From the IMG/VR virus record IMGVR_UViG_3300045974_000132, positions 186,001-250,000 of that record: a stretch of DNA of 64,000 nucleotides; one strand, 5' to 3'. The translations under genes and the position numbers were made by a program. Positions 1 through 64,000 of the stretch are shown piece by piece. Below the pieces are notes generated by a model. That model did not search any database, was not told where the DNA came from, and worked only from the letters and a program-made list of their open reading frames with translations. The stretch's first letter is position 1. Each line of letters starts with the position of its first letter.

Positions 1-256
1 GTGTAACAAACCCAGGTAGCTTATAATGATCTATGTTAAGCTGCTCAACCCGAGCTTCGTCGATTTCACGCTTCTCATACAAGAAGTCAATTACCTCTTT
101 AGACAAGAAGATATTTGTTTGTGTCCACTTATCAGGGTTTGCACTCACAGCTTCCCGCAAACTGCTAACATCAACGACAAAGGGAATGTCAGAGGATGTG
201 AATGTCTCTCTTGCCAGCCCAGCTTCGATCAAAGCCATTGCTTCACTTTTAGTCAT
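1..256 (-). CDS. hypothetical protein, runs off the window edge (MTKSEAMALIE...)
   Basis: ATG at 256 preceded by AGAGGTGG RBS; frame stays open to the window start. Confidence 0.6.
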   Translation of the reverse strand, partial: MTKSEAMALIEAGLARETFTSSDIPFVVDVSSLREAVSANPDKWTQTNIFLSKEVIDFLYEKREIDEARVEQLNIDHYKLPGFVT

Positions 257-319
257 TATGCCACCTCTTAGAAAGACTTAATCAAGTAGCCTGTTTCCAA
301 GCTACTCTGTTAAATAGTT

Positions 320-802
320 CTACGGCTTTTGGTCAGATCGGAGTACTACCATTTGTTCTGACATACCATAGTTATGAAGAATAACACGGCATTGCGATTG
401 AGCATAGTGAGATTGTAAAAACTCACATGTAACATCCCGCGTATCGAGCCATCTTGGGCCTTCTTTACTAAACCACTTCTTGCGCGAACTGGAATAGATA
501 GCGTAGGTGAAGGGCTGTTCAGCGGCTTCATAAAGATCGTCAGCAGGGCCACCTTCTGCATCAGTTTCATTCAATGCGAGTTCGGCTGCACAGTCTTCAG
601 CAACCTCACGACCGAATTCTTCGCAATACAGAATACCGACGCGCTCATACGAGTCAGGCAGGCCTTCTGCTTCTTTCACAACAAGGCAGCCTTTGTGGTC
701 GGGCGTATCGTAGTGAATCTCGAAAGCGCCGTCTGTTTCAAACAACTCGACGCGCAAAGCTTGCCCAGGCTTCAGAGTAACGACAACAGGTTCAAGTTTC
801 AT
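320..802 (-). CDS. hypothetical protein
   Basis: 160 aa ORF with AAGGGG RBS, co-oriented with neighbours. Confidence 0.65.
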   Translation of the reverse strand: MKLEPVVVTLKPGQALRVELFETDGAFEIHYDTPDHKGCLVVKEAEGLPDSYERVGILYCEEFGREVAEDCAAELALNETDAEGGPADDLYEAAEQPFTYAIYSSSRKKWFSKEGPRWLDTRDVTCEFLQSHYAQSQCRVILHNYGMSEQMVVLRSDQKP

Positions 803-970
803 TTACTTCCCCTTATTAAGTAATGGACTTATGTCCAATGTACCGCCTGCTTCAACTACGGCACGCATTAAAGTCAACCAACTAGGAACTACCCAGCCTT
901 CGGGTGTAAATTTTGCAAACACACATTCGAGTCTGTCTACCTGCTCTATGGTACAGTGCAATGTAATCAT
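803..970 (-). CDS. small hypothetical protein (55 aa)
   Basis: fills the gap between two minus-strand genes; stop abuts the next start. Confidence 0.5.
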   Translation of the reverse strand: MITLHCTIEQVDRLECVFAKFTPEGWVVPSWLTLMRAVVEAGGTLDISPLLNKGK

Positions 971-976
971 AGTATA

Positions 977-1345
977 TCATATTTCGTCAGAAATGTCAAG
1001 CCCTTCAATATCGCACTCATAGACGACGTAATGCCCAGCATTCTTGTAGTCAATAGACATGAAGACCACAACATGGTTGAAGTTGTAGAACAGCATATCG
1101 CAGGGAATCAGGTCTGTAAAGACAACCTGAAAAGGAAGCTTAGGAATTACTTCCTTTATCTTTGCCAGAAATTCTTTACGCCCTTGATGCGGATCACTAT
1201 GAACGAGTTGCTCAACCAACTCCGAAAGTTCGCGTGCTTTTACTTCAATCCAAGAGGCTGCCATGATAAAGTCCTCAGAAAACCAACGTTGCAAGCAAAG
1301 CAATACCGGGCAAAGGTTTGCCGGCAACAATAAGGTATATAGCAA
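977..1345 (-). CDS. hypothetical protein (start may be internal)
   Basis: ORF in the co-oriented early cluster. Confidence 0.55.
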   Translation of the reverse strand: MLYTLLLPANLCPVLLCLQRWFSEDFIMAASWIEVKARELSELVEQLVHSDPHQGRKEFLAKIKEVIPKLPFQVVFTDLIPCDMLFYNFNHVVVFMSIDYKNAGHYVVYECDIEGLDISDEI

Positions 1346-1442
1346 TTATAAGTTGTACTACGACACGAAGTGTCATTTTGTTTCTCCTAGAAAACTTAAT
1401 CAGGTGCTCGATAAAGAACACCCTGTTAAGCCTACTAGAACT

Positions 1443-1847
1443 CTAGTCAAACAGCTTGCCCAAAGAAGGGAAGTCTTCATTGCTGCGAAGCATGCGGTGC
1501 ATCAAACGCTGATGGTGCAGAGCAATACGCAGGCCGTTAAGCATCTTGAGTTCTTCGACAGAGACTTTACCGTCCTTGCCGTCAGCAGAATAACTGTAGA
1601 TGTAGAACGTCCCCTTCGTTTGCCCGATCTTGAGTTTGGCACAAGAAGTCAGGCAGTATTCAAAGAACGATTCTTTACCAGAGCGGTAAGCACGGAACTG
1701 CTGTTCCAGACGTTCTGCTTCCCACTTCGGAAAGCGATGGGTGACGCTCAGAATTTCGGCCATCATCTTGTCAGTGCAGTCGATCTTGATAGCACCAAAC
1801 TGCTCGACACGCTGGCCCTTCTTGTAATGAATTTTCATTTTATCCAA
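1443..1847 (-). CDS. hypothetical protein
   Basis: 134 aa ORF with AAGGA RBS, overlapping the upstream gene. Confidence 0.6.
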   Translation of the reverse strand: MDKMKIHYKKGQRVEQFGAIKIDCTDKMMAEILSVTHRFPKWEAERLEQQFRAYRSGKESFFEYCLTSCAKLKIGQTKGTFYIYSYSADGKDGKVSVEELKMLNGLRIALHHQRLMHRMLRSNEDFPSLGKLFD

Positions 1848-2215
1848 AATCCTTGAGGAGTTAAGTGGTCGTCATTCAGAAAGTGATCGCTACCTGCGAC
1901 TAACGGAAAAGAACCGATCACGTATTGCTTACGGCGAGCAGGCCCATAGCGTGCTTGTTCATGGCAGTTATGAATCGTCACAACATTCGTCCAACGATTG
2001 ATAGACACCCAGACGTTTTTCCAACCACGCTTGCTTGCAGCTTTTGCAACCTCGTTCAGCAGCCAGTAAGTTTCATGCTCAGTTGGACGATACTGCTCAA
2101 TGTCATCATCCAACATTGCTACATGGACTGCGCGTTTACCGATACCTCGTACAAGCCAATCCTTACGCACTGCACGGGGACGACACTTGGTTATCGTAAT
2201 ATTTTTCGTATTCAT
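1835..2215 (-). CDS. hypothetical protein
   Basis: 126 aa ORF with AAGG RBS. Confidence 0.6.
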   Translation of the reverse strand: MNTKNITITKCRPRAVRKDWLVRGIGKRAVHVAMLDDDIEQYRPTEHETYWLLNEVAKAASKRGWKNVWVSINRWTNVVTIHNCHEQARYGPARRKQYVIGSFPLVAGSDHFLNDDHLTPQGFWIK

Positions 2216-2256
2216 TTTGAACCTTTCTTCAGTCTAGTGTGACACTTTCATCTTAT

Positions 2257-2940
2257 CTAGGGCAGCTCACATATATTTGGTTCTTGTTTCTCGTAAGTTG
2301 AAAGATTAGATTTAGTAGGCCAAGGTAAAGAGCCTGCAATACGCCTAGTGCTTTCTGAAATTGATCCGCAGATGAAAAGATTTTCCTTTTCATTATGTGT
2401 CTTATCGTTGTCTAGGTGCAGGACATGTTCATATTTTTCAAGCTCTCGACCTATGCACTGTTCAGCTACTAGCCTGTGAGCAGCAGTATAATCACCGACT
2501 CGATTCTCACGCTTTGTCAGGACTATGTCATAGCCTTCAGTGGTTTTAGACTTTCCACCTTTCCACCTATGATGACGTTCACCCAACATATCCTTACGCT
2601 GGCAAGCATCTGTGCAGTAAGTTTTCTCACCGCCTGACACCGCAGAAGGTTTGCGCGTAAACGATTTTTTGCAGCAATCGCAGACAAGAGATACCTGTTC
2701 ACCAGTCTGTGCAATATCAAAGCAAACCTTTGAACAATACTTTGCACCGCGCGGTCTTAATGACTTAGCTATAGTGATCGTATTTTTACATGTCGGACAC
2801 TCAAACGTTATTTGCCCGTCAAGCGTTTTACACTCACGACAGCAGTATGATTTTCCCTTAGCAACCTGAGAAGGCTTTCTTTTGAATGTCTTAGAGCAGG
2901 GTGCATAAGAACATACAAGAGAAACTACATAGGCTTTCAT
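2257..2940 (-). CDS. HNH endonuclease with N-terminal repeated Cys zinc-ribbon modules (free-standing homing endonuclease-like)
   Basis: three CxxC..K.F.RKPS..YCSxxC-type units, then HRWKGG and AHRLVAE...HVLHLDNDKTHNEKENL HNH motif. Confidence 0.8.
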   Translation of the reverse strand: MKAYVVSLVCSYAPCSKTFKRKPSQVAKGKSYCCRECKTLDGQITFECPTCKNTITIAKSLRPRGAKYCSKVCFDIAQTGEQVSLVCDCCKKSFTRKPSAVSGGEKTYCTDACQRKDMLGERHHRWKGGKSKTTEGYDIVLTKRENRVGDYTAAHRLVAEQCIGRELEKYEHVLHLDNDKTHNEKENLFICGSISESTRRIAGSLPWPTKSNLSTYEKQEPNICELP

Positions 2941-3119
2941 CGTCCGTCCTCAGTTATAAAAGCTTGCGAGTAGCAAATCTTAGCAGCCATGCTACCGTTA
3001 GTACGAATATCGACAGTTGAAACACCACCGACAATCTCTGCACCACAGGCCAACAAGTCATTGCATTTGTTGACAAATTCCTTTTTGGAAGTTTCTTGTA
3101 CTAAAACATACTTTCTCAT
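2937..3119 (-). CDS. small protein, DUF1737-like
   Basis: KYVLVQE..K.EFVNKCN.LL..G.EIVGGVS...YSQA pattern; start moved to the internal ATG with GAGG RBS. Confidence 0.55.
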   Translation of the reverse strand: MRKYVLVQETSKKEFVNKCNDLLACGAEIVGGVSTVDIRTNGSMAAKICYSQAFITEDGR

Positions 3120-3120
3120 T

Positions 3121-3423
3121 TTATTCGTTCCTCTCCATATTAATCTTAGAAGCCATATTAATCTTAGAAGCCATATTATTCCAAAATGCAGCATTGGCGC
3201 TATGACAAGATTCAACATGAGCATCTACGTAAGATAATGCCCATTCTGGATTTGATCTCCACTTACCTAGAGTATCAGGTATTTTCCAAGTGCTAGGAGC
3301 AGGTGCGACGCCAATACCGAATCGAAGTTTTCTAAGAGCCTCCTCCAAAAGACTTTTACTATGTTCGGTCCTTTTTATAGCTGCTATAAAAGCTTCGTAT
3401 TCAGCCCTTGTTAATTGTTGCAT
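3121..3423 (-). CDS. hypothetical protein with a C-terminal tandem duplication (NMASKI)
   Basis: AAGGAG RBS; 100 aa. Confidence 0.55.
   Translation of the reverse strand: MQQLTRAEYEAFIAAIKRTEHSKSLLEEALRKLRFGIGVAPAPSTWKIPDTLGKWRSNPEWALSYVDAHVESCHSANAAFWNNMASKINMASKINMERNE
3135..3178. repeat. 18-bp tandem repeat CCATATTAATCTTAGAAG, about 2.4 copies
   Basis: directly visible. Confidence 0.9.
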
Positions 3424-3503
3424 AATTGCTCCTTGTTCGGTAGTTGCATCAACCTAAGCCACTTTCACAATGACTTAGGGTAAGCATAACTACAGGTTTT
3501 AAT

Positions 3504-3743
3504 TCAGCACTCGAAGAAGCGGTCTTCCTCAGAGTATATGTAGCCGCTACAGTCATCATCGGCTTCCATATCCTCGTCGTCGCGTTCACATTCAATGCTA
3601 TCTTCGTCTTCGAGAGGTTTATTCATAAGAGCCTCGACGGTAGTATTGGTCACGCCACCGTTTGCTTCGTAGATAACTACCTTTTTGCCTTTGACGAAAG
3701 CGCGAGGAAGTTTATTGAATACATGGTCTGCAGGAATAGCCAT
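3504..3743 (-). CDS. small acidic hypothetical protein
   Basis: AAGGAG RBS; D/E-rich C-terminus. Confidence 0.65.
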   Translation of the reverse strand: MAIPADHVFNKLPRAFVKGKKVVIYEANGGVTNTTVEALMNKPLEDEDSIECERDDEDMEADDDCSGYIYSEEDRFFEC

Positions 3744-3775
3744 TTCAGTTCTCCTTGAGAAAAGCTTTTACGAAT

Positions 3776-4261
3776 TTAATCGGGTTCGTGCAACTGGCTA
3801 CCGTGTTCAGGATCCATCCAGCAATACTGATCGTCAGCCTTGATCCTCTTCGTATTCAGAACCCATACGTCATCTTGCCGCTGCATGATCGGCTTACTGC
3901 AATGCTTGCACTTATCGAAGCGCGGCCGCTTATCAGGATAGGCACTAACAATCCAGTGTTTGCCGTTCGCATCACGGAACTCGATTTCACTGAAGTGGTA
4001 GTCACTGACGGTCAGCAGTTCAGTAATTGCTTCGGTCAGATTGGACTTCGGCTCACCGCTGAACTTATAGTTGCGCCCGTCATCGCCCTCTTCTTCAGGC
4101 GACTCATACTTACCTGCGACGACGACAAACTTTTCTTTCAGTAGAGCATCAAGTCGTGCCTTCAAAATCGCAGCACACGAATGGGTGCCACTAAGGCCGC
4201 GCTTCCATTGAAAACCGCAAGTGCTGCATGTACACATTTCAGATTCAACTGCGTTGTTCAT
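3776..4261 (-). CDS. hypothetical protein with CxxC motifs
   Basis: AAGGAG RBS; CSTC and CKHC. Confidence 0.65.
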   Translation of the reverse strand: MNNAVESEMCTCSTCGFQWKRGLSGTHSCAAILKARLDALLKEKFVVVAGKYESPEEEGDDGRNYKFSGEPKSNLTEAITELLTVSDYHFSEIEFRDANGKHWIVSAYPDKRPRFDKCKHCSKPIMQRQDDVWVLNTKRIKADDQYCWMDPEHGSQLHEPD

Positions 4262-4541
4262 TTTGTTTCTCCTTTGTGGCCTGCATCAAGTGCATCAATT
4301 CAGGCTTGCCGTAAAAGATGCGAACGAAGGGGCCTTCAGCATTGATAATCGCAATGCACGTAACACGCGCAAACCACTGCCCAGGTTTCTTGTCACGCTC
4401 TACGTACATACGACTTAGAGGATGCTGTGTCAACAACACCCGATGACAATTCATGAAAGCACGACTGACAGGATGAAGCAGGGCAACTGCAAAGCATGTC
4501 ACCCACACTATTAGCAAACTATAAGGCAGTATGTCAAGCAT
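4245..4541 (-). CDS. hypothetical protein with N-terminal TM helix
   Basis: GAGG RBS; hydrophobic N-terminus. Confidence 0.6.
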   Translation of the reverse strand: MLDILPYSLLIVWVTCFAVALLHPVSRAFMNCHRVLLTQHPLSRMYVERDKKPGQWFARVTCIAIINAEGPFVRIFYGKPELMHLMQATKEKQNEQRS

Positions 4542-4542
4542 G

Positions 4543-4806
4543 TTACACCTCGTTTTTGTTTAAATCAGCGGTATCAAATGTTTTCCGCTTGTCTGAGAGG
4601 TTCTTCAGATGTTCATCCCAATCATCAATAGAAAGCTTAAACATCGCTTTCGCGGGCAGATCATACATTTGAAGTAGAGCTTTCACCTGAAGATCATCAC
4701 ACTGCAAGGCTAGCAGTAGCTCAACATCAGAAACAAGACCTTGCGCGTGTTGTTTGATTACTTCCAGCATTTCTGCGAATGTACGTTGAGCCATGATTAC
4801 TTGCAC
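4543..4806 (-). CDS. hypothetical protein
   Basis: co-oriented, tightly packed ORF. Confidence 0.55.
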   Translation of the reverse strand: MQVIMAQRTFAEMLEVIKQHAQGLVSDVELLLALQCDDLQVKALLQMYDLPAKAMFKLSIDDWDEHLKNLSDKRKTFDTADLNKNEV

Positions 4807-5255
4807 TCCCGGTAATGAGTGATAGTTGAGTCACCTTGCAACAACGTCCAATCCCAATCACTGGGATTCTGATTGTAGCGTATGCAGTCAACACCCGGCC
4901 ACTCTTCTTCGTAACAGTTGAGTTTTATATCAACCCGCTTTGCATCAGGCTTAACGCCCGTGTTTGATACCCAAGCCGACTTGTCGTCGAGAGTAAGGAA
5001 GCGTTGTAGCTCTGCATTCCACTTGTTATTGCACGAACGTCCTTCAGGCAAAGGGAACATCAGAGCGCCTTGAACGATCTGCATCGTGCAGTTGTCGCCC
5101 AAGTCAGTAATACGAAGTTCGTAAAACTTTTCGATGTTCTCAACCATGAAGGCCATCAACGCAGCTTCACTATCAAGACGAACAGGCTTGTCGTAAGTCT
5201 GTTCAAAGGTCGTGCAATAACCCAACATCGGTTCCCACACTTCAGTGTTGCTCAT
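4797..5255 (-). CDS. hypothetical protein
   Basis: probable start at MSNTE with AGGGAG RBS. Confidence 0.6.
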   Translation of the reverse strand: MSNTEVWEPMLGYCTTFEQTYDKPVRLDSEAALMAFMVENIEKFYELRITDLGDNCTMQIVQGALMFPLPEGRSCNNKWNAELQRFLTLDDKSAWVSNTGVKPDAKRVDIKLNCYEEEWPGVDCIRYNQNPSDWDWTLLQGDSTITHYRECK

Positions 5256-5357
5256 TTCGATCTCCCTTTCCAGCAAGTTTTGTGAAAGAAGTTTGTCGGA
5301 GTACCGCGCATATCGACAAACCAAATACCATTGCGCTTGAGCGCAGCCCGAAGAATC

Positions 5358-5798
5358 TCAGGACTTACTTTTGTTATCATTATCTGCTCCGGGGAGGCTG
5401 CCACCCTCATAAAGAACATACCCGTGTGCTTCAAGAACTTCCGTCAACTCTTGAAGATGCCTTCTACCGAAGTGAGGTAACCTCAAAATACGCTTACTAC
5501 CCCACTCCAAAACTTTTACAACAGTGTCAATCTTGTGGTGCAGCAGAAGGTTTGTCGTGCGCACCGACATGTCCAAATCAAGCACTGTTGGAGATTGGCT
5601 TGTCTGCGGTTGAATCTCCAAAACCATTTTGCCCTGATCGAAGAAGTACGACAAAACTTCGTACTTGCCAGAAGGCCCATGAATAACAATATCAGCGTTC
5701 ATGGCTTCAGCAACTTGATAAACAGGTGTGTTGGGAGAGCTATCACCCTTGAACACAACAAAATCAATCGGCTTCATTTTCTTCTCCAAATCAATCAT
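5358..5798 (-). CDS. protein with a C-terminal RNA polymerase alpha-subunit CTD-like domain
   Basis: LDLDMSVRTTNLL...IDTVVKV...ILRLPHFGRRHLQELTEVL matches the alpha-CTD pattern LELTVRSANCL...LLKTPNLGKKSLTEI. Confidence 0.8.
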   Translation of the reverse strand: MIDLEKKMKPIDFVVFKGDSSPNTPVYQVAEAMNADIVIHGPSGKYEVLSYFFDQGKMVLEIQPQTSQSPTVLDLDMSVRTTNLLLHHKIDTVVKVLEWGSKRILRLPHFGRRHLQELTEVLEAHGYVLYEGGSLPGADNDNKSKS

Positions 5799-6018
5799 TT
5801 AGCACAACAAGAGAGATACAGCCAGCAAGTTGTATATACATTGCTTTTTGCTCATTGACAGTAACGCGCACAAAGTTTTTCTTGTTGCCTATATCCGTTT
5901 CAAATTCTTTCGGGAAAAAGCCCGGTGCAAGGCCAAGAGCGCAAGCATGGACAGTGTATTCAAAGCCGCAGTGGCTTACAGGAAACTCAACATCCTCTAA
6001 GCCAATAAACAGTCCCAT
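5791..6018 (-). CDS. hypothetical protein
   Basis: GAGGAG RBS; overlaps the next gene. Confidence 0.6.
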   Translation of the reverse strand: MGLFIGLEDVEFPVSHCGFEYTVHACALGLAPGFFPKEFETDIGNKKNFVRVTVNEQKAMYIQLAGCISLVVLND

Positions 6019-6022
6019 GATG

Positions 6023-6394
6023 TTACTCCTCAGACTCTAACTCAAAACGTTCAATAGCGTACCAGCCAACACCTATCGGCAACCCAAGTTCTTTACGGCG
6101 ACGCGAAAGTTGCCCGAGCGTGTAAAGCCTAATGTGCGGCTTCTTGTCGCAGCAGTACAGGCACACCAAATGTTCTTCTACGCAAACATTCACAAGCTTG
6201 CGAAAGTTGAAAATGTTGCTGACGTACAACCAGTTATTGATACCTTTGGTCTTGAACTCGACAGCGAGAATGACCGCACGTTTACCGTTACGAGTAACCT
6301 GACTTTTAAATAGGCTTGTATAAAACGCATTCAAGGCGCGCTTCAGATTTTTCGAGTTCATGTTCTTCTCCACACGTTGGTTAACTTTAATCAA
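6023..6394 (-). CDS. hypothetical protein (probable start at MNSKN)
   Basis: GGAG upstream of the internal ATG. Confidence 0.55.
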   Translation of the reverse strand: MIKVNQRVEKNMNSKNLKRALNAFYTSLFKSQVTRNGKRAVILAVEFKTKGINNWLYVSNIFNFRKLVNVCVEEHLVCLYCCDKKPHIRLYTLGQLSRRRKELGLPIGVGWYAIERFELESEE

Positions 6395-6431
6395 GCAACC
6401 TGCAAGAAATCACAAGTTGCTTTGTTAAAGG

Positions 6432-6728
6432 TTAGTTAACGGTACTTTGTTCACGCCTCCAACCGGACCCTGGTGCAACTACACCGCAATGCTCAGGCTT
6501 AAACAGCACTTGGAAAACAATACGTCCATTTTCCAAAACCCGATACCCGACAATACAACCGCTGAAGAAAGAGGGTGATGACTTAGTGCGGTGTGCATAA
6601 AGAGTAGCCCCGATCAAACGTTGAGCTTTCTTTTTAGACACCACCCAGGCACCACACTCGCAAAGCAGAGTAGTCCAGTTGATTGTAACAATGCTGCTAC
6701 CCTTGACGACGAAACTGATTGAAGTCAT
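6432..6728 (-). CDS. hypothetical protein
   Basis: AGGAG RBS. Confidence 0.65.
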   Translation of the reverse strand: MTSISFVVKGSSIVTINWTTLLCECGAWVVSKKKAQRLIGATLYAHRTKSSPSFFSGCIVGYRVLENGRIVFQVLFKPEHCGVVAPGSGWRREQSTVN

Positions 6729-6863
6729 TTTGTTTCTCCTAAAAGATTAGACTGCGAAAGGAAGCATAATATTCCTGCTCCCGGTTCTCTATGGTAGAAT
6801 TGAACTACCGTGGCCTAATACCTAGAGAATAACCGTCTTAGGAGTAACAGCATTGTTAGTGGG

Positions 6864-7184
6864 TTACATCAACTTACTGTACTTGAACATCGGCCCCCAG
6901 TCCCACACATACACAGAGTAGGACATCGAGAAGTCGAAGTCAGTCCCGCGAATCCACTCGCGCTTTTCTTTCAACCACTCTACCAACTGGCCGATGTTAT
7001 CGAAATATACAACAGTGACCGGTTGCCAAACTTTCGGGAACTGACGATCTTGCAACTTGTACTCGACGCCGAATCTCGAACTATTCGGCCAGTGCATCGG
7101 GTTTGTTATATCCGATGTGCCTGTATCGTAAGAGGAACACAGCGCAGCATGGACAACTTGGGAAGCGACTGTCTGTACGTTCAT
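6864..7184 (-). CDS. hypothetical protein
   Basis: AGGAG RBS; ATGA overlap with the upstream gene. Confidence 0.65.
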   Translation of the reverse strand: MNVQTVASQVVHAALCSSYDTGTSDITNPMHWPNSSRFGVEYKLQDRQFPKVWQPVTVVYFDNIGQLVEWLKEKREWIRGTDFDFSMSYSVYVWDWGPMFKYSKLM

Positions 7185-7699
7185 TTTGATCTCCTAGACT
7201 TTGTACTACTACCTTCTAGTTCTTGAATACGTGCACCAATAATTGAATGGTACTTTATGTTACTTATTATGTGGCTAACAAAACCTAATTGCTCCTGCGT
7301 CAAACTCTTGATGAATTCATCAACAGGTATATCTTTACAGCTTGCCCGATAACGAGGATGCGAAGAAAACTTCTCAGGATTCGCCTTCGCTTCAGCTAAC
7401 AACCTGATTACGTCTTCCTTAGTTACCTCACAGTAGAAAGAGTCTTTGAAAAAATCAGCAGTAGGTTCTGAACCATTCTGCGCTTTCAAAGTCTTCAGCA
7501 CCTTATTCAAAGGTGTTCCCAGGTCTAGTGCTGGGTGGATCAAACCGACTGGTGAGATTTCACACTTCCAACCTCCGTATCGGGTCTTCCCTCTTTCAAC
7601 CCAAGTTGCAGTAACAAGAAATACACGATGCTCAGGGCAACCGCTACGGACAGCTTTCTTAGTGTGCATGAACATTTTGGGTGCAGTTGTAACTGACAT
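7181..7699 (-). CDS. hypothetical protein, first gene after the early promoter
   Basis: AAGGAG RBS. Confidence 0.7.
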   Translation of the reverse strand: MSVTTAPKMFMHTKKAVRSGCPEHRVFLVTATWVERGKTRYGGWKCEISPVGLIHPALDLGTPLNKVLKTLKAQNGSEPTADFFKDSFYCEVTKEDVIRLLAEAKANPEKFSSHPRYRASCKDIPVDEFIKSLTQEQLGFVSHIISNIKYHSIIGARIQELEGSSTKSRRSK

Positions 7700-7786
7700 T
7701 TTGATCTCCTTGTGATTTTCTCAAAAACGTAACCCTGATTTCTTGCATTTTGCATAGCGATATACGGTCGCGCGTTACGTGCACGT

Positions 7787-7815
7787 ATTATAGCATAAAA
7801 AAGTCGATTTGTCAA
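7787..7815 (-). promoter_or_regulatory. consensus sigma70 (early) promoter TTGACA-N17-TATAAT with extended -10 TG
   Basis: minus strand reads TTGACAaatcgacttttttatgcTATAAT. Confidence 0.9.
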
Positions 7816-7865
7816 ACCGTCGATTTTACGCGCTTTTCGAGAGCTTTTGAGCAAAGCATGGACGT

Positions 7866-7890
7866 AAAAAAAGGGCCCGAAGACCCTTTT
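7866..7890 (-). terminator. intrinsic terminator GGGTC-TTCG-GGCCC-T7
   Basis: cUUCGg hairpin plus U tract directly after the VWA gene. Confidence 0.85.
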
Positions 7891-7897
7891 CTAATTG

Positions 7898-10213
7898 CTA
7901 CATCATACTGTTTCCAACGCGCACTAATTCAAGCTCCATATTCTTCCGAGTAACATTTACGCATTCGTCAACCCACGGAAGATGCTTCTTATTACTGACC
8001 AGAACTGCCGTCGTCTTGACCCCTGGAGGTTTCTTGGCCTTAGTAGCTTCACTGATAGTCCCATATCCATCTGACACAAGTAGGCCTTGAGCATTGAGCC
8101 ACCCATACTTCAAGCAGACATCAAAGAAGGCTTGAAGCGCATCATCGAAGTCAGTGCCACCACCGCTCGGTGTAGATAGAGCTTGAGCCAATTCAGCTAG
8201 AGTTGGAACGCGCTGCCCTTTCTCCCAAACGTGTATGCTATCGACGCCTCCTGAGAACTTGATTAAGGCAATGCCTCGCTTAGACAGGTAGAGCTTATGA
8301 ATCATTGACAGACAGAAGCCTGCGGCCATTTCATAATAAGAGCCACCCATAGAGCCTGAACAATCTAGCATCAGTACAATAGGACCACGACGCGGGTCTA
8401 GGTCTGTGTATTGAAGCAAATTGCCGTTAGCTAAATCGACTAAGAATGACAGTCGCGCAAAGTCACTACCCAATCGGCCTAGTTCGGAAGCAGGAAGTCT
8501 AGTTAGGTCTGTACCGAACGTAAGAGTACGATCAATCATACCTTCATCATTCGGTTTGAACGAAGGCTTGACAATAAGCTTAGCCCCGAAGTCATGGGCT
8601 GACTTCAGAATAGCTTTGAAGATTTTGGGGTTGGAAGCAAGCGTATTAAGAGTTACAAGCTTACCGCCGCTGCCTCTACCTGTCCCTTGAGAAGGGGAAT
8701 CTTCATCAGGCATATCTCCGCCACCTAAAGCATCAACGTCAATATCTTCATCGTCGTTAGGAGCAGCGTCTGATCCAGCAGACTGTTTTCCTTTTGAAGG
8801 TTTTTCAGTATCCTCTGAACCATCCTCTGTTTCGCTATCGGTAGTTTCAGAGTTCGCATCGTCTTCTGAATTTTCAAAGTCTTCCTGATCGTCACTGTCC
8901 TGTTCACCCTTCTGCGATTTAGGTAGCTTTTCTTCGGCATCTGCTTCGTCATTCGCATCATCAGGTGCAAAGTCTTTAGCGAAGGTTTTAACATTGGCAT
9001 ACAGGTCTTCAATGTCAGCTAAGAACTCGCCCGCGTTTTTGAGAATGAAGCGAATCAGCTTTATCAGTTCGTGCCCACGATCATACCTAGGTGTATCAGA
9101 TACTAGGTTTATCGCAGATGATAGACAACCTGCTTTAGGATCAAAGCGTTTAACACGAACAGAGGGAATTGCTTTAAGCAAGTCAGGAAGCTTAGGTAGA
9201 GCTTCCAAAGCAGATTGCTTTTCCCGTAGTCGTTTAATACGGTGAGGAATACGATCAATCGAATCCTGAAGCTCACTCTGGGCAGACAAAGAATACTTAC
9301 GCTTTTTACGAAGCGTCACCAACTTCTGCTTAAGGTCGATTCTGCGCTCTTTGGCTCTAGAGATCAACCTGTCAATGTAGATGATCCTCTTCTCTACAAT
9401 CTTGTTGGCTTCATTCAGGGTGTTGACTAAATGAACAGCCGCAAACATTGCAAACTCAGGGTCGTCAAAAGCATCTATCTTGGTAAGAGTAGGCACTATC
9501 GAAAGTGTTTGGGTGTGCGATAGAACTCGATCAAAGCTTGAGTGAATCCACCTAGGAGACATTTGATAGTGGCGCACCCACAGATTACGCACGACTACAT
9601 CGGGATTGATATTGGGCAGATTCTGAAACTTGAATTCAGGGTAGTGCTTCCGAAGTTCTGAATAGTAAGCATCCTCATACTTGAACTTCAAAATCTCAGG
9701 ATGCAAAGCCTTAATGCCTAACGCATCACGCAACTGTTTAGCGATCTTGATAACGATAGGGTGACGCATGTGACTGTTAAAATGCTGAGGTAGCTTCGAC
9801 GGTAGAAGGGCACAGATTTGCTCAATCGAAAGAGCGTCATACTTAATAGAACGCAAGCCCTTGAACTTCACTGCCTGCACATCATACCCAAAGAACTCTC
9901 CTAGGTATTGATTGATCTTGTAGTCAGCAGCCGTATTCACAGTGTTGGCTCTATACACATGGAGGATTGATTCATCCTCAACTACTTCGTGCATAATCTC
10001 ATGTGCTACATACACTTCCAGATTGAAGGTATCTTCATCAACGCATTTGTCAGTCAGCTTAATCCCTACAGCATCAATACAAGCTACAGGAAAGCCGCAA
10101 GTTTTATGATCGACTATCTCAACAGGTAGGAACAGCACATCAGGCCCGAACTTTTGTGCCAGGCGCTGAAGTGCTGCTTCTACTGAACGCATCCTACGTT
10201 CATACGATTTCAT
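7898..10213 (-). CDS. VWA-domain protein (ViaA/CoxE-like) with an N-terminal HExxH metallopeptidase-like domain and an acidic linker
   Basis: AHEIMHE; MIDAS LDCSGSM, GGGTDF, VSDG; adjacent to a MoxR ATPase. Confidence 0.8.
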   Translation of the reverse strand: MKSYERRMRSVEAALQRLAQKFGPDVLFLPVEIVDHKTCGFPVACIDAVGIKLTDKCVDEDTFNLEVYVAHEIMHEVVEDESILHVYRANTVNTAADYKINQYLGEFFGYDVQAVKFKGLRSIKYDALSIEQICALLPSKLPQHFNSHMRHPIVIKIAKQLRDALGIKALHPEILKFKYEDAYYSELRKHYPEFKFQNLPNINPDVVVRNLWVRHYQMSPRWIHSSFDRVLSHTQTLSIVPTLTKIDAFDDPEFAMFAAVHLVNTLNEANKIVEKRIIYIDRLISRAKERRIDLKQKLVTLRKKRKYSLSAQSELQDSIDRIPHRIKRLREKQSALEALPKLPDLLKAIPSVRVKRFDPKAGCLSSAINLVSDTPRYDRGHELIKLIRFILKNAGEFLADIEDLYANVKTFAKDFAPDDANDEADAEEKLPKSQKGEQDSDDQEDFENSEDDANSETTDSETEDGSEDTEKPSKGKQSAGSDAAPNDDEDIDVDALGGGDMPDEDSPSQGTGRGSGGKLVTLNTLASNPKIFKAILKSAHDFGAKLIVKPSFKPNDEGMIDRTLTFGTDLTRLPASELGRLGSDFARLSFLVDLANGNLLQYTDLDPRRGPIVLMLDCSGSMGGSYYEMAAGFCLSMIHKLYLSKRGIALIKFSGGVDSIHVWEKGQRVPTLAELAQALSTPSGGGTDFDDALQAFFDVCLKYGWLNAQGLLVSDGYGTISEATKAKKPPGVKTTAVLVSNKKHLPWVDECVNVTRKNMELELVRVGNSMM

Positions 10214-10222
10214 TGCAATGCC

Positions 10223-11689
10223 CTATTCTGTTTTGGCAAGGGAAGAAACTTCAAGAGTGATACCTGCTTTGATGAACGTCTGCTTCAGGGTAGTTAGCTT
10301 GTGGTCGCTATACCAATAATTGGCCTTACGCTTGTGACGGAAGCCAAATGCACGAAGCTCCTTGCTAGACCATGACATGGTTGAAGACTGAGAAGCTTTG
10401 ATCTGAATCCCTGCCCCTACATGCACACGGATGATACGGAACACTTTGCGCTCTTTGATGATATGAGCGAAAGACATACCGATAGACTTGATTTCAGCAG
10501 CAGCTTGCCTAGCATACCGACTACTAAGCTTATTGACCTCTGCATACAATTTCTTCAATTCCGAAAGCTTGCTGCGAAGGTCACCGCCTTGTCCAATAGT
10601 CTCACGTAGGGCATGAGCGCGTTCCAAGTAAGTCGAAATCTCAGCGGTGTCGCCCGACGTATTGGAAAACACAATAGACTGAACCTTACTGACTTGCGCA
10701 GGCTCATTCCAGAAGATGTTTGCAAGCACCTCCAAGTCTTTGTTGATAATCTCAGAACGACCGTCGAGAATAGCAGCAGCTTGCATAACACGGAAGGACT
10801 TGATAAATCGACGATCACTGATTTTGATATTCAGAGCATACTCAACCTGACGGCGAATACGCATAGCCATATCACGCAGCTTATCCGGTAGCGTTACAGC
10901 ACGGGTAGTCTTACGAAGTTGCTCTACCTCAGGCGAAGTAAGATAGTGAGTTTCAATCAAGTCTGGGATGTCGAGAGACTTAGCAATCAGCTTGCGGACA
11001 TTCTCTTCGTCCTTCAGGTAGGCTACATTGAAGCGTAACAGAAAGCGATCATACAGTGCTTTCAGAATAGGGTCATTAGGCAGTTCGTTTGATGCTGCGA
11101 AAGTTGCCTTGACCTTACACTTGATAATCCCATTATCCCCGTCACGGAACAGATGCTCATTGATGATCCAGAGCAAAGGATTTAGGACAGTAGCATTTGA
11201 TTTGAAGATTTCGTCGAAGAACAGAATCTCACAATCGGGGGCATACCCAATGTATTTTGTTTGTTGTCTGCCCTGAGCTAGAGCCGGGATGTCCGTCGGC
11301 CCAAAAATCTGATCAGGTTTTACAGTCTCACTCATGAGGATGTCAAAGTTCGACAAGCCTAGTAGGGAAGACGCTGTTTGAATATGGAATGTCTTTGCAG
11401 TACCTACGTCACCGAAGAACAGAGCATTCGAGCCAGATAGAATACACAGTAGGATACCGTCTGTTTCATCGTGCCGTTCATACACGAACTCATTCAAGAC
11501 AGAACGAACCTTCTGCAATTTCTCAAACAAAGGGTTGTCGTACTTGACAGGGACTTCCTGGACAGCTTCTTCAAAAGCAGCAGCTTCCTTAACAGCTTTC
11601 TCAGCACGTTCCGCCTTAGTCGGTAGCGGCTTAGAGGGCCGTAACGATGGACGGTTGGAACTACGCAAAAGAGGTTTAGGTAGAGGCAT
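10223..11689 (-). CDS. MoxR-family (RavA-like) AAA+ ATPase
   Basis: GDVGTAKT Walker A, FFDEIFKS Walker B, ASNELP, ALYDRF. Confidence 0.9.
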   Translation of the reverse strand: MPLPKPLLRSSNRPSLRPSKPLPTKAERAEKAVKEAAAFEEAVQEVPVKYDNPLFEKLQKVRSVLNEFVYERHDETDGILLCILSGSNALFFGDVGTAKTFHIQTASSLLGLSNFDILMSETVKPDQIFGPTDIPALAQGRQQTKYIGYAPDCEILFFDEIFKSNATVLNPLLWIINEHLFRDGDNGIIKCKVKATFAASNELPNDPILKALYDRFLLRFNVAYLKDEENVRKLIAKSLDIPDLIETHYLTSPEVEQLRKTTRAVTLPDKLRDMAMRIRRQVEYALNIKISDRRFIKSFRVMQAAAILDGRSEIINKDLEVLANIFWNEPAQVSKVQSIVFSNTSGDTAEISTYLERAHALRETIGQGGDLRSKLSELKKLYAEVNKLSSRYARQAAAEIKSIGMSFAHIIKERKVFRIIRVHVGAGIQIKASQSSTMSWSSKELRAFGFRHKRKANYWYSDHKLTTLKQTFIKAGITLEVSSLAKTE

Positions 11690-11769
11690 GGGATTTCCGA
11701 TACGTTTTATGTACTATATATTTACACTATGTCGTAGTCATATAGAATACGGCCTTCCGGAAATAGAAA

Positions 11770-11791
11770 TAGGAGCCAAAAGAGGCTCCTA
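11770..11791 (-). terminator. probable intrinsic terminator TAGGAGCC/GGCTCCTA
   Basis: 8-bp stem followed by a T-rich tract on the minus strand. Confidence 0.6.
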
Positions 11792-11800
11792 GTTTCATAG

Positions 11801-12061
11801 TCAAAGAGTGAATTGACCTTCGGGAGGTTTCCACTTTGGGTCTGGCTGAAAGAACTGAGTTGAAGAGTAATTTGTCCAGCCGATCTTTGTTTTAAGGCCG
11901 ACCGGACAGTTCAAAGTCTTTGCTAAGTGGCTACCGCGATCTTTCCCACAAAGCAAACACTTATGGCAAATATTACTCTTCGTCTTCGTCGTCTCCGCTT
12001 TCTTCTTCGTCATCGTTACCCTTGTCACTATCTTTACCACCCTGTAGAGTGTATTCAACAA
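11801..12061 (-). CDS. small Cys/His hypothetical protein (start uncertain, overlaps the recA end)
   Basis: CLLCGK..H......C; ends just before the terminator. Confidence 0.4.
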   Translation of the reverse strand: MLNTLYRVVKIVTRVTMTKKKAETTKTKSNICHKCLLCGKDRGSHLAKTLNCPVGLKTKIGWTNYSSTQFFQPDPKWKPPEGQFTL

Positions 12062-13772
12062 AGAGGTCGATGCCGCGTCCGTTAGCGAGTTGAGCGAAAC
12101 ACTTGTCCCGAATCTTGACAGGCTTCATACCCACAGAGGCACAGATTTCCTTAATCTCAGCAGTCTTACCTAAGATAAGTTTCTTGAAGTCCATCCAAGA
12201 CATAAACTTCGTAGCTTCGTTACCTTCAAACATCAGCTTCATCTTGCGACGAGGGCCAGACACTTGACCGGTGAACTTCAGATACTGGAATACGTCGAAT
12301 ACTGGATCGAAGCCTTGTGCATTGCCCTTAGCATCAGTAATCCATAGACGCAGATACATTTCCAAGTACGGACGGCTGAGCTTGTTCTTGAATGCCCGAA
12401 CATGCAAGTAGCGATAGTTGTCCATACCTTTACCGTAAGTAGCGGAACGCTCAGATTCAATCTGGCCTTCACCCTTGACAGTCTCACCAAGGTGCTTACT
12501 AACAGCAGAGAGGGCGCGAGAGGTATGCTTCAGACGAACATCGCTGTAAAGCTTTAGTGCTTCACCGCAGGGCTCATATTCAGGATTACCCATCATCACC
12601 ATAGGACGCAAACGTAGCTGATTGATACCTAGGACAGCAATACGCTTACCCTTCATCTTACCCTTGACTCGACGAAGTTGCTCGGCAAACATACGAGCTT
12701 GAACACCGATAGAGCTATTCGGGTCATCAACGTCTTGTGTCTCAGGAAGCATAGCAGGATAGCTATCGACCAAAACCATAGCTTGCAGAGTACCGTCTTT
12801 AGCAGGGATGCGCCATAAGCCAGTCTTCTTGAAATAGTTCTTGTCGTACTTATCACCTACGATTGCTTGATTGGCTTTGTGAACCATCGACTTGCCCTTG
12901 ACCATCTTTTTGGACTCGTAGATGTAATACCAGTTTTCACCGATCTTCTTCTTATCAGGCAGCATACGCTGAAGCTGTGCCAGATAGTCGAAGAACTTTT
13001 CAGCGATAGCTTCTGAGTTGTAACGAACGCGAGGCTTGACAACCCAGTTGCCAGTCTTTTCATCCCGAACACCAAAGATGGATTTTACGTCAGCTTTAAC
13101 GCCCATGTTGCGCATGATGTTTTCGATGTAGTCAGGAGTAGCACTACCCTCGAAGTCAAAATACGACAAGATGGGAACATCAGAGTTCAGAGCCGCTGCA
13201 AGCATTGTTACCGCGTCAGTCGTCTTACACGACTGCTCTTGCCCGAAGTTTGTGTACCAGCCAGCAGTGATACCGCCACCTAGCACCAAGTCCATTGCAA
13301 GCGTACCTGTACTTTGGCGAGAATCGCTACCGTCCATTGAAGAAGCAGACAGACCGATGTGACGTTCGATTTCATCCAGCTGATTGTCAAGGTGGGCATA
13401 AGGATCAAAGTATTCAGTAGAAGCAAGAGCTTCAGCTTTGGTTTTCTTACGACCAGATACTACTACCTCTTCACCAGTTTCTGCTTTTGCACCGCGAGTT
13501 CTACGAGTAGGCTTTGTTTCAACAACTTCCTCAGCAGTTTTCCGAGAACGCCTTGTGGGCTTCTTCTCTTCAACCACTTCCTTAGAGGCCCGAGTAGTTC
13601 TACGCGCAGGCTTTGCTTCCTCAACAGGTGCTTTTGCAGTACGAGTTCTACGAGTAGGCTTTTCTTCTACTTCTTTAGCAGCCCGAGTACGACGCGCAGG
13701 TTGAGCTTCTTTTGTAGCAGCAGCAGAAGTACGACGACTACGTGCGGGTGGGGCTTCAGATTTTCTAGCCAT
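11973..13772 (-). CDS. recA: RecA/UvsX-like recombinase with a long Arg/Lys-rich N-terminal extension
   Basis: STGTLAMDLVLGGG, GQEQSCKTT, VLVDSYPAM, QARMF, INQLR, GEALKLYSDVRL, KNKL. Confidence 0.9.
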   Translation of the reverse strand: MARKSEAPPARSRRTSAAATKEAQPARRTRAAKEVEEKPTRRTRTAKAPVEEAKPARRTTRASKEVVEEKKPTRRSRKTAEEVVETKPTRRTRGAKAETGEEVVVSGRKKTKAEALASTEYFDPYAHLDNQLDEIERHIGLSASSMDGSDSRQSTGTLAMDLVLGGGITAGWYTNFGQEQSCKTTDAVTMLAAALNSDVPILSYFDFEGSATPDYIENIMRNMGVKADVKSIFGVRDEKTGNWVVKPRVRYNSEAIAEKFFDYLAQLQRMLPDKKKIGENWYYIYESKKMVKGKSMVHKANQAIVGDKYDKNYFKKTGLWRIPAKDGTLQAMVLVDSYPAMLPETQDVDDPNSSIGVQARMFAEQLRRVKGKMKGKRIAVLGINQLRLRPMVMMGNPEYEPCGEALKLYSDVRLKHTSRALSAVSKHLGETVKGEGQIESERSATYGKGMDNYRYLHVRAFKNKLSRPYLEMYLRLWITDAKGNAQGFDPVFDVFQYLKFTGQVSGPRRKMKLMFEGNEATKFMSWMDFKKLILGKTAEIKEICASVGMKPVKIRDKCFAQLANGRGIDLFVEYTLQGGKDSDKGNDDEEESGDDEDEE

Positions 13773-13835
13773 TATCACTTCCCTTAAATGAGTAAAGGGC
13801 TCGACCTTTTACAGCCAAGCCCCTGTACTTAGAAG

Positions 13836-15173
13836 TTAAAAAGGAATGTCGTCCTCTTCATCCTCGTCATCTTCATCACGCGACTTACGAGCAGGCTTCT
13901 TGGCAGGAGCCTTCTTAGGAGGAGCCTTCTTTGCGGGTGCGGCCTTCTTTACACCACGCTTGGGAGCGGGTTCATCATCCTCGTCGTCTTCGTCATCCAG
14001 ATCGTCGTCTTCATCATCGTCGAGGTCTTCATCATCCTCGTCGTCATCCTCGTCATCTTCATCACGGGAAGAACGCTTCTTGGAAGGAGCCGCTTTCTTT
14101 GCAGTAGCTTTCTTACCACGAGCAGGCGGTTCATCATCCTCGTCATCATCGTCGAGGTCTTCGTCATCCTCGTCGTCATCCTCGTCGTCATCCTCGTCTT
14201 CGTCACGCGAAGGACGCTTCTTGGAAGGAGCCTTCTTAGGAGGAGCCTTCTTTGCGCCGCGCTTAGGGGCCGGCTCGTCATCTTCGTCATCGTCGTCGAG
14301 GTCTTCATCATCCTCGTCGTCTTCGTCTTCATCATCGTCGAAGAATTCTTTACCCTTCTTTGCGGGAGCACCCTTCTTTGCAGGCGCTTTCTTCTTCTTA
14401 CCGCCTAGGTCATCCCCGTCATCATCGTCATCACCTTCGCCGTCAAATTCTTCGGCACCGACGATTTGCATAGAATCAAGTTGCTTCTTAGCAATAGCAG
14501 GGCTTTCAAGACCCATTTCCGTCAACAGCTCCGGATTCAGATCATAGACCAGATACCCGAGTTGTTCTTCAGTCAGCGGAGACTTGTCAGCTAGGTTGAT
14601 CTGATACTTGTCGCCACCCTTTGCTTTTTCATCGTAGCGGATATTAATGTCAATACCGTACTTAGCATCACTGATATGGAACGTCTTCTTAGCGCCCTTG
14701 ATAACACGCTTGTTGAGTTCCTTCAGGTCTTGAATCTTACGCATCAAGGTAGCAGTAATACGCATTACCTTAACAGGAGTCCAAGAGTTGCTAGACAGCT
14801 CCTTGAAGCCTGTCTTCTTTTCTTCCGGAGTAATACGAGCCTTACCCGGCTTTTCTTCTTCAACAGAGCGAACGATAACGTTCGCCAGATAGTTGACAGA
14901 AGTTTGGCTTTCAATAGTGCAGTATGGGCACTTGCAACCCTTCTTGCTCTCTTCCGTGATCGGGTCGAAAGAAACGCACAGCTTAGGAATCTTAACTTCG
15001 CGCTTAGTCTTACCTGCGAGAATATTAATCCAGTGAGTCTTCATTGCCAAAATGTCATTCGGCATAATACGAAGTTGAACCCACTTACCGTTCGGCAGTT
15101 TCAAAACATCGACAAGGTCTTCCAGTCGAGCATGGTCACCGCGTGTTTGAGGCTTGGCATCACCTAATTTCAT
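13836..15173 (-). CDS. probable single-stranded DNA-binding protein (gp32-like N-domain) with a long acidic/basic tail ending DDIPF
   Basis: next to recA; H..C/CPYC Zn-site-like residues; C-terminal DDIPF identical to the bacterial SSB tip. Confidence 0.7.
   Translation of the reverse strand: MKLGDAKPQTRGDHARLEDLVDVLKLPNGKWVQLRIMPNDILAMKTHWINILAGKTKREVKIPKLCVSFDPITEESKKGCKCPYCTIESQTSVNYLANVIVRSVEEEKPGKARITPEEKKTGFKELSSNSWTPVKVMRITATLMRKIQDLKELNKRVIKGAKKTFHISDAKYGIDINIRYDEKAKGGDKYQINLADKSPLTEEQLGYLVYDLNPELLTEMGLESPAIAKKQLDSMQIVGAEEFDGEGDDDDDGDDLGGKKKKAPAKKGAPAKKGKEFFDDDEDEDDEDDEDLDDDDEDDEPAPKRGAKKAPPKKAPSKKRPSRDEDEDDDEDDDEDDEDLDDDDEDDEPPARGKKATAKKAAPSKKRSSRDEDDEDDDEDDEDLDDDEDDDLDDEDDEDDEPAPKRGVKKAAPAKKAPPKKAPAKKPARKSRDEDDEDEEDDIPF
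13850..14450. repeat. imperfect coding repeats (e.g. CATCGTCGAGGTCTTC) encoding alternating D/E blocks and KKAP blocks
   Basis: visible in both DNA and translation. Confidence 0.85.
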
Positions 15174-15207
15174 TACAACTCCTTGTATTAAAATAGTACA
15201 ACATTAA

Positions 15208-16320
15208 TTATTTACAGTTACGTGTAGGTTGCACTGAAGCAGCCGCTACTAAAGCACTTTCAACACCTTTAGTCGGCATGAAGCCTAACTGTTTCTTCAT
15301 AGATCGAAGCATTCTGATCTTTTCCTTTCTAGATATATACTCGTCAAGGTCGAGATACAAACGAGCAATACCTAGATTGTCTGCACTTTTTATAAGATAG
15401 AGAAGAGTGGCAGACTCTTGGTCATCCTCTATCTGTCGATCAACACCCTGACAACCTACTAAGAAGTGCTTTAAGTCTATAGCACCTTCATCTTCGTTGT
15501 CACTCATTACGCTATCCAGGCTTACACTGAAGTTTACCTGAGACGCTTTAGTACCTTGTACATTCCTCTTTTGCAACTGAGGCATTGTATAAGCGATACC
15601 GTACTCATGCCCATAGTTGGCATTTGAATACGTTTGAGCATTTAGAATCCAATAGTTTATGTAACTGGTGAGAGCTCCTTTACTACTATCGTATTTATCA
15701 ATAGCTTTAGTAATTGCCGCCATTAAGCTTTGATAAACGTCTTTGAAGTCAAAGTTTCCAGTCTTTTGTTTGCAGAACGCATGGGCTTGCTTGTAACCAT
15801 GCTTTAGATACTGCTCCACAATGTTATTTCTAAAGGTATACGCGAGTTCAACGTAGTGCCTACATATGTTCAATGTAGAAAACAAGTGGTCGCGTGTAAA
15901 TCCTACGGTACGTTCTATAGCCTGCAACTTAAGGTCTAGGGTGGTTCGCTCCATGTGCTTGGAGCAAGTAAGGTATTTGGTATATAGATCCGTGTAATCT
16001 TCTGTTTCCGAAAGGAAGTTCACAAGGAAACTATATACAAAGCTGCGTTCAATCTTTGCTTTAGATAAAAGGTCTATCTTCCGATCAAGATCAGTAGTGG
16101 TAAGTACATTGCACAGACAGACAATGAATACTTCCCGCTCTAGGGCAGAGATTTTTCTTTTCTTGTTTGTTGCAGCTACACCTAATAGATGGGCTACTTG
16201 TATATCAAATACCTGACTATGGCGAATAATGGGTTCAAGACCCTTATAGATAAGGAAATCAAGAGCTTCCTGTATCTGCCCACCGGTCAGGTTTGAAGTG
16301 TCAATGGGCTTTTTATCCAT
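15208..16320 (-). CDS. phage sigma70-family sigma factor (divergent)
   Basis: region 2 DVYQSLMAAITKAIDKYDSSKGALTSYINYWI; region 3.2-like VSLDSVMSDNEDE. Confidence 0.75.
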   Translation of the reverse strand: MDKKPIDTSNLTGGQIQEALDFLIYKGLEPIIRHSQVFDIQVAHLLGVAATNKKRKISALEREVFIVCLCNVLTTTDLDRKIDLLSKAKIERSFVYSFLVNFLSETEDYTDLYTKYLTCSKHMERTTLDLKLQAIERTVGFTRDHLFSTLNICRHYVELAYTFRNNIVEQYLKHGYKQAHAFCKQKTGNFDFKDVYQSLMAAITKAIDKYDSSKGALTSYINYWILNAQTYSNANYGHEYGIAYTMPQLQKRNVQGTKASQVNFSVSLDSVMSDNEDEGAIDLKHFLVGCQGVDRQIEDDQESATLLYLIKSADNLGIARLYLDLDEYISRKEKIRMLRSMKKQLGFMPTKGVESALVAAASVQPTRNCK

Positions 16321-16377
16321 ACGATACCTTGAGTAAGTGTGTTATACTGATTCTTTTACAGTATCGCTAGTTTTATG

Positions 16378-16917
16378 TTACATGTGTTCTTCAATAACAG
16401 TACCAGCTAGTCTAACTAGGTGCTTGCACAGCATAGGTTGAAGCTGAGGATTGGTAACATTTGGGTGTTCACCGTTGGAATACTTGATCTTAGCACTACC
16501 CCAATGGTTTAGAGCTACCTCACAGTAGTAAAGGAAGTAGTCGCATTGGCAGGATACCAGAACATGCTTCTGCCTAGACAGAGGAATATCCTTTTCCTTA
16601 CCGATAATATCAGTAGCGTACACATTGCGCTGACCTTTATTACCAACAGACAACACCTTTGCACGAATAGCCGGAAAGCCACCCTTGGTGGTAGCCGGCT
16701 TTAGCATCTTGACCAACACTTCATGAGCATTGTTTTTGATGAAAGGCGGGGTAGCACGAATCAAAGCTTTAAGGCTTAAGCCATCTAGCTTATAATCTAT
16801 TGTCTCAGGCTTTGCTTTACCACGAGGTGCAGGGGCTACCTTGTCACGTTTTACCTGAACCGGACTGGGCTTTGTCTGAGCTACGCGTCTTCCTGCTTTA
16901 ATAGTAATCTTTGCCAC
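16378..16917 (-). CDS. SWIM-type zinc finger protein
   Basis: VSCQCDYF...LCKHL. Confidence 0.7.
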   Translation of the reverse strand: MAKITIKAGRRVAQTKPSPVQVKRDKVAPAPRGKAKPETIDYKLDGLSLKALIRATPPFIKNNAHEVLVKMLKPATTKGGFPAIRAKVLSVGNKGQRNVYATDIIGKEKDIPLSRQKHVLVSCQCDYFLYYCEVALNHWGSAKIKYSNGEHPNVTNPQLQPMLCKHLVRLAGTVIEEHM

Positions 16918-16966
16918 GATGTACTCTCCTTATAAATGAGTACAATTAAATTAGCAACGGTGGCAT

Positions 16967-17329
16967 TTAAGAGGATATGCGCTGCGTAACAGTTGCCCCG
17001 TTCTCAAGGTCTTCAGAAACCTCAACAGAACAATTGCGAACACCGTAGCAGGAGTTCAAATACCCGATCACATTATGTGCAATCATTTCACAAGATCGGT
17101 GTTGCAGATCAGTACCTGTTAAGAACTTATCCAGCCCACGTTTGACCAAGATGAACTCAAGTTCACGATCATCATGGAAGACTTCAATAGTTGCCTTCAC
17201 ATGAAAGATGTGTCGGTGAGGGCTACGAAGGAATGCTACTTCATCAGGGGCATCTGGGTAGCAATGAATGCCTTCAAAAGAAGTAGTAACAAAGATCGTA
17301 GTATGGCAGGAAGTAATCACAGGGACCAT
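16967..17329 (-). CDS. QueD/6-pyruvoyltetrahydropterin synthase-like (T-fold) protein
   Basis: FEGIH...HRHIFHV metal-binding His motif; SCEMIA; VSED. Confidence 0.7.
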   Translation of the reverse strand: MVPVITSCHTTIFVTTSFEGIHCYPDAPDEVAFLRSPHRHIFHVKATIEVFHDDRELEFILVKRGLDKFLTGTDLQHRSCEMIAHNVIGYLNSCYGVRNCSVEVSEDLENGATVTQRISS

Positions 17330-18270
17330 TTGTCAGCCTCAATGTGTTTGAAGAACTCAATAGTTTTCAGAACGCCATCTTCTAAGGGCAGATACAGACG
17401 CTTAGAAAAGACACGCTTATACTTAGACAAGTCAGGCTTACGCACTTTGGGATCATCCGCCGGTAGGTCTTTGTGGATGAATTGATCGAACTTAGTTAAG
17501 CGCCCTACAATATCTGCAAGTTGCTCAATTGTAAACTCTTGGTCATTGCCTAAGTTCATCGGCCCATAGTTGTTATCGTTTGTCATGACCTGCCAGAGCA
17601 TATCAATCATATCACTAACGTAACAGAAGCTACGAGTCTGCTCACCTGAACCATAGATTGTAATAGGCTTGCTTTCGAGAGCTTGAGTGATAAAGTTTGA
17701 AACTACCCGTCCGTCGTTGTAGGCCATGTTAGGCCCATAAGTGTTGAACAGTCGAACAACACGGATATCAACGTTGGTAGTACGCTTATAATCTGCACAA
17801 AGCGTTTCAGCAGCCCGCTTACCTTCATCGTAGCAAGCACGTGGGCCAGTGATACTTACGTTGCCGTTGTACGACTCAGGCTGCGGATGTACTTCAGGGT
17901 CACCGTAAACTTCAGAAGTAGAGGTGAACAGCATACGTGCGCCTGTCTTGTTGGCAAGATCAAGCATGTTTTTCGTGCCGATAACAGAAGTCATCAACGT
18001 CTTAATCGGATCACGCGAATACCACTCAGGGCTTGCAGGACAAGCTAAGTGATATATGTAATCCAGATCAGACAGATAGAAACCAGTATCACAAACATCC
18101 AAATTGATGAAGTGAAAGTTCTTATGTTGCAGGAAGGGCTTAATGTTAGCACCCGATGAACAGCTAAGGTTGTCCAAACAGAACACTTCATTGTTGGGAT
18201 TGCAGAGCAGTCGATAGCAAAGATTACTACCTAGAAAACCTGCACCGCCTGTTACTAGAATGCGTGACAT
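17317..18270 (-). CDS. UDP-glucuronate decarboxylase (UDP-xylose synthase-like SDR)
   Basis: GGAGFLG, HLACPASP, STSEVYGDP, PRACYDEGKR, RLFNTYGP, DGRVVSNF, DDPKVRKPD. Confidence 0.9.
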   Translation of the reverse strand: MSRILVTGGAGFLGSNLCYRLLCNPNNEVFCLDNLSCSSGANIKPFLQHKNFHFINLDVCDTGFYLSDLDYIYHLACPASPEWYSRDPIKTLMTSVIGTKNMLDLANKTGARMLFTSTSEVYGDPEVHPQPESYNGNVSITGPRACYDEGKRAAETLCADYKRTTNVDIRVVRLFNTYGPNMAYNDGRVVSNFITQALESKPITIYGSGEQTRSFCYVSDMIDMLWQVMTNDNNYGPMNLGNDQEFTIEQLADIVGRLTKFDQFIHKDLPADDPKVRKPDLSKYKRVFSKRLYLPLEDGVLKTIEFFKHIEADKWSL

Positions 18271-19463
18271 TACAATCTTCCTTGTGTTAGAGCATAACAG
18301 ATTTGAGTATCACCGATGTAGTGTTCCATGAGCATACCGGACTGCTGCAATAGACCATTACTTCCATAAGAAGGATCATCAAACTGCGTAAGCATTTCCT
18401 TGATCTTATTAACCAATTCTTCTTTATGGGCAAGATAACTTTCAAAGCTAAGTGTCCATTCAGAAGGATACAAGAAACGTTTGAAGTACATTTCGGAGTA
18501 CGACAAACGATCAGGGCTTAGAGACATGGCACCTGCAAAGATAGCTTCTGTCTGTGCAATACCGTAAGTCTCCTGCAGTGCTGCGGAGAATACAAGCTTG
18601 CTGCGACCTAGAAGATCATGATACTCGGGTTTAGTCAGTTGCTTTTCCTGACACACAATAAACTTGTAGTCCTCATATCCAGGTTCATTAGCAAACGTGT
18701 TTTCAAGGTCGTAGAAGATTTCAATTTGCTTCTCAGGAGCAATACGATGTGGGAAGAGAATGATGTTCTCTTTAGGCTTTACACTGTAGGGCGCAAGCTT
18801 ATCAAACAGATACGAATTCGGATAGCCTACCCGCAGAATCTTTTCACGAAGACTTGCCTGTGTTTCGTCACCCGCTAGTAGGTAGTCCCTTAGCCTTGAG
18901 AAGAATAGCTTGATATAAGCCTCGGTAGTGAATAGGTTTATATCAATAGCGTGAAACAAAGATGCTTCAAAAGCAGGAGCCCATTCACTCTTGATCTTAC
19001 GCCCTAAGAAGTCATTGGGGTCATGCCAACCCGCGTGCCATTGCCCAACAATAGTAACAGGGATGTCAAGCAAGTCCGACATGTAGCGCACTTGGATGAT
19101 TGCAGGATTCCAAGCATCTGTGAAGTAGAACACATCGCCAGGCTGAACACGATCATTATGGAAGTGATCTGCAATCTTTTGAGCCTGTGAAGACTTCCAA
19201 ACATTCGTAGAAGCAAAGTTAATGAAGGCACCAGTAGAAGCATCTTGCGTAGGCATATCGCCTTCGATGTTAACCAAACGGACCTCGGGTGTATTATACT
19301 CACGGAAGTGGGCATAGTGCCACGCATCATCTTGGCGCAAAAACTTGATGTTGTTTTGAGCGCAATACTTTTCAATCATTGCAGGGATGTGATCTGCCCA
19401 CTCATACGTGTAACGAGTTTCAATCTTTTCCAGTGGCACCAGCCAGATTGTTTTCATAGTCAT
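18270..19463 (-). CDS. GT-B fold glycosyltransferase
   Basis: FPHRIAPEK and QETYGIAQTEA (Ex7E) motifs. Confidence 0.8.
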   Translation of the reverse strand: MTMKTIWLVPLEKIETRYTYEWADHIPAMIEKYCAQNNIKFLRQDDAWHYAHFREYNTPEVRLVNIEGDMPTQDASTGAFINFASTNVWKSSQAQKIADHFHNDRVQPGDVFYFTDAWNPAIIQVRYMSDLLDIPVTIVGQWHAGWHDPNDFLGRKIKSEWAPAFEASLFHAIDINLFTTEAYIKLFFSRLRDYLLAGDETQASLREKILRVGYPNSYLFDKLAPYSVKPKENIILFPHRIAPEKQIEIFYDLENTFANEPGYEDYKFIVCQEKQLTKPEYHDLLGRSKLVFSAALQETYGIAQTEAIFAGAMSLSPDRLSYSEMYFKRFLYPSEWTLSFESYLAHKEELVNKIKEMLTQFDDPSYGSNGLLQQSGMLMEHYIGDTQICYALTQGRL

Positions 19464-19465
19464 GG

Positions 19466-19654
19466 TTATTTAATCTCAGGAATGCACATCATCAAAGCTT
19501 TATGGGCTTCTTCAACGTGACGGACGTAAACTACTACTCCATCATTCATATCATTGATTGCTGCCTTCGTACAAGCCAGTTGAACATCAGTAGGCGTTAT
19601 AGGAAGCAGAGCGTATTTTGTTTCGTCGTAGGTGATTGTTTTCATAAGATGCAA
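19466..19654 (-). CDS. small hypothetical protein
   Basis: inside the tightly coupled operon. Confidence 0.5.
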   Translation of the reverse strand: MHLMKTITYDETKYALLPITPTDVQLACTKAAINDMNDGVVVYVRHVEEAHKALMMCIPEIK

Positions 19655-20055
19655 AGATCGGACAGAGTTAGTACCGCTATGTTAGGGCGCAATTCTGCTA
19701 TGCGTGATGCGATCTTCTCACAGCTTTCTACAAAGATGGTAATATTGTTTTCGTCGATAGCGTTTACTTTGAATAGAGCAGACTCTTCTGTATCCAAAAC
19801 CTTATCTTCAGAATTATGTACGACACGGCACCGCAATTGGAAATAATTCTGTGCCCAAATATAAGTATCGTGATAGTCAGAAGACGGACGACCTGTAACA
19901 ATGTAGAAGTGTTCATGCTGCGGTATGAACAAAGGCTTCAGATGATACCTAGCCTTAACTACCGACATTAATTGTTCTTGTGATAAACCTTCTACGTTAA
20001 TGTCAGGGCATAATATTCCGTCAAGATCATACCCATAAATGTCAGCTAGTCCCAT
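19642..20055 (-). CDS. HAD-superfamily phosphatase-like protein
   Basis: YDLDGIL, VTGR, conserved K, FVES. Confidence 0.7.
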   Translation of the reverse strand: MGLADIYGYDLDGILCPDINVEGLSQEQLMSVVKARYHLKPLFIPQHEHFYIVTGRPSSDYHDTYIWAQNYFQLRCRVVHNSEDKVLDTEESALFKVNAIDENNITIFVESCEKIASRIAELRPNIAVLTLSDLCIL

Positions 20056-20512
20056 ATTTACTACTCCCTTCGCTAAACAAATTCTTATCGCCTACTGTTA
20101 CTTTACAGCTTTCTTCATTTGGCATAATAAGCCATTTGTCTTTAGCAACTTCTCCGACTAAATCTACTTCGTAGTCACCTACCTGGAATACCGCAGAGTA
20201 CATAACTTCTTTGTTAGGGAAGAATTTGTCAAGGTAGTATTTAACTAGATCGAATGTACGTCCTTGATCGACCATGTCATCGACGACCAACAATCGTTGA
20301 AATAGGTCTAGACCTGCCGATTGGGTCATATGACCATATCGAATAATAAAAGCAATAGGTAGGTTCAATGCTTTAGCAATGATATGGGAAGCAGTCATGC
20401 CCCCGCGGGCAATACAAAGTACAGCGTCTGGCCTAAACAGTTGAGCCTGCTCTGACATGCTCAAACAAAGAGCTTTAAACTCAGTGTAAGGAACTTCATA
20501 AGGTTGGATCAT
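20042..20512 (-). CDS. type I purine phosphoribosyltransferase (XGPRT-like)
   Basis: IARGG; LLVVDDMVDQGRT PRPP loop; WLIMP. Confidence 0.85.
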   Translation of the reverse strand: MIQPYEVPYTEFKALCLSMSEQAQLFRPDAVLCIARGGMTASHIIAKALNLPIAFIIRYGHMTQSAGLDLFQRLLVVDDMVDQGRTFDLVKYYLDKFFPNKEVMYSAVFQVGDYEVDLVGEVAKDKWLIMPNEESCKVTVGDKNLFSEGSSKYGTS

Positions 20513-21357
20513 ACATAGTCCACTGCGATAGGAAAGTCAGGTAGTGCTAAACGAGTCTCTACCTGACGTTGATAGAAGTCACTATGATCTTCCAGATTAT
20601 CACTCCAGTCGAACGTCTTCATACCTACATGCTCAATATAAGCACCAAGCATCAAGTAGATAGGGACTTTGTTCTCGACCAGAGCTTCTTGGATCATGCA
20701 GTCATAGCCGCGCATACCTTTCTTCCAATTACTCATTGACTCAAGAACAGACCAAGCACAATTGTTGTAATGGAAGAGGAAGAATCTAACAGGAATTATC
20801 CAGCCGTTGCTGATATAGTCAGTACGAATAACTTCTGTTTTATCCGTAGCCCATTTCTGGTGAGCAACGCTCTTGATACCAAAACGTTCAACGAAAGGAA
20901 CAAGATGGTGCATATAACGAAGCTCATTACTCCAGTCGTCATAGCTATGAACATTCATAACGTCAACCGCCGCGCACGTTATAACTTTGTTCTTACAGAA
21001 GCCTTGACGAATAGCATACTGAAGCAACGCCAACGTCTTGTAAGGAAATATATGGTCATCATCAACATTGAATACCAGATCAGTAGTAAGCAGTTCCCTT
21101 ATAACGCGTGCCTTCGATTGAGCAACAGACAGTTCCGGTGAATGATTATGAATAACAAGAGTATTGTTATTAGCTTGGGCAATTTGCTGAAGCAAATAAA
21201 GATGCTCAAAGGTATCAGAATCATACTGGAAGCAAACATGCCATCTAACGCATTCAACGTTGCTCAGAATGTTTGCCATTGTTGCAAATAACTCTGTCTT
21301 ACGCCCTTGCCCTGTAACAGTCAGCAAGTTAAGAGCCATGCCTCTGAAGTTTATCAT
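20509..21357 (-). CDS. putative GT-A fold glycosyltransferase
   Basis: VFNVDDDH DxD motif; later GYD and EH; operon context. Confidence 0.6.
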   Translation of the reverse strand: MINFRGMALNLLTVTGQGRKTELFATMANILSNVECVRWHVCFQYDSDTFEHLYLLQQIAQANNNTLVIHNHSPELSVAQSKARVIRELLTTDLVFNVDDDHIFPYKTLALLQYAIRQGFCKNKVITCAAVDVMNVHSYDDWSNELRYMHHLVPFVERFGIKSVAHQKWATDKTEVIRTDYISNGWIIPVRFFLFHYNNCAWSVLESMSNWKKGMRGYDCMIQEALVENKVPIYLMLGAYIEHVGMKTFDWSDNLEDHSDFYQRQVETRLALPDFPIAVDYV

Positions 21358-22745
21358 TTCAGTTGATTCTCCAAGCTAGCCAGCAGATTAGAAGTACGCT
21401 CATACAATTCCTTCTGCGAAGACTTTTCAGAAGTAGAGGTTGTATCGAACAAAGACTGCGGTATGTCATCAGACTGACGCCAGTTGTTAATATGGCGCGC
21501 ATACTTCTTCTGAGCTTCCTTAAGACCGTGCTGTGTAACCACATCAATGTAATCGAGAGCCAGCTTAACGTCAGCTTTGTTCTTGATGTTCTTCAGTTGG
21601 AGTATAACGTACTTGTTATACTCATGAGGAGTAAGGTGTCGACAGGCTTCCTGAAGAGACTGGGTATATCGAGCCATCTGAATCGCATTGTGCAGCGCCA
21701 AAAATCCATTGAAGCGATTATGGCCGAATGCAAATATATCCCGATACTTGATTGCTCCGCACACTGGGCAACTGCAATTTAGATGCAAAGCAGGGTTTGA
21801 GATACTACCTGCTTTAGTTCCGTATGCTTGCCTACTCATAATGTGTTGCTCATTCATCTGAATATGGTAGACGTTATTCAGAGAGGCTTGAATGTGACTG
21901 GTACTGTCGCTAGTGATATGAGGAGGATTGTCACCGCTGTTTGCAATCTTAACCAGCAGAGCCAGATAAGACATATCAAACACACCTAGTGCGTGATATT
22001 GCTTATAGCGATACGACCCACCTTCAATGATCTCATATAACGTGTTGACACCTGTGAGGGGCTTTTGTAGAAGAAGACCGCCGATAGCAACCCGCGGAAT
22101 ACGTTCGTCTTCAACAATGTCCCGATACTTTTTGCGATCTTCAACGCTGCCTCCGTGAAATATATTGATTAGCTCTAAGCCCTTACGCCCATTCTTCAGC
22201 ATAACCTCATTGTTCTTACGCTGGAGAAGTGCTGCTCGTTTAGCGATCTTGTCATCCTTAATCCACAACGGAATGTCAAGTACCATACCTGCATCGACGT
22301 TCTTGTTGTAGAACTCAACCAAGTCTTTCGGATGAATCAGTCCAGCTACTTCCCGTGCTAATTGCAGACCGCCGCTGTCAGAAAGAATTTGAACTTTCTT
22401 TGCACTAGCAGGCAGGGAATCACGATTGATAGCTTCACTATTGTTATGCGTGAAGTTGGTCATGAAGTAGTCGATACCAATACCTGCGCCAAGATCATCA
22501 CGGAAGGTATTTAGATCGAGACACAGATCAAAGGATTCATTCGGATAGAACGCATCATCGTTGAATGAGTCCCGGACGAACACGAATTCCCGATCAGGAC
22601 AATCATACCAGATATAGTTCTTATCTACCCGTTTAATGGTGATTTCGTTAGACTTTGTTTTCTTGTATTTGACATAGATAGTCAAGCCGCCATAATTCTG
22701 AAACAAGTTGGCGGCCGCCACAAACCGATAGCCGTTGAAGTCCAT
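21354..22745 (-). CDS. tRNA-guanine transglycosylase / DpdA-like base-exchange enzyme
   Basis: SDSGGLQ, VLDIP, GGL, HALG, SDSTS and Zn site CSCPVC...HN. Confidence 0.85.
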   Translation of the reverse strand: MDFNGYRFVAAANLFQNYGGLTIYVKYKKTKSNEITIKRVDKNYIWYDCPDREFVFVRDSFNDDAFYPNESFDLCLDLNTFRDDLGAGIGIDYFMTNFTHNNSEAINRDSLPASAKKVQILSDSGGLQLAREVAGLIHPKDLVEFYNKNVDAGMVLDIPLWIKDDKIAKRAALLQRKNNEVMLKNGRKGLELINIFHGGSVEDRKKYRDIVEDERIPRVAIGGLLLQKPLTGVNTLYEIIEGGSYRYKQYHALGVFDMSYLALLVKIANSGDNPPHITSDSTSHIQASLNNVYHIQMNEQHIMSRQAYGTKAGSISNPALHLNCSCPVCGAIKYRDIFAFGHNRFNGFLALHNAIQMARYTQSLQEACRHLTPHEYNKYVILQLKNIKNKADVKLALDYIDVVTQHGLKEAQKKYARHINNWRQSDDIPQSLFDTTSTSEKSSQKELYERTSNLLASLENQLK

Positions 22746-22811
22746 ATCAACTCACTTTATGAAAGGGATTATATACATACAGTTTACAGTTTTCTCTTTT
22801 TGCGGACATGG

Positions 22812-22835
22812 AAAAGGGTAGCTCAAAGGCTACCC
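22812..22835 (-). terminator. intrinsic terminator GGGTAGC/GCTACCC-TTTT
   Basis: 7-bp stem plus T tract after the Cas4-like gene. Confidence 0.7.
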
Positions 22836-22856
22836 AATTCTTTAAAGCTTTAAATC

Positions 22857-23798
22857 TTACAATACGACTAACGAATTGTCCTTCTTAGCTTTCTTGTAAT
22901 CCCGGAAAGTGAGTTTAACAAACTTCTCAATCTTAGGAGTGAAGCACAAGGACTCTAATGGGCATCCTGTGAAGCCCTTGAAATGCTCATTGTAGTAGCC
23001 TATAGACTTACAGGGCTTGGTATCAATTAAGAATTCAATGTCTTCCTTAGTCTGTAGATCCTGAATTACTTCATACTGTTCATCATACAATTCGCATTTC
23101 TTGATGATGGCTTTCTTGATAGTCTTTGTCACAGTTCCGGTAGAGACTTCGACCATAAAGGGATCATCACGCGCGACATATAGTAATGCCCAGCCCGCAA
23201 TAACAATCTTGTACTTTTTCTCAATCAGGGCACAGTAGGTGAGAATCTGCGCTTTATTCTTAGCATAGGGAAATAAGCCTCCCTCCCGCTTGTGTCGACG
23301 GATGTTTTTAACGGAAGTTGTCTTGTAGTCGATTACCCAAAACTGACCACGACTATCTTCATACACCCCGTCGATGTGTCCAGACAGATGACGGAAAGCT
23401 TTGACTTCAAACTCTTCGTACTCCATTTCAGTCTTGCACTTAGGGCAATTCTGTTTAACACCGAATTCGATAAAGTGATTACATTGCTTGTTGTAGCACT
23501 TCCAGTTGCCCCAAATCTTACCGTTCTGCCCTAGCCAGCGTTGAAAGACTAAGTGAGCAGCAGTACCGACGGACGTATAGAACTCTCGACCAGCATCTGC
23601 TTTCTCTGGGAGTTTCTTCTTAGGGTCTTGTTCTTTGACCATCTTCTCGTAAGCTTTCTTAAGCCCACAAAAAGGAAAGCCCGATACTCGAAGCTTATCG
23701 TCCCTCTTTATCAGGTCGGCCAGCTCCGTTCGCATCGACTTATCGAAGTAGCTGGATATCTCCCTTGATATAGAGAAGACAGGCGTTAGATTTGACAT
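22857..23798 (-). CDS. Cas4-like PD-(D/E)XK exonuclease
   Basis: N-terminal Cys, GTAAH, GHIDG, IDYKT, QxxxY, C-terminal Cys cluster; extra CxxxxC/CPKC ribbon. Confidence 0.8.
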   Translation of the reverse strand: MSNLTPVFSISREISSYFDKSMRTELADLIKRDDKLRVSGFPFCGLKKAYEKMVKEQDPKKKLPEKADAGREFYTSVGTAAHLVFQRWLGQNGKIWGNWKCYNKQCNHFIEFGVKQNCPKCKTEMEYEEFEVKAFRHLSGHIDGVYEDSRGQFWVIDYKTTSVKNIRRHKREGGLFPYAKNKAQILTYCALIEKKYKIVIAGWALLYVARDDPFMVEVSTGTVTKTIKKAIIKKCELYDEQYEVIQDLQTKEDIEFLIDTKPCKSIGYYNEHFKGFTGCPLESLCFTPKIEKFVKLTFRDYKKAKKDNSLVVL

Positions 23799-23860
23799 AG
23801 TTGTGTTATCCAGATACTGTAAAAGTAATGTACTTGATTCAAATTATGGTCGATGTAAAA

Positions 23861-24904
23861 ATGGCACAAGACATAGACAACTTCGATGTGATTAGGGACG
23901 CTCTTCATCAGTATGGAGGACGGCAGAAGCCTGCAGGCGATTGGAGAATGATTCAATGCCCATTCCCTGACCACAATGACGGTGGACCTTCATGTGGCGT
24001 GTATATGCGGCGTGACGGTAGAGCTAAATTAGGATTCTTCAACTGTTTGGGCTGCGGGAAGAAAGGCGGATGGAATACATTAGCAGGCGTTGCAAATCTC
24101 CCGACAATCCAAGAATGGAATAATGCGGAAAAAAGCGTCGGTGAAGTAATCTCTAAAGCAGATGAAGAAAGTTTGCTGGGTGATCAAAGTTTGACAGTAC
24201 GCCGAGTGCTTAAAATAATGAAGTGTGAAGAAGCGCAGCCCTGGCCTGAGAATATACCTTGGCGTGGATTCAAAGGTAATCTACTTCGCTTGGTAGGCGG
24301 TCTGATTATCAATGACTACTACAATGATTCTATTGCAGCTTTATTCCCTGTACGCATCGCAGGTAAAGTCAGAGGCGCTGTCAAAGCAGTATATGAGAAG
24401 AAGACTAAAGAGCAGTTAGGTTATATCACAATGTCAGGAGAATGGGTAAACAGTTACGGACTGTTCCCATTTGAGTTTACCAAGAAGTTGATTGATAAAT
24501 ATCATTACAACTTTGTGATATTGGTTGAAGGGCCACGTGATGCACTTCGCTTATTGAAGCTCGGAATTCCAGCACTAGCTGTGTTAGGTGCAAATACGAT
24601 CGGTCGTACTAAAGCTCTTTACATTAGCAGCTTAGGCGTAGATACATATTATGTTATGCCTGATAATGATATGGGCGGTACAAAACTGTGGAAGAATCTG
24701 AAGGAAGCTCTAGGTAGAAAGAAATGCAATGTAAAGCAGTTGAAGCTTCCGAAAGAAAAAGGAGAGGACGGTAAAGTAATAAAGATGGATCCGTTCAATG
24801 CCCCACGTGAGGTAATATCTAATTTAAAGACTCTGTTGAGAGAACGTCACGGCTGGGCTAATGAAGACATATATGCAATTCAGACGCGAAAGGTTGGTGT
24901 ATGA
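23861..24904 (+). CDS. DNA primase (Zn finger + TOPRIM)
   Basis: CPFPDH...CLGC; VEGPRDA; PDND. Confidence 0.85.
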   Translation: MAQDIDNFDVIRDALHQYGGRQKPAGDWRMIQCPFPDHNDGGPSCGVYMRRDGRAKLGFFNCLGCGKKGGWNTLAGVANLPTIQEWNNAEKSVGEVISKADEESLLGDQSLTVRRVLKIMKCEEAQPWPENIPWRGFKGNLLRLVGGLIINDYYNDSIAALFPVRIAGKVRGAVKAVYEKKTKEQLGYITMSGEWVNSYGLFPFEFTKKLIDKYHYNFVILVEGPRDALRLLKLGIPALAVLGANTIGRTKALYISSLGVDTYYVMPDNDMGGTKLWKNLKEALGRKKCNVKQLKLPKEKGEDGKVIKMDPFNAPREVISNLKTLLRERHGWANEDIYAIQTRKVGV

Positions 24905-25209
24905 GTTCTTGGATTCTTGAAATAGATACTGATTCAGACTGTTGGTTGAACTTTATAAATCCTGTAAATAATGAAGAGAACAAGTTAAGATCAAGAATAA
25001 GGGCAGAATTTAACGGAGCTACGCATTTAACAAAGCTATTCAGTTTTCTTGATACGCTAGAGGTTGTAGATAGGCCAGATAAAGAAGGTTGTGCAGTAGA
25101 ATTAAAGCGCTACCTAAAACAGTTACGCAGAGTCAAAAGTGAAGACTTCCGCAAGGGTGGAAACATCACAGTCTCTTATAAGAAGTTGGTTGTTGAATTT
25201 TCAATATAA
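24901..25209 (+). CDS. hypothetical protein
   Basis: ATGA overlap with primase. Confidence 0.65.
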   Translation: MSSWILEIDTDSDCWLNFINPVNNEENKLRSRIRAEFNGATHLTKLFSFLDTLEVVDRPDKEGCAVELKRYLKQLRRVKSEDFRKGGNITVSYKKLVVEFSI

Positions 25210-25218
25210 GGATTAATT

Positions 25219-25908
25219 ATGTCAATAAAAAGCGACAAGTGGATTACAAGGATGTGTTCTCCGAACGGGGAAGAAGGAGAGCGCTACGGTAACGACGGTG
25301 AGATACTAGTACCGGGTAGGGAATCACGTTTACCAATGATCTGGCCGTTCGAGCCTAATCAAGTACGTTCGCGGGAAGCACCGGTAGTGTATAGCCCAGG
25401 GTCAAACTTGCATGACGATCTGTACCGAGGACCACGGCCTGTTATAAGCTACGGCTGTTCCTCTTACGGTTACGACATTCGCTGCGGCCGTGAGTTCAAG
25501 ATATTCACCAACATCAATTCATCAATCATTGATCCAAAGAACTTTGACCCAAAGTGTTTTGTAGATCACATTGGTGAATACTGCATAATCCCACCCAATT
25601 CGTTTGCACTAGCACGCACTGTTGAGTATCTTCGTATTCCTCGCGCTGTTCTGACTATTTGCTTAGGTAAGTCAACGTATGCGCGATGCGGTATCATTGT
25701 CAATGTAACGCCGTTTGAACCCGAGTGGGAGGGTTACGCTACACTGGAATTCTCGAATACAACACCCTTGCCTGCAAAGATTTATGCTAACGAAGGTTGT
25801 GCTCAGATCATGTTCTTCGAGAGCGATGAACAATGTGAAACATCTTATAAGGATCGCAATGGAAAGTATCAGTGTCAAGAAGCATTGCCCGTAACACCAA
25901 AGCTGTAA
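25219..25908 (+). CDS. dcd: dCTP deaminase (proteobacterial type, with insertions)
   Basis: [36 protein letters not shown]. Confidence 0.95.
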
Positions 25909-25972
25909 CACCTGAGTTACATAACACAATACAATAGAATCACTATAAACCCAAGCAATAAAGGTATAATCC

Positions 25973-28462
25973 ATGACTTTTATCGAGTCTATCAAAGATG
26001 TATATGAGGTACCAGAAGGCATGCCTCTAGCGGTATTTCAGAATAAGTACAGCCGAGTCAAATACCTCGAAGACAACCCGAACTATGATGCAACTGTAAT
26101 AGGTAGCAACCCGAAACGCCCTGTATATCAAACATGGGAAGAGCGTATCACAGAAGTTGTCGAAGGTAACTTCACTCTCGATCCGCGTTTCGGACCAAAG
26201 ACGCCAGAAAACTGTGCTTCATTCTTTGATGATCTGTATGCACCCTGGGACAATCTAGGTACTAAAGAAGAATTCTCAGCACGTAAAGAATTCCGTGATA
26301 CACTGCGCTTATCTAAGCAAGGTGTAATGCCTTACTCCGGTCGACATTTGCAGCACGGTGATAGAGTTCAGTATGCAAAGACAGGTGAGTTATTTACCAA
26401 CTGTTCTACTGCAATGTTCTCATGGACATTGTTCTATCTTCTACTCAAAGGCAGCGGTGTAGGTCGTGATTACTCTTCAGATATTTGCTGGGTTGACTGG
26501 GAGTACATGCCTGAGTGCCGTTTCGTACTCGACGGGCCAGATCAATGGGGTAACGGCGGTCATCCGGACTATGAGCCGTGGATTGAAAGTCTGCGTTCAG
26601 CAAGACACAAGTACGACAGTGAAGGTGAGAAGGTTCGTTGGTTTGATGTAGAAGACAGCGCAGAAGGCTGGGTCAAGATGATTATGATTCTTGAGACAGC
26701 TGCCTTCCATAAGAACAACAAAGAGCATCTGTTTGTCTTTAACTTTACGCCAGTTCGGAGTAAAGGCACGCCAATAAAAGGTCAGCAAGATAGACCAGCT
26801 TCAGGACCAGTACCGTTGATTGAAGCAATGATTAAGATAATGACCATCAAAGGGGCAGGATTTAAACCTTGGAAGCAAGCATTATTCATTGATGACTATC
26901 TAGCAGCATGCGTTGCAGTAGGTGGAATTCGGCGGGCTGCACGAATGTCTACTAAGTATTGGAAAGACCGTGATGCTCTGGAATTTGCTGACATTAAACG
27001 TGAAGGCTTCTTGAAGAGTGCTAATAATAGCTTGCTGGTAGACGCTGAATTTTGGGAGCTTGTGCGCAACCCAACAAACCGCGAATCATGGGCTGTACAT
27101 GCGCGCCGTGTGTTTGCAGCTGCAACGGAAGCTGCGTATCATGATGGTACAGGGGAACCTGGCTTCATCAACGTCGATCAACTTACGTGGAGCGATGAAG
27201 GTATTGATGAAATCACGGTGGACAACTACATAGATGTTCATTACGATAAGAATGTTCTTCGTGTGCACAAGAAGACGAAGGAAATGATTGGCTACATGCT
27301 GGACAAAGCCAAGCATAAGAAGTACAAGGTGATCGTGAATCCTTGTGCAGAAATCCCAATTGCGGTTTGGGGTGCTTACTGTACGATCGGTGATATCTGC
27401 GGTACTTATGCACGAACGCTTGAAGAATTCAAGTATGCTTGCTGGTTGATGGCTCGTGCCCTGATGCGTGTAAACCTGATGCAGTATATGTACAGTGCGG
27501 AAGTAAAACGCACTATGCGTATCGGCGTAGGTATGATTGGCATCTTCGAGTTTGCTTGGAATCACTTCCAAATCAATCTGCACGAAATCCTGCTGTCTGA
27601 ATTGCCGCCAGATCATCCGAAGGTGCTGGCTGCTATCGAAGCGGAAATAGTCCAGACAATGGGAGAAGATGGCTCTACGTTGGATAGTTACAACGTATAT
27701 GAGCGGAGCTTGCAGTACGCCAAGTTCATCGAAGAGTGTCGTGAAACAGTTGAACAATCGGCTCGTCAATATGCTGCTGAAATCGGTGTCAATGTTCCGC
27801 ACACGTTTATTACATTGAAGCCCTCAGGCACTGCATCTAAAGCACTAAATAGTACCGAAGCTGCAAACCCACCCTCAAACAATTTCTATCTGCGTAATAA
27901 CCAGTATCCGTTTGATGATCCTCAGTATCTTGAACTACGTCGTCGCGGATATCCTTGGCAAGACATAAGTCACTCGTATGCAGGTCATCACATCGTTGGT
28001 TTTCCAACCAAGCAGCAAATATCGGACATCATGGGTGACAAGGTTGTTGTATCAGCAGAACTTACGCCTGAAGATCAGTATGAGTGGTTGCGTTGGCTTG
28101 AACGTCATTGGTTTGGTGGCAAAGGCCGTAATGGTCAAGTATCATTCACAATGAAATACTACCCAGATCAGGTATCATTCAAAGAGTTTCAACAGTTGTT
28201 AATCGAGCACCAAAGCACAGTTAAGTGTTGCTCATGGATGCAGATCATGGATATGAGTAAGTTCCCATATCAGCCTGAGCAGCCAATTACTGAAAAGCAA
28301 TACTATGATTACCTAGAAGGCATTGATCGTGTTCAGATTGAAAGCTATGATGAATCAGAACTACAGTGTCCCGGTGGCTTCTGCCCAATCGAGAAAGATC
28401 AGTTGGTCTTTGCAGACGGTAGTAATGTGACAGATGCTGATCTTCAAGGTGCTTCAAACTAA
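25973..28462 (+). CDS. nrdJ: class II (adenosylcobalamin-dependent) ribonucleotide reductase
   Basis: TNC, GSGVG, ASGP, VGGIRRAA, GEPG, NPCAE, KPSGT, C-terminal CPGGFC; no beta subunit nearby. Confidence 0.85.
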   Translation: MTFIESIKDVYEVPEGMPLAVFQNKYSRVKYLEDNPNYDATVIGSNPKRPVYQTWEERITEVVEGNFTLDPRFGPKTPENCASFFDDLYAPWDNLGTKEEFSARKEFRDTLRLSKQGVMPYSGRHLQHGDRVQYAKTGELFTNCSTAMFSWTLFYLLLKGSGVGRDYSSDICWVDWEYMPECRFVLDGPDQWGNGGHPDYEPWIESLRSARHKYDSEGEKVRWFDVEDSAEGWVKMIMILETAAFHKNNKEHLFVFNFTPVRSKGTPIKGQQDRPASGPVPLIEAMIKIMTIKGAGFKPWKQALFIDDYLAACVAVGGIRRAARMSTKYWKDRDALEFADIKREGFLKSANNSLLVDAEFWELVRNPTNRESWAVHARRVFAAATEAAYHDGTGEPGFINVDQLTWSDEGIDEITVDNYIDVHYDKNVLRVHKKTKEMIGYMLDKAKHKKYKVIVNPCAEIPIAVWGAYCTIGDICGTYARTLEEFKYACWLMARALMRVNLMQYMYSAEVKRTMRIGVGMIGIFEFAWNHFQINLHEILLSELPPDHPKVLAAIEAEIVQTMGEDGSTLDSYNVYERSLQYAKFIEECRETVEQSARQYAAEIGVNVPHTFITLKPSGTASKALNSTEAANPPSNNFYLRNNQYPFDDPQYLELRRRGYPWQDISHSYAGHHIVGFPTKQQISDIMGDKVVVSAELTPEDQYEWLRWLERHWFGGKGRNGQVSFTMKYYPDQVSFKEFQQLLIEHQSTVKCCSWMQIMDMSKFPYQPEQPITEKQYYDYLEGIDRVQIESYDESELQCPGGFCPIEKDQLVFADGSNVTDADLQGASN

Positions 28463-28473
28463 GGAAAACTTAA

Positions 28474-28755
28474 ATGGACGTAGGTACTAGTAGGGAAATG
28501 CCTAAGTATGTGTGCCACAAAGAAGTATGGGCACTAAAGATCAAAGCTATTGAGGTTTTGTTTGTAGATGAAGATGATTCAGTACATGCAATCATCACGC
28601 CTGAAGAAGAAGGCTATGCTCCTTTTAAAGTAGATGAAGCATACCTTAACAAGCACAAACCTTTAGTAGGCGGTTACTATGTCTTATACAAAGGTGGCTA
28701 TCAATCCTTTAGTCCAGCTAAGGAATTTGAGGAAGGCTATACGCAATTAGTGTAA
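28474..28755 (+). CDS. conserved phage hypothetical protein
   Basis: KYVCHKEVWALKI...GYYVLY..GYQSFSPAKEFEEGY pattern. Confidence 0.7.
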   Translation: MDVGTSREMPKYVCHKEVWALKIKAIEVLFVDEDDSVHAIITPEEEGYAPFKVDEAYLNKHKPLVGGYYVLYKGGYQSFSPAKEFEEGYTQLV

Positions 28756-28758
28756 AAA

Positions 28759-28791
28759 GATAGGGAGTGTACAGTCTGCACTCCCTATTTT
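28759..28791 (+). terminator. intrinsic terminator ATAGGGAGTG/CACTCCCTAT-TTT
   Basis: long stem plus T tract. Confidence 0.75.
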
Positions 28792-28809
28792 CATTTGAAG
28801 GAATAATAT

Positions 28810-29097
28810 ATGTTGCTACTTCATGTGCAGTGTGAAAACCCATATGATCTAAATAGTAGTACCAAGAAACAAGATCGTGCCTATGCAACTAACAAAGAAC
28901 TCCATGAAGCTATTGCAGACCTAAAGGAGTATAAAGCTCTTATTGAAAATAGGTCTACTGCATTTAAGCCTAACATGATCTTGCTTTCAGTTAGTGAAAT
29001 TGACAATCTTACAGCCGATGAAATGAAATTCATGGGCATTACTCTTATTGAAGGTATGCTGGAAGCTATAAAGGCACATCCAGCTATATCACAATGA
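28810..29097 (+). CDS. hypothetical protein
   Basis: AAGGA RBS. Confidence 0.6.
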   Translation: MLLLHVQCENPYDLNSSTKKQDRAYATNKELHEAIADLKEYKALIENRSTAFKPNMILLSVSEIDNLTADEMKFMGITLIEGMLEAIKAHPAISQ

Positions 29098-29387
29098 TAA
29101 CAATTGTCCACTGTGAACAAAAGCCCTTTGACATCTATATAGGTAGAGAGAGTCATGGTCGAAAACGATCAAAGTGGGCAAACCCTTTCATAATAGGGCG
29201 TGACGGCACTAGAAAAGAAGTGATTGCAAAGTTTAGGCAATGGATGAAGAACAATCCTCTACTAGCAGACTTGCATGAACTTGACAATAAAGTATTAGGC
29301 TGTTGGTGCGGAAAGAAGTCTTGTCATGGGCAAGTGCTTATAGAATTACGCGAACAACAAAAACGAAAATCATTGTTTCCTATATAG
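29094..29387 (+). CDS. DUF4326-like protein
   Basis: DIYIGR...SKWANPF...LGCWC...CHG. Confidence 0.8.
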   Translation: MITIVHCEQKPFDIYIGRESHGRKRSKWANPFIIGRDGTRKEVIAKFRQWMKNNPLLADLHELDNKVLGCWCGKKSCHGQVLIELREQQKRKSLFPI

Positions 29388-29396
29388 GTAGGCATT

Positions 29397-30464
29397 ATGC
29401 TACGCGGTGTATCAACATCTGACTGGCACCTTGACGGTGGCCTTAGTAATGTATTCAAAGAAAAAGCTTTACCAAAGATGCTCCATGAACTTGATAAGAT
29501 TTTCAAGTATTGTGTCGAGAACGATATTCACCATCTATTTATGTCCGGTGATATTTCTGATAAAGCTAGGCTGGATGAAGAAACATTTATTGCTTTAGTT
29601 ACCTTGCTGTTGAAATACGATCAGTATGTAAACTTCTACTACCTATTAGGCAATCATGATGTGGCGCATGTTGGTCGTACATCAATTGACGTTCTTCGTA
29701 TTTTTGCAGAGAACGGTGGTCTAAAGAATGTTCGTATATTCAGCAAGCCTGAAGTTATCACTATCGACGGTATTGAAGTAGGATTTGTACCATTCCCTTA
29801 TACGCAACTTGAGACTAAAGATAAAACACCTAAGCTAATCTTTGCACACATTGAAGAAGCTGGAGCAATAGGTGACAATGGACATCCTCTGAAGTCACAG
29901 CACCTTAAGTTGCTACGTAGCAAGGATGATTTTGTATTCAGTGGACACCTGCATACTTATCAAGTAATGAAAGATAGACGTATTGTGTTCCAAGGTGCTC
30001 CGTATCAGAAGAACTTCGGTGAGCAAGGTAAGAAGGGCTTTGTTGAATTCAAAGCTCGTTATAGTCGTGACGGTGATCTTCAGGTCAAACCAACGTTCGT
30101 AGATAATCGTCCTGAGTTTACTCTTATCAATCTTGCGATCAATGAGGATGCAGACTTTGATAAGATTGAGCGCAATGAAAACATGCTTTACAAGATCACA
30201 TTAGGTGAAGGAGTTATTGCACCTAAGGGTATTACGCGAGACTTTCCAAACATCATTATGTTGAACGGCGTGTCTTATAAAGGGCGCTCAAACATTGATA
30301 CCTCTGAGAAAATGTCAGCGGAAGATATTCCAAAGATCACTCCTCTTACAGGCCTTGTTAAGTATCTGCACAAGTATGAGCTTGAAAAAGCAGAAGTAAA
30401 ACGAGCAGTAAGTATGGTCAAGGAAGCTATTGCGTTCATCCAAAATAACGGAGTACCGAAATGA
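29397..30464 (+). CDS. SbcD/Mre11 (gp47-like) nuclease
   Basis: SDWH, GDISD, GNHD, SGHLH, GAPYQKNFGE. Confidence 0.9.
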   Translation: MLRGVSTSDWHLDGGLSNVFKEKALPKMLHELDKIFKYCVENDIHHLFMSGDISDKARLDEETFIALVTLLLKYDQYVNFYYLLGNHDVAHVGRTSIDVLRIFAENGGLKNVRIFSKPEVITIDGIEVGFVPFPYTQLETKDKTPKLIFAHIEEAGAIGDNGHPLKSQHLKLLRSKDDFVFSGHLHTYQVMKDRRIVFQGAPYQKNFGEQGKKGFVEFKARYSRDGDLQVKPTFVDNRPEFTLINLAINEDADFDKIERNENMLYKITLGEGVIAPKGITRDFPNIIMLNGVSYKGRSNIDTSEKMSAEDIPKITPLTGLVKYLHKYELEKAEVKRAVSMVKEAIAFIQNNGVPK

Positions 30465-30625
30465 AATTTTTAAACTGGCTACGCAAAGTCAAATGTAAGC
30501 ATGACTGGAAGTTGAAGTTTGTGCATGTAGTTACAGGTGCTCCTCTTGAACGCCATTGTACTAAGTGTTCTGCAATACAACGTGCTGAAACAGTTTGGTG
30601 CACAGTCAATAGAGGTACTATATGA
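30461..30625 (+). CDS. small Zn-ribbon-like protein (54 aa)
   Basis: CKHDW...CTKC; ATGA overlaps at both ends. Confidence 0.6.
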   Translation: MKFLNWLRKVKCKHDWKLKFVHVVTGAPLERHCTKCSAIQRAETVWCTVNRGTI

Positions 30626-30834
30626 GCGTAGAAGATACTGAAAGATTAGATTGGGCAGAACAGCATCCTTTGGAGTTTATTGAGCAAGTATTAGGAAAGT
30701 GCCCCGACGGCTCAGACGGACTTAGAGTAACTGCCCCTTTAACAGGAAGGACTCTTGAAAGCGGAGCATTGGAGATCGGTAAGCCTCACTGGAACATGCG
30801 TTTAGCTATTGATGAAGCTAGGAGTAAAACATGA
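30622..30834 (+). CDS. hypothetical protein
   Basis: DTERLDW...RLAID phage-type motif; coupled start. Confidence 0.6.
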   Translation: MSVEDTERLDWAEQHPLEFIEQVLGKCPDGSDGLRVTAPLTGRTLESGALEIGKPHWNMRLAIDEARSKT

Positions 30835-31127
30835 GCATGATACGAATTGATAAGTCTGCCTTGATTAGAACAATCGTAGGCAACACTGATGCGAATGAAC
30901 AAGACGCCCGCGCTATAATCAATACAGTGATGTTCAAGCAAGAAAAAGAACACGGAAGCAAGTGTCAAGAAGACAGATCGTGGATGGATGTATGTGAAGG
31001 CACTTACGCAGACAAAGTTGATGAATGCTTACGCCTTGTCGAAACAATCCGTGCTATATATGCCTTAGCAGGAGAGAATCCGCAAATTAAAAATCTAGTT
31101 GACGAGGCTTTGATTGATTATGACTGA
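30831..31127 (+). CDS. hypothetical protein
   Basis: AGGAG RBS; coupled. Confidence 0.6.
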   Translation: MSMIRIDKSALIRTIVGNTDANEQDARAIINTVMFKQEKEHGSKCQEDRSWMDVCEGTYADKVDECLRLVETIRAIYALAGENPQIKNLVDEALIDYD

Positions 31128-31413
31128 GTTCGATACTCAAGTAGCTAGGTTGAGACTAGGTGCGACACCTAAGCTTCATCTTCTATACACAGGTGGTGGT
31201 CGTGGCCTACCCATATACATTCTGCATCGGCAGGAACTTACGAAAGACAGCCTTGAAAAAGGGTACATTAAACCTTATTTAGCAAGGTGGTCAGAAGGTT
31301 GCGCAGTATTAGATGACAAATCTTACGAGGTTTGGTTGAAGGACTATAAACGTGCAGGTAGTCCTGTAGTTACTCGACACAATAAAAGTTACATGCAACT
31401 GGCTGAGAGGTAG
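31114..31413 (+). CDS. hypothetical protein
   Basis: GAGG RBS; packed. Confidence 0.55.
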   Translation: MIMTEFDTQVARLRLGATPKLHLLYTGGGRGLPIYILHRQELTKDSLEKGYIKPYLARWSEGCAVLDDKSYEVWLKDYKRAGSPVVTRHNKSYMQLAER

Positions 31414-31419
31414 GATCAA

Positions 31420-31659
31420 ATGCCTAATCGAATGAATTGTGATACGTGCGATCATAAAAAGATCAATCGCGATCCTGAACTGCATTGCTACATGTTCAAA
31501 GTAGAACCTGTCTGTACGTGTATGCAGCATACCTGTTTCAAGGAAGAAGTAAAAGCCTTCGCAGCTATCATCAAAGGTAATGTTAAAGACCACCTTGAGC
31601 TTATGAAGAAGCGCCGAGAGTATGCTAGGAGCTGTTTAAATCCTGACAAGAATACCTGA
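31420..31659 (+). CDS. small Cys-rich hypothetical protein
   Basis: CDTC..HCYMF...C; ends before the terminator. Confidence 0.55.
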   Translation: MPNRMNCDTCDHKKINRDPELHCYMFKVEPVCTCMQHTCFKEEVKAFAAIIKGNVKDHLELMKKRREYARSCLNPDKNT

Positions 31660-31671
31660 AATTCAGCCAAC

Positions 31672-31709
31672 AAAAAGCCCCGGCTCTTAATTGAGTACGG
31701 GGCTTTTTT
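31672..31709. terminator. bidirectional terminator AAAAAGCCCCG...CGGGGCTTTTTT
   Basis: inverted repeat between convergent genes. Confidence 0.85.
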
Positions 31710-31715
31710 ACGTCC

Positions 31716-32264
31716 TTATTTTCTATCAGTTTCTAAGTAGGTTACCTTCCGATGCTTATCTATTACGCACCTTTCATATACAAACCCTAGAGTATGAATA
31801 AACCTAATAATATGATTGGTGAAGTATCCGCTGTATGTTCCGACTTCCTCAAAAGTAGGAAAGCAATCTATAAAGCTATTGTTTAACGGATCATAGAACA
31901 AAGGAATTCTAGTCTGACCTCTATATACGATCTTAGGTATTGGGAACTCTAGGTTTGTATATACATGTCTACCTAGGTTTGTTAAACTCCGTAGACAATG
32001 CTTTTCCCAAGGATCTTTATGGACGGTATACTTTCGATCTATACCTCGAAAAGTAGATATTAACTCTACCTTTGACGGTAGAACTCCTCGTGACTTACAT
32101 AAGGGACATATACCTACTAGATGGTTTACATTGTTTATCTCAGGGCAGGCAAATACAGACTTAGAAGCCTTTCTATACATTCGTGTAATTCGCTTCCTAT
32201 AAAGGTCGGGAAAATCCTTGAAGGTCGGGAATTTTTTATGTTTTTTAGCGTACTCGGTTGTCAT
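31716..32264 (-). CDS. AT-rich basic hypothetical protein
   Basis: only minus-strand gene in the block; ends at the bidirectional terminator; CTGTAAATA upstream. Confidence 0.6.
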   Translation of the reverse strand: MTTEYAKKHKKFPTFKDFPDLYRKRITRMYRKASKSVFACPEINNVNHLVGICPLCKSRGVLPSKVELISTFRGIDRKYTVHKDPWEKHCLRSLTNLGRHVYTNLEFPIPKIVYRGQTRIPLFYDPLNNSFIDCFPTFEEVGTYSGYFTNHIIRFIHTLGFVYERCVIDKHRKVTYLETDRK

Positions 32265-32344
32265 AAAAATACCGTGTGTAAAATAAATATGAGAAAACTA
32301 CACTTGCATGTATTATTTACAGTTTTTGATATAAATCAATAGTT

Positions 32345-33195
32345 TAGCGTGCCTTACTAGAAAGCACTTTAAATAGACGGTATATGCTATTGGGAAACAC
32401 CTGGCAGAATCTACGGGAAAACAGAGCCTAGAAAAGATAGCGTATGTAGGTTTCTGACTAGGGCTTAAACCATACTGTAAACTACGGTTATAACATGAGT
32501 GTTGTGTGAGTTGGATCGCAGAGCCAATGAGTGTAGCTTGTTATACAGAGTAGCTAGCCGTCGGCGATTGAGACATGTGGGAGTATCATGTGCACTGGAT
32601 CTTTAAGGTTTAGCTAATCGGGCAATTGAACTTTCCAGCAGTCTCTAGTGTGGGCTGACCAGTTCGCTACTGTGCTACCATATAGGCGTCACCGCTGAAG
32701 GCGGGGCGGGAGAGGGTTTAGAAGCCGGAGGCTGATGATTCCCTGACTTGAATTTCGCGGAGCGTAAGTGGCCGTAGTGAGCGGAGCGAGCGAAGGGAAG
32801 TAACGTAGCGTAGCAGGAAATTTAAGGCCTTGAGTGAGCGCAGCGAACGAAGGATATAAGGCAACACAAATGACAACGGAAAAGCAGCTACCATATAGGC
32901 GATTGACAGGCTCCGGGTGTTTGTCAGCTACCTATAAGGCGAACAGATGCCGTGAGGCAAGGTTGCTCATATCCGCGGTCTTACAGACCTTACTTATTAT
33001 GAGTAATCAGTAAAATCTTAAGGAATAATCTAATTTGAACTAAGTTAGAAGGATGTTAACTTATAGATCCTTAATAGAAGTTTTTCCAAAGGAAAAACTT
33101 TGTTTTCTTTAAACACGCGACGCTTCGGCGCCTGCGCTCACCCTGATGATTGCTCTCGGGATGACCGCGCTGGCCACCGCCTGTGCGTAGCTAAA
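32345..33195. other. structured non-coding island (candidate replication origin and/or long ncRNA)
   Basis: no ORF of 60 aa or more; 15-bp and 21-bp direct repeats; many hairpins; AT-rich segment. Confidence 0.6.
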
Positions 33196-33199
33196 TAGT

Positions 33200-33697
33200 T
33201 TGTTAAAGGTTATGCAAAAAAGACTATTAGCGCACCAGTTAGTAGAAGCCTCTAAAGTATTTGCTTACAAAGGTGAGCTATACTTTAAAAGGATTGCTCC
33301 TACTACAGCCGTTGCTCCTCTGTACAACACGGGTCATTACTTCGACCTATCATGTAACGGACTGAGCTTAAAATTCCACCCTATAAGCTTTACACTCCGC
33401 TCTGTACAGCCTATAATCTCTATCAGGGACTTACTTGATCGTGAGTGCTTGCTTGAACGTGCTTTCTTCACCTGCTATTACGATCCTTATTTGTTGATCG
33501 AGGACGTCAAGATCGTTACTAAGATTACCTTAGAAAGTGCAGGTATATCTTACTTATTAAACTGTAAAGTATATACACCGAAGTACGAAATGTTCTATGA
33601 CTACCTTTTGCCAGGTGCTCAAAGACGACATGTTACCGTAAGGGTGGAAAATGTTACAGTCGCACCTTCAATTATCATCAAAAATAAAGCTCCTTAG
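33200..33697 (+). CDS. hypothetical protein
   Basis: 165 aa ORF. Confidence 0.55.
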   Translation: MLKVMQKRLLAHQLVEASKVFAYKGELYFKRIAPTTAVAPLYNTGHYFDLSCNGLSLKFHPISFTLRSVQPIISIRDLLDRECLLERAFFTCYYDPYLLIEDVKIVTKITLESAGISYLLNCKVYTPKYEMFYDYLLPGAQRRHVTVRVENVTVAPSIIIKNKAP

Positions 33698-34061
33698 TCC
33701 TACGTTTGTGCAAGCGGCCATCCAGTTTAATAGGGATGCAATAGCGAAGCCAAACTACTTGGGTAGCAATGAATGGTTGTATAGTCCCACTGTAGACCTA
33801 TACATCAAAAGTTATTTTCGACACATTAAAGGTGAGTATGTCCGAACGCTTGTTGTATCCAACGTTCGGGTATATACTCAGCACAAAGGACTGTATGATG
33901 CAGTCCTCAGTTTAATGTACAGCCTTCTTTCAGTCGGTGAAGCTGTCTTCATCGAGAACGTATTAGACCCTGAGCAAATTCCTATTTATACGCGCAGAGG
34001 TTTTCAGCAATACAATGTTGGGCAAGAAGGACCTCCGTCTTTCTTTTTCATCAAAGTATAA
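33651..34061 (+). CDS. putative GNAT-like acetyltransferase
   Basis: VRVYTQHKGL and YTRRGF resemble GNAT motifs A and B. Confidence 0.45.
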   Translation: MLQSHLQLSSKIKLLSPTFVQAAIQFNRDAIAKPNYLGSNEWLYSPTVDLYIKSYFRHIKGEYVRTLVVSNVRVYTQHKGLYDAVLSLMYSLLSVGEAVFIENVLDPEQIPIYTRRGFQQYNVGQEGPPSFFFIKV

Positions 34062-34206
34062 ACATCTTTAACTCAAACCGTAGGAGGTAGCACACGAAAC
34101 ATACCCGCCCTTTAAGGGTGGAACAACGCGATATGGAAACTTTAAATAACGTCGGTATCACAAACATCCATATTACGCTCAACCACATCTTCTAAGGAGG
34201 TGCCGA

Positions 34207-34869
34207 ATGTATATTCCGCATATATCCTGCCTTTTCAAGGCTGCAACAAAATCACTTTCATCAACCCTTTGCCTGCTTGCTCTAGTTTTGATTCCGTTGC
34301 AAGCTTGTAGTAATATCGAATCATTATCTTCTGTTTCTCCTGAGCTACCTATCGTTTTGAACAACGAAACTTTCAAGCAGGAAGAAGCAGCGCAAAAGCC
34401 GCTAGTGACCGATGATACTGATTCCGTCTTTGCGGCTAAGGCCTCTTCATACATGAAGAGGGTAAATAAAAACCTTTCAGACAATGATGCTCGTGCTTTT
34501 GCCGTGTACATCAATCGTGCGTCTGAGGAGTACGGTGTTGATAAACACTTGCTCTTAGCGTTGATTCGGATAGAAAGCCGATTCAATCGCACTGCCAAGT
34601 CACCAGATGGCGCTAAAGGTTTAACTCAGGTGATTCCCAGGTATCATAGGAGTAAGATCGCAGAAGCACAACGCTTCTATAAAGGCGACTTATTTCATCC
34701 GGGGGTAAGTATATTCGTAGGGGCTTCTGCATTCCGTGAATGTATTCAGAACACTAGGGATATATCGTCAGCTTTGTTGTGCTACAACGGAAGCCAATGG
34801 GACAGGTCTAAGCATTATGCTAAACTTGTACTCGGGGAATACCGGGTAGTTAAAGCACAAGTTCTATAA
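34207..34869 (+). CDS. soluble lytic transglycosylase (SLT) with N-terminal signal or lipobox-like segment
   Basis: LIRIESRFN..AKS..GAKGLTQV; ALLCYNG. Confidence 0.9.
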   Translation: MYIPHISCLFKAATKSLSSTLCLLALVLIPLQACSNIESLSSVSPELPIVLNNETFKQEEAAQKPLVTDDTDSVFAAKASSYMKRVNKNLSDNDARAFAVYINRASEEYGVDKHLLLALIRIESRFNRTAKSPDGAKGLTQVIPRYHRSKIAEAQRFYKGDLFHPGVSIFVGASAFRECIQNTRDISSALLCYNGSQWDRSKHYAKLVLGEYRVVKAQVL

Positions 34870-34872
34870 GCA

Positions 34873-34909
34873 AAAGGGCAGTTGTCTAATCGGGCAGCTG
34901 CCCTTTTTT
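34873..34909 (+). terminator. intrinsic terminator AAAAGGGCAG.../CTGCCCTTTTTT
   Basis: stem plus T6 directly after SLT. Confidence 0.8.
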
Positions 34910-34977
34910 GCCTTCTGGATTACGCATTCAATACTGTAAAAACTGTATATGATTACTCTAACTTCGACCCTACGTCC

Positions 34978-35580
34978 ATGCCCTTTGATCCCTACACATG
35001 CCTTAATTGGTATGAAATAAGTCCTGAGTACAAGCCAGATAAGCACAAAGGCTATTCCTTCCTTATGCTTGCGTATTGCGTTGACGACCTTGTTATCGAA
35101 ATGGGTCAGGTTGCTGTAACAAGTACGAATGAATATTGGTGGTTTACTACCAATCCGAATATACACTGTAAGCATACTGCTTCCTCTCATTATAAGTATC
35201 CTGAAGATGCAAGGGAAGCACTTGGTGACTATGTAGCGTCGGAGATTATAAGAATGCGAAACTTAGATACACCTGTATTCAATCACGATCTACCTAAAGT
35301 AGTTTGGTGTAAGTCAGATGAAAAAGCAAGAGCCGATAGTGATTATGATATAGGTGGTTTTCAAGCAGGGATGGATTGGGCTTTACGAACAAGCGGGGTT
35401 CCTCGTAAGCCTACTTGGGCAACTTACATTGTTCAAAACCGCGACAGATCATTAACTTGGTTTGAATGTAAACCTACTTATCATCACAATGACGGAAAAT
35501 GGATTTGTGATGAAGGTAGATCAGAGGTAGTAATTCTTTACGATAGTCAATGGAGCAAAGCGATTAAAAGGATTAAATAA
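34978..35580 (+). CDS. hypothetical protein (probable start at MPFDPY)
   Basis: the longer ORF start lies inside the terminator; PTWATYIVQ..D...WFECKP phage-type motif. Confidence 0.6.
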   Translation: MPFDPYTCLNWYEISPEYKPDKHKGYSFLMLAYCVDDLVIEMGQVAVTSTNEYWWFTTNPNIHCKHTASSHYKYPEDAREALGDYVASEIIRMRNLDTPVFNHDLPKVVWCKSDEKARADSDYDIGGFQAGMDWALRTSGVPRKPTWATYIVQNRDRSLTWFECKPTYHHNDGKWICDEGRSEVVILYDSQWSKAIKRIK

Positions 35581-35581
35581 C

Positions 35582-35812
35582 ATGAAAGCAGCCTCGCTTA
35601 AACGTCTAGCTTACAGGTTCTTCACTTTCAGGTGGGCTTGGACTTGGATGCTAATGGATTCAGATGATCCGACTTGTCACTGTGCTTTGTACAGAGACCG
35701 GGGCTGCTCGTATGTAGATAGCTGTTTATGCAAGTACCCTTACTGCTCAATACTAAAAGAGTATAAACGAACTAAACCTAGAGGACATCATGGGCCTTTA
35801 TCGAATATATGA
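35582..35812 (+). CDS. small Cys-rich hypothetical protein
   Basis: packed ORF. Confidence 0.5.
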   Translation: MKAASLKRLAYRFFTFRWAWTWMLMDSDDPTCHCALYRDRGCSYVDSCLCKYPYCSILKEYKRTKPRGHHGPLSNI

Positions 35813-36017
35813 AACGGGTGTAGCTACACCTGTCGGAGTTATTGTTGCAAAGAATAAAGCGGTAGCGGAAGCTTATGCTCAAGGCAAATACGGAGCAAGC
35901 TCTTCTGTACAACTTGTTAATTGGAAGCAAGTTCTTGAGCAGGGTCAAGTTTGCGTAGTAATTGAAACTCATGAGAAGAGTACAGGACTTCACGGAACTA
36001 TTCGGGTAATAACATGA
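35790..36017 (+). CDS. hypothetical protein
   Basis: GAGGA RBS. Confidence 0.6.
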   Translation: MGLYRIYETGVATPVGVIVAKNKAVAEAYAQGKYGASSSVQLVNWKQVLEQGQVCVVIETHEKSTGLHGTIRVIT

Positions 36018-36469
36018 TGGAAATAACAGAGCATATAAAACATCAGTCTTGGAAGCTCCTTGTAGATCAACATATAGGCGGTGGGAGTGCACGCGCTGTT
36101 TGGTCTTCATTGTTATTCCCAGACGCTGTTATAAAAGTCGAAGATGATGCACGATCATTCCAAAATGTTATGGAATGGGAGACTTGGCATCGAGTAAAAG
36201 GTAGTGCTTACGAAAAATGGTTTGCACCTTGCTTGCACATAAGCCCAGATGGTACTCTCTTGCTTATGGCTAAGACTACATTGCCCGGCATGAGTGATCT
36301 TCCTCCGAAGATGCCTATTTTTCTATGTGACTTCAAACGAACAAACTATGGGCTGCTAGATGGAAGAATTGTATGCCATGATTATGGCCTACCTCATTCT
36401 ATTAAAACAGGTATGTCTAAGCGTATGCAAGATGTAACTTGGACAGACAACGTTAAGGTTGCATATTAA
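36014..36469 (+). CDS. minimal protein-kinase-like fold protein
   Basis: IGGGSARAV Gly loop, VIKV, helix-C Glu, DFKRTN catalytic loop, DYG. Confidence 0.75.
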   Translation: MMEITEHIKHQSWKLLVDQHIGGGSARAVWSSLLFPDAVIKVEDDARSFQNVMEWETWHRVKGSAYEKWFAPCLHISPDGTLLLMAKTTLPGMSDLPPKMPIFLCDFKRTNYGLLDGRIVCHDYGLPHSIKTGMSKRMQDVTWTDNVKVAY

Positions 36470-36481
36470 ATAGGCCATATA

Positions 36482-37387
36482 ATGAAACTTACACGACGCG
36501 GTTTTCTAAAGCTTTCTGGCAGCATGTTCTTGGCAGCAGTTCCTATACCTGCTTTCTGTGAGGTATCTTCTTCTGAGAATGTTATAACTCAGGCTTTGCT
36601 AAATCCTAGCATCCCTCTACCTATTACAGCACTGACTGACATAAACAATATCATCTGCTCCGTGCATGAAGCTTATGAATTCATTATCAATAAGTTTGAA
36701 GTTAATGATGCAAGAACGCAGTCTTACATGCGCGAGGGTGTATATCAAACTATGCAGGAGTTTCAGTCCCGGCGTCAGATATATGATTTCGCTGTTGTCT
36801 GTGATGATTCAAACAACCCTGTGTCTGTCATTGATTCTAATGATCTGATACTAGACGTTGCTATTAAGGTATTTCCTTTTGCAGATGCTCATTTGCGATT
36901 TTCAATGCAGGAAGACTTACGGGATGTGATTGATAAGTCTTTGCATATTTCAGATGTGATACTTGTCACCAATGATCTGAATCTGGATGTGCAAACGCTT
37001 GCTAAGAGTAAGCCTGCCTTATGCGTATATGCAGTAGCCCAATCTGCAACACCTTCAGACTTAGAGAATTTACACTCGGCTATATGCTCCACCTTTTTTG
37101 ACAATTATCGTTCACATAAAGAATACGGTGAAGATAATACATTGATGGGGCCGCGCAGAGGACTCCTTAGGTCTGAGCATATGTCTAAGGTGAATTGGAA
37201 TAGTACCTACTTGTCACACGCTCAACGCGATGCCGCTTATGCGCGAGGTATAAACTCTTTTACTAACTATCCGGGTATGGGTGTATGTGCCTGGAGTTCA
37301 TTTGCTTGGTTTAACGGTGTTCTGTATGATCGAACTACCATAACATCTTTTACTTCACGCGATATTTCTTTTGAGGAAGTTGTATGA
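36482..37387 (+). CDS. Tat-signal protein built from tail-sheath-like domains in permuted order
   Basis: TRRGFLK Tat motif; FEVND...IYDFAVVCDDSNN..VID; RRG...QRDAAY.RGIN...PGMG. Confidence 0.7.
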   Translation: MKLTRRGFLKLSGSMFLAAVPIPAFCEVSSSENVITQALLNPSIPLPITALTDINNIICSVHEAYEFIINKFEVNDARTQSYMREGVYQTMQEFQSRRQIYDFAVVCDDSNNPVSVIDSNDLILDVAIKVFPFADAHLRFSMQEDLRDVIDKSLHISDVILVTNDLNLDVQTLAKSKPALCVYAVAQSATPSDLENLHSAICSTFFDNYRSHKEYGEDNTLMGPRRGLLRSEHMSKVNWNSTYLSHAQRDAAYARGINSFTNYPGMGVCAWSSFAWFNGVLYDRTTITSFTSRDISFEEVV

Positions 37388-37611
37388 CTACGCCTACGCC
37401 TACACAACATGATCTGACACGCGAAGAAGCAATTGCATGGGCTATTGCAAACAACTGTAATTTCCAAGCACCTGTGTTTCCTCCGCCTCAGGGTTGGATG
37501 TGGGCTGATCGAGCAGTTGGTGGGGTGTATAGTATTATTCTTACTCCAGTGTTCACAAATACTGAAGACGCTGAAATAACTATCTCTGATTTAATTAAGG
37601 ATATAACATAA
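37384..37611 (+). CDS. hypothetical protein
   Basis: translationally coupled at both ends. Confidence 0.6.
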   Translation: MTTPTPTQHDLTREEAIAWAIANNCNFQAPVFPPPQGWMWADRAVGGVYSIILTPVFTNTEDAEITISDLIKDIT

Positions 37612-38606
37612 TGAAACAATACTTAGACCTTCTTCGTCGAATTCGTGATACAGGTACGCGTCAAGCTAATCGCACAGGCATTGATTCAATCTTTGTACCT
37701 GGCGCCATGATGCAGTTTGACCTACGCGAAGGCTTCCCAGCTGTCACAACAAAGAAGTTGTTCTTCAAGAAGACTATTGGTGAGAACATCGGCTTCTTGC
37801 AAGGTAAGGACAACGCTGCTGACTTTCGTGCATTAGGTTGTGACATTTGGGATGGCAATGCTAATCGTGACGGCGTTGATCTTGCAGGTAATGTAGTACC
37901 TAATCTGTGGCTGACAAACAAGAATCGCAAAGGTGAAGATGATCTTGGTCGCATCTATGGTGTGCAATGGCGTCACTGGCGTGGCAAGCCTATTCTGAAA
38001 GAATCTACTCCTGTATTTTCTGATGCAAAGAATATGCACTTCCTAGCTGAAATGGACTTCATTGAAGTCGATCAAGTTCAAAACATCCTGGCAAAACTCA
38101 AGACCAATCCTACAGATCGTCGCATGATTATCAATGCTTGGCGTCCTGATGAATTCGATCAGATGGCTTTGCCTCCGTGTCACATCATGTACCAGTTCAT
38201 TGCCAACGTTGAAAAGAATGAACTGCACCTGTGTATGTACCAGCGTAGCTGTGATATGTTCCTCGGTGTTCCGTTTAATATCGCAGGCTCTTCGATCTTG
38301 CTTACTGTGATTGCTGCTTTGACAGGCTTCCAACCTGCTACCTTCACTCACTTCTTAGCTGATGCTCATATCTATGTGAATCACCTTGAGCAGATTGAAC
38401 TGCAACTCAGTCGTGAACCTAAGCAAGCACCTGTTCTTGCTTACACAGGTCCAGGTAGCGAAGAGTGGAACTCTGAAAATGAAATTCCACTATATTCAAG
38501 TGACGGCATTATCTGTGCCTCAGTGTTTGATGAATTGAAGCCTGAACACTTCAACCTTCTTGACTACGATCCGCATCCTGCAATCAAAGCTGACATGGCT
38601 GTATAA
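37611..38606 (+). CDS. thyA: thymidylate synthase
   Basis: RTG, GFPAVTTKK, YGVQWR, ALPPCH, YQRSCD..LGVPFN, DAHIY. Confidence 0.97.
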   Translation: MKQYLDLLRRIRDTGTRQANRTGIDSIFVPGAMMQFDLREGFPAVTTKKLFFKKTIGENIGFLQGKDNAADFRALGCDIWDGNANRDGVDLAGNVVPNLWLTNKNRKGEDDLGRIYGVQWRHWRGKPILKESTPVFSDAKNMHFLAEMDFIEVDQVQNILAKLKTNPTDRRMIINAWRPDEFDQMALPPCHIMYQFIANVEKNELHLCMYQRSCDMFLGVPFNIAGSSILLTVIAALTGFQPATFTHFLADAHIYVNHLEQIELQLSREPKQAPVLAYTGPGSEEWNSENEIPLYSSDGIICASVFDELKPEHFNLLDYDPHPAIKADMAV

Positions 38607-38621
38607 CTAAGGAGAATCAAA

Positions 38622-39041
38622 ATGAATGAAACGAGACCTAAATCTAAAAAAGCTATGGCCCGTGCAGCAAGCGGTAGCACTATATCTGCTCCTAGCTTTG
38701 GTATGAAATCCCCAGGTACGTCTATTGGCGATAGCACACCTTCTATCTCTCAAGTTACCGGTGTATTTAGTACAGCAAATCCTGCTGAAGAATTAGCTAC
38801 ACCTACTTCTCAAGCCTTTGATGATCTTCGTACTATGCTTGATGCAACTGCTATGTATGTAAGTCAGCTTGAGCGTCGGTTGAAACCCGTATCTTCCCAA
38901 CGTGACTGCGGGGAAGGTAAGATGGAATCATATCCTTCTCGCGGGTCAAGTCCTATTGTTACACACATTGAATCTTTGGCCAACTATGTTCAAAATCTAA
39001 ACTGTCAACTTTCTTCCATCATTACTGATCTTGAAATCTAA
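38622..39041 (+). CDS. hypothetical protein
   Basis: AAGGAG RBS. Confidence 0.65.
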   Translation: MNETRPKSKKAMARAASGSTISAPSFGMKSPGTSIGDSTPSISQVTGVFSTANPAEELATPTSQAFDDLRTMLDATAMYVSQLERRLKPVSSQRDCGEGKMESYPSRGSSPIVTHIESLANYVQNLNCQLSSIITDLEI

Positions 39042-39046
39042 TCACC

Positions 39047-40012
39047 ATGACTAAATCTACACAAGCTTCATCCAATAAAATCACCATCAATCACATGTAC
39101 GACCTCTATGAGTTGTACGCGGTTATGTACTCACGCGACTATGCTTGGAAGGCAGCAGAAGCTCGGGGCCTAAGTTATGTTATGACCCAGGCTGCAATCC
39201 GTTCTAAGAAGCTCCTTGCTCAAGGCAAGAAAGCTTATGACTATGCTAAGAACGGTTTCAACGTGCTTGAAGTATTCAGCGGCAAGGGTGAGCATCTTCC
39301 TCACGTTAAGCTGCCTAAAGACCTTACACTGAAGTCTTACACCCATAATGATCTTCGTAATCATACAGGTGTTGCTACAAACTTTGTTCAAGGTGACGCA
39401 CTGACCACTAAGTTTGATGGTCACAACTTTGCTTGTGCTTTGTTCTATAGCATGAGCAGCCTTCATGATGAACACGGGTCCCACAATCGGAAGTATCTGA
39501 TCCAGCTGTTCAAGAACATGTATGACAGTCTGCCTGAAGGCGGCTGCTTCTTCGTAGACTTCTGCCCAGATGGTTATCGTCTAAGCTTGTCTGTTGAATC
39601 TACTGACAACGAAGACATGGCTGAAATCACCGTTGATCCTAATGCTGATCTTCGTGAACGTTTCAACATTCCTTTTGATGTTGAGTGTAAGCTCCGGTAC
39701 AAGAAGCATGTGTATTATGATCGTTCATTGGCTCAGTGCTTCGATCAATTCACTACACCCGTTTCAATCATGGTCGGTAACAAGACTGTTGCCAGTATTA
39801 CAATCGAAGAACCGATGACTCAGCGGTATTTCTCTGAAGCAGAGTTGGCCGATATTGCTCGGGAAGCTGGCTTCAAAGACTTCATGTTCTTCGACCTCAA
39901 CTACTCCAATAGTGATTTCAGTGTTGCTGAAAACATTGTTGAAAGCGATGAAGGTATTGAAACTGAAGAAGCGGACGGCTATATGGTTAACGGCATGATG
40001 GTGATAAAATAA
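39047..40012 (+). CDS. putative class I SAM-dependent methyltransferase
   Basis: VLEVFSGKG motif I, VQGD, LPEGGCFFVD. Confidence 0.65.
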   Translation: MTKSTQASSNKITINHMYDLYELYAVMYSRDYAWKAAEARGLSYVMTQAAIRSKKLLAQGKKAYDYAKNGFNVLEVFSGKGEHLPHVKLPKDLTLKSYTHNDLRNHTGVATNFVQGDALTTKFDGHNFACALFYSMSSLHDEHGSHNRKYLIQLFKNMYDSLPEGGCFFVDFCPDGYRLSLSVESTDNEDMAEITVDPNADLRERFNIPFDVECKLRYKKHVYYDRSLAQCFDQFTTPVSIMVGNKTVASITIEEPMTQRYFSEAELADIAREAGFKDFMFFDLNYSNSDFSVAENIVESDEGIETEEADGYMVNGMMVIK

Positions 40013-40638
40013 TGCTTACACCTGATCAAATTGAACATAACTGGAATGAGCTTCAACGTTACATTCCTGAGCATCTAAAACCTATCTTCTCTCGTTACAA
40101 TCACGATGTGCAAGTAGAGGATGTTCAAATACTAGGACTCATGTGTGCACCTGCTGGTAAGGGTGTGCATCATGCTTATCAAGGAGGCTTAGTTGAGCAT
40201 ATCCTTGAAATGGTCTACTATCTCAATTCTTTTGATAGTCTTCTTGACGAGAGTGATAATCGTGCTTCCTTGGATCACGCAGCTATGATTGAAGGCGCTC
40301 TGTTGCATGATATTCATAAAGGCTTCATGCACTTCTATGTACAGAAGGACGGTAGCTTTGATTACTACAAGGGTGCTTGGAACGCTTTCAACACACCTAA
40401 TCAAAAAACTATTGCTATGCTGATGGAGTGCGATGTTATTATCAGTCCGAAAGTATTGCACATCCTCAATTGTAGTGAAGGCGGCTGGGCTGAGAATGCT
40501 CCTCGCGAAGCAACGGTAGAAGCAAAGCTCGTTTATGTTGCAGATGAATTGAGCGTTGTCAATAGCCGTCTCAAGCAAGGTAACACTAAATCTATTCGTG
40601 ACCAAAAGCCTTCTTGGTTTGATCTATCCGCTTTTTAA
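40012..40638 (+). CDS. HD-domain phosphohydrolase (YhaM-like)
   Basis: APAG..HHAYQGGLVEH; LLHD; EA.LV..AD. Confidence 0.85.
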   Translation: MLTPDQIEHNWNELQRYIPEHLKPIFSRYNHDVQVEDVQILGLMCAPAGKGVHHAYQGGLVEHILEMVYYLNSFDSLLDESDNRASLDHAAMIEGALLHDIHKGFMHFYVQKDGSFDYYKGAWNAFNTPNQKTIAMLMECDVIISPKVLHILNCSEGGWAENAPREATVEAKLVYVADELSVVNSRLKQGNTKSIRDQKPSWFDLSAF

Positions 40639-40647
40639 AAGGTACTT

Positions 40648-41094
40648 ATGTCACAACATCCTCTTCCCATTACATCTAAAAAAGGTGTATCTACTCGCTG
40701 CTTTGTTGAATATGAAATCGACCTAGGTGGTAGTGAGCTTAAACTTCAAACACCTGTGCTGTTCAAGCGTATCCTGCGCGTGGGTACTAAGTTTATTGTC
40801 GTCGCTGAGATTCTCGGTAATCCTGTGGCGGAGTATTCTTTGCAAATTCTCCAAGTAGCTTCAATGAACTACATCCCACTAAGTGCGAAGTACATTGATT
40901 CTATAGTGCTTGCAGATAGTACCTTGGTGCATTTCTTTGCTCAACCTAAGGGCGCAAGTACCGATACTTCTGCACCAGTATCTGAACTAGCGGCTGCTCA
41001 AGTACGTCGTCCTACTAGCCCTCCTCGCGAAGAAGACCTAGTACGTCAAAGTAAGAGCAATCTTCGTGAACAAGTAAAGAACGACAAGGAATAA
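40648..41094 (+). CDS. hypothetical protein
   Basis: AAGG RBS. Confidence 0.6.
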   Translation: MSQHPLPITSKKGVSTRCFVEYEIDLGGSELKLQTPVLFKRILRVGTKFIVVAEILGNPVAEYSLQILQVASMNYIPLSAKYIDSIVLADSTLVHFFAQPKGASTDTSAPVSELAAAQVRRPTSPPREEDLVRQSKSNLREQVKNDKE

Positions 41095-41098
41095 TATC

Positions 41099-41800
41099 AT
41101 GCACGTAATCCCACTCGGTACCGGCGGCGCTTTTGATGAATACGAAACCTGTTACCTAGTTAATGATTCTGTTTTGATTGACTGCGGTCCGTCTTCAATC
41201 AAACGAGCATTCCGGTATGGGTGGGCTGAAGATATTACTCACGTGTTCCTTAGTCACATACATGCAGACCACATTGGTGGTTTTGAAGCCTTGTACTACT
41301 ATCGCAAGTATGTGACTAAGACACCTATCAAGGAAGTATATTGTCCGGGTGAATTCTATAAGCTTGCAAAGCAAATGCCTTTCTTACGTAACAATAAGGT
41401 CAACTTCCAGTTCAACTTCCTAGCAAGCTATTCCAGCAACTTCGTATTTATTGATACTGAGTTTGGTACTATAGGTGTACAACCGTTTCATGTGCTGCAC
41501 GGTGAACTAGAAGCTTACGGCTTTACTATCATTGACCAAGCAACTGGTAAAGTATTAATCATATCAGGTGATACAGACGGCCCTGTTAATGCTCGCCGCA
41601 GTAAATTTGATCTTATGTTTCATGACATAGGATGGGAAGGTCTACCCACTGAGTCTGATGACCATAAAGTTCATCCTCGTGAGTCCGAACTCGTAGAAGC
41701 TTTTGGGGAAGGGGCACCGATTGTTACAATTCACACCGCTGATCGTACTCCCCTTGGTGTATATCCCCGCGCTAAAATTGATAAGGTGTACAATGTCTGA
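41099..41800 (+). CDS. metallo-beta-lactamase fold hydrolase (RNase Z-like)
   Basis: LGTGGA, LIDCG, SHIHADH, SGDT. Confidence 0.85.
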   Translation: MHVIPLGTGGAFDEYETCYLVNDSVLIDCGPSSIKRAFRYGWAEDITHVFLSHIHADHIGGFEALYYYRKYVTKTPIKEVYCPGEFYKLAKQMPFLRNNKVNFQFNFLASYSSNFVFIDTEFGTIGVQPFHVLHGELEAYGFTIIDQATGKVLIISGDTDGPVNARRSKFDLMFHDIGWEGLPTESDDHKVHPRESELVEAFGEGAPIVTIHTADRTPLGVYPRAKIDKVYNV

Positions 41801-43175
41801 TAACAAACCGTTAGTTGTGTATCACAAAATCTCAGAGGCTCTCGATTGCTCTGATGGTTTTGCGTCTGCTTTTGTATTCTGGTTGCGCCACGGTGATAGC
41901 TATGACTACGTACCGGGTATGTACCATAAGAGGCTACCTCTTGAACTCTTTAAAGATCGTGAAGTTTATTTCGTAGACTTTGCCTATGATGATACCGAGT
42001 ACATGGATCAGATAAATTCAGTTTCTGAATCGTTATTAGTGCTAGACCACCATAGAACTTCGATGATCTCTTTAGGCACTAAGCCTTATGCTAGATTGGA
42101 CACTAAAAGTTGCGGCTGCAAGATGGCTTGGGATCTTTTATTTCCAACTCTTCCTTTTCCTTTGATGCTCGATCAGGTGTTTGATAAAGATGTCCAGTCT
42201 AAAAGACTTGCAGATAATGAGCCTTTTATGCAACGCTTACGTAGTATGCCCAATGACTTTAAAGTATGGCATAAGCTCCAGCTTACGTTAGATACTCGTG
42301 GCCCTGCATATGATAAGTTTGTTAAAGAAGGCGACCTCCTTCTCGCTGGGCATAATCAACATTGTGATATTATTGCAGCCAGTGCTTTTCCTATTGTCTT
42401 AGGTGGCATTGAAGGGCTTGCAGTAAATGCTAATAAGTTTTATGCCCATGACGTAGGTGAACTTCTTGCACTAAAGTCTAATACTTTTGGAGCCTCTTTC
42501 CATTTTCGTGAAGATAACTGTGTAGAATTCAGCCTTACAAGTGTAAATGACTTTGATGTAGAAAAGCTTGCCTTTAAGTATAAAGGAGGAGGCCATATTA
42601 ACGCATCCGGCTTCTATATTCCTATTACAAGCTTCTCCAGCATAGTCGACCTTTCAAGTAAGAATGTTTCCTTCTATCTTACTCTTCAAACGCACATTGA
42701 TGAATTCTGCACATCGTATTCTGCACCTTTATTCAGTGAGCAAGCTTCTCATAGGATTGTGCATGATCTAGCAGAATACCTATCTACTAAGTTGGGTAGT
42801 GTGGTAGATGAACTTCAGATTAAAGTCACTACAGTTCGTTCTGAGAATATTGCCCTTAATACTCGAATCCTTCTGTTCATTGCTAATACACTGAATCTAC
42901 CTATGAAGGACTCTAAGAAACGATGGTATCATCATATACTTCCTTACAAGATAAAATCAGTTCCTGTATATGACGACAGCCAGATTTCAGAACTGCTGGA
43001 GTTAGCCCGTTCTGATAATCAAGCGGATACTAACGATTTCATCGTTAACAACCTTCTTCAAACTGTAAAATATAGGTATGAAGCAACACTTATAGACCCT
43101 ACTGCTTATGAAGCATCTGTCAACGTTAGCTTCCCTAATAGCAATTTCTTCATCCAACATAAATTCTCTGTCTAA
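41793..43175 (+). CDS. DHH/DHHA1 phosphoesterase with an extra C-terminal domain
   Basis: DG, FVDF, LDHH, GGGH; about 170 aa C-terminal extension. Confidence 0.85.
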   Translation: MSDNKPLVVYHKISEALDCSDGFASAFVFWLRHGDSYDYVPGMYHKRLPLELFKDREVYFVDFAYDDTEYMDQINSVSESLLVLDHHRTSMISLGTKPYARLDTKSCGCKMAWDLLFPTLPFPLMLDQVFDKDVQSKRLADNEPFMQRLRSMPNDFKVWHKLQLTLDTRGPAYDKFVKEGDLLLAGHNQHCDIIAASAFPIVLGGIEGLAVNANKFYAHDVGELLALKSNTFGASFHFREDNCVEFSLTSVNDFDVEKLAFKYKGGGHINASGFYIPITSFSSIVDLSSKNVSFYLTLQTHIDEFCTSYSAPLFSEQASHRIVHDLAEYLSTKLGSVVDELQIKVTTVRSENIALNTRILLFIANTLNLPMKDSKKRWYHHILPYKIKSVPVYDDSQISELLELARSDNQADTNDFIVNNLLQTVKYRYEATLIDPTAYEASVNVSFPNSNFFIQHKFSV

Positions 43176-43187
43176 GGAATACACACC

Positions 43188-43886
43188 ATGATTTTCAATA
43201 CTCCCGCTCACCCTCTTAAACTTACCGGAACGGTATTCAAAGCTATTGATCCTTTAACCGGTGAGCGCGACTCTTATATCAGTTTGGCCATTCGTACTGC
43301 CTCTCCTTTGAATGATCGCCAGAATCTGCTTCATGCGGTACTGGGTATTGCTGATGAACTGGTTGAACTCGGTAGCTTAATCCGCTATGAGCAACCTGTT
43401 GAAGGTGCTGTATCGGCTTTTGAAAAGTTTAATCTAGCCCTGATTAAAGAGCTAGGCGACATTACTTGGTTTACGGCTCTGTTCGCTGATTGGGTTCAAA
43501 AGGTAAGCTTGGATGTTGATGCCAACACTCTATTTACTCAAATGGTTGAGACATCTACCAATAACTTCTTGGCTACTAAAGAAGTTAGTCAAGGTGATAC
43601 CTCTGATGATCTTATCAGCGACATCTATCAAGAAGGTGTGTACGGTACTGTTGGTCGGTGTATTTCTTTGACTAAGAAGGAATACGCTTACGGTAAGCCG
43701 ATGTCCTTAGATGCTGCTCAACGCTTGTTTGAGGAAGCTCTTACTATCGTTATGACCGTTACTGGTGAAAAGAATATTCCTTTTCTTGATGTGCTGGATC
43801 GCAACATTGAAAAGCTTTCTGCTCGTTACAAGAAAGCAACCTTCACGCAAGAAGAAGCTATCAATCGTGATGAAACGAAGGAGTAA
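43188..43886 (+). CDS. MazG-like nucleotide pyrophosphohydrolase
   Basis: GIADELVE, ELGDITWF, NIEKLSARY. Confidence 0.8.
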   Translation: MIFNTPAHPLKLTGTVFKAIDPLTGERDSYISLAIRTASPLNDRQNLLHAVLGIADELVELGSLIRYEQPVEGAVSAFEKFNLALIKELGDITWFTALFADWVQKVSLDVDANTLFTQMVETSTNNFLATKEVSQGDTSDDLISDIYQEGVYGTVGRCISLTKKEYAYGKPMSLDAAQRLFEEALTIVMTVTGEKNIPFLDVLDRNIEKLSARYKKATFTQEEAINRDETKE

Positions 43887-43888
43887 TC

Positions 43889-44290
43889 ATGGCACCTGAT
43901 ACTCCACCCTCTGCACAAGCTGTCCTAAACGGCTTTGAAGAACTGTATGTAGCCAGTACCTATTATGCAAATCTGCGTAAAGCTTTGTATGAAATAGAAG
44001 CTACCACTTTTACAATGATGGATATTTCTGTACAGGATAACATCATTGCTTCGATCCAAACAAGCTTGCTTCATTTCTTTCTGGAAGTTGGTGGGTTGTT
44101 AGAAGATAATTATTCTTTTGATCCCTTTATCAACATCAACTTCCACAGTGACTTGTGTACGGCTCACTACATACCTTTTGCTATCACTATGCTGTTTGAC
44201 AAGAAGGGTGACGAAAAAGACTTAGGGCTTCTTTCAGTTCTATTCAGTCTCACAATCCTTGAAGGTCGTATTGTTCTGCGATGCGAATAA
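43889..44290 (+). CDS. hypothetical protein
   Basis: AAGGAG RBS. Confidence 0.6.
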   Translation: MAPDTPPSAQAVLNGFEELYVASTYYANLRKALYEIEATTFTMMDISVQDNIIASIQTSLLHFFLEVGGLLEDNYSFDPFININFHSDLCTAHYIPFAITMLFDKKGDEKDLGLLSVLFSLTILEGRIVLRCE

Positions 44291-44622
44291 CCACTTTCCA
44301 GTGGCAACAACGAGTCTTCACCGCTAAGTCATACAAGATCAAGAAGGAAATGGTCGAGTGTGTAGCTTCAGATGGTGAAGCTCGTTCTTTCCCACTTAAA
44401 GACCTTATCTGGGTGAATGAACTAAAACGTGGTAAGCATATTCGTTTTCGAGTCTGCTATCGTGTTAAGCAGGAAGTTAGTGGTGTTCAGATAAAGAGCA
44501 TTAAAAACTCTCCAGCTGTTCCCGGATTCTCAACTGCTATTCTTCCTGACGGTAGTACTCTACTTGTTAATAGGAAGTTGAATACTTTATATCGTAAGGA
44601 CCCTCCTGATGCAAGTCGGTGA
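44281..44622 (+). CDS. hypothetical protein
   Basis: overlapping, packed ORF. Confidence 0.55.
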   Translation: MRITTFQWQQRVFTAKSYKIKKEMVECVASDGEARSFPLKDLIWVNELKRGKHIRFRVCYRVKQEVSGVQIKSIKNSPAVPGFSTAILPDGSTLLVNRKLNTLYRKDPPDASR

Positions 44623-45562
44623 ATACATAATCCTAGCAATCACGCCTATCAAGAATGTTTTAGGGCGCGTAGTCAAGATGGATAAAGAACGAAAGAAGTA
44701 TCAAGCTGTTCTTGAAAAAGATAGCGTCGATGGTCAAAATGTTCCGTTTGACTTTAAGCTTGCTGAGGTAGTTGCTTACTTAGGTAGATCACCTAAAGCA
44801 GGTAGTGCGTACGGTGTTCAAGTAGAGCCTCTTCGTGAGCGTATCGACCATTCGTATTGGGGCGAGATTCGTATCTTTGCTGAGATTGATGACAACCAGC
44901 GTAAAGCAATACGCCTTGCTCTGAAACTCACCAAAGAGAAGCTTGCAAAGATGCGTATGCCTCAGCTTCCTTTGACTGTTGAGATTCGTGAGCAAAAAGG
45001 TAAGCTGCGCGGTTTTTACAAGCACAAGCCTAAAGCAGAGTTTGATACCCTGTGCGCAAAAATCGACGAAGGTGTTTCAGAAATGGACTATATCGTGTCG
45101 CACGAATACGCGCATGGTATTTGGTTCCGTCACATGACACCTAAGCAGCGCATGTCATGGGTACGTCTATACCATGATGCGATCACGTTGAATGATGTTG
45201 CACCGAAAGAACTCAAAGCAATTCTTGAAGACCTCAAGAGTAACGGTGATCTTCGTTCGTATGCTAAGGAAGTTGAGGAAGAAACATTGTTAATCCTCAA
45301 AGCTGTCTTCCGTCATATCAGTCAGGTTCACTCTATTACTCGCCAGCACTTTGAAATGGCTTTGATGCTAGGTGACGATGTATCTGTCTACTGGCCGAAG
45401 AGTGTAGAGCTTAGTGAGAAGAATGTACTCCTAACGGAATACTCAAAACGCTCGCCTGAGGAATTATGGGCAGAAGCCTTTGCTTTGCATTTTACAGGCA
45501 AAAAATTACCTAGTAAGATACATGATCTTCTTGATCGGCACATGCGTACCTTAGTTAAGTGA
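44609..45562 (+). CDS. putative zincin metallopeptidase
   Basis: HEYAH plus downstream EY...PEELWAEAF. Confidence 0.65.
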   Translation: MQVGEYIILAITPIKNVLGRVVKMDKERKKYQAVLEKDSVDGQNVPFDFKLAEVVAYLGRSPKAGSAYGVQVEPLRERIDHSYWGEIRIFAEIDDNQRKAIRLALKLTKEKLAKMRMPQLPLTVEIREQKGKLRGFYKHKPKAEFDTLCAKIDEGVSEMDYIVSHEYAHGIWFRHMTPKQRMSWVRLYHDAITLNDVAPKELKAILEDLKSNGDLRSYAKEVEEETLLILKAVFRHISQVHSITRQHFEMALMLGDDVSVYWPKSVELSEKNVLLTEYSKRSPEELWAEAFALHFTGKKLPSKIHDLLDRHMRTLVK

Positions 45563-45569
45563 GGCTTAT

Positions 45570-45887
45570 ATGGGTGCAGTTACTGGTTTAGATTATACAC
45601 CTGTTACACGATATGAAAATACTCATACGAATGATGAACTTATAAGCCTAGCCCTTAACTCTCCTAGCGATCTTGTTAAAGAGCTTGGGCTACGTTTGCA
45701 TCTTGCACTATTAGGTGAGTACGATGATGAAGGCAATCCTAAGTCTGACGGAGAGGAAAAAGAATTCTCCGTTACTAAGGTTAAGGGTAATGTGATTACA
45801 TGTCAAGACGCAGCAACATTTCAAGTTACCTGCCCGGGTTGCTATCATCCTTTTAAACTTATTCAATCGTTAAATGAAAGAACATAA
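45570..45887 (+). CDS. hypothetical protein
   Basis: GAGG RBS; CPGC. Confidence 0.6.
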   Translation: MGAVTGLDYTPVTRYENTHTNDELISLALNSPSDLVKELGLRLHLALLGEYDDEGNPKSDGEEKEFSVTKVKGNVITCQDAATFQVTCPGCYHPFKLIQSLNERT

Positions 45888-46354
45888 TGAGTTTAGACTT
45901 TAAGGAAGTTCTTGATCTTCGCATAGCTGTGCAAGAAAAGATTAAGAATGATCCAGAGGTATCTTCGGAAGCTTTAATTCGGGACGCTATTATCTGTAGT
46001 AATACGGCTCTTGCAGGCAGTACGCCTAGATCCTGTTTGATTGAAGCGATTGCTTTACTAACAGTGGCTGTAGACCTTAATGATTATGAAAGGCATACTC
46101 CTCACCATAAGATTAAAGCTTTACTAGTCAATGGTACTAAGCACGGTGAGATTGTTGAAGTCTCCCCTGAAATAAGTATGCACCTTGCTGATGATAGTAA
46201 AGAAATCTATACTCGACATAGCCATACTGAAAAGGATGGTCACTACTATCTAGTACTGGTGTTGGAACTGTCTTTAGTCTCTGTGCATCTGATAAGTATA
46301 GAAGAAAACATTGCACATGCTAAATCTAAAATGAAGTTAGGAGTATCTGCATGA
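45887..46354 (+). CDS. hypothetical protein
   Basis: coupled. Confidence 0.6.
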   Translation: MSLDFKEVLDLRIAVQEKIKNDPEVSSEALIRDAIICSNTALAGSTPRSCLIEAIALLTVAVDLNDYERHTPHHKIKALLVNGTKHGEIVEVSPEISMHLADDSKEIYTRHSHTEKDGHYYLVLVLELSLVSVHLISIEENIAHAKSKMKLGVSA

Positions 46355-47106
46355 AACTACTATTAGTCGGTGGGTCTTGTCATGGCTCCACCCATGATGT
46401 TGCATCCCCTTATTCTGCTTTTTATGCACTTAAGGGCTGTGCTTACAAAGTTACTCCTGAAACGATCACTGTAGAAGAACGTAAGCAGAAAGTAACCGTT
46501 GCTATCTATGAAGGTTGCAGCGACCTTGAAACTTGGGAATTATCTGAGCGCATACTAAATGCTATTCACCTGTATGCTGCTAAGGCTGTAGAACAGATAG
46601 GTGAGGAAGGCGTACAAAGTGTTAAGTGTGTACCCGGTCTTTCTGGACCCAATATTCCAAATATCGTCGGTGAAGCTGCTGACAAGGTACCCGGTGCAGA
46701 CAAACGTACTGTTGCTGGCGTAGTAGGCCGCTTGCTAGAAGAAGCTGTTGAACTAGCTCTTGAAGCAGGACTTCCTACAGGTGAGATATATGCACATGTT
46801 ACAGACAGTATCTATAATCAGTATGTCAAAGCTTCAAAAGTAACAGGTAGTATCATCTACCCTTCTACTAAGCTTGACGATGATCCTTGGGCGTTCCGAG
46901 CAGAAGTCGCGGGTGAAATAGGTGACGTTGCTGTGATGCTTATGGATGTAGCACACCGTGCCGGAATTGACTATGAAGCAGCACGCCAAGCAAAGATACA
47001 GTCCTTCATTACTAAGGTAGACGAGGGCAAGTTCTATGCCAATGATAAAGGCTTGCTGTACGTTCGTAAACCGCACATGGATTTTAAGAACAATGGAACT
47101 GAATAG
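46351..47106 (+). CDS. protein with a C-terminal MazG-like (all-alpha NTP-PPase) domain
   Basis: RLLEEAVELA...GEIGDV. Confidence 0.6.
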   Translation: MKLLLVGGSCHGSTHDVASPYSAFYALKGCAYKVTPETITVEERKQKVTVAIYEGCSDLETWELSERILNAIHLYAAKAVEQIGEEGVQSVKCVPGLSGPNIPNIVGEAADKVPGADKRTVAGVVGRLLEEAVELALEAGLPTGEIYAHVTDSIYNQYVKASKVTGSIIYPSTKLDDDPWAFRAEVAGEIGDVAVMLMDVAHRAGIDYEAARQAKIQSFITKVDEGKFYANDKGLLYVRKPHMDFKNNGTE

Positions 47107-47302
47107 CAACCTACAAGAAATTGTTGAACACCATGTTCACGTAGATAGAGAAGGTGTCATTCATAAGTGCTACCACCAATGTCGCAGACTAATGACTGAC
47201 CCTTCTTTTTGGGTAGGCTTAACTATAGGTTTTCCTTTTGAACATCTGCTTTGGGAAAAGGTATGGCCCTTTAAACTGCTTACTGCTTTAATGGGCCTAT
47301 AA
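47093..47302 (+). CDS. small membrane-type hypothetical protein (probable start MELN)
   Basis: hydrophobic C-terminal half. Confidence 0.5.
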   Translation: MELNSNLQEIVEHHVHVDREGVIHKCYHQCRRLMTDPSFWVGLTIGFPFEHLLWEKVWPFKLLTALMGL

Positions 47303-47313
47303 GTGTAAAAGAC

Positions 47314-47814
47314 ATGAATAAAGAATCTCAGAAGGTGAATGTGCAAGAGTTAATGAAGCAGGTAGATGCTTCTATTGCAGCCTCTAAAGTATTTGACTAT
47401 AAAGGCTTAGCTGATGGTGTTACAAAGGCTACTTTCAATTTTTTTGCCGACTTAAGGGATCGAGGTGTTATCACCTCTTTTGCCGTTTCTGATGCAAAAG
47501 TAGTACGTCACACTTGGACAACATTGTATCCTAATTTGCTAAAGCGCCTTCTAGCTTGGATTGCTTATGACTTAGGCTTAGGCGATGAAACAACACCTAG
47601 GTGGTATCATCGTGTTCTACCTTACACTGTTATTAAAGCTATCGTAGTAAATCAAGAATACTTCGATACTGATACACCTAAAGAAGAAGTGTATTGGTAT
47701 ATTAATGAAATATATGAGGCTACGATTAAGTATCCTCATGAAACAATCTGTCAAGACATAGCGGTAGCTCCTGTAACTCCTATAGAGCGTATCTGCATAA
47801 CACTTAAAGCTTAG
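47314..47814 (+). CDS. protein resembling the tail-sheath C-terminal domain with an RWYHxxLPY insertion
   Basis: FFADLRDRGVITSFAV and DIAVAPVTPIERICITL ends. Confidence 0.55.
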   Translation: MNKESQKVNVQELMKQVDASIAASKVFDYKGLADGVTKATFNFFADLRDRGVITSFAVSDAKVVRHTWTTLYPNLLKRLLAWIAYDLGLGDETTPRWYHRVLPYTVIKAIVVNQEYFDTDTPKEEVYWYINEIYEATIKYPHETICQDIAVAPVTPIERICITLKA

Positions 47815-47825
47815 GGCATAACATA

Positions 47826-48941
47826 ATGGAATCCACTTCACTAGCAGTCAAGTATCGTCCTAAGACTCTAAATGGGCTGATAGGACAAGACCATATTATC
47901 TCTGCTGTTACAGGCATGCTGAAGACTAAGAAAATGCCTTCTGCTATCATGTTGTATGGTCCAACAGGTTTGGGTAAGACAACTACTGCCCGCATCATTG
48001 TTCGCTACTTGAACTGTGCAAACCCAAATCCTGAAACATATGCTCCTTGCGGCGAATGTCAAAGCTGCAAGATGAAAGAACACCCAGACGTTATGGAACT
48101 CAACGCTGCTGACTCTCGCGGTATTGATGACGTTCGTAATCTTATCAACTTGGCTAAGAACATGCCTACGTTTGGTAAGAAACGTTTTATGATTATCGAC
48201 GAAGCACAGCAGCTTCCTACTTTGTCACAACAAGCTTTGCTGAAACCTATCGAGGAGCCACCTAAAGATACAATCTGGATCATTTGTACGATGACTCCAG
48301 AGAAGATGCTTCCTGCTATTGCAAAGCGTTGTACTAGATTGCAAGTTAAGCCTGTTGAGGCGCAAGTATTGGTGAAGCGCCTTTGGCAAATCGGCAAGCG
48401 TGAAGGTGTAGATTTTAAAACAATTGAAAACGGTACTAAGGTACTTAAAACAATTGCTGATTTCTCTAACGGTGGGGTACGTGATGCTATCTCTGCTTTA
48501 GAACCTATTATCTATGCTGTACAGAGCGGAGAAAATGTAGATCCTAATACCGTATTATCTAACTTCCTCGCAAGCCCTGAAGCGGAACTAGATAAGCAAG
48601 CTGTGAATGTCCTTATCGCTGTATTCAAGAATGATCTGAAACTTTTGTTAGAACAAACGCAGGTGTCAGATAATATTCGAGGCATTCTTAATAAGCTTCG
48701 CTGGTTGATCGACTACCTTCTGTCTAACAGTATAGGTAAAGCAAAGTTCATTCCTTATAGCGGGCGTCTATTTGCTAAAGAGTCTAAAGCTTACAGTATA
48801 AAGGTAACACTTGCTACCCTTATCAGCCTTCAGAGTCTTCTGGTAGATATTGAAGTTCGCTTAAATAGCTTCAGCCTTGAGGAGCGCGTTGTCTTTACTG
48901 CGATGGTAGGAGAACTCATTAATAACAGGGCTTCAAAATGA
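47826..48941 (+). CDS. dnaX: clamp loader subunit, DNA Pol III gamma/tau-like
   Basis: LAVKYRP, GPTGLGKTT, CGECQSC, IIDEA, LLKPIEEPP, RC. Confidence 0.9.
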   Translation: MESTSLAVKYRPKTLNGLIGQDHIISAVTGMLKTKKMPSAIMLYGPTGLGKTTTARIIVRYLNCANPNPETYAPCGECQSCKMKEHPDVMELNAADSRGIDDVRNLINLAKNMPTFGKKRFMIIDEAQQLPTLSQQALLKPIEEPPKDTIWIICTMTPEKMLPAIAKRCTRLQVKPVEAQVLVKRLWQIGKREGVDFKTIENGTKVLKTIADFSNGGVRDAISALEPIIYAVQSGENVDPNTVLSNFLASPEAELDKQAVNVLIAVFKNDLKLLLEQTQVSDNIRGILNKLRWLIDYLLSNSIGKAKFIPYSGRLFAKESKAYSIKVTLATLISLQSLLVDIEVRLNSFSLEERVVFTAMVGELINNRASK

Positions 48942-49156
48942 AGTATGTCTTAATCCTATTTATCTTTCTGGCCGGATGCGCTAATGAAGACTGGCAAGAA
49001 ACACGTAAAAATAATCTTGATAAGGTGAAAGCGTCGTGTGCTAGTTCTGGTGGACAACTAACTATCACTTATGAAGTATCGACCTTTACTTCATCTATTC
49101 GTGTTACCTGTTCCTATCCTTCACAGCTTGACCCTAACTTGGACTTACAACAATGA
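48938..49156 (+). CDS. small lipoprotein
   Basis: lipobox LAGC. Confidence 0.7.
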   Translation: MKYVLILFIFLAGCANEDWQETRKNNLDKVKASCASSGGQLTITYEVSTFTSSIRVTCSYPSQLDPNLDLQQ

Positions 49157-49635
49157 AACATCTTACACAAACTCAACTGGTCAATCGAATCTCTGCTCTA
49201 ATCAAAGGTCAGCTTGCTTCAGATTGTGTTAATGCACTACTGATGAATGCTACCAGTATCTTTGAGAACTGTGGTCACAACCTGCTCAAGATTTCTATTG
49301 CTGGCACTATGACGACCCTAACAGGCCGTTTGACTCAGCACCTTGTAACTGAAAAAGCTTTTTCTCTCAATGCTGAACTGCAACAATTGCTGGAAGACAT
49401 TGTAGAGAATGGGCCGATCAATACTGTTGGCCATCCTGTCGATTCTGACAACTTGGTGAAAGCAGGTTTGCTTGTGCGTATCGTTAATCAAGGTATGCCG
49501 ACATTCATTGCTGCTACGCCTAATGGTCTTGCTCTATACCTTAGTTGGTATAGTGTATCTACTATTGAAGAAGCTAAGGCTAAGAAAGCAGCGCCTACAG
49601 AAAATCCGCTTCAGCCTAGCTTGGTTGAGAGTTAA
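49153..49635 (+). CDS. hypothetical protein
   Basis: coupled. Confidence 0.6.
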   Translation: MKHLTQTQLVNRISALIKGQLASDCVNALLMNATSIFENCGHNLLKISIAGTMTTLTGRLTQHLVTEKAFSLNAELQQLLEDIVENGPINTVGHPVDSDNLVKAGLLVRIVNQGMPTFIAATPNGLALYLSWYSVSTIEEAKAKKAAPTENPLQPSLVES

Positions 49636-49637
49636 AC

Positions 49638-50060
49638 ATGTTTTCAGAACAGTTCCTTAAAGAACTTAGGCATGCTATAGCCAGTGTAAGAACTTCTAGG
49701 TTTTCTGTTCCTATTAGTGTCCAACTACTCGCAAACATGCGAAGGTCTATCACTGATAAAAATATACCTGTTACGCATATCGTATGCGGTTCAGATGTAT
49801 GGCCTATACTGTCTTCAGATGACACACTGCGTGCCCTGATTATACCTACTGAAAACATAGAGCAGGTTAATATAGGCTTCGTTGCAACAGTCTTTGCGCT
49901 ACCCATAATCTGCGAAGGTGCGCTACCTAAGCTTAAACGATTTTTAAAGCCGAATACTCTTGCTGTTGCAGCCCTGGATACTACACATAAGAATACTTGG
50001 CATACTAAATTTCCAGAGCTTAGTGTCTTAGATGCAGTAGCCTCTTCTATCAGCCGTTAA
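49638..50060 (+). CDS. hypothetical protein, paralogue of 50112-50705; possible major-capsid A-domain-like fragment
   Basis: shared PIS..L..NMR.SI...THI..G.D...G...T..L.......KR.L pattern. Confidence 0.6.
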   Translation: MFSEQFLKELRHAIASVRTSRFSVPISVQLLANMRRSITDKNIPVTHIVCGSDVWPILSSDDTLRALIIPTENIEQVNIGFVATVFALPIICEGALPKLKRFLKPNTLAVAALDTTHKNTWHTKFPELSVLDAVASSISR

Positions 50061-50111
50061 TTAAAAACTTCTGTTTAATGTTCTTCAATCAACTGAGTTT
50101 AAGGATGTATA

Positions 50112-50705
50112 ATGAATAAACAAGCATTGGAAACCTTAGAAGCACTGCATAAAGATATGGGTAAACAGATAGAAACTTTGCTGCAGGATATTAAGCGTTC
50201 TGTTCCTCTTTCACCCGAACTAAAAGAGTTCCTTACTGAGTGGGCCGCTGGTCGTACACCTGTAGCCCCGATTGATGACCAGCCCCCTACTTACTCAAAA
50301 GAATTTCTTTTGCAAGTTCGTGAGTTGGCTTTGCATGAGTCTTCAGAGGTGCGCTTTATTACACCTATTAGTGCGGGTCTTATTTCCAACATGCGTAGCT
50401 CCATCAGCAAGGGTTGCTCTTTCACACCTACGCACATACTAGCAGGCAATGACTTTTTTAAGTTGATGTTTTCAGAATACACTTTAAGCAAACTGTTCGA
50501 TCCGATTACTCGTTATACCGATGTTATATCTGGTTACTTGGGTACTCTGATTGGTCTAGATGTTCTCATTGACTCTTACGACTCTCCGGAGAAACGAATT
50601 CTTCCCAATGGGTTTTTAGCAGTTGTTTCTATAGAAACTTATAAGAACGATGACGGTTCTATCTACCTTAAAATGCACCGCTGCGTTAATGCGTTAATCT
50701 CATAA
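50112..50705 (+). CDS. hypothetical protein, paralogue of 49638-50060; possible major-capsid A-domain-like fragment
   Basis: LFDPITR..VISGYLGTLIGLDVLIDSY...KRIL. Confidence 0.6.
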   Translation: MNKQALETLEALHKDMGKQIETLLQDIKRSVPLSPELKEFLTEWAAGRTPVAPIDDQPPTYSKEFLLQVRELALHESSEVRFITPISAGLISNMRSSISKGCSFTPTHILAGNDFFKLMFSEYTLSKLFDPITRYTDVISGYLGTLIGLDVLIDSYDSPEKRILPNGFLAVVSIETYKNDDGSIYLKMHRCVNALIS

Positions 50706-50727
50706 TTAAAAGCTACAAGGTTGGAAT

Positions 50728-53106
50728 ATGCTTACCATCAGCGGATTAGACTTGAACGACGTTATCTCCTTCAAGAAAGTATCTGTAGACTTTAAAGAAG
50801 GCCTTACATATGTTCGAGGTATTAACAAAGACTCTGATCTAGCTCGCCCTACAGGTAACGGTACAGGTAAGTCATTGTTCTTCTCTGCAATACCTAATGT
50901 TGTCTATGCTGCACCTCCTCTTGCTTTACGTAAGAAGTCGCGTAAAGACTTGCTTGGGCGTAAGGGTAGTAACATCGGATTTATTCTTAGACCTAGTGCA
51001 GATAGTCCTGAGTATGAGATTATTCAGACAGGCAGCAAATACACAATCTTTGAAGATGGAAAAGACTTAGAGGTAAATACAATTCCTCGATCTGAAGCTT
51101 TCATCAAGAAGCTATTCCCTATTTCTGAGATTGACTTCTACAGTAGGTGCTATGTATCAACACAGAAGCCCTACGCTTTACTGCGTGATTCTGATTCCGA
51201 TCGGCTTCAGCATATAATTGATATTGCTCTCCTAGATCAGTATAGCGACCTGCAAAAGTTCTTCTCCTTGAAAGCAAGTGCAATTAAGGATAATGAAATT
51301 AGGCTGTCAGTGCTGGAGCAGCAACTAGCAGGTGTTAAGAAGAAACTTCGTGAGTCTAAGTCTGACATTACGAAGGTAGAGTATCGCAAGTTGAAGACCC
51401 AGTATGATGGGTATGCTGAGAAAATTGAAAAGCTCCAATCTAATAAGTTTAAGCTACTCACCCAACAACAAGCTCTCCAGTCATTGCTTACTGTCGAGAA
51501 AGAGTTGGACGAACTTCGTAGCAAATACACCTTTAAAGCACCGCCTTCTAAACAGTTGAAAGCTTTACGTGCAGATAAAGATGCAGCTAGTGAATGGGAA
51601 ACTTATGTTGCAGAAGTAGCTAAGGCTTCTAAGTCCCAGCAACGCTTACGCCTTGCAATAAAGAAGATTGAAAAATCTCTGCCGGAAGAGGCTACCGAGG
51701 GCTTGAGCAAACGTGCTAAGACCTTGAACAAAGAATTGAATACCGTGACTTCCGAAATTGCTAAAATGGAAGGCATTGAAACGCAAGTTGAAGAACTGCG
51801 TGAGGAACAAACAAGCTTACAAGAAGAGTTCGATGGGCTTGAAGTAGATGAAAGTAAAGTAGTCCTTGAGAAGGACTACGGTGAGTTTATTGCTGAGGCA
51901 AAGATTCGTCTAAAGTTGGAGGCTTTGTTAGAGCATGAAGATAGCCATGCTTCATCCGGGACTTGCCCTACTTGCCAAGCTGAGATTGACTATGACGCCA
52001 TTCGGAGTATTGTTAGAGGTGAACGTAAGGCTTTAAACATTGCTGTAAAGAACAAGAAGGCTCAGCAATGTTTAATCGCTCTTAAGGATGTTAAACGGAA
52101 ACTTGCAAAGCTTTCCTTTGATGCCCCTGAACTTAAAGCACTCCGCACTAAAAAGAAGCAACTCGCAAAGGATGTTGAGACCGTTGAAGAGAACTTGGAT
52201 AAGTTTGAGGAGTTGTCTTCCCTTCGCAATCAACTACGCGCAATTGAAATACCGGTTGAACCCGAGTGCGAGAAGCCTGCCCTAGATTTATCCGATATTG
52301 AAGAGGGCATTGATCTTTGCCATGAGATTGAAAAACATCTAAAGGCTAAGGCTGCAATCATTGAAAATCATTCCGACTTTGAATCCTTTCGTAGTGCCAA
52401 GGCTGTTTCTACGGAGAATACAAAGGTAGGAGAACAGATAGCAAAGATTTCCAAGGAGATACGTACCCTAGAATCTGCTCAGGCTGACTGTGCCGGTAAG
52501 GTTTCTTCCTATGAGCAATATGCCAATACTGTAAAAATATATCAAGGGGAGCAAGAAACTACCCAAGCTGAGATTGATAAGCTCCGTCCTTCCGTGGATG
52601 ATAAGAAGCTAGTTACAATCCTTAGCAAAGCTTACGGCACTAAAGGCTTGCGGGCTTATGCTGCAAATGCCTTTTGCAACCTCTTGCAAACCAACTTAAA
52701 TCACTATCGGGATTTGATCTTTGCAGAGCCCTTTGAATTTAGTGTAGAGGCATCGGATTCGGGCGTTTCTATAATGGTTGATCGTAATAACGGTAAGCCG
52801 GATGCTGTATCAGATGTACGCCATTTATCGGGTGCAGAGTCTGAGTGTTTTGCTCTGCTTTGCGCTGCCTCACTGATAACACTGACGCCTGATAGTCGCA
52901 AGTTAAATATGATCGTGCTGGATGAGCCTACCTCACACATGCACCAAGTTACACGGGAACTTTTTAATCAGAAGTTCGTACCGTTTCTACGTGAGCTAGT
53001 TCCTTCTATCTTTATTATTACACCGCACGACGATGACTGTAGCCCCAATAGTGCTGAATGGGTCGTCGAAAAGAGCAAAGGTGTATCACGACTAATTCAA
53101 ATGTGA
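50728..53106 (+). CDS. SbcC/Rad50 (gp46-like) SMC ATPase
   Basis: NGTGKS, coiled coils with CPTC hook, LSGAE signature, VLDEP. Confidence 0.92.
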   Translation: MLTISGLDLNDVISFKKVSVDFKEGLTYVRGINKDSDLARPTGNGTGKSLFFSAIPNVVYAAPPLALRKKSRKDLLGRKGSNIGFILRPSADSPEYEIIQTGSKYTIFEDGKDLEVNTIPRSEAFIKKLFPISEIDFYSRCYVSTQKPYALLRDSDSDRLQHIIDIALLDQYSDLQKFFSLKASAIKDNEIRLSVLEQQLAGVKKKLRESKSDITKVEYRKLKTQYDGYAEKIEKLQSNKFKLLTQQQALQSLLTVEKELDELRSKYTFKAPPSKQLKALRADKDAASEWETYVAEVAKASKSQQRLRLAIKKIEKSLPEEATEGLSKRAKTLNKELNTVTSEIAKMEGIETQVEELREEQTSLQEEFDGLEVDESKVVLEKDYGEFIAEAKIRLKLEALLEHEDSHASSGTCPTCQAEIDYDAIRSIVRGERKALNIAVKNKKAQQCLIALKDVKRKLAKLSFDAPELKALRTKKKQLAKDVETVEENLDKFEELSSLRNQLRAIEIPVEPECEKPALDLSDIEEGIDLCHEIEKHLKAKAAIIENHSDFESFRSAKAVSTENTKVGEQIAKISKEIRTLESAQADCAGKVSSYEQYANTVKIYQGEQETTQAEIDKLRPSVDDKKLVTILSKAYGTKGLRAYAANAFCNLLQTNLNHYRDLIFAEPFEFSVEASDSGVSIMVDRNNGKPDAVSDVRHLSGAESECFALLCAASLITLTPDSRKLNMIVLDEPTSHMHQVTRELFNQKFVPFLRELVPSIFIITPHDDDCSPNSAEWVVEKSKGVSRLIQM

Positions 53107-53113
53107 GAATCAA

Positions 53114-53938
53114 ATGGTCAGAGTATTCGGTGTTGCAAATCATTCGCCTGAAGCAGTAATCCGCGCCTTAATTAAATTCAAACGTGCGGGAACTCCTGAT
53201 ATAGGTATTCTACCTGTTCAGAATATTCTGTCAATTAAGAAGCCCGTTAAGCACACCTTTCTTTTGTTCTTGACGGTAGCTGACTTGATGCGTAATTTGG
53301 AGGTATTAAATTCTCCTAAGTACGAAGGCTGTAGTGCTATTGTATTTGCCAATCCTATGAAGCTACATGAATTGGTAGGATTGCAACCCTTAGACTTTGC
53401 ACCTAATCCTGAGTTTAAAGGCTTCGGCTTTACTCTAAGAACTCTCGATATGAATAAGATTCGCACCTTCAAAGGTAGTGAGACTATTGAACGGCGTTCT
53501 GGTAAGTATCTTGCGAAGCTTGTTGAACATGTTCAGCAGGGTAGCTTACTAAATCCGTTTATGACTTTCATCTATACTCTACCTTCAGTAATGCAAGGGC
53601 CAACTAAGACAGCCGTACTTCGCTGGCTGTTTACTGGAAAGTCGGATACATATCTTACTAAAGCTCTTGACGGTATTGAGCAAGGGACAGTTACTGCGCG
53701 TGTTCGGACTAAGTTGAAAGACATACTTCTAACGGAAGTTGGTCGTTCTTTCCAAGTGGCTTTTAAAGCCTACAGGGAATCCAAGAAAGCAGGGAGCGTT
53801 AATATAACAAAACTGGCTAAAGCCCATAGCGTGTCTGACTACGAAATGCGTTACATCCTTTCTGTTATTGAGAATGTTAAACGCTCTGATCTGTATGTGG
53901 ACAGCTTCGATAAAGCCAAGAACAGAAAGCGAGCCTAA
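53114..53938 (+). CDS. hypothetical protein
   Basis: 274 aa ORF directly after SbcC. Confidence 0.7.
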   Translation: MVRVFGVANHSPEAVIRALIKFKRAGTPDIGILPVQNILSIKKPVKHTFLLFLTVADLMRNLEVLNSPKYEGCSAIVFANPMKLHELVGLQPLDFAPNPEFKGFGFTLRTLDMNKIRTFKGSETIERRSGKYLAKLVEHVQQGSLLNPFMTFIYTLPSVMQGPTKTAVLRWLFTGKSDTYLTKALDGIEQGTVTARVRTKLKDILLTEVGRSFQVAFKAYRESKKAGSVNITKLAKAHSVSDYEMRYILSVIENVKRSDLYVDSFDKAKNRKRA

Positions 53939-53940
53939 TC

Positions 53941-54384
53941 ATGTCCTCAGATGACACTGAGGTTTCCAGAATTCTGATAAATCTAGGTGGTGAATTTTCG
54001 CTAGGTGACGGACGGGTTGGTACAGTGGTAAGTTCCCCCGAATTGTCTGAGCTTAATTCATTCCTGGGTGTCCTTAAGGAATCACTGGAACCGACAAACG
54101 GTTTTGAAACGTTATTTGCAAAACTCGGTAAGAAGTTTCGTAAGCAAAAAGGAAGTATTCTTGAGATTCGGACTACTTCGGATGGGAAAGAACTCACCCA
54201 TTCATTCAGTCTGTCTAATCAGGAAAATTTGACTTATGAAGAAACGGATGAATTGCTGACAAAAGCAGGGTGGTCTTTAGACTGCTGGCATCCGTTGGAA
54301 ATCAGTTGTGCTGAAGGGACGGGATCAGTAGCTACAGGGCACGCAGCTAAACTCCTAATTAAACACCTTCAGCAAACCCTATGA
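53941..54384 (+). CDS. hypothetical protein
   Basis: packed ORF. Confidence 0.55.
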   Translation: MSSDDTEVSRILINLGGEFSLGDGRVGTVVSSPELSELNSFLGVLKESLEPTNGFETLFAKLGKKFRKQKGSILEIRTTSDGKELTHSFSLSNQENLTYEETDELLTKAGWSLDCWHPLEISCAEGTGSVATGHAAKLLIKHLQQTL

Positions 54385-54429
54385 CAATCGTATTGCTAGA
54401 GGGTCTGAAAACTACGCAAAATCGAGGGC

Positions 54430-54458
54430 TTGACAAAGTTCTTGATTTATGCTATAAT
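54430..54458 (+). promoter_or_regulatory. consensus sigma70 (early) promoter TTGACA-N17-TATAAT with extended -10 TG
   Basis: TTGACAaagttcttgatttatgcTATAAT. Confidence 0.9.
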
Positions 54459-54554
54459 ACGTATACGCGCGAAGCTGTGCGCGAAGAATGATTATTGAAT
54501 ACTGCTCGAATGAGTATGAGCGTGTTTTGTCGAACCTGTACGACGGAGCCAAAA

Positions 54555-54932
54555 ATGCAAGCCCAAGTCCAAAGCCTGATTAGTACCGTGAACCTTTCCT
54601 CAATCGTTCCCGAAGAAGATTGCACCCTCTGCACTCTTGTAAGCCTGCTCAAGCAGGTTGAACTGTCTGACGAAGTAGATCAAGCCGAAATCTTTGAAGA
54701 GGACGGCTGCCGCTACCTTACGAACGGCCAGTTCGATGAAATCCCTCCTTTGATTCAACGCATTCTTTCTCTTGCAGATGACCTCCTCATTACGAGTGAC
54801 GGTGGTTGCAACTATGCTTCCCATAGCTACCTTCGTGGCTTTGGCTTTAACGTCACGCCTGGTGAGAAAGATTCGTTCGGGTGGCTCACAGGTTGTATTC
54901 ATACAAAGAAGGGTATCATCGTTTACGGCTAA
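54555..54932 (+). CDS. hypothetical protein (probable start MQAQV)
   Basis: GGAG RBS; GEKDSFGWLTG C-terminal motif. Confidence 0.65.
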   Translation: MQAQVQSLISTVNLSSIVPEEDCTLCTLVSLLKQVELSDEVDQAEIFEEDGCRYLTNGQFDEIPPLIQRILSLADDLLITSDGGCNYASHSYLRGFGFNVTPGEKDSFGWLTGCIHTKKGIIVYG

Positions 54933-54977
54933 GCATAAACCTGTTTAGCCCATTTTATTTATACGTCGAGGTCAATC

Positions 54978-55280
54978 ATGGCTACCTTAAAGCAATTGCG
55001 TGAGTTATCCGCAAAAGCTCTTGCAAAGCATCACAGTTATGAGCGCCGTATTAAAGCGCTCCTTGAAAAACGAAAAGAAACATGCCCTCACATCAAGACG
55101 CGCGTTGTTCGCCAAGACTATATGGAAGAAGGGCGTATGCGATCTCCTATAGAATGGGAAGAGCTTTTATGTTGTCGGTGTAAGAAGGTCCTTGCTACGC
55201 GCGGTGACAATGTAGTAAAAAGCGAATGGCAAGCTAAAGAAGGTATCAATCTTGAAGCCGTTCTAGTAAAGGGGACTTAG
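54978..55280 (+). CDS. hypothetical protein with CPH/CxxC
   Basis: GAGG RBS. Confidence 0.65.
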   Translation: MATLKQLRELSAKALAKHHSYERRIKALLEKRKETCPHIKTRVVRQDYMEEGRMRSPIEWEELLCCRCKKVLATRGDNVVKSEWQAKEGINLEAVLVKGT

Positions 55281-55286
55281 CAAATT

Positions 55287-55433
55287 ATGAATAGTTTTTT
55301 GCGGTATCTTGTGTTGTACATCCTGTTAGCTGTGTATGGTGTTTACATAGGGGCTGAGATTTCTACTCTGATCCTCTCTTCCGTTGCACTAACAATTTTA
55401 ATGGGTATGGCTCCTTCGAGCTTATCTATCTAG
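55287..55433 (+). CDS. small membrane protein (48 aa)
   Basis: hydrophobic; fills the gap. Confidence 0.45.
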   Translation: MNSFLRYLVLYILLAVYGVYIGAEISTLILSSVALTILMGMAPSSLSI

Positions 55434-55442
55434 GGAGCAGTA

Positions 55443-55922
55443 ATGATTTCGTTTTTCTTCTTTACTAAGAAAGCTGTTTACAAGCGGCAGCTTCTTCGCA
55501 TTGATGTTGAAACCTCTTATCACAGTTTGAAAGATGCAAGCAAGCGCGTGTGCCCTGAAGTTCTTTTGTTTGCAGCAGCTGGCATATATGACCACGATGA
55601 AAAGCGGTGGCCTAAGTTCAACTACGATGCGTTGCCTAATCCCAGACTTACTGAATCTGAAACACAAACGATTCTACCGGATGAAGTAAAGGTTGAAGTC
55701 GATCATACCTTCTTCAACATGATGGGTTTATGTTGGCACATCATTTCAGATGATCGCTTTCATCTTGACTTCCGAAACTGCTGCTCTAGGTTTTGTGAGT
55801 TCAATGCTTCATTGAAGATGGGCCAGTCTGCGGAGTGTGAGGCCCTGAAAGAGTTTTTGAAGAGCAGGTGTCATGGACAACTCCATGAAGAGTCTCTTGC
55901 TTATACGTATTTTCCGTTGTAG
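55443..55922 (+). CDS. hypothetical protein
   Basis: GGGAG RBS. Confidence 0.6.
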   Translation: MISFFFFTKKAVYKRQLLRIDVETSYHSLKDASKRVCPEVLLFAAAGIYDHDEKRWPKFNYDALPNPRLTESETQTILPDEVKVEVDHTFFNMMGLCWHIISDDRFHLDFRNCCSRFCEFNASLKMGQSAECEALKEFLKSRCHGQLHEESLAYTYFPL

Positions 55923-55943
55923 TTCAAAACCTGTAGTCAAATC

Positions 55944-56762
55944 GTGAGGGTAGCTAAAATGAGTTCAGTAGTTAATATAAATAGCGTCGCTGCTAAAGAT
56001 GATCGGGTTCATATTGTCTGGAACCATCCCGAGAAGCTTAGTATCACTAGGACATTCATGCGACTGTACGGAAAGACGCTCAAGGGTATTGTTGTTTCCC
56101 AAGCACTGCGCGTTGTTCAGGATACGTGTGTTGCTGAAAATACGCTGGCAGCACATCGTGTTCGTACAAGTATCCCAGGTGCAGCATCCTTTCCGTGGTT
56201 TGATAAATACGTCAAACTGGTTGAAGCTGAACAGCGGTCTGCTATCAAGCATCAAAATGCTGAAGAAGAAGACGCTCCGATGGAAGACATTGCAGAAGAA
56301 GAGGATGAGACGGGCGCTCCTCCTTATCAGCGAACTCTTGAAATCTTTCCTCGTCCCAAGATTCGCAACTTTGAACCTGCTTCTTATTCCAGCGTGAATG
56401 AATTCTATGAACGGAACGTTGAGTTCATTCAAGATAACGCAGGCCGTTTTACTATCGAACAAGCTTCCAGCATCGTTAAGCTACTGACGGGCAGCTTCGG
56501 TGCTTCGATACTTGGTAAGAAGTCTGGCCCTATAGTCGCACTGGTTAGCAATAACAGTTACTTCCAATTCCTGGCAGACAGTAGCGAACAGTCTTGCAAA
56601 CACATCGTTGTTGTTTCGGTTGAAGACATTAAGCACAACAAGGATGTACTCAGCGAAGCTTCTGAAATCTTTTCTATCGAAAATGAAGGCCGTCAATTTG
56701 ACTTTGACGTTACCCGTATTACTTTCGGTGGCTTCGTTAAGTTTCTAAAAGAAGGATGCTAA
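55944..56762 (+). CDS. hypothetical protein
   Basis: about 270 aa, two domains with an acidic linker. Confidence 0.65.
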   Translation: MRVAKMSSVVNINSVAAKDDRVHIVWNHPEKLSITRTFMRLYGKTLKGIVVSQALRVVQDTCVAENTLAAHRVRTSIPGAASFPWFDKYVKLVEAEQRSAIKHQNAEEEDAPMEDIAEEEDETGAPPYQRTLEIFPRPKIRNFEPASYSSVNEFYERNVEFIQDNAGRFTIEQASSIVKLLTGSFGASILGKKSGPIVALVSNNSYFQFLADSSEQSCKHIVVVSVEDIKHNKDVLSEASEIFSIENEGRQFDFDVTRITFGGFVKFLKEGC

Positions 56763-57145
56763 CACGAAACCTATACAACGCCGTTATCAATATTAAGATA
56801 ACGGCGTTGTCAAAGAACTACGATGCAGCCCGTAGTCTAGTTCGTAAGGTTGCAAGCAAAATTCGTGAGCAGAGTAGGAAGACAAAAAGAGGATTTGGAA
56901 TTCCAAACTTCAGCCTCTCTTGTGCAATCTCTTCACTTCGTAAAGCAGAAAACTACGAAGGCCAGTATGATGCAAACTTGGTAGTAACTATATTGGTTGA
57001 AGAGGCGACTATTCACAAAGCAGAACTCTTTACAGGCTCTTCTTCAAAGCGTATTAAAGAGGAAGCAAGGAAGCACAAAAAAGAACTTGGGTTTACTCTG
57101 GTTTGTAAAGTCGCCAGCGTAAGTCATATAAAACGTTTGATCTAA
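56756..57145 (+). CDS. hypothetical protein
   Basis: packed. Confidence 0.55.
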   Translation: MLTRNLYNAVINIKITALSKNYDAARSLVRKVASKIREQSRKTKRGFGIPNFSLSCAISSLRKAENYEGQYDANLVVTILVEEATIHKAELFTGSSSKRIKEEARKHKKELGFTLVCKVASVSHIKRLI

Positions 57146-57148
57146 AGG

Positions 57149-58051
57149 GTGGGTGAAATGTCTTCAATAGATGGTTCAAAAGTTTTTGAAACACGTTGGA
57201 ACTGCAATGCGCTGTACGGAAAGTTTACTGGGCGCTTCTTGCTCCCTTTGCTTGATAGCACCCTTCTTGGCAACCTTCTGTGCGTCAAGGAAGACGTTTA
57301 TGACTTTTACAATTTCTTTCCGCAAATTGCTAATCGTTTTCCTGAACCGTATCGGGATAAGATGGTCGCTGTGAAATATGGTTATGCTCCTGCTACTAAA
57401 GCAAACCTATTTACACTGCTGAAGCAATCAATCGAACTGGCCGCACTTTTTGATCTGCCCTTGTCTGTTGATGCTTTGAAGCAAGAAATACGAACTGCGA
57501 TCTTGGGTAAGAATGTGTATGTTCGGTATATCAATGTGTATAAGACTTCAGGAAGATGTGAAGCAACCCTTGTTCATCCGAAGCAGCTTGCCCGAGAGGC
57601 GCGTGAAGAAGCCGAGACTCTACGTCGGAATAAAAGCATAACTGTTCATCTGTGCGATGACACTGTTCCTATTAAAGCACCTGTTGTGAAGCCTGATCCC
57701 GTTGTTGCTGCGGTAGTACCACCGAAAGTTGTTGAAGCTAAGCCTGAACCCAAAGCTGAGCCTGCTATTGCTGCTGAACCAGAAGATGAAGAGTACGCTC
57801 ATATAAATACGAACTTGCCTTCGGTGTGCGGCTTCCCAGAAGCGGGTATGTCTGAAACGTTTTGCTTCTGCGGTGTTCCTGAATACGAGTATCAAGATCC
57901 GTATGACACGTTTGATACTGAGTTGCACAGCATACTTAGGCATATGCCTAAAGCAGGTTTGTTCTCGCGTACTTACTTATTAGGTGACGGTAAAGATTAC
58001 ATTCAACTGCCTGTTGTGTCTACCGTTGATCGTGATTGGTTGAAACATTGA
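57149..58051 (+). CDS. hypothetical protein with a Pro/Ala/Glu linker
   Basis: 300 aa ORF. Confidence 0.65.
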   Translation: MGEMSSIDGSKVFETRWNCNALYGKFTGRFLLPLLDSTLLGNLLCVKEDVYDFYNFFPQIANRFPEPYRDKMVAVKYGYAPATKANLFTLLKQSIELAALFDLPLSVDALKQEIRTAILGKNVYVRYINVYKTSGRCEATLVHPKQLAREAREEAETLRRNKSITVHLCDDTVPIKAPVVKPDPVVAAVVPPKVVEAKPEPKAEPAIAAEPEDEEYAHINTNLPSVCGFPEAGMSETFCFCGVPEYEYQDPYDTFDTELHSILRHMPKAGLFSRTYLLGDGKDYIQLPVVSTVDRDWLKH

Positions 58052-58067
58052 TAACGCGGGGAATGAA

Positions 58068-58382
58068 ATGCCTATCAATAAACTCAAAGGTGCTTCACAG
58101 ATGGTTGCGAACATGCTCAAGCGTGACAACACGCCTGTTCGTACAGAAGCTGTTGAGGAACTCCTGAATGTTGTCGCTGATGTTGAGTCGGGTTATGCTA
58201 AAAGCCGTGAACGTGCTTTGACTCAAGCGCGTAAGGCCGATGAACTTTCTGACATGCTTGAGAAGGTAACTAAGCTGTGGGAAGATCGCTTTCAAGCAGC
58301 TGGGTTGGAAGGCGTTACTTTTCATCCTGACATTGTTGCATGTGTCAAGGACTCACGCTCTCTTTTGAATCGAAAGGGTTGA
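58068..58382 (+). CDS. hypothetical protein
   Basis: GGGG RBS. Confidence 0.6.
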   Translation: MPINKLKGASQMVANMLKRDNTPVRTEAVEELLNVVADVESGYAKSRERALTQARKADELSDMLEKVTKLWEDRFQAAGLEGVTFHPDIVACVKDSRSLLNRKG

Positions 58383-58384
58383 AA

Positions 58385-58798
58385 ATGGATTTGTTTCTTT
58401 TAGTAAATGACCATGAGAAGAAGTATGCTTTTGCTCCTGCTCATTCTCAATTCAATCTGGGTGATACGTGGGTACCTACTTGGATTTCTGATTGCGCTGA
58501 CTACGCAGGTACTTACTTACTTCCTTGTAAGGATATGCGCGATGAAGTACAACATTATGTAGCACCTGACTACGCAGAAGTACCGTTTCAAGAATTGGTT
58601 CCTACAATCGGTTGGGTGCTTCGTTCTGACTATCGTGTGTTCCTCAAGTTGTACAAAGAAACGTATGCTGCTACCCAACGTCGCGGTCAAGCTTTTCTGA
58701 ATCACTTCAATGATCGCTTCCCTGATCCTTGGCCTGAACTCTTCTACTGCGAAGATGACAACAAGGTGATGGCAATGCTTAACGATAAGGTGTTCTAA
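58385..58798 (+). CDS. hypothetical protein (probable start MDLF)
   Basis: QRRGQAF...PELFY phage-type motif. Confidence 0.6.
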   Translation: MDLFLLVNDHEKKYAFAPAHSQFNLGDTWVPTWISDCADYAGTYLLPCKDMRDEVQHYVAPDYAEVPFQELVPTIGWVLRSDYRVFLKLYKETYAATQRRGQAFLNHFNDRFPDPWPELFYCEDDNKVMAMLNDKVF

Positions 58799-58799
58799 C

Positions 58800-59027
58800 A
58801 TGGCACGCATTAAACTTGTGAAACTCGACATCCCTTACACTGTGCGCGAGACTACCGAAAAGAATTATACGGTGCAGCAAGCTCTTGAAGCTGCCAGTGT
58901 TCGTGTTAATGGCCGGCCGATTTGCCTTGATGCAATTAGACGCCGTAGTCGTGATGAAAAGATCACGCTGGTCGAGTTGAACGAAATCGCTGATTCTGTT
59001 GTTGACGATACTCATTACTACGGGTGA
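58800..59027 (+). CDS. hypothetical protein
   Basis: AAGG RBS. Confidence 0.55.
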   Translation: MARIKLVKLDIPYTVRETTEKNYTVQQALEAASVRVNGRPICLDAIRRRSRDEKITLVELNEIADSVVDDTHYYG

Positions 59028-59031
59028 CACT

Positions 59032-59379
59032 ATGTTTGCAAACCAGTTTGTTTCACTTACGAATGGGTTTACTGATCGACAACGAATTGCCGCCGAGCTA
59101 CTAATTATCGGTGTAGCTTTTCAAAGAACCAATACAACTTGGCAAGTTATTTCAATCGAAGGTGACGATCTAGGTGTTATAAGCACCTTCGTTGTTTCTG
59201 AAACAGCTTGTATGTTAAAGAAATGCGGTTTGAAGTCTAATGCCGCTAAGAAATTTTATATGGGCATGGACAAGCCTTATATAACTTTTGCTCACGATGA
59301 CAAGCTTTCTAGTATTCCTGATGAAGTAGTTCGTGAAATGCTTGATCGTCGCTTTCGCAACCCTGTTACCTTAATGTGA
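59032..59379 (+). CDS. hypothetical protein (probable start MFAN)
   Basis: packed. Confidence 0.55.
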   Translation: MFANQFVSLTNGFTDRQRIAAELLIIGVAFQRTNTTWQVISIEGDDLGVISTFVVSETACMLKKCGLKSNAAKKFYMGMDKPYITFAHDDKLSSIPDEVVREMLDRRFRNPVTLM

Positions 59380-59963
59380 GGTTGGTCATGTACTCCTTCT
59401 CTAAGTTGTTAAATACGTTCCGTGTAGGTACTGCTGTGTGGTGCAGCAACAATGCAACGGTGTCTCGTTTGCTAGCCTGTGTAGCATTCAATCTTGCAAC
59501 TGGCCGCTCTAACGAAAATCAAAATGTGGCTTACACCTACTCGATGTTTAGCCGTAACACTGATTGTATGAAGTACATATTGGAAGGCTTGCAGTATCCG
59601 GAGTTCTACGAAGACGCAATGCGTATCTTGATTGAAGATTCTGAAAAAGGGATTATCTGGAAACGTGAACTCCATCATGCTTTCAATTACTTTTCGATCT
59701 ACTATGATCGACAGAGTAAATACACATGCCAGTCCATCAGTATTGACTTCAATCAGTCTGGCCCTCGGGTGTTTCTCCGTGAGAAAAAGATGCTTCGCTA
59801 TTTCGAGGAATGTTGTCGTCTCCATGCTCAAGGTATGATTGAAAACATCATTTACTTTGACACTGAAATGGATGAACTTGATTCAGCCCTAGACAGTATC
59901 TGCCTTGATGATCGTGAGTCAGACTATGATGAAGACCCTCACTACAACGGCTACCAAGATTAA
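59376..59963 (+). CDS. hypothetical protein
   Basis: packed; acidic tail. Confidence 0.6.
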   Translation: MRLVMYSFSKLLNTFRVGTAVWCSNNATVSRLLACVAFNLATGRSNENQNVAYTYSMFSRNTDCMKYILEGLQYPEFYEDAMRILIEDSEKGIIWKRELHHAFNYFSIYYDRQSKYTCQSISIDFNQSGPRVFLREKKMLRYFEECCRLHAQGMIENIIYFDTEMDELDSALDSICLDDRESDYDEDPHYNGYQD

Positions 59964-59971
59964 GGACTAGC

Positions 59972-60181
59972 ATGTTCGATCTATTAATGTATGCGCTCAT
60001 AGTATTTGCTATGTCCTTCATAAGTGACCAGATAATTGAAGCTCCTCACTTTGAAATAGCTGTCCTAAATTGCAAAGATCATGGCAGCTTAAAGTCACTT
60101 GAAGCTAGTTCCTACTTCGGCAAGAAAGCTTTTACTGCTCATTGTACTGACGGTACTAGCATTACGGAGAAAACAAAATGA
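59972..60181 (+). CDS. small membrane-anchored protein
   Basis: N-terminal TM; AAGGA RBS. Confidence 0.6.
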   Translation: MFDLLMYALIVFAMSFISDQIIEAPHFEIAVLNCKDHGSLKSLEASSYFGKKAFTAHCTDGTSITEKTK

Positions 60182-60399
60182 AAGTAGGCGTCGTTACACG
60201 TAGGCTGGTTCTAAGTCCAAATCTTCACTACGATCCGGTTGTCAGTGCTGTGTTCGAGGATCCAAATGATCCCGAGATTGATGACTTGGAACATTACTTC
60301 AAGTCTCGCATGGACGATCATGCTAAGGAATTCGCAGCAAAGTTTGTTGAGTTCAAGGATGCTGAATGGCATCTTACTGTGATGGACACTTTGAAATGA
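60178..60399 (+). CDS. hypothetical protein
   Basis: ATGA overlap. Confidence 0.6.
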   Translation: MKVGVVTRRLVLSPNLHYDPVVSAVFEDPNDPEIDDLEHYFKSRMDDHAKEFAAKFVEFKDAEWHLTVMDTLK

Positions 60400-60456
60400 A
60401 AGTAAATGTGTATGAGGCTATTCGGCCTCTACTAGATTAACTAAGTAGCAAAACGT

Positions 60457-61044
60457 TTGGAGACTGCAATGCTCAAATTGCCAGATTTTATTCCCTTCCC
60501 CAAAGATGCAAAGGTGCGATTTCTTGATGTACCCGAGATACCACAATTCAATATCCGTCCAGACCCAGAAGTTGCATCGCGCTTGGGCCTAGGTACCGAC
60601 GCCCATTTTGATTACATCAAGCGTAATGCTTGCGAAGCGTGGGAGTCTTTAGCGGACTTGCACGTAAAAGTCTTGAACTGTGAGACTGTACCTGTTAGAG
60701 GGCGCCACTCGCATTCTGAAAACGAAACGGACGCAGAACAACGGGCTCACTGTATGGGTTGTATCATTGAAAAGAAGCAAGCTGAAGGGCGTCCCGTTGT
60801 TCGCGTCCAGGTTATGGCACTTCGTGATGTGCAACCTGTCGAGCTTGTTGAAACACCTGTTGTTCCTCAGCAGCACAAAAAGAAACGCTGGATGTCCGAA
60901 ACGTATCACAGACGAACGCAAAAGAAATGGAACAAGAAGGTTGCGGGTTTGACTGAGCTTCGGCCTAAGCAGGAGACAGTTATGATTTCAATGTCTCAGG
61001 CAGCGTTCAAAGCAATCTCCAATAAATTTGCAGGACAATACTAA
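60457..61044 (+). CDS. hypothetical protein
   Basis: 195 aa ORF. Confidence 0.6.
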   Translation: METAMLKLPDFIPFPKDAKVRFLDVPEIPQFNIRPDPEVASRLGLGTDAHFDYIKRNACEAWESLADLHVKVLNCETVPVRGRHSHSENETDAEQRAHCMGCIIEKKQAEGRPVVRVQVMALRDVQPVELVETPVVPQQHKKKRWMSETYHRRTQKKWNKKVAGLTELRPKQETVMISMSQAAFKAISNKFAGQY

Positions 61045-61045
61045 A

Positions 61046-61276
61046 ATGGCAACAATCGAAATCAACGACATGTCTGCTATGTCAATGGCCGCTCAGGTGT
61101 TTACTGAACTCAGCGATGAACAGTATGCAAAGCTGTACAACCGAATTGTTCGTGAAGGCAAGTATCGTCGCAATCTCGATTTTGAAGCGTTGGTTAAAAA
61201 GACTCAACGCTCTTGGGGAGCAGAACCTGTGAAGCATTCAAAATCAGTGGATGCAGACGAAACTATGGGGCTTTAA
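61046..61276 (+). CDS. hypothetical protein (probable start MATIE)
   Basis: AGGA RBS. Confidence 0.55.
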   Translation: MATIEINDMSAMSMAAQVFTELSDEQYAKLYNRIVREGKYRRNLDFEALVKKTQRSWGAEPVKHSKSVDADETMGL

Positions 61277-61277
61277 C

Positions 61278-61508
61278 ATGGCTGATTCAAAATGTATTCT
61301 GCCCCACAAGGATGTTCATATAACGACATTCATTGCCAACAACTTTTCTAACAGCGGTCTTATGCACAAGCCTGTTGTCGAGCTAGGCTTCACAAAGATG
61401 ACAGATGGTACTTTCTGGTCAAGCTTGCAGTTAAATTCCAGGAAGGATGCTTTGACTCTTGCTAATGCAATCCTCGAAGCTGCTGAATTTTTACCGGAGA
61501 ATTCATAA
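61278..61508 (+). CDS. hypothetical protein (probable start MADSK)
   Basis: GGGG RBS. Confidence 0.55.
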   Translation: MADSKCILPHKDVHITTFIANNFSNSGLMHKPVVELGFTKMTDGTFWSSLQLNSRKDALTLANAILEAAEFLPENS

Positions 61509-62059
61509 TGACGAAATTCAAACGAATCAAAGCAGGTGAACTTGCGGCCATCTTGTTGCAGAACCCTGAGCAGTATGTAGTGGTCGAAGATCAAGAGTGC
61601 TGCCTTGTAGCTCATGATAGTATTGCTGTTACACAAGTAAACCATGAGCACCTAGGCCCTTGCGTGAATCTTATTGTTCTTCCACCGGCCGAACGCAAAC
61701 CAAACTTTCAGTACCGTGCAGAAGAAGCTACACCTAAAGCTCAGTGCCTCAGTTTCACCGCCGGCGATGACAGTGAAAAGATTTTGACGCCGTACAAGTA
61801 TCGCAGCCTACCTTGCACTAACTCAACGCATTCAGTTTGCGGTACTGACAAGCTAAGCGGCCAAGGGGTTCTTGAATGGTGCAGCACTCTTTTAGATGCT
61901 CAGATAATGTTTGACAGAATGTCTGAGTATGCTCAGTTTGAAAATCTTACAATTCGCTGTAATCTGGATACCAACATGGACGAAGAAGTCAAACAACAAC
62001 CCGTACCTCCAGGCCATCATGTACGCTTAAGGTGGTCATCACTGGGTGCAGGAAGTTGA
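61508..62059 (+). CDS. hypothetical protein
   Basis: TAATG coupling. Confidence 0.6.
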   Translation: MTKFKRIKAGELAAILLQNPEQYVVVEDQECCLVAHDSIAVTQVNHEHLGPCVNLIVLPPAERKPNFQYRAEEATPKAQCLSFTAGDDSEKILTPYKYRSLPCTNSTHSVCGTDKLSGQGVLEWCSTLLDAQIMFDRMSEYAQFENLTIRCNLDTNMDEEVKQQPVPPGHHVRLRWSSLGAGS

Positions 62060-62351
62060 TTTCGATGGGCGTCTCGGTGAGACAATCGTTCTTCAGTGGG
62101 CTCCCGGTGTAAAGCGTTGGGTGCATTCTGGTAATCTTGCTACAGGCACTTACGTGAATATCGAAGGCTGGAAGTATGTTGCTGCGTGTCCTATGCCTCC
62201 CTTCGAGAAAGCAGAAGACCTGACTATCGAGGAGCTTTCAAGCATTGCTTTTACGGTGGGTGTTGAAGAACATGGCCCACTGACAAGGAACTGGAGCTTT
62301 GAACAAAAGCAGCTTCTTGCATTCGTCAAAGCTTTGACCAATCATGCCTAA
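62046..62351 (+). CDS. hypothetical protein
   Basis: packed. Confidence 0.5.
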   Translation: MQEVDFDGRLGETIVLQWAPGVKRWVHSGNLATGTYVNIEGWKYVAACPMPPFEKAEDLTIEELSSIAFTVGVEEHGPLTRNWSFEQKQLLAFVKALTNHA

Positions 62352-62556
62352 CTGCGACAACTGCGGGAGACCACATACGCGGAAACGGTTTTGCAGCAAC
62401 AAGTGTAAAGATATTTATCACAATCGAAACAATCCTCGCGGTCTTGCTTTACAAAGAAACGATGAAGGTGAGAGTATCGAGCATGATGAACACACTGCTG
62501 CAATGGACGGGGCAACGACTGGTTGGGATGAAGGTGGCTGGTTGGGGGACGATTAA
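62344..62556 (+). CDS. small Zn-finger protein
   Basis: CDNC...FCSNKC. Confidence 0.6.
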   Translation: MPNCDNCGRPHTRKRFCSNKCKDIYHNRNNPRGLALQRNDEGESIEHDEHTAAMDGATTGWDEGGWLGDD

Positions 62557-62748
62557 GTCTGAGGAGTAACTGTGTTTAAAGTACATATAAAATATACGGA
62601 CGCTAAAGGTAACATTCATTACTGCCCGTATGAAATTAGCGCAAAAACTCGGGAAGAAGCTGGAACAAAAGCTTTGGCAGCAGCTTCAAGAAATCGTCAG
62701 ACCAATGCTTCTGTCCATTCGACTCGACAATTGTAGTAGGAGAAAATC

Positions 62749-62958
62749 GTGAACATGATTACGAAAGAAGAGGTAGAAGTGAAACGCTACAAGAACTCTG
62801 AAAAGGTTCCTGAGGTCGATGACGTAGTTGATACGGGCTATGAAAAGCAAGTAGTTGGACAACTCGGTGGCTGCATGACGATGTTTCAGAATTGCACGTT
62901 CGGTAGCACGTTCGTTCTGACGCATCCCGAAGAATGTACTTTGGTCAAAGGAGCCTAA
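62749..62958 (+). CDS. hypothetical protein
   Basis: AGGAG RBS. Confidence 0.55.
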   Translation: MNMITKEEVEVKRYKNSEKVPEVDDVVDTGYEKQVVGQLGGCMTMFQNCTFGSTFVLTHPEECTLVKGA

Positions 62959-62959
62959 C

Positions 62960-63391
62960 ATGGCTACGGTTAAGAAACCAATTAAAGAGCCTAGCATTCG
63001 CAATGCTGGCTACACGCTTACTTACAAGCAAATCGCTTTTGAAGATACGCGCTGCCACTTTCTAACTTCCAACTCTACAGAGGTTGCGCGTTTCAAGAAG
63101 GGTCAGTTCAGTATTGAATTCCTGACCGCTTTTACGTCTGCTCAATTGAAAGACTATGCAAAGCTTGTTGAGGCTTACGACAAGTGGCTTGATACTCAAC
63201 CGAAGTATTCTCTTTCAAAGAAAGCTGCTACGATGGTCGATAATGTCATCAAGGCGGCACGGGATCAGGCGTGGGCTGAAGAATCAAGCGGCGCTTCTGC
63301 TGTAGATAAAGCTGACAAGAAGTTGCAGTTTGTTTCTGTCTTACTTCATACCTATATCGCCGAACTGGAGCAGCGTCCATCATGTACGTAA
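62960..63391 (+). CDS. hypothetical protein
   Basis: AAGGAG RBS. Confidence 0.6.
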   Translation: MATVKKPIKEPSIRNAGYTLTYKQIAFEDTRCHFLTSNSTEVARFKKGQFSIEFLTAFTSAQLKDYAKLVEAYDKWLDTQPKYSLSKKAATMVDNVIKAARDQAWAEESSGASAVDKADKKLQFVSVLLHTYIAELEQRPSCT

Positions 63392-63717
63392 CTATTAATC
63401 AAGCTGTAAATTTCTGGCATGAACTTGTCGGGTGTTATTATTCAGACAACGGATTCGGCGGTGACACTGCTGAAATCTATATCCATACGATGATGGAGCA
63501 CAGTAATAGCTACGCTCAAAAGATGGAAGGTAACTCTTCAGAAGAAGCTCGACGTAATGCTTGCCAAGCGATGTACAATCTGTGCAAGAAGTTTGAAGCA
63601 CTGTACAACTGCAAGGTAGAGTTTGCAGACGGGGCTTCTATTGAAGTTTTGAATCAGCAGCCCTTGTCGTGGCGCATACACCTTAAAGTAGTTCGTGGAG
63701 ACCAAAATGGCTCATGA
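63382..63717 (+). CDS. hypothetical protein
   Basis: GGAG RBS. Confidence 0.6.
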   Translation: MYVTINQAVNFWHELVGCYYSDNGFGGDTAEIYIHTMMEHSNSYAQKMEGNSSEEARRNACQAMYNLCKKFEALYNCKVEFADGASIEVLNQQPLSWRIHLKVVRGDQNGS

Positions 63718-63910
63718 GAAACTTAAAGAGATTTACAAACAAGCTCGGTGCTTACGAATGTCGACCAATGACTTCGCATTGGAAGACTGGGAAATAAAAT
63801 TCGCAGAAGCGATTGTACGTGATTGTGCTACCCTCGTAAATAAAAATGACTTTGAAGGTAGCAAGCTCGGTGACTCACTTCTTTTTGAACACTTTGGACT
63901 CGGGAAATAA
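63707..63910 (+). CDS. hypothetical protein (probable start MAHEK)
   Basis: IKFAEAIVRDC phage-type motif. Confidence 0.55.
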   Translation: MAHEKLKEIYKQARCLRMSTNDFALEDWEIKFAEAIVRDCATLVNKNDFEGSKLGDSLLFEHFGLGK

Positions 63911-64000
63911 AATGCCGCTGGCTAAGAAAGAAGTCTATATTGGGTATTGGAATAACAGCCATAATCAATACCCTCAGTTCGGGATGCCTGTCGATGTGGG

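What the first reader, a model, noticed from the sequence alone, without database searches (positions are those of the whole stretch)
47314..47814. Second sheath-like fragment shares an unrecognised RWYHxxLPY domain with the C-terminus of the DHH phosphoesterase
Seen: 47314-47814 has RLLAWIAYDLGL...RWYHRVLPY...YEATIKYP. The extra C-terminal domain of the DHH protein (41793-43175) has RILLFIANTLNL...RWYHHILPY...YEATLIDP. This is clear internal paralogy. The flanks of 47314 (FFADLRDRGVITSFAV; DIAVAPVTPIERICITL) look like the helix and last strands of a sheath C-terminal domain. Inference: a sheath-derived module occurs both free and fused to a phosphoesterase, and may target or scaffold the enzyme.
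Basis: partly seen in the sequence, partly recalled or inferred. Interest (0 to 1): 0.6.

Follow-up and report, generated by a model that had tools for sequence, protein, structure and literature searches.

The report
Tail-sheath domain reused beside replication genes
A small gene next to the clamp loader of an uncultured pond jumbo phage, and the extra tail of a DHH phosphoesterase 4 kb upstream, are two versions of one rare module: a tail-sheath C-terminal domain with a conserved ~85-residue insert, sitting among DNA and nucleotide-metabolism genes instead of tail genes.

Summary
P0001 (47314-47814, 166 aa) and residues ~287-460 of the DHH protein (41793-43175) share a core. Pairwise it is only 30 residues (E 2e-5), and the flanks alone are at chance. 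An exhaustive profile search found 27 relatives in two classes: free ~150-210 aa proteins and ~440-480 aa DHH fusions. Profile against profile they are homologous over 104 columns (98.7%, E 1.9e-16). The free-family profile hits the T4 gp18 sheath C-terminal domain (E 1.5e-9) and this phage's own two sheaths, in two co-linear pieces around an ~85-aa insert carrying R..A..[KR]WYHxx[LF]PY. For the DHH-fused form the sheath link is only transitive, plus weak structural hits. P0001 is not a recent duplicate: free and fused forms are separate clades. Neither form needs the other. All contexts are replication or nucleotide metabolism, never tail modules. Function is unknown. The most likely role is a non-catalytic docking or binding module. 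It is a new variant of a known domain and matches no Pfam, PHROG or NCBIfam family of its own.

The parts
47314..47814 (+). P0001, 166 aa: a free-standing sheath-C-derived module, member of a rare family of ~150-210 aa phage proteins. The gene ends 12 nt before the clamp-loader gene.
   Evidence: ORF. Family alignment A4 at 24-37% identity. A4 profile against T4 gp18, E 1.5e-9. Sister to P0019 in the tree. P0019 is likewise directly upstream of a clamp loader.
47332..47490 (+). P0001 residues ~7-59: the N-terminal two helices plus first strand, homologous to the sheath C-terminal domain (gp18 545-607).
   Evidence: hhalign of A4 against this phage's own sheath C-termini: 95%, E 3.9e-8, P0001 7-59. 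hmmsearch domain 1 against gp18.
47491..47745 (+). P0001 residues ~60-144: an ~85-aa insertion (HTWTxLYP ... RxLAxIA ... RWYHxxLPY ... YxAxIxxP) where T4 gp18 has about 16 residues. This is the part shared most strongly with the DHH C-terminus.
   Evidence: Gap between the two gp18-matching pieces: profile positions 67-153 against gp18 607-623. Conserved columns W68, Y72, P73, R78, A81, W97, Y98, H99, P103, Y104. hhalign of A4 against A5.
47746..47811 (+). P0001 residues ~145-166: the last strands (DIAVAPVTPIERICITLKA), co-linear with gp18 623-651. Weak on its own.
   Evidence: Second hmmsearch domain against gp18: 5.9 bits, not significant alone. Second domains against this phage's own sheaths.
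41793..42650 (+). DHH/DHHA1 phosphoesterase core of P0002 (residues 1-286). The DHH and GGGH motifs are present.
   Evidence: phrog_4771 'DHH phosphoesterase', E 6.9e-50, residues 2-286. Weak Pfam DHH and DHHA1 matches. The PaBG 283-aa DHH aligns to residues 7-286 only. Invariant H86, H87 and G265-H268.
42651..43175 (+). C-terminal module of P0002 (residues ~287-460): the fused version of the same module, with an RWYHHILPY core.
   Evidence: Alignments A2 and A5. hhalign of A4 against A5, E 1.9e-16. AF2 model at pLDDT 77: alpha/beta with 5 strands. VIA hits to TssE and sheath C-domains, Z 4.4-7.8.
47826..48941 (+). Clamp loader (context gene immediately downstream of P0001).
   Evidence: PF13177, E 2.5e-34. 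phrog_5846, E 5.7e-84.
41099..41800 (+). Metallo-beta-lactamase-fold hydrolase. It overlaps the DHH start by 8 nt (context gene, conserved partner in all relatives).
   Evidence: PF00753, E 3.6e-13; the Apyc1 model reaches only 22.9 bits against a cut-off of 50. Synteny in L003-L006.

Best explanation
SHOWN:
- P0001 is a real gene. It belongs to a rare family of small phage proteins derived from the C-terminal (core) domain of the contractile-tail sheath protein.
- In this family the short loop after the first strand (about 16 aa in T4 gp18) has been replaced by an ~85-residue insertion. The insertion carries a nearly invariant R..A..[KR]WYHxx[LF]PY signature.
- The same module forms the extra C-terminal ~170 residues of the DHH/DHHA1 phosphoesterase P0002 and its orthologues. 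Related DHH enzymes, such as PaBG's, lack it.
- Free and fused versions are old, separate lineages. The tree is consistent with one fusion event (support 91/80, not decisive).
- Both versions are encoded in same-strand replication and nucleotide-metabolism blocks, far from the phage's two true sheath genes. The neighbours are thymidylate synthase, HD, MBL, MazG, clamp loader, SbcC and dCTP deaminase.

INFERRED:
- The sheath domain has been exapted as a soluble, non-catalytic accessory module.
- The AF2 model shows a five-stranded sheet. I infer that the insertion supplies in cis the extra strands that neighbouring subunits donate in trans in a polymerised sheath. The domain would then be self-contained and not polymerise.
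- The conserved WYH/PY face would then bind a shared partner. That partner could be a component of the replication or nucleotide-salvage machinery, or the nucleic-acid or nucleotide substrate itself.
- In the fusion, this would localise the DHH enzyme or present its substrate. The free form would act on the same partner without the enzyme.
For: Homology of the two forms.

Two size classes and architectures.

Sheath origin of the free family:
- (gp18 E 1.5e-9; Afp2, Afp3, Pvc2 at 1e-4 to 8e-4)
- (own sheaths 1.3e-6 and 1.3e-5)
- (95%, E 3.9e-8)
- (PF17482 in 7 of 11 relatives, one at 34.1 bits against a cut-off of 26.9)
- (only tail-sheath PHROGs)
- (tblastn of P0029 hits only annotated sheaths)
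- (language-model neighbours are small PF17482 proteins)

Fold of the fused module. Ten of the 50 top rows are sheath C-domains or gp25/TssE-like proteins.

Non-tail context.

Module absent from the DHH of the nearest isolate group.

Separate clades.

The sheath core mediates assembly and tube contact: PMC9230969.
Against: - P0001 alone matches no sheath model, and its own AF2 model failed (pLDDT 36).
- The DHH-fused family has no direct sequence match to sheath.
- Foldseek found nothing.
- The VIA Z-scores (at most 7.8) lie in the range that unrelated folds reach. IMPase N-domains score similarly.
- The 'cis strand complementation' idea rests only on a secondary-structure count from a pLDDT 77 model.
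- No binding partner, ligand or oligomeric state was tested, because the complex prediction could not be run.
- Expression is unproven: no RNA run holds the phage.
Confidence: 0.6

Rival explanations
1. Anti-defence reading. The WYH insertion is a pocket that binds nucleotides or cyclic oligonucleotides. Fused to DHH, it captures immune second messengers (CBASS, Pycsar, type III CRISPR) for hydrolysis. Free, it acts as a sponge.
For: - DHH phosphodiesterases of jumbo phages have been proposed to counter such signals (PMC7824862).
- The conserved partner gene directly upstream is an MBL hydrolase with a weak Apyc1-like match.
- The invariant residues are Arg, His, Trp and Tyr, a typical nucleotide-binding set.
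- The free form exists without the fusion, as a sponge could.
Against: - The Apyc1 match reaches only 22.9 bits against a cut-off of 50.
- In PaBG the DHH sits between SbcC and SbcD, and the free genes sit beside a clamp loader or dCTP deaminase. Both point to DNA and nucleotide metabolism.
- No similarity to known sponges or sensor domains appeared in Pfam, PHROGs or NCBIfam.
- PADLOC was not searched.
Confidence: 0.17
2. Structural reading. These are minor tail proteins (a gp25-like sheath initiator, a cap or a decoration) that join the unusual two-component sheath through the handshake sheet. The DHH fusion would then be a virion-attached enzyme.
For: - Clear sheath homology.
- The top structural hit is TssE in the T6SS baseplate, Z 7.8.
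- The phage group has a two-component sheath (PMC7412058).
- Some members keep the gp18-like C-terminal 'G-A-x-F' tail.
Against: - Every context found is replication or nucleotide metabolism on the early/middle-type strand block.
- P0001 has no counterpart at the syntenic site in the closest relatives. That is unexpected for a structural part.
- The module lacks the N-terminal half of the sheath core and gives no GPW_gp25 match.
- P0001 ends right after the last strand, with no C-terminal arm.
Confidence: 0.1
3. P0001 is a decaying, non-functional partial copy of the DHH C-terminus or of a sheath gene, or the similarity is chance.
For: - The pairwise match is short.
- The word-indexed search found no relatives.
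- It is absent from L003 and L004.
- The genome holds other sheath-like fragments.
Against: - At least 16 free members share its length, its order of elements and its invariant residues at 24-37% identity. That pattern indicates purifying selection.
- P0001 groups with free members of other phages, not with its own DHH.
- Chance is excluded by E 1.9e-16 and by uniqueness within the genome.
Confidence: 0.04

Closest known systems
Phage tail sheath C-terminal domain (Pfam PF17482 Phage_sheath_1C; T4 gp18 residues ~545-651; Afp2/3, Pvc2/3)
   Same: The N-terminal two helices, the first strand and (weakly) the last strands of the free family align co-linearly with it. One member passes Pfam's cut-off.
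   Different: - It is only the C-terminal part of the sheath core, with no N-terminal core half and no outer domains.
- An ~85-aa insertion replaces a ~16-aa loop.
- It is encoded among replication and nucleotide-metabolism genes.
- It is fused to an enzyme in one lineage.
- P0001 itself is below detection by the Pfam model.
gp25 / TssE sheath-initiator proteins (small stand-alone proteins with the sheath-core-like fold)
   Same: Both are small stand-alone proteins with a related alpha/beta fold. The best structural match of the fused module is a 121-residue chain of the T6SS baseplate entry 6gj1 (Z 7.8, 78 residues aligned). I take that chain to be TssE. Small chains (112-133 residues) of the P1, A-1(L) and phiKZ baseplate entries, which I take to be gp25-like from their size, score Z 4.6-5.3.
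   Different: There is no sequence match to GPW_gp25, no baseplate gene context, and the insertion is absent from gp25/TssE. The Z values are within the range of chance folds.
Phage DHH phosphoesterases (PHROG 4771; e.g. PaBG gp298, phage EL, Vibrio phage DHH proteins)
   Same: Residues 1-286 of P0002 match (E 6.9e-50), with DHH and GGGH motifs.
   Different: Known members have a different C-terminus or none. The PHROG profile has about 70 further positions that P0002 does not match. PaBG's enzyme stops at the core. None of 89 isolate records covers residues >294.
The 301-aa sheath-like ORF in the same window (36482-37387)
   Same: It is also a sheath-C-derived ORF in the nucleotide-metabolism block.
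   Different: It has the canonical 'VVCDxxNN' loop and no WYH insertion. The family profiles do not detect it, and it shows no significant similarity to P0001 (E 0.16). It is a separate derivative.

Membership tests
Tail sheath C-terminal domain (PF17482 / sheath conserved core) | Sequence match to the Pfam model at or above the gathering score (26.9 bits) | tested here: not met
   P0001 has no Pfam hit even at E <= 1, and the genome-wide PF17482 scan does not list it. Family members do match: P0029 at 34.1 bits (above the cut-off), P0022 at 23.2, P0028 at 21.4, and P0017, P0019, P0024 and P0027 at 15-18 bits.
Tail sheath C-terminal domain (PF17482 / sheath conserved core) | Profile-level homology to experimentally solved sheath proteins, co-linear over the domain | tested here: met
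   The A4 profile hits T4 gp18 at E 1.5e-9 (545-607, plus a weak match to 623-651), Afp2 at 1.1e-4, Pvc2 at 2.6e-4 and Afp3 at 8e-4. It hits this phage's own sheaths at E 1.3e-6 and 1.3e-5, and hhalign gives 95%. For the DHH-fused family this feature is not met directly.
Functional tail sheath protein | [quoted passage not shown] | tested here: not met
   P0001 is 166 aa. PF04984 is found only in the two full-length sheath genes, outside the window. The core definition comes from PMC9230969.
Functional tail sheath protein | Encoded in the tail-gene module and present in virions | tested here: not met
   The context is clamp loader, dCTP deaminase, SSB or polymerase in every locus examined. Virion presence is not testable here.
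gp25/TssE sheath initiator | GPW_gp25 sequence family membership; baseplate gene context | tested here: not met
   There is no Pfam GPW_gp25 hit. Only a structural resemblance of the fused module to a 121-residue chain of 6gj1 (taken to be TssE), at Z 7.8, which is within the chance range.
DHH/DHHA1 phosphoesterase (for P0002 residues 1-286) | DHH and DHHA1 domains with the DHH and GGGH motifs | tested here: met
   phrog_4771 at E 6.9e-50. The DHH (85-87) and GGGH (265-268) motifs are conserved in the orthologues. The Pfam DHH and DHHA1 hits are below gathering (18 and 20.3 bits), so membership rests on the PHROG and on the motifs.
Anti-Pycsar Apyc1 (for the upstream MBL gene, relevant to the anti-defence rival) | Match to PF23023 at or above 50 bits | tested here: not met
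   22.9 bits over 72 residues. The generic Lactamase_B match is stronger.

The most novel reading that the evidence does not exclude
The WYH insertion turns a sheath domain into a binder of nucleotide or cyclic-oligonucleotide signals. The DHH fusion would be a substrate-capturing anti-defence phosphodiesterase, and the free protein a new class of signal sponge built on a tail-sheath scaffold. A less likely alternative is that the module still docks onto sheath or tube assemblies. It would then deliver an enzyme to contractile machines, or cap them.
Probability: 0.15. Interest if true: 0.8.

Novelty: new variant of a known kind. Interest (0 to 1): 0.55.

Why it matters
Sheath proteins are regarded as dedicated structural parts of contractile injection machines. 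Here their core C-terminal domain turns up as a soluble module with a conserved novel insertion. It is encoded among replication and nucleotide-metabolism genes, and in one lineage it is fused to an enzyme. That would be a clear case of a virion fold recruited to a non-structural role.

It also gives a defined, testable handle on part of the large pool of jumbo-phage ORFans: a boundary at residue ~287 and an invariant R/A/WYH/PY signature. It marks a family that has no entry of its own in Pfam, PHROGs or NCBIfam and no representative detected in isolate phage genomes.

If the module proves to bind nucleotides or a replisome component, it would explain how these phage DHH enzymes are targeted.

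Tried and rejected
Searches that found nothing:
- megablast and tblastn of the region and of P0001 against 50,697 isolate phage genomes
- single-protein scans of viral contigs
- word-indexed homologue search for P0001, self only
- Pfam and PHROGs on P0001 and on the DHH C-terminus, and NCBIfam on P0001 and full-length P0002: no meaningful match to either module; the only hit is a far-below-cut-off NrnA match in the DHH core

Structure:
- AF2 of P0001 with the 5-sequence alignment failed (pLDDT 36).
- The ESM Atlas model of P0001 is also poor (pLDDT 0.52), and its hits are meaningless.
- Foldseek of the DHH C-terminal model gave no usable match against PDB, BFVD or Atlas, and neither did the VIA second look.

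Direct sheath tests of the fused family: the A5 profile against PDB sequences and against this phage's own sheaths gave no signal.

Leads dropped:
- P0001 against the 301-aa sheath-like ORF: not significant.
- Similarity of the P0017 N-terminal domain to the window's 251-aa ORF: not significant.

Uninformative:
- Promoter and terminator scans were at chance level.
- No RNA run holds the phage. The laid contigs were the same phage at low coverage in three pond metagenomes.

Could not be run:
- Complex prediction for P0001 with the DHH C-terminus: unreachable on all seven tries, so there is no verdict.
- A degenerate DNA pattern scan was not attempted, because thousands of chance hits were expected.

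No alternative genetic code was used or needed.

Full report
SETTING. The window is bases 186001-250000 of a 286,393-bp virus record with direct terminal repeats, rated complete. It is a jumbo phage from pond metagenomes, seen in three studies. By clamp-loader similarity (37-40% identity) its nearest isolates are the Pseudomonas phages PaBG, Lu11 and HRDY3. That group is known for a two-component tail sheath (PMC7412058). In line with this, the genome has two full-length sheath genes, of 575 and 533 aa, both outside the window.

THE OBSERVATION. ORF 47314-47814 (P0001, 166 aa) and the DHH protein 41793-43175 (P0002, 460 aa) exist as described and contain every quoted string.

The pairwise evidence is thin. 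BLASTP aligns 30 residues (P0001 78-106 with DHH 358-387; 43% identity, E 2e-5). Shuffling gives z = 8.7, but once the core is removed the flanks are at chance.

The match is nonetheless specific. An HMM of the DHH C-terminus built from four orthologues, run over all 4346 six-frame ORFs of the genome, finds P0001 as the only non-self hit (E 6e-5; next best about 2). The motif WYH..[LF].Y occurs nowhere else. hhalign of that profile against P0001 gives 95%, E 3e-8.

RELATIVES. The word-indexed search found no relative of P0001, so I used the one exhaustive search. It did find three full-length (458-460 aa) DHH orthologues, 51-56% identical in the C-terminal part. These lie on syntenic phage contigs with the order MBL hydrolase, DHH-460, MazG-like ... 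clamp loader. P0001 matches those orthologues' C-termini over about 100 residues (28% over 110 aa, E 5e-6).

An exhaustive hmmsearch of 1.84 billion representatives, using the joint alignment A3, returned 27 proteins:
- DHH fusions of about 440-480 aa, carrying DHH/DHHA1
- free proteins of about 147-211 aa
- one 261-aa form with an extra N-terminal domain (P0017)
- a few fragments

Four more free members were found in IMG/VR contigs.

The free family (A4, 12 sequences, 24-37% identical to P0001) and the fused family (A5, 17 sequences) are homologous by profile-profile comparison: 98.7%, E 1.9e-16, 104 columns. The aligned region covers the helix before the first strand, that strand, the whole WYH segment and the 'Y.A.L..P' strand. 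The conserved residues shared by both families are R, A, W-Y-H and P-Y. HTWxxYP is specific to the free family.

SHEATH ORIGIN. The A4 profile, searched against all PDB sequences, hits:
- T4 gp18 at E 1.5e-9
- Afp2 at 1.1e-4
- Pvc2 at 2.6e-4
- a 'phage tail sheath family protein' (9qgl) at 5.7e-4
- Afp3 at 8e-4 (all)

The match comes in two co-linear pieces. Profile positions 5-67 align with gp18 545-607. Profile positions 153-181 align with gp18 623-651; this second piece scores only 5.9 bits and is not significant alone. gp18 has about 16 residues between the pieces, while the family has about 85. The WYH segment is therefore an insertion into a sheath C-terminal domain.

The same two-piece pattern appears against the phage's own sheaths (E 1.3e-6 and 1.3e-5; hhalign 95%, E 3.9e-8 for P0001 residues 7-59).

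Further independent support:
- Seven of 11 free relatives hit PF17482, P0029 above the gathering cut-off.
- The only PHROGs matched by family members are 'tail sheath'.
- tblastn of P0029 against isolate phages hits only annotated sheaths.
- Language-model neighbours of P0029 are small viral proteins with PF17482.

P0001 by itself reaches none of these models. The claim for P0001 rests on its family.

For the DHH-fused module there is no direct sequence signal to sheath. The link is transitive: the A4-A5 alignment overlaps the sheath-matching helix and strand. It is also supported by a Foldseek-independent structure search of the AF2 model. That model has pLDDT 77, with elements H-H-E-H-(WYH turn)-E-H-H-E-E-E. 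Ten of the 50 best rows among 48,161 chains are sheath C-domains or chains of baseplate entries that I take to be gp25/TssE-like:
- 6gj1_D at Z 7.8
- phi812, Mu, phiKZ, DSY3957, XM1 and phiCD508 sheaths at Z 4.4-5.3
- P1, A-1(L) and phiKZ baseplate chains at Z 4.6-5.3 (all)

Each Z alone lies in the range unrelated folds reach, and IMPase N-domains score similarly. I count the enrichment as suggestive only. Foldseek searches were blank.

EVOLUTION.
- In a maximum-likelihood tree of 32 modules, the free and fused forms lie on either side of one branch (91/80; 87% of bootstrap trees). P0001 is sister to P0019 (95/85). The 92-aa fragment P0016 was left out of the tree.
- P0001 is therefore not a recent internal duplicate. 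The tree is consistent with one ancient fusion, or fission.
- PaBG's DHH (283 aa) aligns only to residues 7-286 of P0002, and PaBG shows no module in 19 kb around its clamp loader. This fixes the domain boundary and shows the module is an addition in the uncultured lineage.
- Co-occurrence is not obligatory. L003 and L004 have the fusion but no free copy at the syntenic site. The ~90%-complete 224-kb record G004 has a free member but no DHH fusion. L005 and this genome have both.

CONTEXT. In the window both genes lie in one same-strand block:
- the sheath-like 301-aa ORF
- thymidylate synthase
- HD hydrolase
- MBL hydrolase, overlapping the DHH start by 8 nt
- the DHH-module fusion
- MazG-like
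- peptidase-like
- P0001
- clamp loader, 12 nt after P0001
- SbcC-like

Elsewhere the contexts are similar:
- P0019 is also directly upstream of a clamp loader.
- P0022 and P0029 are directly upstream of a dCTP deaminase/dUTPase gene.
- The G004 member lies beside SSB, a DNA methylase and a polymerase.
- None lies in a tail module.

Promoter and terminator scans are uninformative, and no RNA data exist.

MECHANISM.

Shown: a sheath C-terminal domain with a conserved insertion exists free and fused to a catalytically intact-looking DHH enzyme, in DNA and nucleotide-metabolism contexts.

Inferred: it is a soluble, non-catalytic accessory module. The sheath core normally mediates subunit assembly and tube contact (PMC9230969). 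The model's five-stranded sheet suggests that the insertion supplies strands in cis, making the domain self-contained. The invariant R/WYH/PY face would then bind a shared partner or substrate, localising the DHH enzyme or presenting its substrate. I could not test binding, because the complex-prediction service was unreachable on seven attempts.

Confidence. The figure of 0.6 is for the whole explanation. My own estimates for its parts are:
- homology of the two forms: about 0.95
- sheath origin of the free family: about 0.9
- sheath origin of the fused module: about 0.7
- the docking or presentation mechanism: about 0.3

Rivals:
- An anti-defence nucleotide binder or sponge. DHH phosphodiesterases are proposed as counter-signal enzymes in PMC7824862, and the MBL neighbour is weakly Apyc1-like.
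- A minor tail component.
- A decaying fragment, which is largely refuted.

NOVELTY. The module has no family of its own in Pfam, PHROGs or NCBIfam. It has no representative detected by tblastn among 50,697 isolate phage genomes. It has only 27 representatives among 1.84 billion clusters. It is a new variant of a known domain, in two new architectures and in an unexpected genomic setting.

Noticed in passing
window 36482-37387 (+): A 301-aa ORF directly upstream of thymidylate synthase. Residues 70-125 are a canonical sheath C-domain segment: gp18 571-626 at E 1e-5, PF17482 at 27.5 bits, phrog_23 at E 7e-13. It has no WYH insertion. By eye, residues 245-271 (AQRDAAYARGINSFT...) resemble gp18 510-536, which in gp18 lies before that segment. 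This may be a permuted or scrambled sheath derivative. L005 165-1085 (306 aa) is probably its orthologue.
   Followed up: partly
G000 24547-26271 (+) and 90774-92372 (-), outside the window: Two full-length sheath genes (575 and 533 aa), as in the PaBG group's two-component sheath. There is also a weak sheath-C hit in a 79-aa frame at G000 18792-18917.
   Followed up: partly
window 41099-41800 and 41793-43175: The MBL-fold hydrolase and the DHH fusion overlap by 8 nt and are adjacent in all four related contigs. They form a conserved gene pair that suggests a coupled activity. The Apyc1 model match is weak (22.9 bits against a cut-off of 50).
   Followed up: partly
L021 5977-6339 (224-kb IMG/VR contig, G004): A 120-aa family member that lacks the N-terminal sheath helices and keeps only the insertion plus the last strands. 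It lies beside SSB, a DNA methylase and a polymerase gene. This suggests the insertion is the functional part.
   Followed up: no
P0017 (L016/L017 553-1338) and L005 8963-9397: A third architecture: an ~85-aa N-terminal domain (MN[VI]L[FL]VGGPYH.VLVSIDG...) fused ahead of the module. In L005 it lies about 2.8 kb downstream of the DHH fusion. A suspected link to the N-terminus of window ORF 46351-47106 was not significant.
   Followed up: partly
L023 (PaBG 136552-137403): In PaBG the core-only DHH phosphoesterase lies between the SbcC and SbcD genes. This hints that the DHH enzymes of this group work in DNA-end processing rather than in signalling.
   Followed up: no
window 46351-47106 and 43188-43886: Two MazG-like genes lie within 4 kb. 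The first is named by PHROGs. The 251-aa ORF looks MazG-like only by eye and had no Pfam or PHROG hit. L003 and L004 also carry homing-endonuclease insertions (DUF723, GIY-YIG) in this block.
   Followed up: no
ESM Atlas neighbours of P0029: There are large clusters (78-475 members) of small viral 'hypothetical proteins' of 103-137 aa, in which 21-32% of members carry PF17482. Free-standing sheath-C-like proteins may be a wider, unnamed class, or these may be gene fragments from short contigs.
   Followed up: no
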